A program made the translations under genes and the position numbers. A stretch of DNA of 20,759 nucleotides from an uncultured bacterium. GTDB lineage: Bacteria; Abyssobacteria; SURF-5. The stretch covers positions 21,425 through 42,183 of the forward strand of contig CAZEBC010000014.1 of the NCBI GenBank assembly GCA_964510165.1. The letters run 5' to 3'. Numbering within the stretch: position 1 is the stretch's first letter; the number at the start of each line of letters is the position of its first letter. The notes below the pieces were generated by a model. That model saw only the letters and a list, made by a program, of their open reading frames with translations, was not told the origin of the DNA and ran no database searches. Shown one piece after another: positions 1-20,759 of the stretch.

Positions 1-1262
1 GCGAGGTTGCCCCCGACCCTGGCTTCGCCGCGAAGTTTTCCGAACTTCTTGTGCAAATTGAGAATTGTGGCGGTCAGCTCGAGCTCGTCGCCGGGATAGA
101 CCGGCTTCCTAAACTTCGTCTTGTCCAAGGCCACCATATACGGCAATTTTCCCATGCCGCGCGTCCTTGACAAGACCAATACCGAACCGACCTGCGCCAT
201 CGCCTCGATTATCAGCACGCCCGGCATGATGGGGTTTCCCGGGATGTGTCCCTTGAAGAACTCCTCGTTGCCGGTGAGCCGCTTGATCCCGATGGCGCGC
301 TTGTCGTCAAGCCTTGTGATCTCATCCAGGAACAGGAACGGCGGCCGGTGCGGGATTATCTGGCAAATCCGTTCCGTATCAAGCGTGTCCTGCCCGGCAT
401 CCGGTGACGGTAGAGTCGCCCTTGCGAGTTGCCCCCAAATCTGAGCCTTGAGCTTTTTCACGAATTCCACGTGAGCGGAGTGACCGGCCTTCACTGCCAA
501 TATATGGCCGACCAGCGGCGCTCCCAAGAGCGCCAGATCGCCAATCAGGTCGAGCACCTTATGTCGAACGAACTCATCCTCAAAACGGAGCGCCTCGTTC
601 AAGATTCCCTCATCGCCGATGACAATGGCATTTTCCAGACTGCCGCCCTTTATGAGTCCCTGCGACTTCAGAAGTTCAACATCCTGCAAGAAGCAGAATG
701 TGCGCGCCGGAGCTATCTCGCGCGTAAACTTTTCAGGCTCGATCACGAAAGAGTGGAACTGGGTTCCAAGCGCTGGGTGTCCGTACTCGATCATGTATGA
801 AATCTTAAACCGGTCCGAGGGAATCGCCAGAACCGTAATGCCTCCCTGCTCAAACGCCACCGGCTCGGTCACCACGGCCTCCCTTCTCGGAGCGTCCTGC
901 TCGAGAAGGCCGGAGTCCGCCAAGACATCGACGAAAGGCAGCGCGCTGCCGTCGCCGACGGGCGCCTCGCTCGTATCCAGCTCCGCATACACGTTATCTA
1001 TTCCGAGACCCGCGAGCGCGCCGAGGATGTGCTCCACGGTGAGGACCTTCACCCCGTTGATCCCTATCGTCGTGCCGCGCGCGACATCGGTGACGTGGTC
1101 GGCGTCAGCCTTGATCCGGGGCTGTTCCGGCAGATCGGTTCGTATGAAAACCACTCCCGTATCGGGTGGAGCGGGCTTAAAGGTGATCGTGGTCTTCTTT
1201 CCGGTATGAAGCCCCACACCGGAGAACGATTTCTCTTTCTTAATCGTTTTCTGCTTTCGCAT
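1..1262 (-). CDS. lpxC: Bifunctional UDP-3-O-acyl-GlcNAc deacetylase / 3-hydroxyacyl-ACP dehydratase (LpxC-FabZ fusion), 3' end truncated by the window
   Basis: Not in the ORF track because there is no stop in the window. Manual translation from ATG at 1262 gives MRKQKTIKKEKSFSGVGLHTG...TVEHILGAL...ARTFCF...HKVLDLIGDL...KAGHSAH (LpxC Zn and catalytic motifs). After a short linker it continues in frame into IPHRPPFLFLD...GHIPGNPIMPGVLIIEAMAQ...KFRKPVYPGD (FabZ). Confidence 0.95.
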   Translation of the reverse strand, partial: MRKQKTIKKEKSFSGVGLHTGKKTTITFKPAPPDTGVVFIRTDLPEQPRIKADADHVTDVARGTTIGINGVKVLTVEHILGALAGLGIDNVYAELDTSEAPVGDGSALPFVDVLADSGLLEQDAPRREAVVTEPVAFEQGGITVLAIPSDRFKISYMIEYGHPALGTQFHSFVIEPEKFTREIAPARTFCFLQDVELLKSQGLIKGGSLENAIVIGDEGILNEALRFEDEFVRHKVLDLIGDLALLGAPLVGHILAVKAGHSAHVEFVKKLKAQIWGQLARATLPSPDAGQDTLDTERICQIIPHRPPFLFLDEITRLDDKRAIGIKRLTGNEEFFKGHIPGNPIMPGVLIIEAMAQVGSVLVLSRTRGMGKLPYMVALDKTKFRKPVYPGDELELTATILNLHKKFGKLRGEARVGGNL

Positions 1263-2271
1263 CTCCGGGTCCCTTTTCTTCGCGCACACGTTTTTCGAGA
1301 TCACGGAACTCGCGCACCAGTGAAGGCAGTCGGTTCAGACTTGCACACATTCGCAACCACTTCTCATGGTCCACGACGGGAAAGCCCGAGACCACCTGCC
1401 CCGGCTCGATGTCGCGATCGACTCCCGCCCGCGCCGCGACGATCGCGCCCTCGCCCACGGTCACTCCGTCAAGCACGCTGGCCTGGCCGGCGATGGTGAC
1501 GCCATCGCCAATTCTGCAACGCGCTCCCACGCTTGCATGAGAAACAATGATGCAGTTTCTGCCGATGATCGCGTCGCTCCCGATGTGCACAAGATTGTCG
1601 ATCTTCGTGCCTTTGCCGATCGTGGTCGCGCCGTCACGGGCGGCATCGATCGTCACGTTGGCGCCGACCTCGACGTCGTCCTCGATTATCACTGGCCTGC
1701 TTGAGCCGCCGTTGAAACGCATTTCCTCGGCCTGCGACCCGACCACGGCCCCTATGTGGATGATCACGTCGTTTCCAATGCAGGCATCGCTGCAAATAAC
1801 GACTCTGGGATAGATGATGCAGTTCTTGCCTATCTCGGCGCCGCTGCCGACGCATACTCCCGCATACAGCATCGAGCCCGCCCCGATCTTGCAGCGGTCT
1901 TCCACCACCGAGCCCGCATGAATTGCCACATTCTCGCCCAGGAAAACATCGTGTCCCAGTATCGAGGTCGGATGAATTCCCTTGGGCGTCGGCAGCTCGA
2001 CCGCGAACAGCTTCAGGACCCGAGTGAACGCCAGGTACGGATGGTCGGTCCGAATCAGGCTGGGGCCGCCTCCCGGCGCATCGTGATCCACTATCACGGC
2101 TGAGGCTTTGCTTGCAGGCAGCAGAGGCAGATACTTCGGGTTGGCCAGAAAGGTTATATCGCCCGGTCCGGCATCCTTGATGCCCGCGACTCCGGTAATC
2201 AGGGCGTCCGGGTCGCCTTCCAGCGTTCCGCCGACGAGCCGCGCGATTTCGCCGAGCGTGATCTGCATCAT
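1240..2271 (-). CDS. lpxD: LpxD-family UDP-3-O-acylglucosamine N-acyltransferase homologue with a degenerate active site
   Basis: N-terminal uridine-binding domain (GDITFLANPKY, DHPYLAF), hexapeptide left-handed beta-helix repeats (IEDDVEVGANVTID, IGKGTKIDNLV) and C-terminal helix. Lies in the canonical skp-lpxD-lpxC/fabZ position. The catalytic QIAHN motif is replaced by HIGSD. Confidence 0.9.
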   Translation of the reverse strand: MMQITLGEIARLVGGTLEGDPDALITGVAGIKDAGPGDITFLANPKYLPLLPASKASAVIVDHDAPGGGPSLIRTDHPYLAFTRVLKLFAVELPTPKGIHPTSILGHDVFLGENVAIHAGSVVEDRCKIGAGSMLYAGVCVGSGAEIGKNCIIYPRVVICSDACIGNDVIIHIGAVVGSQAEEMRFNGGSSRPVIIEDDVEVGANVTIDAARDGATTIGKGTKIDNLVHIGSDAIIGRNCIIVSHASVGARCRIGDGVTIAGQASVLDGVTVGEGAIVAARAGVDRDIEPGQVVSGFPVVDHEKWLRMCASLNRLPSLVREFRDLEKRVREEKGPGDAKAEND

Positions 2272-2302
2272 TCAGTCACTCGGGCGAGGTTCGCCGTAGC
2301 GA

Positions 2303-2848
2303 CTACTCGCCTTGCTTCTCCGTGATTTCCTTTATAACAGTGTCAGTCAGGTCAAAGTTGGGAGAGCCATACAGCAGAATCCGTCGTTCGAATATCATGC
2401 TGTAACCGTCCCGTTCGCCCACTCTTCTGACTGTTTTCGCGATATCGGGAAGCAGCCTTCTGAGCAGCTTGTTCTCCTCGACGTCGCGATAACGCTGCGC
2501 GCCTTCCGAGTAGACCTTCAAATCGTCAACCTTATCGCGGATAACTTTTTCCTGCTCTCTGCCGCGTTCCTCGGACCAGATGACGCGGTTCGCCTTCAGT
2601 TCTTCCTCGAGCTGGTCGATCTCGGCGCGACGCCGCTCGATTTCGGCCTGTCTCTTCTCCAGCTCTTTGCTCAATTGTTCGTATTCCGGCGTTTGTTTGG
2701 CGACCGCCTGCACAACCCTGTCGAGGTCAAGGTATCCGAGCTTGACCTGTTCGGCAGCATTGGAGATGCGAGGAGTCAACGCCAGCAGGAACAAGATTCC
2801 CAATGAGACCACTGCAACATGGATTCCACGAGTCTGTGTGGTGAGCAT
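2303..2848 (-). CDS. skp: OmpH/Skp family periplasmic chaperone
   Basis: Signal peptide, KLGYLDLDRV N-terminal strand, long charged coiled coil, and C-terminal GYSMIF...LLYGSPNFDLTDTVI. GGAGG RBS upstream. Confidence 0.9.
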   Translation of the reverse strand: MLTTQTRGIHVAVVSLGILFLLALTPRISNAAEQVKLGYLDLDRVVQAVAKQTPEYEQLSKELEKRQAEIERRRAEIDQLEEELKANRVIWSEERGREQEKVIRDKVDDLKVYSEGAQRYRDVEENKLLRRLLPDIAKTVRRVGERDGYSMIFERRILLYGSPNFDLTDTVIKEITEKQGE

Positions 2849-2898
2849 TACACCCTCCGTTTCCCGGAACTGAGTTCACTGTCAGTTATGCGAAAAAG

Positions 2899-3498
2899 CT
2901 ACCTTGCGTTCAGGCTTTGGATAATCGAATCGGAAACATCCATGACAGCGTCCGAAGAAGTGTTCACGTACAGTATTTCGGGCATGCCGCTGTCAAATAT
3001 GACCGTTAACCCGTAGCCGCGGCCCGGCTCCAATGCCGCTTCACGGACATCGATAAGAAGACCTTCCACAGCCTCGGTTTCGCGTTCGCGCTTGCGCGCG
3101 GCCTCTTTCTCGGCTATGGCCTTGAGCTCTTTCCTCTTGCGCTCTATCTCATCCATCGGCTGCCGTTTTCGCAGGAACCAGAACCTCTGGCTTTCCAGTT
3201 CCTGTTCGAGCCTGGCAACTTCCGCCTGTTTCTGCCGGTACCCGTCGCCGGTCTTGTACCGCTCCAGTTCTTCTTTCACGCGCCCGGTTCGCCAGTACCC
3301 GTTCAGGATTCGGTCAACGTCTGCGACACCGACTTTAGTTTCGGCTCTTGGTTGTTCCTCGCGCGCCGCAGAACCCTGACAGAGCAAGAGCCACAGCAGG
3401 GACCCTGCGCATATGCGAACGGCTGCCCGATGTAAATTGAAATGATGCACGAGTCGAACGGATTTATGCGCTCTGCTTATAACACAACGCTTGGTCAA
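2899..3498 (-). CDS. Second OmpH/Skp-like protein (start codon uncertain)
   Basis: Hydrophobic signal segment, KVGVADVDRIL, coiled coil, and C-terminal YGLTVIFDS...ILYVN...DVSDSIIQSL. Immediately downstream of bamA. Confidence 0.8.
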   Translation of the reverse strand: MTKRCVISRAHKSVRLVHHFNLHRAAVRICAGSLLWLLLCQGSAAREEQPRAETKVGVADVDRILNGYWRTGRVKEELERYKTGDGYRQKQAEVARLEQELESQRFWFLRKRQPMDEIERKRKELKAIAEKEAARKRERETEAVEGLLIDVREAALEPGRGYGLTVIFDSGMPEILYVNTSSDAVMDVSDSIIQSLNAR

Positions 3499-3534
3499 GA
3501 GGCAGGATCAAGAGGCAATTCACTTTTCAAATGT

Positions 3535-3563
3535 ATTATAGCAGGAGTGTTTCGGCTTTGCAA
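3535..3563 (-). promoter_or_regulatory. Sigma70-type promoter for skp-like/skp/lpxD/lpxC-fabZ
   Basis: Minus strand reads TTGCAA-17 nt-TATAAT, with an extended -10 (TGcTATAAT), in the bamA/skp-like intergenic gap. Confidence 0.7.
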
Positions 3564-3576
3564 GTGCATTCTTCAC

Positions 3577-5862
3577 TCAGAAGCTGATGCCGGTCGTGAA
3601 ATGGACCTGGCCGTTGCCCTGGTCGTCGTCGGGGTTGAGCGGATACCCGAAGTCGATCCTTACGGGGCCAACCGGGGTCTGAAGCCCCATTCCCAGGCCC
3701 ACGGCCGTGTTTACCTTGCTCCGCCCGAATTCATCTACTTCCCTCCATACTTGACCAAAGTCAAAGAATGCGTATGCCTTGATGATCTCGATCAAGGGAT
3801 ATGACAACTCCAGTGTGCCCTCAAGCTTGGTCTTGCCCCCGATGGGGTCTCCGTTTTCGCGGGGGCCCACCTCCCGGTAGTCGTACCCGCGGACCGAATT
3901 CGAACCGCCCGCGAAGAACCGGTCGAAAAGTGGGACGATGTCGGAGTCACCGTACTCTTCGGCCAGGCCGCCCTCGAGGCGGGTCATGAGGACGAACTTC
4001 TCGCCGAGCGGGCGGTACCAGCGCGATTCGCCCACCAACTTGACGAAATCGGTTTCGGCCCCGAGCGGGCCGCCCGCGAATTCCAGCGCGGCGGTGTATC
4101 TGTGTCCGGTTTTCGGGTCGATGTAGCTGTCGCGCGTATCATTGGTGAAGCTCAGCGTCATGCTGCTCTTCGTGCGAGTTCCTTCCTCATCTCTTATGAT
4201 CTGCGGAGCGTCCGGCTCGACGTCGGATATGTCATACTCGGAGATCGTATAGCCGAGTCCGAGTGAACTGTATTCAGTGATCTTCTTGCCGATCCGCACG
4301 CCCGTCCCGATGCTCTGCTGCTCGTACTCGTCGTATTCGCGGTCCACAAAAAAGAGGTCGTACCCTGCGGCGAAGGGATAGCCGAGGAAGTATGGGTCCG
4401 TAATGCCCAGCCGGTATTCGCTCAGCAGAGTTCCGGGCATCAGGACCACGTTGAACTTTTGGCCCGCCCCTGTGAACGTGGGCGGATTGAGAAGGTCGAA
4501 GTTGTTCTGTGACACCTGAATCTGTCCGATGAGCGCGTCGTTAGAGCTGTAGCCCACACCGAAGTTGAAGGTCCCCGTTTTCTGCTCCTCGACCTCGAAT
4601 ATGAGGTCGCGATTCTTGGGATCGGCGGTCGGCCCGGTGTCGATATAGACGTCCTTGAAGAACTGAGTATTCAGCAGTTTCTGGCGACTGCGCCGGATCT
4701 TGCTTCCATCGAATCGTTCTCCCGGCGAGATTGTGAGCTCGCGCCGGATCACCTCATCCTTCGTTTTGACGTTGCCCTTGACATCCACCTTGGCCACGTA
4801 TACCAGCTCATTCTCGGTCACGCTATGAGTTATCTTGATCTCCCTGCTCTCCCTGTCTATGGAAGAACGCGGCCGCACCTTTGCCAGGATGTAACCCTGG
4901 TCGGAATAGAAGTTCTGCATCTCCAGGGCGTCTTGTTCGACCTGATCGCGGTTGTAGTAGCTGCCCGGCTCGCTCTTGATCAAGGAGAGGAGGCGCTCAT
5001 TGTCGAACACCTCGTTGCCCTCGACCTCGATTGACTCGGTGAAATACTGCGCGCCTTCCTCGACTGTCAGGACAAGCCTCACGCGTTCGCCCTCGTGATA
5101 GAACTCGGTGTCAGCGTCGGCGACGCGGGCGTCAATGTAACCGTGGTTGGCGTAAAGTCTCTTGATCCTCTCCAGGTCTTCTTCGAACACGCTTCTGTCG
5201 AACAGAGTGCCAAACCACAGGAACCGCGCCTTCAATTTCATGACTTTCCTGATCGCACTATCAGAGAGAGCCTGATTGCCCTCGATCACAATCTTGCGCA
5301 CTCTGGCCTTTGGCCCCTCGAAGATTTCGTACACGACTTCGACCTCGGTCGGGCTGGTCTCCCGGAAACTGGAGATGACGGTGGTCCCGGAGTATCCCTT
5401 TGTCTTGTAGAGCTGGCGGATCGCCTCGATATCCTTCTCGAGCGCGCCGGGAGTATACGTATCGCCCCGTCTGAGCGACACCACTTGACGGATGTCCTGC
5501 TCCTTGACCTTGTCGTTGCCAAGGATGAGCACTTCCCGAATCATCTTGCGTTCCGTGACGATGTAGGTGACCGCCACGCCGCCTGCCACGGGTGATACGT
5601 CAACCTTGATGTCGGAGAAATAGCCCAGAGAGAAGAGCCGCGTGATGTCTCTCTGAACGTCGGTCCTCAGGAAGGGTTGTCCCTCGCGCACGCGAAGCTG
5701 GGCCCGGATGAGTTGGGTGCTGGCAATCTGGTTCCCCTCTATCTTTACCGAGACGACAGGGGAACCCTCCTCAACCTGGGCCATACCCGCGGACGGGAGG
5801 AAAAGTAATACGGCCACGACAACCACGCATGGGAGCAGCAAACGGGGTTTGACTGTTCTCAA
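3577..5862 (-). CDS. bamA: Outer membrane protein assembly factor BamA
   Basis: 761 aa. Signal peptide, POTRA repeats (V/I-x-I-x-GN, GYF, RREL), barrel motifs FFAGGSNSVRGY and TPVGPVRIDFGYP, terminal Phe. Confidence 0.97.
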   Translation of the reverse strand: MRTVKPRLLLPCVVVVAVLLFLPSAGMAQVEEGSPVVSVKIEGNQIASTQLIRAQLRVREGQPFLRTDVQRDITRLFSLGYFSDIKVDVSPVAGGVAVTYIVTERKMIREVLILGNDKVKEQDIRQVVSLRRGDTYTPGALEKDIEAIRQLYKTKGYSGTTVISSFRETSPTEVEVVYEIFEGPKARVRKIVIEGNQALSDSAIRKVMKLKARFLWFGTLFDRSVFEEDLERIKRLYANHGYIDARVADADTEFYHEGERVRLVLTVEEGAQYFTESIEVEGNEVFDNERLLSLIKSEPGSYYNRDQVEQDALEMQNFYSDQGYILAKVRPRSSIDRESREIKITHSVTENELVYVAKVDVKGNVKTKDEVIRRELTISPGERFDGSKIRRSRQKLLNTQFFKDVYIDTGPTADPKNRDLIFEVEEQKTGTFNFGVGYSSNDALIGQIQVSQNNFDLLNPPTFTGAGQKFNVVLMPGTLLSEYRLGITDPYFLGYPFAAGYDLFFVDREYDEYEQQSIGTGVRIGKKITEYSSLGLGYTISEYDISDVEPDAPQIIRDEEGTRTKSSMTLSFTNDTRDSYIDPKTGHRYTAALEFAGGPLGAETDFVKLVGESRWYRPLGEKFVLMTRLEGGLAEEYGDSDIVPLFDRFFAGGSNSVRGYDYREVGPRENGDPIGGKTKLEGTLELSYPLIEIIKAYAFFDFGQVWREVDEFGRSKVNTAVGLGMGLQTPVGPVRIDFGYPLNPDDDQGNGQVHFTTGISF

Positions 5863-5947
5863 CGTGCGAAGCCTTTCGAACGGACATGGGCTCCGGCGTC
5901 CTGGGAGTTGCGATTCTGAGAAGCGGAGCCCTTCTTCGCTAACGGGT

Positions 5948-8431
5948 CTAGTTCTTCAACTGATGTTCGGGTTCTTCGACCGGCTTCGGGACGCTCTTGA
6001 CCACAAATCGGAGTTTCGCGCCCTTCGCATCCGGCTCAACGTACACGCGAGAGCCGTCGGGAATATTGCCACGCAGGATTTCCTCGGAAAGGGGGTCCTC
6101 CACGTGGAGCTGCACAGCTCGACGAAGTGGACGCGCGCCATAGGCGGGGTCATAACCCACTCTGACGAGGAATTTTTTGGCCTCTTCGGAGAACTCCAGA
6201 GTCAAGTCCCTGTCTTTCAAGTTTCTGCAGCTTTCCTTGAGCAGGAGTTCGACGATCTTCTTCAGGTCGGCGTCGGTCAGCGAATGGAAGACGATTATCT
6301 CATCGATCCGGTTCAGGAATTCCGGATTGAAGATTCGCTTGGTCTCCGCCAGAACCTTGTCTTTCATGGCCTGGTAACCGACCTCGCCCGTGGCCCGCTG
6401 GAACCCGAGGGTCTTGCCGGTGCTGATTTCCCGCGTTCCCACGTTAGAGGTCATTATAACAACTGTGTTCCGAAAGTCAACTGTCCGGCCGGTTGAGTCG
6501 GTAAGCCGGCCGTCTTCGAGCACCTGCAAGAGCGTGTCGAACACGTCGGGGTGCGCCTTTTCTATCTCGTCCAGCAGCACCACCGAGTAGGGGCGTCTCC
6601 TGACCTTTTCGCTCAGTTGACCGCCTTCGTTGTAACCCACGTATCCGGGAGGTGCGCCCACGAGGCGTGACACGGTGAACTTTTCCGAGTACTCGGACAT
6701 GTCGATCCGGACGAGCGCATTTTCATCGCCGAACAGGAACTCGGCCAGCGCCTTGGCCATCTCGGTCTTGCCTACTCCGGTCGGTCCCAGAAACAGGAAC
6801 GAACCGACGGGCCGTTTGGGATTCTTGAGGCCGGCGCGCGAGCGCTGAATCGCCCGGGTGAGCGCCTCGATGCCCTGGTCCTGGCCGACAATACGCTTGT
6901 GCAGTTCCTCGTGCATCTTGAGCAGTTTGTCCGACTCGCTTTGCTCCATCCGCGTGACCGGGACGCCCGTCCACTTGGAGACGATGTAGGCGATGTCCTC
7001 GGCGCTGACGGTGTAGCTGAAGTTTTCGCGCGTCTTCTCCCAATTGCGCTGCTCGCGTTCCAGCTTTTCCTTCAACTGGCGCTCTTTGTCGCGAAGCGCG
7101 GCGGCTTTCTCGAATTCCTGCGACTCGATGGCCTCTTCTTTCTCTTTTGTAACCTTCTCTATCTCGTCTTCGATGTCCTTGAGACCGAGCGGGCGGGTCG
7201 TGCTCTTGAGCCTTGCCCGCGAGCACGCCTCGTCGATGACGTCGATCGCCTTATCAGGCAAATACCGGTCGGTTATGTACTGGTTGGACAGCCTGGCTGC
7301 CGCTACGATAGCCTCGTCGGATATCCTCACGCGGTGATGCGCCTCGTATTTGTCTCTGAGGCCGTGGATGATCTCGATGGTATCGTCCACCGACGGCGCT
7401 TCCACCATGATCGACTGGAACCGCCGCGCCAATGCGGCGTCTTTCTCAATATATTTCCGGTACTCCTCGAGCGTGGTGGCGCCTATGCACTGCAGTTCGC
7501 CGCGCGCAAGCGCGGGCTTGAGCATATTGGAGGCATCGACCGCACCCTCGGCGGCGCCTGCGCCGACGATGGTGTGCAACTCATCTATGAACATTATTAT
7601 GTTGTCGGCCTTGCGGATTTCCTTCATGACCGCCTTCAGCCGTTCCTCAAACTGTCCGCGATATTTCGTGCCCGCCACCAAGCCTGCAAGGTCCAGCGTG
7701 AGCACCCGTCGGTTTGCGAGCAGGTCTGGAATGTTCTTCTTGTGAACTATGGCTTGGGCCAGTCCTTCGACGATTGCGGTCTTGCCAACACCCGCCTCCC
7801 CGATGAGCACGGGGTTGTTCTTGGTGCGCCGGCTCAGAATCTGGATGACGCGTTCGATCTCGGCCTCGCGCCCGATGACAGGGTCAAGTTTGTCTTCGCG
7901 GGCAAGCTCAGTGAGGTCGCGTCCGAAGGCGTCAAGCGCGGGCGTCTGCGTCTTCTTGGCCTCGGCCGAGGCCGACGAGGAGAACTTGCTTGTGGGACCA
8001 CCCAGAAGCTTAACTATTTCGCGCTGAACGCGCTCCACGTCAACCTTCATGTTTTCGAGGACGTGGGCTGCAATGCCCTCCCCTTCTTTTATGAGTCCAA
8101 GCAGCAGATGTTCGGTGCCTATATAGTTGTGGCCGAACTTGCGAGCTTCCTCGACCGCGAGTTCGAGCACCTTTTTGGCCTGAGGATTGAACGGGATTTC
8201 GCCGACCGAGACGGTAGACGGCCCCTGCTCGACCAGCTTTTCGACCTCGAGCCTCAGCGTTTTCAAGTCGGCCCCCAGATTGGCCAGGGCCGTCGCCGCG
8301 ATGCCTTCCCCCTCCTTGACAAGTCCAAGAAGCAGATGCTCGGTCCCTATGTAATCATGATTGAATCGCATGGCTTCTTCGCGCGCGAGTTGAATCACTT
8401 TTCGCACGCGCTCCGTGAATCGATCAAACAT
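5948..8431 (-). CDS. clpC: ATP-dependent Clp protease ATP-binding subunit ClpC
   Basis: [12 protein letters not shown] start, two Clp-N repeats ([11 protein letters not shown] twice), Walker A motifs GEAGVGKT and GPTGVGKT, short UVR M-domain ([10 protein letters not shown]), ClpP-docking LGF loop. Directly downstream of mcsB. Confidence 0.97.
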
Positions 8432-8437
8432 GCGATA

Positions 8438-9493
8438 TCACCCCTCTCCGTATTTCAATGTTTCTTTGACTAATTTTGCGCGCTCCATGTCCCGGGCGAG
8501 CGGCTCCATGTGGTTGGGGAACCGCTTCTGCAAATGCGCAGGCTGCATTTCTATGAGCAGCGAGTCTACGATTTCCGGATTAATGCCCGGAACCATTCCG
8601 CAATAAATACCCAGCCTGATGTGGGAGAGCATTTCCATCGCCTCCCGGGTGCTCAGGAACTTGGCGCCCGAGAGTATTCCGATCGCTCTGCCCACCTTAT
8701 CCTCGATGAGCAGCTTGTTGTTCTTCAGCAAGTCGTCGCGCGCCCGCCTTTCCTGCTCGACCAGTTCGGTCGCCAGCTTCTCGGTCATCTCCACTATCTC
8801 TTCCTCCGACCTGCCGAGCGTGAACTGGTTGGATATCTGGAAATAATCGCCAAGCATTTCAGAGCCTTCGCCGTGCAGACCCCGTATGGCCAACTGCATC
8901 TTGCTGGCGCCTTGCAGGATATTGACGATGCGCTTGGATATGATGAGCGCCGGCAGATGTATCATGACCGAGGCCCTGAGACCGGTGCCCGGATTGGAGA
9001 TACAGGCGGTCAGATATCCCCACGGCTCCTCGAAGGCGAAATCGAGATGCTTGTCGAGCTCGTCGTCTATGTCGCTGAGTTCGTGCCACGCCTCAGAGAG
9101 CAGAAGACCGGAACGCAAGACTTGCATCCGCAGATGGTCCTCCTCGTTGACCATGAGGCTTATGCGTTCCGAAGCGTCAACGACAACGCCTTTCTCACCG
9201 CTGCTCTGGGCGAGTTCCCGGCTGATGAGAAACCGTTCCATGAGGAACTGGCGGTCGAGCAGGCTCATATCCTTGAAACTGTAAAACTTGGCGCTCTTCA
9301 GGCGCGAACACCGTCCAACACAACTGCGCACCAGGGATACGATTTCTCGAAGCTGCTGGTCGCTGCACCGGTTGGAAAAGGGAAACCCTTTGAAGTTCCT
9401 GGCCAGCCGGATGCGGCTGCTGTATACGATGTCAGAATCCGGCCCTTTTGTCTTGAGCCAATGCCCGACGTTTGACACCATCTGTTCGAACAT
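8438..9493 (-). CDS. mcsB: Protein arginine kinase McsB
   Basis: SSRIRLARN, NEEDHLR, GTGLRASVMIHLP, RGLHGEGS, FQISNQFTLG and C-terminal RDxxRA. Lies between mcsA and clpC. Confidence 0.95.
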   Translation of the reverse strand: MFEQMVSNVGHWLKTKGPDSDIVYSSRIRLARNFKGFPFSNRCSDQQLREIVSLVRSCVGRCSRLKSAKFYSFKDMSLLDRQFLMERFLISRELAQSSGEKGVVVDASERISLMVNEEDHLRMQVLRSGLLLSEAWHELSDIDDELDKHLDFAFEEPWGYLTACISNPGTGLRASVMIHLPALIISKRIVNILQGASKMQLAIRGLHGEGSEMLGDYFQISNQFTLGRSEEEIVEMTEKLATELVEQERRARDDLLKNNKLLIEDKVGRAIGILSGAKFLSTREAMEMLSHIRLGIYCGMVPGINPEIVDSLLIEMQPAHLQKRFPNHMEPLARDMERAKLVKETLKYGEG

Positions 9494-9524
9494 CGCGATG
9501 CGCTTCCCTTCGGCCCGGTTCGGG

Positions 9525-10016
9525 CTACATGCTTTCGTACTGCTTTATTTTGTCCCTGAGCCTGGCCGCCTGCTCGTAGTCCTCCGAGCGGATGGCCTTT
9601 TGCAGGTCTTCCTGAAGCCGCCTGAGCTCGACTTTCAAGTCAAGACTTCTGGCGACATGGCGGGGATGTTTGCCCCGATGCTCGGCTGCGCCGTGTGCCT
9701 TTGCGAGTATGGGCTGGAGCACCTCGGCCAGCGCAGTATAACACGTGCTGCAACCAAGCCGTCCCTTGGCTCGAAACTGTTCCTCGGTCATCCCGCATTC
9801 GGGACACTTCCGCGTTTTCTGGACGGCCTTCGGTTTCTTCTTGACACGCTCCAGCGACTCGGTCACTTCGACGGCCGCGTCGCTCGTGATTGCACCGGCA
9901 GCAAACTCGCGCTCCTTATAGCATTCCTGACAAAGGTGGATTTCCGTCACCGCGTTATTGATTATCTCTTTCAGGCGTACCGTGGCCACCCTGTCCTTGC
10001 AGATATGACAAATCAC
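9525..10016 (-). CDS. mcsA: McsA (zinc-binding activator of McsB, UVR domain)
   Basis: Four CxxC motifs (CHIC, CQEC, CPEC, CSTC), HRGKHP, and C-terminal UVR domain EDYEQAARLRD. Confidence 0.93.
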   Translation of the reverse strand: MICHICKDRVATVRLKEIINNAVTEIHLCQECYKEREFAAGAITSDAAVEVTESLERVKKKPKAVQKTRKCPECGMTEEQFRAKGRLGCSTCYTALAEVLQPILAKAHGAAEHRGKHPRHVARSLDLKVELRRLQEDLQKAIRSEDYEQAARLRDKIKQYESM

Positions 10017-10019
10017 TTT

Positions 10020-10694
10020 TCACTCCTCGATGCGACCGTCCACCATCTTGATCGAACGCCCGGCGCCTTGCGCGAGCGCTTGTTCGTGCGTCACGATCAC
10101 GAACGTGGTCCCGTATTCACTGTTCAACTGCTTGATGAGCTTATAGATCTCACCGCTGGTTTTCTCATCCAGGTTACCTGTCGGCTCGTCTGCGAAAACA
10201 ACCTCCGGATTGTTCACCAAAGCCCGCGCGATCGCTACCCGTTGCTGCTCGCCCCCCGAAAGGGCGTCGGGCTTGTGAGTCTCGCGACCGCCCAGGCCCA
10301 CCGATTCCAGCAACCGCCGGCTCCTTTCTCGCGCGTCTTTCAACTGGCGTCCGTTCAGCATTGCCGGCAAAAGCACGTTCTCAAGAGCCGTAAACTCCGG
10401 CAATAAATGATAAAACTGAAATATGAAGCCAATTCGTTCGTTACGCAATCTCGCGATCTGTCGGTCGCCCAGGCGGCCTATATCGAGGTCGCCGTACGTG
10501 ACCTTTCCGCCTGTAGGCCGGTCAAGCGTGCCCAAGATATGAAGCAACGTGCTCTTTCCCACGCCGGAGGGGCCGTGAATCGCCACCATCTCCCCGGCCT
10601 CAATCGCAAGGTCAATCCCTTTAAGCACCTCCAGTTGAGTTGCGCCCGATCTGAACACCTTGGTCAGACCCTCGGCCCGTATCAGATCATTCAT
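10020..10694 (-). CDS. lolD: Lipoprotein-releasing ABC transporter ATP-binding protein LolD
   Basis: [51 protein letters not shown]. Overlaps the upstream lolC/E gene by 8 bp. Confidence 0.93.
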
Positions 10695-11907
10695 AGCGCA
10701 ACGCTTCGACCGGGTTCAACCTTGCCGCCTGCCACGCCGGATACAAGGAAGCGATGAGACTCAGGATTATTGCGCTTCCCACGATCCAGCAAGTATCAAA
10801 AATGCTCGTATCAACCGGTATCTTATCGAAATAATATATGGTTCTCGGAAAGAGCTCTATCCCGAAAACTCTTCCTATAAAGTTTACCACCGAATCGAGA
10901 GAATTAGCAAGTGCATACCCGAAGCTGACTCCGAGCACGGCGCCCACAACGCCGACCATGAGACCGTCTATCACGAATATGGTCATGACATGTCTGACCG
11001 TCGCGCCGATTGCCTTCAAAATCCCGATATCTCTGGTCTTTTCCATTACCACCATGATAAGCGTGCTTGCGATATTGAATGCGGCCACCACGATTATGAG
11101 GACCAGGATGACCGCCATGATTATCTTCTCGTGTCGCAACGCGGCCAGAAACGTGCGGTTGAGGTCCATCCAACTCCTCGCCCAATAACGGTCTCCCAGC
11201 CGCTGCGAAATCTTTCTCGCGACGACCTCGGCCTTGAACGGGTCGTCTATTCTGACCTCGATGCCCGTTATTGTCTTGTCAACCCCGAAAAGGCGCATCG
11301 CCTGCGAAAGGGTGACGAAGCAAAACGAGGCGTCATATTCATACATTCCCGAGGTGTAAAGCCCCGTTACCTCAAGCGTTTTCTTGTAGGGAACCTCCCC
11401 CACCGGTGTCGAAACGAAATAAGGGGAAATTACTCGCACGTGGTCGCCCGGCATTACATGCAGTTGTCTTGCAAGTTCTGTGCCCAAGACGATGCCCTCC
11501 TCCGTCAACTCGCCGGCGAGATACTCGGCGAAGGAGGACACCTTTTGCTCTTCCTCCGGGATGACTCCCCTGATGGCGGCTCCGAGTACCCCCTCCTCCG
11601 AGCGAAGCAGCACCTGGCCGGCGAAGAATGGGGCGACTTCGAGCACCTCGGGTACCGTCTTTACCTCCTTGATGACTAGCTCGTAGTCCGTGAGGCCGCC
11701 GTTCCGGCTCACGACGATGTGTGAGGTCGTCCCGAGAACCGTCTTGAGGAGTCTCCTGTCAAAGCCGTTCATCACCCCCAGCACGACGATGAGGGTCATC
11801 ACTCCTATCATCACGCCAAAGATGGAGAAGAACGTGATAAGCGAGATGAATACGTTTCTGCGTTTCCCTCGCAAGTATCTTAAACCCACAAAGAGTTCAA
11901 ACCGCAT
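10687..11907 (-). CDS. lolC: Lipoprotein-releasing ABC transporter permease LolC/E (single, LolF-type arrangement)
   Basis: [67 protein letters not shown]. Confidence 0.92.
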   Translation of the reverse strand: MRFELFVGLRYLRGKRRNVFISLITFFSIFGVMIGVMTLIVVLGVMNGFDRRLLKTVLGTTSHIVVSRNGGLTDYELVIKEVKTVPEVLEVAPFFAGQVLLRSEEGVLGAAIRGVIPEEEQKVSSFAEYLAGELTEEGIVLGTELARQLHVMPGDHVRVISPYFVSTPVGEVPYKKTLEVTGLYTSGMYEYDASFCFVTLSQAMRLFGVDKTITGIEVRIDDPFKAEVVARKISQRLGDRYWARSWMDLNRTFLAALRHEKIIMAVILVLIIVVAAFNIASTLIMVVMEKTRDIGILKAIGATVRHVMTIFVIDGLMVGVVGAVLGVSFGYALANSLDSVVNFIGRVFGIELFPRTIYYFDKIPVDTSIFDTCWIVGSAIILSLIASLYPAWQAARLNPVEALRYE

Positions 11908-11910
11908 AGC

Positions 11911-13395
11911 TCATTCCTCGGTGTCGCGCATTGTCCGCAGTTGTGGGAACAGGATCACTTCTTTGATAGTGGAACTGTCGGTCAGCAACATCACCAGTCT
12001 GTCTATTCCTATGCCAAGCCCGCCCGCAGGCGGCATCCCAAATTCGAGGGCCGTGATGAAATCCTCGTCGAGCGTCTGGGCCTCTTCGTCGCCGCCCGCG
12101 CGAAGCTTCATCTGTTGTTCGAACCGGGCGCGCTGCTCGAGGGGGTCGTTCAACTCGGAGAACGCATTGCCAAGCTCCAGGCCGCCGATGAACGGCTGAA
12201 AGCGTTCGGTGAGCCTCGGGTTTCCCCGCTTCCCCTTCGCAAGAGGAGAAAGCTCGACCGGATGATCGATTATGAACGCAGGCTGAATCAGCCTCGGAAC
12301 AACGTAGCTTTTGAATACCTCATCGCAAATCTTGCCGTAGCCGGCGCTGTCCTCGAGGACGACTCTCAGGTCGGCAATCACTCTGCGCGCCGACTCAGCG
12401 TCATTCGCCGCTTCGAGGTCCACGCCCGCGAACTCGCGGATAGCCGCGAAGAATGACATCCTCGGCCACGGCGGTTTCACCTCGATCTCATTTCCCTGGT
12501 ACACGATAGTGCGTTGGCCGGCTACGCGCGAAATGATGTCGCTCAACATCTCCTCGACGAGTTCCATGATGTACTCGTAATCCACGTAGGCGTGATACAA
12601 CTCCATCATGGTGAACTCGGGATTGTGCCTTGGCGACAGCCCCTCATTCCGGAAATTTCTGTTAATCTCGTACACCTTCTCGAAACCGCCGACAAGGAGC
12701 CTCTTGAGGTAGAGTTCCGGCGCAACCCGCAAATACAGGTCCCGGTCGAGCGCGTTATGGTGCGTGACGAACGGACGCGCGGTCGCCCCGCCCGGAATCG
12801 GGTGAAGCATCGGCGTTTCAACCTCGATATAGCCGCGCGAGTCCAGAAATTCGCGCATCCTCTTGATTATCTCGCTTCGCTTGCGAAAGACGTCTTTGGT
12901 CTCCTCGTTTGCGAGCAGGTCCAGGTAGCGCTGTCGCAGCCGGGTCTCGACATCTTTGAGTCCGTGCCATTTCTCCGGAAGCGGCCTGAGCGACTTGGTC
13001 AGAAGCGTAAACTCCTGCACCTTGACCGTCACCTGGTTCGTTCTGGTGGTGAATATAGCGCCCTCGACTCCGAGGAAGTCACCTATGTTCACGAGCTTGG
13101 CGAGAAACTCGTATCGCTGTTCACCGAGGTCATTGAGTCCGAAGAAAAGCTGTATTTTGCCGCTATCATCACAGAGGTCGGCAAATGTGCTCTTGCCGTG
13201 ATAACGCAGGGCGGTCAGTCTGCCAGCGAGTCGTACATTGGTGTCGCCTTCGGCGCCTTGCTTTGCATATTCGGCATAGGCGTCGCTTACTGTGTGGGTC
13301 CGGGGGTAGGAGTACTTAAAGGGTTCCTCGCCCGCTTCGCGTATGCGAATGAGCTTTTCGAGGCGCTGTGCGTAAAGTTCACGGGGTTCTTCCAT
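11911..13395 (-). CDS. lysS: Lysine--tRNA ligase (class II)
   Basis: OB-fold N-terminus, RQRYLDL, GGATARPF, FRNEG, HNPEFTM, GGLGIGIDRLVM. Confidence 0.98.
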   Translation of the reverse strand: MEEPRELYAQRLEKLIRIREAGEEPFKYSYPRTHTVSDAYAEYAKQGAEGDTNVRLAGRLTALRYHGKSTFADLCDDSGKIQLFFGLNDLGEQRYEFLAKLVNIGDFLGVEGAIFTTRTNQVTVKVQEFTLLTKSLRPLPEKWHGLKDVETRLRQRYLDLLANEETKDVFRKRSEIIKRMREFLDSRGYIEVETPMLHPIPGGATARPFVTHHNALDRDLYLRVAPELYLKRLLVGGFEKVYEINRNFRNEGLSPRHNPEFTMMELYHAYVDYEYIMELVEEMLSDIISRVAGQRTIVYQGNEIEVKPPWPRMSFFAAIREFAGVDLEAANDAESARRVIADLRVVLEDSAGYGKICDEVFKSYVVPRLIQPAFIIDHPVELSPLAKGKRGNPRLTERFQPFIGGLELGNAFSELNDPLEQRARFEQQMKLRAGGDEEAQTLDEDFITALEFGMPPAGGLGIGIDRLVMLLTDSSTIKEVILFPQLRTMRDTEE

Positions 13396-13416
13396 TTAGC
13401 ATATGCCTTTGATTTT

Positions 13417-13445
13417 ATTATAGTTAAGACGATTCGGGGTGTCAA
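13417..13445 (-). promoter_or_regulatory. Consensus sigma70 promoter upstream of lysS
   Basis: Minus strand reads TTGACA-17 nt-TATAAT (perfect consensus) in the AT-rich prfB/lysS gap. Confidence 0.85.
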
Positions 13446-13462
13446 GAGAAAAGCGGGCCGAT

Positions 13463-14564
13463 TTACTTCGCGAACTGCTTCTGGAGATAGCCGGTGATGA
13501 AGGGCTCGAGGTCTCCATTGAGGACCGCTTCCACGTTGCCGATTTCGATGCCGGTTCTATGGTCTTTCACCATCTGATACGGTTGCAGGACATATGACCG
13601 AATCTGGCTACCCCAGGCGATTTCTTCCTGCTTCCCCCTTTGGGCCGCGAGTTCGGCGTCGCGCTGCTTCTTGAAGTGGTCGTACAGCTTTGCGCGCAAA
13701 AGTTTCATTGCCATTGCGCGGTTCTTATGTTGTGACCTCTCATTCTGGCACTGTACGACGATGCCAGTCGGCAGGTGGGTCATTCTGACTGCCGAACTGG
13801 TCTTGTTGACGTGCTGCCCGCCCGCGCCGCTCGCCCTGAAGGTATCAATGCGAAGGTCGGCCTCGTTGATCTCGACCTCGATGTCATCCTCGACTTCGGC
13901 TATCACTTCCACCGAGGCGAACGAGGTATGTCGCCGCCTGGCCGCGTCAAAGGGCGATATCCTGACCAGCCGATGAACGCCGTCCTCGCTCTTAAGGTAG
14001 CCATAGGCGTATGTCCCGGCAACAGTAAAGGTGACGCTCTTATAGCCAGCCTCGTCGCCCTCCAGCGAGTCTACGATTTCAGTCTGGTATCCGCGCCGCT
14101 CCGCCCAGCGCAAGTACATCCTGAGCAGTATTGATACCCAGTCACAGGCCTCGGTTCCGCCGGCGCCCGCGTGAATCGTCACGATTGCGTCGTTCGGGTC
14201 GGTCTCGCCCGCAAGCATGCTGCGGCGAACCCATTCGGCGACTTCCCTTTCGAGTTCGTCCAGACTTGCCCTGATTTCGGACTCGAGCGAAGGGTCATCC
14301 TCCTGTACGGCAAGCTCAATGAGTTCGGCAAGATCGGCCCGCCGGCCTTCCAGGAATTCGACCTCCCTCAAGGACTCCTTGAGGGAACTCAGCTTCTTCA
14401 ATGTCTTCTGCGCCGACTCAGGATCGTTCCAGAAGGTCGGGTCGCTCACGCGTTTTTCAAGTTCGTCTATGTCCCGCTTGACCGATACCGGGTCAAAGAC
14501 AATCACTCACTTCGGAGATGTTGCGGCGGACCGATTCGATCCGCTCTTTGCACTCAACACACAT
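13463..14564 (-). CDS. prfB: Peptide chain release factor 2, expressed via +1 programmed frameshift (about 366 aa)
   Basis: ATG at 14564 (GGAG upstream) encodes MCVECKERIESVRRNISEVSDCL, then CTT-TGA-C at 14498-14492. The +1 frame continues DPVSVKRDIDELEK and carries the RF2 SPF and GGQ motifs. Confidence 0.95.
14492..14498 (-). other. RF2 +1 ribosomal frameshift site CTT TGA C
   Basis: Canonical slippery Leu codon plus in-frame UGA-C at codons 23-24 of prfB. Confidence 0.92.
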
Positions 14565-14593
14565 TTTCTTTCAACTCCAATCTAATGCTGCGC

Positions 14594-15463
14594 TTACGTA
14601 TAGGAAAAGTTCACCAGAAAATAGAACAGCGGCGCGGTAAAAATCAGGCTGTCGAACCTGTCCAGAAAGCCGCCGTGGCCCGGCAACAGATTCCCGCTGT
14701 CTTTCAGGCCGGCGTCGCGCTTCAGGTAGGATTCGCACAGATCCCCAACCTGGCCTGCAACGCCGATCCCCAAGCCGATCAGCACATAAGTCGAGTAGGC
14801 AAGGCTGGGGAAGAGCGCCACGTTGAACGATTCAAGTAATATGGCCAACTCCTTCACCAGCATGGCGCCCACAAGCGTGAGGAAGATGCCTCCAATCGCG
14901 CCCTCGACGGTCTTGTTCGGACTGACGGCCGGGATGAGCTTGTGCCGTCCCCAGCCAGTCCCCGCGAAGAAGGCGCCGCCGTCGTTCAACCACAGGAGCA
15001 CCAATAACATTATAACATATCCGGCGCCGCCGAAGTTGATCGCCGCGGCCTCGTTCGCCAACGGCAGTCCTCGCAAGGCGATGATGAAACTGCAAAACCA
15101 GCCAACGTAGAAAATGCCGAGCACTGTCACCGCCACGTTGGCCATGGCGTCGCGCGAATTGTGGGCCATTGCAAGGGTGAAGACCGCTATCACCGAAGCC
15201 GCAAGCGCATATAGCACGTTGATTGGCTGGCCCGCCCAGGCCAGGAGGCAAATCACAATCGAAAAGACTGTCCCCGTCGCGCTGTGAGGCGAGAATCCGC
15301 GATGGCGCGCCATCCCGTAAAATTCGACGACGCCGACGGCTATCAGCACGACCGCCATGAGGTTAAACAGGACGGGAGAGAAGATGCACACGGCGACGCC
15401 GACCGGAATGCCGATTGCGGCGGAGATGTAGCGCTTTTTCCTGCTCCCGCTCTCCCCGCTCAA
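14594..15463 (-). CDS. cdsA: Phosphatidate cytidylyltransferase
   Basis: Polytopic membrane protein with SPNKTVEG, GDLCESYLKRDAGLKDSG and PGHGGFLDRFDS. The TTG start overlaps the uppS stop. Confidence 0.95.
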   Translation of the reverse strand: MSGESGSRKKRYISAAIGIPVGVAVCIFSPVLFNLMAVVLIAVGVVEFYGMARHRGFSPHSATGTVFSIVICLLAWAGQPINVLYALAASVIAVFTLAMAHNSRDAMANVAVTVLGIFYVGWFCSFIIALRGLPLANEAAAINFGGAGYVIMLLVLLWLNDGGAFFAGTGWGRHKLIPAVSPNKTVEGAIGGIFLTLVGAMLVKELAILLESFNVALFPSLAYSTYVLIGLGIGVAGQVGDLCESYLKRDAGLKDSGNLLPGHGGFLDRFDSLIFTAPLFYFLVNFSYT

Positions 15464-16248
15464 CCGGTTACCCCTCCGAAGCGGCGGTCTCTTTTCTGGT
15501 AGTCAATGATGGCCTGGCAGAGTTCTTCCTTGGTGAAATCAGGCCACAGAGTGGTAGTAAAATAAATCTCCGAATATGAGAGCTGCCAAAGCATGAAATT
15601 GCTGAGCCTGCGTTCACCGCTCGTCCGAATCAGGAGGTCGGGCTCGGGGCACTCGGGGAAATACAGGTGCGCGGCGACCACCTTCTCGTCAATCGCTTCG
15701 GGGTCAAGTTCTCCGTTCTTGCAGCGGAATGCGATCCTGCGGACGGCGTCCACGATTTCGACCCTGCCGCCATAGCTGAGCGCGAGCACCACGGTCATCT
15801 TGTCGCAATGAGCGGTCTTCTCCATCGTGTCGCGTATTTCTTCCCGCAGCTTTTCGGGCAGCATCTCGAGCCGGCCGATCACCTTCATCCCGATGCGGTA
15901 ATGGAGCATCTCGTCAAGTTCATCTTTCATGAACTTGCTGAGCAGCCCCATCAGCGCCGACACCTCTCTTTTGGGGCGCTTCCAGTTTTCGCTTGAGAAC
16001 GTGTAAAGCGTCAGATACCGTATCCCGAGTTCGCGGGCGCCCTCCACCACTTCGCGCACGGCGCCGACTCCGGCGCGATGTCCGGCAACGCGAGGACGCC
16101 TCCTCTGCTTGGCCCATCGGCCATTGCCGTCCATGATGACGGCGATGTGTCTGGGAACGCGCGTCGGGTCCACCAGCGCCTTGAGCGCGGGCGGAATCGG
16201 CTTTTCCGGCCCCTCAAACCGTTTCATCTTTTCTATATGCTGGGCCAT
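15460..16248 (-). CDS. uppS: Undecaprenyl diphosphate synthase (isoprenyl transferase); start at 16248 or 16227
   Basis: HIAVIMDGNGRWA, GHRAG, FSSENWKRP, RTSGERRLSNFMLWQ, RRFGG. The ORF-track start at 16317 lies inside a repeat and is unlikely. Confidence 0.95.
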   Translation of the reverse strand: MAQHIEKMKRFEGPEKPIPPALKALVDPTRVPRHIAVIMDGNGRWAKQRRRPRVAGHRAGVGAVREVVEGARELGIRYLTLYTFSSENWKRPKREVSALMGLLSKFMKDELDEMLHYRIGMKVIGRLEMLPEKLREEIRDTMEKTAHCDKMTVVLALSYGGRVEIVDAVRRIAFRCKNGELDPEAIDEKVVAAHLYFPECPEPDLLIRTSGERRLSNFMLWQLSYSEIYFTTTLWPDFTKEELCQAIIDYQKRDRRFGGVTG

Positions 16249-16310
16249 AGTTAATCCATGAATTGCTATTGATGTATCCGAGGACACTATACGAATACTA
16301 TACTCAATCC

Positions 16311-16353
16311 CCCTCACCCCAACCCTCTTCCACTGGGAGAGGGCAGGATGAGG
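16311..16353. repeat. Pyrimidine/purine-skewed palindromic repeat (BoxC/REP-like), copy 1
   Basis: CCCTCACCCCAACCCTCTTCCACTGGGAGAGGGCAGGATGAGG is an imperfect hairpin. Its first 34 bp match the reverse complement of 19275-19308 at 30/34 positions. Confidence 0.75.
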
Positions 16354-16469
16354 AAGCTTCGGTTGCGGCTACGCTGCGCCGTGCAATCAGTGAAATCCGT
16401 GGTTGCTTTCCAGGGCTTTGTGTGCGGTTCTGCCGTGCTGTGTTCTAGAAGGGCAAAACTCTTGACCCC

Positions 16470-16498
16470 ATTATACATTCGCCAATTTTCAAAGTCAA
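16470..16498 (-). promoter_or_regulatory. Sigma70 promoter heading the uppS operon
   Basis: Minus strand reads TTGACT-17 nt-TATAAT. Confidence 0.75.
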
Positions 16499-16547
16499 CG
16501 AAGGAAATGGGCCGCGCTGGGCCGCGAACGAGCATCCTGGCGAAAAC

Positions 16548-16558
16548 TGTGATATAAT
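16548..16558 (+). promoter_or_regulatory. Extended -10 promoter for adhE
   Basis: TGTGATATAAT (TRTGnTATAAT) about 115 nt upstream of the adhE ATG. No recognisable -35. Confidence 0.55.
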
Positions 16559-16671
16559 TTGGCACGCATGGCTCGTGTGGATCGGGGGGTTGTCCCGCCG
16601 AAGAGACATCCGGTTTCTTTCATGTGCAATGGAAGCCGGACACGCCTTGCTCACCTAGGGGGGATGAGGAC

Positions 16672-19269
16672 ATGAGCGTTCGTCACGCGAAACAACCACT
16701 GACACCGGAACGGAAGGCTTATCTCGACCGGCTGGTCGAGCGCGCCAAGCTTGCCGCCGCCGAGTTCTCACAGTTCTCGCAGGAACAGGTGGACGCGGTC
16801 GCAAAGGCCATGGTGATGGCGGGCCTTCGCAACGCCAAGAAACTCGCGCGGCTCGCGGTCGATGAGAGCAAGCTCGGCATCTTCGAGGACAAGGTCCTCA
16901 AGAATTTCGTCGCGACCGAGTTCGTCTGGAATCACATCAAGGACAAGCGCACCGTCGGCGTGATACGCGAGTATCCCGAGCGCAACCTGATGGAGGTGGC
17001 CGAGCCCATCGGCGTCATCCTCTCTATCACGCCCATCACCAATCCGACCGGCACCGTTCTGTTCAAGTGCATCACGTGTCTCAAGACGCGCAACACGCTC
17101 ATCTTCTCGCCGCATTTCCGTACAGCCAAATGCTGCCTCGAGTCGGCCCGCGTCATGGCTGAAGCCGCCGCCCGGGCGGGCGCTCCCGAGGGAGTCATCT
17201 CATGCATCGAGGAGCCTACCGTCGAGGATACGCAGTATCTGTTCAGACACCCTGACATTCAACTGGTTGACGCGACCGGCGGCACGAGCCTGGTGAAGGC
17301 CGCTTACAGCACGGGCAAGCCTGCACTCGGCGTAGGCGCGGGCAACACTCCGTGTTATCTTCACAAGAGCGCCGACATAGACATGGCGGTCGTGGATATC
17401 ATCGTTTCGAAGACATTCGACAACGGAACGGTGTGCGCGTCTGAACAGACGATTGCGATCGACAGAGAGATATATGACGAGGTAATCGAGAAATTCGCGG
17501 GACTCGGCGCGCATATCGCCAGCGACGATGAAGTCCGCAGACTCGAGCGAACCGTCATCCATCAGGAAACCGGGATGATGCATCCGCTCGCCGTCGGCCA
17601 GAGCGCGCAGGACATCGCGAGGCAGTGCGGCATCGAGATGTCCCCCCAGGCGCGCCTCATCATCGCACCGCTCAAGGGCGTCGGGCCCGGCCATCCGCTT
17701 TCCGTCGAAAAGCTGTTTCCGGTGCTCGGCGTGATACCCGTCAACTCCGAGGAAGACGCGATAAATGTGTGCCTGGACATCAGCTACAGCGGCGGACTCG
17801 GCCACACCGCCTCCATATTCGCAACCGATGAAGACGTCATCAAGCGGTTCGCCGCGAATCTGAACGCGGGCCGCATCGTCGTCAATTCGCCTGCGACAAT
17901 AGGCGGACTCGGCGGCGTGTACAACGATCTCTCGCCCACGTTCTCATTCGGCTGCGGCACAGGAGGCGGCAACATCACGATGGACAACCTGAATATTTAC
18001 CATTACATGAACATAAAGCGCGTGGCGCGCCGTACGCCGGGCAACGCATGGTTCCGCCTCCCCAACCAGATCTATTTCAATTTCAACTCCCTCGAAAATC
18101 TGCGAGGCATCAACTCGGAAACCACGGTCATCATTAGCACAAAGGGCGCCGAGAAGCGAGGCCACATTGACATTGTGCGCTCGTTCCTGAACCAGAGCAT
18201 CCATGTGCATGCGTTCTCGGAGGTCGAACCCGAACCGACGCTCGCCACCGTCCTCAACGGCGTCCGCGTCCTCAACAATTATCGGCCCGACCACATCATC
18301 GCCATCGGCGGCGGCTCCGTGATTGACGCCGCCAAGGCGATGCGTCTGTTCTACGAACACCCGGAAATCAAGTTCGAGGAACTCGCGCTGCCGTTCCTCG
18401 ACCCGCGCAAACGCGTGACCGAATACCCCGCGCCTTCGCCCGACCGGCCTCGCCTCGTGGCCGTGCCGACCACCAGCGGCACCGGCGCCGAGGTGACTCC
18501 GTTCGCCGTCATCACCGATTGCGAAACCCGCCGCAAGATAATGCTGAGCGATTACTCGCTTGTGCCCGACATGGCCATAGTCGATCCGACGCTCGTAATG
18601 CACCTGCCGCCCGCCGTCACCGTGGACACCGGCATGGATGTGCTCACGCATGCGCTCGAGGCGCATGTCTCCATCGCCGCGTCGCGCTACACCGACTCGC
18701 TCACGCTCCAGGCGATACGGCTTGTGTTCAATTACCTTCCGCGCGCCTTCAACGACCCGAGCGATTACGAGGCCCGCGAGAATATGCACAACGCATCGTG
18801 CATCGCAGGGATTGCCATAAGCAATGCGTTCGTCGGGGTCAATCACGCGCTCGCCCACAGCCTCGGGGCGACGTTCAATATCCCGCATGGAAGAGCAAAC
18901 GGTGTGCTTCTGCCTTACACCGTCAAATACAACGCCTCGACGCCGACCAAATTCATGCCGCATCCCAACATCAAAGCCTACGTGGCCGACAAGAAATACG
19001 CCGAGGCCGCGACCTTTGCGGGACTGAAAGGCGAGAGCACTTCCGAAAAGGTGAACGCGCTGATCGAGGCAATCCTTGAGCTTCTGAAAACGTGCAACGT
19101 GCCGACTACGATCAAGGGGCTGGGGATTTCCGAAAAGGAATTTCAGAGAGCGCTGCCAGATCTCATCGACAAGGCGTTCGACGACCCGAGCAGCCGCTCC
19201 AACCCGCGCTACCCGATGGTCGACGAAATAGACGAGCTTTTCCAGCGCGCATACTTCGGAAAACTATAA
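16672..19269 (+). CDS. adhE: Bifunctional acetaldehyde-CoA/alcohol dehydrogenase AdhE
   Basis: ATG at 16672 with GAGG RBS, 865 aa. ALDH domain: GVGAGNTP, KTFDNGTVCASEQ. Linker: FGCGTGGGN. Fe-ADH domain: GGGSVIDAAK, PTTSGTGAE, DVLTHALE, HALAH, HGRAN. Confidence 0.96.
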   Translation: MSVRHAKQPLTPERKAYLDRLVERAKLAAAEFSQFSQEQVDAVAKAMVMAGLRNAKKLARLAVDESKLGIFEDKVLKNFVATEFVWNHIKDKRTVGVIREYPERNLMEVAEPIGVILSITPITNPTGTVLFKCITCLKTRNTLIFSPHFRTAKCCLESARVMAEAAARAGAPEGVISCIEEPTVEDTQYLFRHPDIQLVDATGGTSLVKAAYSTGKPALGVGAGNTPCYLHKSADIDMAVVDIIVSKTFDNGTVCASEQTIAIDREIYDEVIEKFAGLGAHIASDDEVRRLERTVIHQETGMMHPLAVGQSAQDIARQCGIEMSPQARLIIAPLKGVGPGHPLSVEKLFPVLGVIPVNSEEDAINVCLDISYSGGLGHTASIFATDEDVIKRFAANLNAGRIVVNSPATIGGLGGVYNDLSPTFSFGCGTGGGNITMDNLNIYHYMNIKRVARRTPGNAWFRLPNQIYFNFNSLENLRGINSETTVIISTKGAEKRGHIDIVRSFLNQSIHVHAFSEVEPEPTLATVLNGVRVLNNYRPDHIIAIGGGSVIDAAKAMRLFYEHPEIKFEELALPFLDPRKRVTEYPAPSPDRPRLVAVPTTSGTGAEVTPFAVITDCETRRKIMLSDYSLVPDMAIVDPTLVMHLPPAVTVDTGMDVLTHALEAHVSIAASRYTDSLTLQAIRLVFNYLPRAFNDPSDYEARENMHNASCIAGIAISNAFVGVNHALAHSLGATFNIPHGRANGVLLPYTVKYNASTPTKFMPHPNIKAYVADKKYAEAATFAGLKGESTSEKVNALIEAILELLKTCNVPTTIKGLGISEKEFQRALPDLIDKAFDDPSSRSNPRYPMVDEIDELFQRAYFGKL

Positions 19270-19274
19270 GATTC

Positions 19275-19308
19275 GCCCTCTCCCTCCGGGAGAGGGTTGG
19301 GGTGAGGG
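19275..19308. repeat. BoxC/REP-like palindromic repeat, copy 2 (inverted relative to copy 1)
   Basis: GCCCTCTCCC-TCC-GGGAGAGGGTTGGGGTGAGGG, starting 6 nt after the adhE stop. Confidence 0.75.
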
Positions 19309-19394
19309 AAAAAAGAAGAACAAGCGATGTAACACAAATTGCAGGGGCGTCACGCTTCGGTGTGGCTGCGCCCAAGATGGAGGGGGGAACACAA

Positions 19395-19712
19395 ATGACC
19401 AAGAAGAAAAACGACGCCATTCAACACGCCGTGACGGGACGGTTCGACTCGAAGGCCGCCTGGCCGATTCTGGAAAGGCTTGAAACCGCGCCTTCCGACG
19501 CGGCCACCGAACTGGTTCTTGACTTCTCGGGCGTCAACCGCGTGACCGCCGACGGCATAACCTCGTTTCGCACCCTGGTCGACCAGGCGCAAGCCCGTGG
19601 AAAGAAGCTGGTAATCACCGGCATGCGCAGCGAGGCGTACAAGGCCCTCAAGATAGCGGGCGTCACCGACTCGCTCGTCTTCACGCACCGCTCCATCTCG
19701 CCGCAAAGTTGA
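19395..19712 (+). CDS. STAS domain protein (anti-sigma factor antagonist-like), 105 aa
   Basis: GGAGGG RBS, then ATG at 19395. The pattern VTGRFD...LVLDFSGVNRVTADGI...RGKKLVITG...LKIAGV matches the SpoIIAA/STAS fold. Confidence 0.8.
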   Translation: MTKKKNDAIQHAVTGRFDSKAAWPILERLETAPSDAATELVLDFSGVNRVTADGITSFRTLVDQAQARGKKLVITGMRSEAYKALKIAGVTDSLVFTHRSISPQS

Positions 19713-19805
19713 CAAACCGGCGCAGCACTCGGTCAAGTTGGGAATACCGCTTCGCATGGGGTTCTTGGTGTCCTTGGTGGTTAAAAGAACTTTGGCCGCC
19801 GACCT

Positions 19806-20549
19806 ATGAAATTCACCCCCAAAACCAACCGCCTTTATAACGACCTCGCCTGGCTGTGGCCGCTTTGGGGAACGCTCGAAGAATATAGAGAGGAAAGCGA
19901 GGCATTCATTTCGCTGATCCGTACGTTCGCCCGGACCGAAGTCCGCTCCCTCCTCGACGTAGGATGTGGCAGCGGCAAGCACACATTCCACTTCAAGAAG
20001 CAATTCGAGGTGACCGGTGTCGACATCAGCGAGCCGATGCTCGCCCAGGCAAGAAAACTGAATCCCGAATGCGCGTTCCATCTCGGCGATATGAGGACGC
20101 TCGATCTGAACCGCACATTCGACGCAGTCTTCATGAACGATCCCATCGCCTATATGACGACAAAGGAAGACCTGCTGGCCGCGTTCCAGACCGCCTATCG
20201 ACATCTCCACCCCGGAGGGGTCATGCTCGCGTTCGCCGAGTATGTAAAAGAGCGCTTCAAGCAGAACGCCACCGCCGTCTCAACAATCAAAGAACCCGAT
20301 CTGGACGTGGCGATCATGGAGAACAATTACGACCCGAACCCCCACGACGACACGTTCGAGACCACGTTCGTCTACCTTATTCGCAATAATGGGGTGCTGA
20401 CCATCGAGCACGACCTGCACACCATCGGCCTGTTTTCGCTGGACACATGGCGAGGTTTACTGAAACAATCGGGCTTCGAGGTCACCGAGCAATTGGTTCA
20501 TTTGGGTGATACTGAATTGACTGTATTCACATGCGTCAAACCATTGTGA
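19806..20549 (+). CDS. Class I SAM-dependent methyltransferase
   Basis: Motif I LLDVGCGSGKH, VTGVDISEPML, GDMRTL, FDAVF, HLHPGG. Confidence 0.9.
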   Translation: MKFTPKTNRLYNDLAWLWPLWGTLEEYREESEAFISLIRTFARTEVRSLLDVGCGSGKHTFHFKKQFEVTGVDISEPMLAQARKLNPECAFHLGDMRTLDLNRTFDAVFMNDPIAYMTTKEDLLAAFQTAYRHLHPGGVMLAFAEYVKERFKQNATAVSTIKEPDLDVAIMENNYDPNPHDDTFETTFVYLIRNNGVLTIEHDLHTIGLFSLDTWRGLLKQSGFEVTEQLVHLGDTELTVFTCVKPL

Positions 20550-20629
20550 ACCTTCGAAAATCCTCTCCTTTGCGCCCTTCGCGCTTTCGCGGTTGAATCA
20601 TCCTCTCGATCGGCCGGCCCGGCGGTTGC

Positions 20630-20759
20630 TCATTCCGGCGCCTTTATTGTAATCTTATTGAAGCCGAAATCCGTTGACCCTGAGGCATAGCCGCTGTCCG
20701 AAACCGCAAGTCGGAGGCCATCCGAATGGAACATATCATCTCGCACGAGGTCGGCATCT
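20630..20759 (-). CDS. Possible C-terminal end of a minus-strand gene entering from the right edge (unknown function)
   Basis: Open frame ...DADLVRDDMFHSDGLRLAVSDSGYASGSTDFGFNKITIKAPE* with TGA at 20632-20630, convergent with the methyltransferase. Only 42 sense codons are visible. Confidence 0.35.
   Translation of the reverse strand, partial: DADLVRDDMFHSDGLRLAVSDSGYASGSTDFGFNKITIKAPE

Follow-up and report, generated by a model that had tools for sequence, protein, structure and literature searches.

An LpxD homologue without catalytic residues and a short paralogue as candidate subunits of a two-gene LpxD in an uncultured bacterium of the SURF-5 lineage

LpxD is essential for lipid A synthesis, has been studied intensively as an enzyme and serves as an antibiotic target. 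To our knowledge it has been described only as a homotrimer; no description of a non-homotrimeric LpxD was found in a literature search. The window analysed here, a stretch of 20,759 nucleotides, carries a full-length LpxD homologue (hereafter L) in which the catalytic histidine is replaced. This raises the question of what such a protein does at the lpxD locus, and whether a second protein in the same genome supplies what it has lost.

An intact LpxD homologue with a changed active site

The L reading frame is intact and stop-free, and its 343-aa product passes both curated LpxD models (NF002060, 288.5 bits against a cut-off of 207; TIGR01853, 264.1 bits against 242.5). It has the architecture that marks members of the LpxD family, namely PF04613 followed by a Hexapep left-handed beta-helix and a C-terminal helix. 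The locus and the parts of L are as follows (window coordinates, all on the minus strand).

3..1304, minus: LpxC-FabZ fusion, directly downstream of L (PF03331, 343 bits; PF07977, 83.5 bits)
1240..2271, minus: L, the long, His-less LpxD paralogue (343 aa), proposed non-catalytic subunit giving the uridine-binding domain and an Asp
1276..1368, minus: C-terminal helix, kept (L residues 302-332, DSSP on the model; within the predicted trimer interface)
1465..1467, minus: Gly269 at the position of the second His (H276), confirmed by alignment and codon
1522..1524, minus: Ala250 at the position of the oxyanion-hole Gly257, confirmed by alignment and codon
1576..1578, minus: Ser232 at the position of the catalytic base His239, confirmed by alignment and codon
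1585..1587, minus: His229 at the E. coli Q236 position, not conserved as a substitute base
1594..1599, minus: Asp225-Asn226 (E. coli D232-N233), kept in 45/45 of the long clade and 20/20 tabulated long forms
1690..1737, minus: coil-5 loop, degenerate and shortened (L residues 179-194, in place of GxDGFG...KIPQxG)
1987..2271, minus: uridine-binding domain, kept (L residues 1-95; PF04613, 77.4 bits over residues 22-88)
2131..2157, minus: ITFLANPKY with Phe41, Asn44 and Tyr47 (E. coli numbers identical), translation confirmed
2303..2848 and 2899..3498, minus: two Skp/OmpH genes in tandem, upstream of L (PF03938, 85.7 and 44.5 bits)
3577..5862, minus: BamA (POTRA and Omp85)

The window locus is the ancestral bamA-skp-lpxD-(lpxC)fabZ-lpxA cluster with L at the lpxD position, and the gene order around L in genomes G042 and G175 matches it. 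LpxC-FabZ has its listed GTG start at 1304, and its frame shares 65 bases (1240-1304) with the end of L. A 686-aa frame resembling an LpxC-FabZ-LpxA triple fusion was rejected as an artefact of an N run between fabZ and lpxA. A GnnA-like dehydrogenase adjoins lpxA and hints at a modified sugar backbone.

The fold of L is likewise that of LpxD. In the AF2 model (overall pLDDT 81.4) residues 1-90 reach 89-96 per ten-residue block and the coil-5 block only 54. The best 11 structural matches are LpxD chains (Z 22.1-23.4, 318-331 residues aligned, model residues 1-330), and the uridine domain alone resembles the UDP-binding N-domain of MurE and MurF (Z 11.5-11.8, rmsd 2.0-2.1). A Foldseek search with the model also returned LpxD throughout its best 25 matches, but with a poor superposition (TM about 0.33, rmsd about 16 Å). 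The rmsd is also high in the matches at Z 22-23, which probably reflects domain orientation in the monomer model.

Residues were numbered after E. coli K-12 lpxD and compared across 151 canonical LpxD, 45 close relatives of L (clusters; the long clade) and 39 short forms. A phmmer alignment to the solved P. aeruginosa and C. trachomatis LpxD sets 'kidnlvHigSd' of L opposite 'kidnlvQiaHq', in agreement with the preliminary description, made from the window alone, which had placed Ser232 at the catalytic His239 and His229 at the conserved Gln. In addition to His239 to Ser232, L carries Asn240 to Asp233, Gly257 to Ala250, His276 to Gly269 and Arg217 to Ala ('TIDAA' for TIDRG), and the D181-G184...K194 loop is swapped for a shorter SQAEEMRFNGGSSRPV. 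The loss of the substrate loop, the TIDRG change and the replacement of the second His had all been noted beforehand and hold in the E. coli-numbered alignment, as do the full length, the canonical locus and the retention of ITFLANPKY and the C-terminal helix. A His aligned at position 239, which had been named as evidence against these assignments, occurs in none of the 45 close relatives, where the position is Ser (24), Ala (14), Gly (4), Lys (1) or Cys (1).

His239, Asn240, Gly257 and His276 are each found in 151/151 canonical sequences and 39/39 short forms, and D181, G182, F183 and G184 in 150-151 of 151 and in 39/39; all eight are absent from the long clade (0/45). Because the four catalytic residues are universal in canonical LpxD and missing throughout the long clade, the residue pattern of L is, judged from these alignments, a fixed character of the clade and not chance or sequencing error. 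The basic ACP-docking positions follow the same course: R293 is Lys in 138/151 canonical sequences, Lys (32) or Arg (7) in the 39 short forms and Glu (30) or Asp (6) among the 45 of the long clade, and R314 is Lys in 128 canonical sequences, Lys (24) or Arg (5) in short forms and Leu in 45/45 of the long clade. The uridine side is kept. Phe41 is present in 151/151 canonical and 45/45 long-clade sequences, and the latter also have Asn44 (44/45) and Tyr47 (41/45), residues whose roles in LpxD are given in the relevant section of PMC6286764 as uracil stacking and diphosphate binding. Asp232 is likewise found in 151/151 and 45/45, and is Asp (27), His (8) or Glu (4) in the 39 short forms. From its losses, L alone is predicted to be inactive as an N-acyltransferase.

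One could instead suppose that L is a rewired acyltransferase, active alone via another base, either His229, three residues ahead of the lost His, or Asp268 beside the lost second His (E. coli position 275, Asp in 45/45 of the close clade). Both positions vary in distant L-types, however, with R, M, F, G, N or Q at the former and P, D, E, S, K or R at the latter, and in the long clade itself the His229 position is His (34), Tyr (6) or Gln (5). Certain canonical LpxD also carry a His there, beside the catalytic one. Since L has also lost its coil-5 loop, the oxyanion Gly and the two basic residues for ACP docking, and the face retains no polar residue that is invariant across L-types, such an enzyme is highly improbable; the relocated-His reading offered by the preliminary description is rejected because His229 is not conserved.

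A short paralogue and the division of active-site residues

The second lpxD that the preliminary description had proposed to look for, with a QIAHN motif, was found in the same genome on another contig (G000 C29, bases 70-894, minus strand). Its product of about 260 aa, 259 aa when counted from an MLRS start (hereafter S), reads QIGHN and has all catalytic motifs, including His239, Asn240, Gly257, His276 and the loop, together with the basic ACP-docking residues. PF04613, the uridine-binding domain, is not matched in S and in this genome matches L only. S scores 260.7 bits on NF002060 (cut-off 207) and 238.6 bits on TIGR01853, below the cut-off of 242.5. Its model starts at the beta-helix and aligns with residues 92-299 of LpxD chains (Z 20.6-21.6); the beta-helix and the C-terminal helix are shared with canonical LpxD. 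Because S is without the uridine-binding domain, L and S would, from their sequences, represent complementary halves.

How the halves divide can be compared with solved LpxD. According to section 2.1.3 of PMC6286764, one chain gives H247, Q248, H284 and Q244 (E. coli H239, Q240, H276 and Q236), the G257 amide and F183, and its neighbour contributes D240 (E. coli D232) along with the residues of the uridine domain. As far as aligned residues can tell, L and S are partitioned along the same split, with L retaining the uridine/Asp232 side only and S the catalytic side only. The partition extends to distant lineages, for which 20 L-types and 9 S-types were tabulated. All 20 L-types have F41, Y47, H173, E208, K230, D232, N233, G269 and H310; all are without N240 and G257, and 19/20 each without H239 and H276. 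Conversely, 9/9 S-types have D181, F183, K194, R217, H239, N240, G257, S258, H276 and K293, with D232 in only three and N233 in six, and none has H173, E208, K230, G269 or H310. Each of the 70 columns that are invariant in canonical LpxD is retained by at least one of L and S, an observation that is non-significant alone (expected overlap of losses about 1.5, P about 0.17). Since L-types are single in origin, their lineages do not replicate the residue pattern independently.

Co-occurrence, selection and alternative readings

L is found in 14 genomes, namely 11 members of the class together with G041, G042 and G175. Twelve of these also encode S, L is present in 12/12 S genomes, and the pair spans four deep lineages; in G042 both genes lie on a single 2.56-Mb contig. 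S was not found in two L genomes, G003 (77% complete) and G008 (95% complete, 570 contigs). A further 290 genomes were searched, of which those with at least two LpxD matches (13) and the 20 weakest single matches were looked at; among these inspected members no lone L or lone S was found, and only G175 had either form, and had both. Because the 290-genome sample is small, lone-L or lone-S genomes may exist unseen. A scan of the collection with a uridine-motif pattern gave, among 80 loci listed, 77 canonical, 2 L-type and 1 cut by a contig end.

Canonical LpxD was not found in 12/14 L genomes, among them the window's (97% complete), in which the best TIGR01853 match beyond L and S reaches 43 bits and no other LpxD candidate is seen. 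The pair is not the sole LpxD everywhere, as G010 and G041 additionally keep a canonical-looking full-length LpxD.

Both genes are under purifying selection, with NG86 dN/dS values of 0.10-0.23 (L) and 0.08-0.13 (S), and the losses of L are common to 45/45 close clusters. All 19 of the 19 L-types analysed form one clade (SH-aLRT 99), and the long form is conserved over several deep lineages. Topology tests rejected neither a grouping of all S-types together (p-AU 0.85) nor one of L plus S together (p-AU 0.905). With catalytic residues missing yet purifying selection acting, and with a catalytically equipped paralogue co-occurring, L has two of the properties expected of a pseudoenzyme subunit in a heteromer of paralogues.

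That L is a decaying duplicate, a pseudogene in progress, might be suggested by the number of active-site residues gone from it. Its frame is nevertheless intact in 45 clusters and 14 genomes, its alignment holds 61 invariant columns and it forms one clade conserved across deep lineages, which makes this reading barely conceivable; the low dN/dS and the conservation of the long form across deep lineages refute simple decay. The claim of the preliminary description that the losses do not look random is thus upheld, and relatives with intact motifs and a dN/dS near 1, which would have pointed to decay, were not encountered (motifs in 0/45).

Alternatively, L and S could each act outside lipid A, or lipid A synthesis could bypass the LpxD step. 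The S genes are not part of the lipid A cluster, and in G175 and G042 they lie near sugar-nucleotide genes; the dehydrogenase adjoining lpxA is GnnA-like. Both observations fit such a reading. It is very unlikely, however, given that the ancestral lpxD position is occupied by L in the window, G042 and G175, that LpxA, LpxC, LpxB, LpxK and WaaA are all encoded in the window's genome besides L and S, that S clears the LpxD subfamily model NF002060 and that no further LpxD candidate remains in that genome. The bypass considered in the preliminary description is not needed because the catalytically complete paralogue S is present.

A different division of labour would have an S homotrimer as the working LpxD, without a uridine-binding domain, and L as a non-catalytic homotrimer of its own, which would bind UDP-acyl-GlcN or a partner (LpxC-FabZ, for instance) and serve as regulator, sensor or scaffold. 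LpxA functions without a uridine-binding domain, which bears on the possibility that S acts alone. S keeps every catalytic-face residue, the uridine domain of L is intact, the listed LpxC-FabZ start lies within the L gene end, and in E. coli the F41A exchange raises the acceptor Km only 29-fold, as given in the corresponding part of PMC6286764. Yet an S homotrimer would miss otherwise invariant residues, because S has lost or relaxed D232 (kept in only 3/9 S-types) and has lost H173, E208, K230 and G269, all four retained in L and in canonical LpxD. This arrangement also leaves unexplained why L retains precisely what S lost, and why S was never found without L (12/12 S genomes, and none among the inspected others), and it is considered unlikely.

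A candidate heteromeric LpxD

The reading preferred here, to which we assign a probability of roughly 0.65, is an obligate heteromeric LpxD formed from L and S with one composite active site. We infer physical association, stoichiometry and activity along the following lines. L would be the non-catalytic subunit of a two-gene LpxD, giving the uridine domain and the Asp232 side, and S would give the catalytic His side, the coil-5 loop and the ACP-docking residues. The two would assemble as a mixed left-handed-beta-helix trimer, in which the sole interface pairing the catalytic face of S with the uridine face of L would form one complete site, and this site would N-acylate UDP-3-O-acyl-GlcN. The earlier suggestion of a non-catalytic subunit in a heterotrimer with a second LpxD is thereby matched in part: a second LpxD exists and its residues are complementary, and the association itself is proposed on those grounds.

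A predicted complex of two S and one L is consistent with this arrangement. It scored 0.93 in 3/3 runs, with the best of three controls at 0.00; the score mark applied is reached by 116/157 solved complexes and 2/215 mismatched pairs. Contacts agree by at least 80% between runs and the partner pLDDT is 87. Interface residues of L in the model include Y154, H172, E201, K223, D225, N226, G262 and Q263, and the contacts of lowest expected error join L 173/204/205/226/227 to S 113/148/150/170/172, on an S copy that also presents its own coil-5 loop (116-134). As L and S are both relatives of solved LpxD homotrimers, a pass is expected, and it may reflect likeness to those homotrimers and is not proof.

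Canonical homotrimeric LpxD (E. coli, C. trachomatis, P. aeruginosa; PDB 3eh0, 2iu8, 3pmo, 4ihf) has the same family, three-domain fold and locus as L, and its inter-subunit active-site geometry is assumed to be alike in L/S. The two differ in that a single canonical gene gives both faces and three sites per trimer, whereas L and S give one face per gene. Because each gene keeps one face, neither an L nor an S homotrimer would be complete, and a mixed trimer would have one site.

Among known systems, LpxD1 and LpxD2 of Francisella and Leptospira are reportedly both full-length and catalytically complete, alternates for different acyl chain lengths and not complementary halves. Their likeness to L and S lies in the two lpxD paralogues per genome, with copies that are differentially regulated (PMC3545938). 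Like the trimer proposed for L and S, the gamma-carbonic-anhydrase heterotrimer of plant mitochondrial complex I (CA1/CA2/CA2L) is a left-handed-beta-helix trimer with active sites at the interfaces (PMC7447434). Its paralogous subunits have lost catalytic residues, so that at most one of the three interfaces can be complete. Unlike L/S, it is a eukaryotic zinc carbonic anhydrase and part of a membrane complex, no partner domain has been deleted and its own catalytic activity is described there as unproven (PMC7447434). Neither LpxD nor lipid A is mentioned in the paper on the Abyssubacteria genome (PMC6121073).

In the window's family, the amount of catalytic subunit made may be under regulation, because a sigma-54 motif (upstream of S in 8/8 family loci) and an NtrC-type two-component system adjoin S. 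The motif was not found upstream of S in G010, G041, G042 and G175, and is for this reason not a general feature of the pair. A fuller version of the scheme, considered less likely than not, would have LpxD as an obligate L/S heterotrimer with a single composite site and, in the window's family, lipid A flux also set by on-demand S (through the sigma-54 promoter and an envelope-sensing two-component system whose kinase has an OmpA-like domain), with L constitutive together with LpxC-FabZ and LpxA.

Automatic annotation gives L and S an identical enzyme name, although each is probably incomplete as an enzyme, with consequences for metabolic reconstructions of these candidate phyla. The retained sets also sort LpxD residues by the chain that supplies them, and predict additional uridine-side residues at E. 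coli positions 155, 173, 208, 230, 269, 270 and 310. Constructive neutral evolution, in which a homomer becomes an obligate heteromer of duplicates that each miss a part (complementary or compensatory degeneration), has been treated in general models and experiments (for example PMC10888846 and PMC11066126), and a literature search found no example of such a heteromer for LpxD or any other Raetz-pathway enzyme. If the heteromeric reading is true, an LpxD site divided over two genes would be a clean bacterial case of this transition by complementary loss, and on-demand S, if the fuller scheme holds, would be a control point of LPS synthesis unlike the control through LpxC proteolysis in Proteobacteria.

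The long LpxD homologue of the window

The gene studied here, L, is an intact open reading frame of 343 amino acids. Two Skp genes and BamA precede it, and an LpxC-FabZ fusion follows.

Genes of the window, with coordinates and strand
3-1304, minus strand, running past the window start: LpxC-FabZ fusion (PF03331 and PF07977 in one ORF)
1240-2271, minus strand: L
2303-2848 and 2899-3498, minus strand: tandem Skp/OmpH paralogues, the second far more divergent (44.5 vs 85.7 bits)
5948-8431, minus strand, near bamA: ClpC
8438-9493, minus strand, near bamA: McsB-type ATP:guanido phosphotransferase
9525-10016, minus strand, near bamA: small UVR-motif protein resembling McsA
16624-19269, plus strand: bifunctional aldehyde/alcohol dehydrogenase (AdhE type), 881 aa

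L scored above the cut-offs of two curated LpxD models (NF002060, 288.5 bits against 207; TIGR01853, 264.1 bits against 242.5), contains the LpxD N-terminal domain PF04613 (77.4 bits) and was aligned end to end by phmmer with the solved LpxD of P. aeruginosa, C. trachomatis and E. coli (E 2.7e-48 to 6.7e-40). These alignments pair kidnlvHigSd of L with kidnlvQiaHq of the solved enzymes. In an alignment of 151 canonical LpxD, 45 close relatives of L and 39 short paralogues, numbered by E. coli K-12 LpxD, L has Ser232 at H239 (codon positions checked), Asp233 at N240, Ala250 at G257, Gly269 at H276, Ala at R217 and a shortened, unrelated loop in the D181-G184...K194 region, while F41, N44, K46, Y47, D232 and N233 are intact. 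This comparison with family models and solved structures, proposed in a preliminary description of the gene, bears out all of its sequence details on L, including the missing catalytic histidine. The monomer model (pLDDT 81.4; uridine domain 89-96, degenerate loop 54) had LpxD chains as its best 11 structural matches (Z 22.1-23.4).

The active-site losses are common to every one of the 45 protein clusters sharing 56-100% identity with L, close relatives with the source names 'Candidatus Abyssubacteria/Abyssobacteria', and the next 75 clusters (45-50% identity; Omnitrophota and others by source name) are all canonical. The same His-less long form is present in all nine other genomes of the window's family and in the single genome of a sister family. 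Nei-Gojobori dN/dS for L was 0.10-0.23, with dS of 0.72 and 1.08 in the two closest pairs, which are thus not saturated, and 61 columns are invariant among the 45 sequences. L is not a decaying gene, in agreement with the earlier view that its changes do not resemble random decay.

The listed GTG start of LpxC-FabZ at 1304 falls within the terminal part of L (1240-1304). A 676-686-aa 'LpxC-FabZ-LpxA' frame just outside the window start (contig C14, L004, 1294-3324) was rejected as false, since it arises from a stretch of N separating fabZ from lpxA. The ClpC/McsB/McsA-like set (5948-10016, minus strand) adjoins bamA in a diderm; this protein-arginine-kinase quality-control module is known chiefly from Firmicutes.

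A short paralogue and the partition of active-site residues

The preliminary description had also suggested looking for a second lpxD with an intact catalytic motif. TIGR01853 matched two genes in the window's own genome (97% complete), the window gene (263.5 bits) and a gene on contig C29, hereafter S (240 bits, model positions 90-322 only), with the next match at 43 bits; the window gene was the sole match to PF04613. S holds every motif missing from L (GSDGFGF...HKIPHLG, TIDRA, an intact NLVQIGHNV, VAGST and VNH).

Genes on contig C29
70-894, minus strand: S, with about 30 unstructured residues ahead of the beta-helix
895-4831 (L049): NtrC-type activator and histidine kinase with OmpA-like periplasmic domain, then S

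The likely start of S is an ATG giving MLRS... (259 aa), preceded by an AGGAG ribosome-binding site. Its AF2 model has residues 1-30 at pLDDT 30-39, followed by a confident beta-helix and C-terminal helix, and LpxD chains make up its eight best structural matches (residues 92-299, Z 20.6-21.6). All 38 sister clusters (242-282 aa, 55-69% identity) are without PF04613, and the matches after them are canonical full-length LpxD of at most 53% identity.

According to section 2.1.3 of PMC6286764, substrate in solved LpxD complexes is bound in the cleft between subunits. One chain supplies the base, H247 (E. coli H239; H239A cuts kcat almost 1000-fold), together with H284 (E. coli H276; H276A cuts kcat 32-fold), Q248 (E. 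coli Q240), Q244 (E. coli Q236), the G257 amide and the coil-5 residue F183. The uridine-binding domain with F43/N46/Y49 (E. coli F41/N44/Y47; F41A raises Km 29-fold) and D240 (E. coli D232) come from the adjacent chain (PMC6286764). L has lost the base-side set and kept the uridine domain and D232; S has kept the base-side set, is devoid of the uridine domain and is relaxed at D232 (D in 27, H in 8 and E in 4 of 39).

An unselected survey gave the same division. Seventy columns have an invariance of 95% or more across the canonical set of 151, and all 11 of them in the uridine domain are kept in L. The other 59 lie in the beta-helix and C-terminal domain. Both paralogues retain 22 of these, 13 are lost in L and kept in S (D181, G182, F183, G184, K194, Q197, R217, H239, N240, V241, G257, S258, H276), and five are kept in L and lost in S (155, 173, 208, 230, 269). 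No column was lost in both, where about 1.5 would be expected, which is not significant alone (P about 0.17); what matters is the match of the lost sets to the known chain assignment, not the zero overlap. At the acyl-ACP-docking positions R293 and R314 of E. coli, S is basic and L is acidic or hydrophobic (E in 30 and D in 6 of 45 at 293; L in 45/45 at 314).

A model of two S and one L scored 0.93 each time in three runs, and the best of three controls scored 0.00; 116 of 157 solved complexes and 2 of 215 mismatched pairs attained that mark. This pass may reflect likeness rather than binding, because L and S are relatives of a solved homotrimer. The runs agreed in at least 80% of contacts (partner pLDDT 87). 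The modelled L interface includes residues kept in L and lost in S (Y154, H172, E201, K223, D225, N226, G262, Q263). Among contact pairs, confidence is highest between L 173/204/205/226/227 and 113/148/150/170/172 of the S copy that also touches L with its coil-5 loop (116-134); the other S copy faces the degenerate side of L (176, 207, 229). This predicted geometry fits a split active site.

Co-occurrence, regulation and origin of the pair

L was found in 14 genomes and S in 12 of these, the two exceptions being a 77%-complete MAG and a 570-contig MAG; conversely, all 12 genomes with S contain L. Only two of the 14 have an extra canonical LpxD. A one-genome-per-species scan (80 loci kept) included at least two L-type genomes: G042, with L and a 274-aa S on one 2.56-Mb contig and no canonical LpxD, and G041, where a third LpxD copy, canonical in appearance, accompanies L and a 266-aa S. 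Of 290 further genomes searched blind for the family, 13 had at least two LpxD matches. The only one with a form lacking the uridine domain, G175, carries an L-type as well, and no canonical copy; in each of the remaining 12, both copies are full-length and catalytic. No L-type occurred among the 17 single-copy genomes scoring as low as L-types and three more, which have H239, N240 and G257 wherever the contig allows. In genome G180, two LpxD matches on contigs C16 and C63 have identical scores and coordinate spans, probably reflecting a duplicated contig in the assembly.

The 45 L sequences were compared, as a profile, with 1.84 billion representatives. The close L clade collapsed to one representative (612 bits), and among the best 150 were eleven further ones with F41 and D232 and without the loop and G257. 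H239 is absent in ten of these. The eleventh, P0321, has His at this position (IDHDV) without the loop, G257 or H276, and may represent an intermediate state or a reversion. All 19 L-types fell into one clade (SH-aLRT 99), and D232, N233, H173, E208, K230, G269 and H310 are invariant in the 20 tabulated. Distant S-types have D232-N233 changed to GC, GP, GA or QN and keep all catalytic-face residues.

In G042 and G175, as in the window, L occupies the ancestral locus (Omp85/OmpH - L - LpxC-FabA), with an LpxC-FabZ fusion downstream; S and the additional canonical copies are located at other sites. In all eight genomes of the window's family with S, it is preceded by a histidine kinase (OmpA-like, Cache, HAMP, HisKA) and an NtrC-type sigma-54 activator, and by a -24/-12 element, TGGYAY-N5-TTGCY. 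In the window's genome, which has two rpoN genes, the element reads TGGCAT-AATTG-TTGCT about 70 bases ahead of the S ATG; the motif occurs 64 times in 4.17 Mb (0.0035 per 450 bases). Its absence upstream of S in G010, G041, G042 and G175 indicates a family feature rather than a core of the L/S system. In other family genomes the genes that come after S encode a metallopeptidase-like protein, a MoxR-type AAA protein and a VWA protein; the contig of the window's genome ends just past S.

Quick trees placed S-types in two groups within canonical LpxD on a weak backbone. Trees with all S-types together (better by 38.6 log-likelihood units, p-AU 0.85) or with L and S together (42.9 units, p-AU 0.905) allow, but do not show, one duplication followed by complementary loss; long-branch attraction could produce the same preference. 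Within the window's family, L and S trees are congruent where resolved.

A proposed heteromeric LpxD and the lipid A pathway

The most economical reading, to which we give a probability of roughly two in three, is that L and S form a heteromeric LpxD. L would supply the uridine-binding domain, Asp232 and the neighbouring face, and S the base, oxyanion hole, second His, coil-5 loop and ACP-docking residues, so that a complete active site would exist only at the S-to-L interface. The main rival, in which S is active alone and L forms a binding or regulatory homotrimer, seems rather unlikely, as it leaves unexplained both the strict co-occurrence and the loss from S of otherwise invariant residues that L keeps. 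A literature search found no report tying LpxD to heterotrimers, pseudoenzymes or heteromers of paralogues, and the genome paper on Abyssubacteria is silent on LpxD (PMC6121073). In the literature consulted, the closest analogy to the proposed heteromer is the gamma-carbonic-anhydrase heterotrimer of plant complex I, described in PMC7447434 as having only one of three interfacial sites complete.

Since the window's genome encodes LpxC, LpxA, LpxB, LpxK and WaaA, LpxD activity is needed. LpxA is canonical-looking (...HIAHE...), and one further gene lies between lpxA and lpxB, outside the window:

L004, 276-1229, minus strand: Gfo/Idh/MocA oxidoreductase

Its best match is UDP-N-acetylglucosamine 3-dehydrogenase NF040723, at 232.8 bits, below the cut-off of 450. 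If it is GnnA-like, this enzyme would suggest a lipid A backbone of the GlcN3N type.
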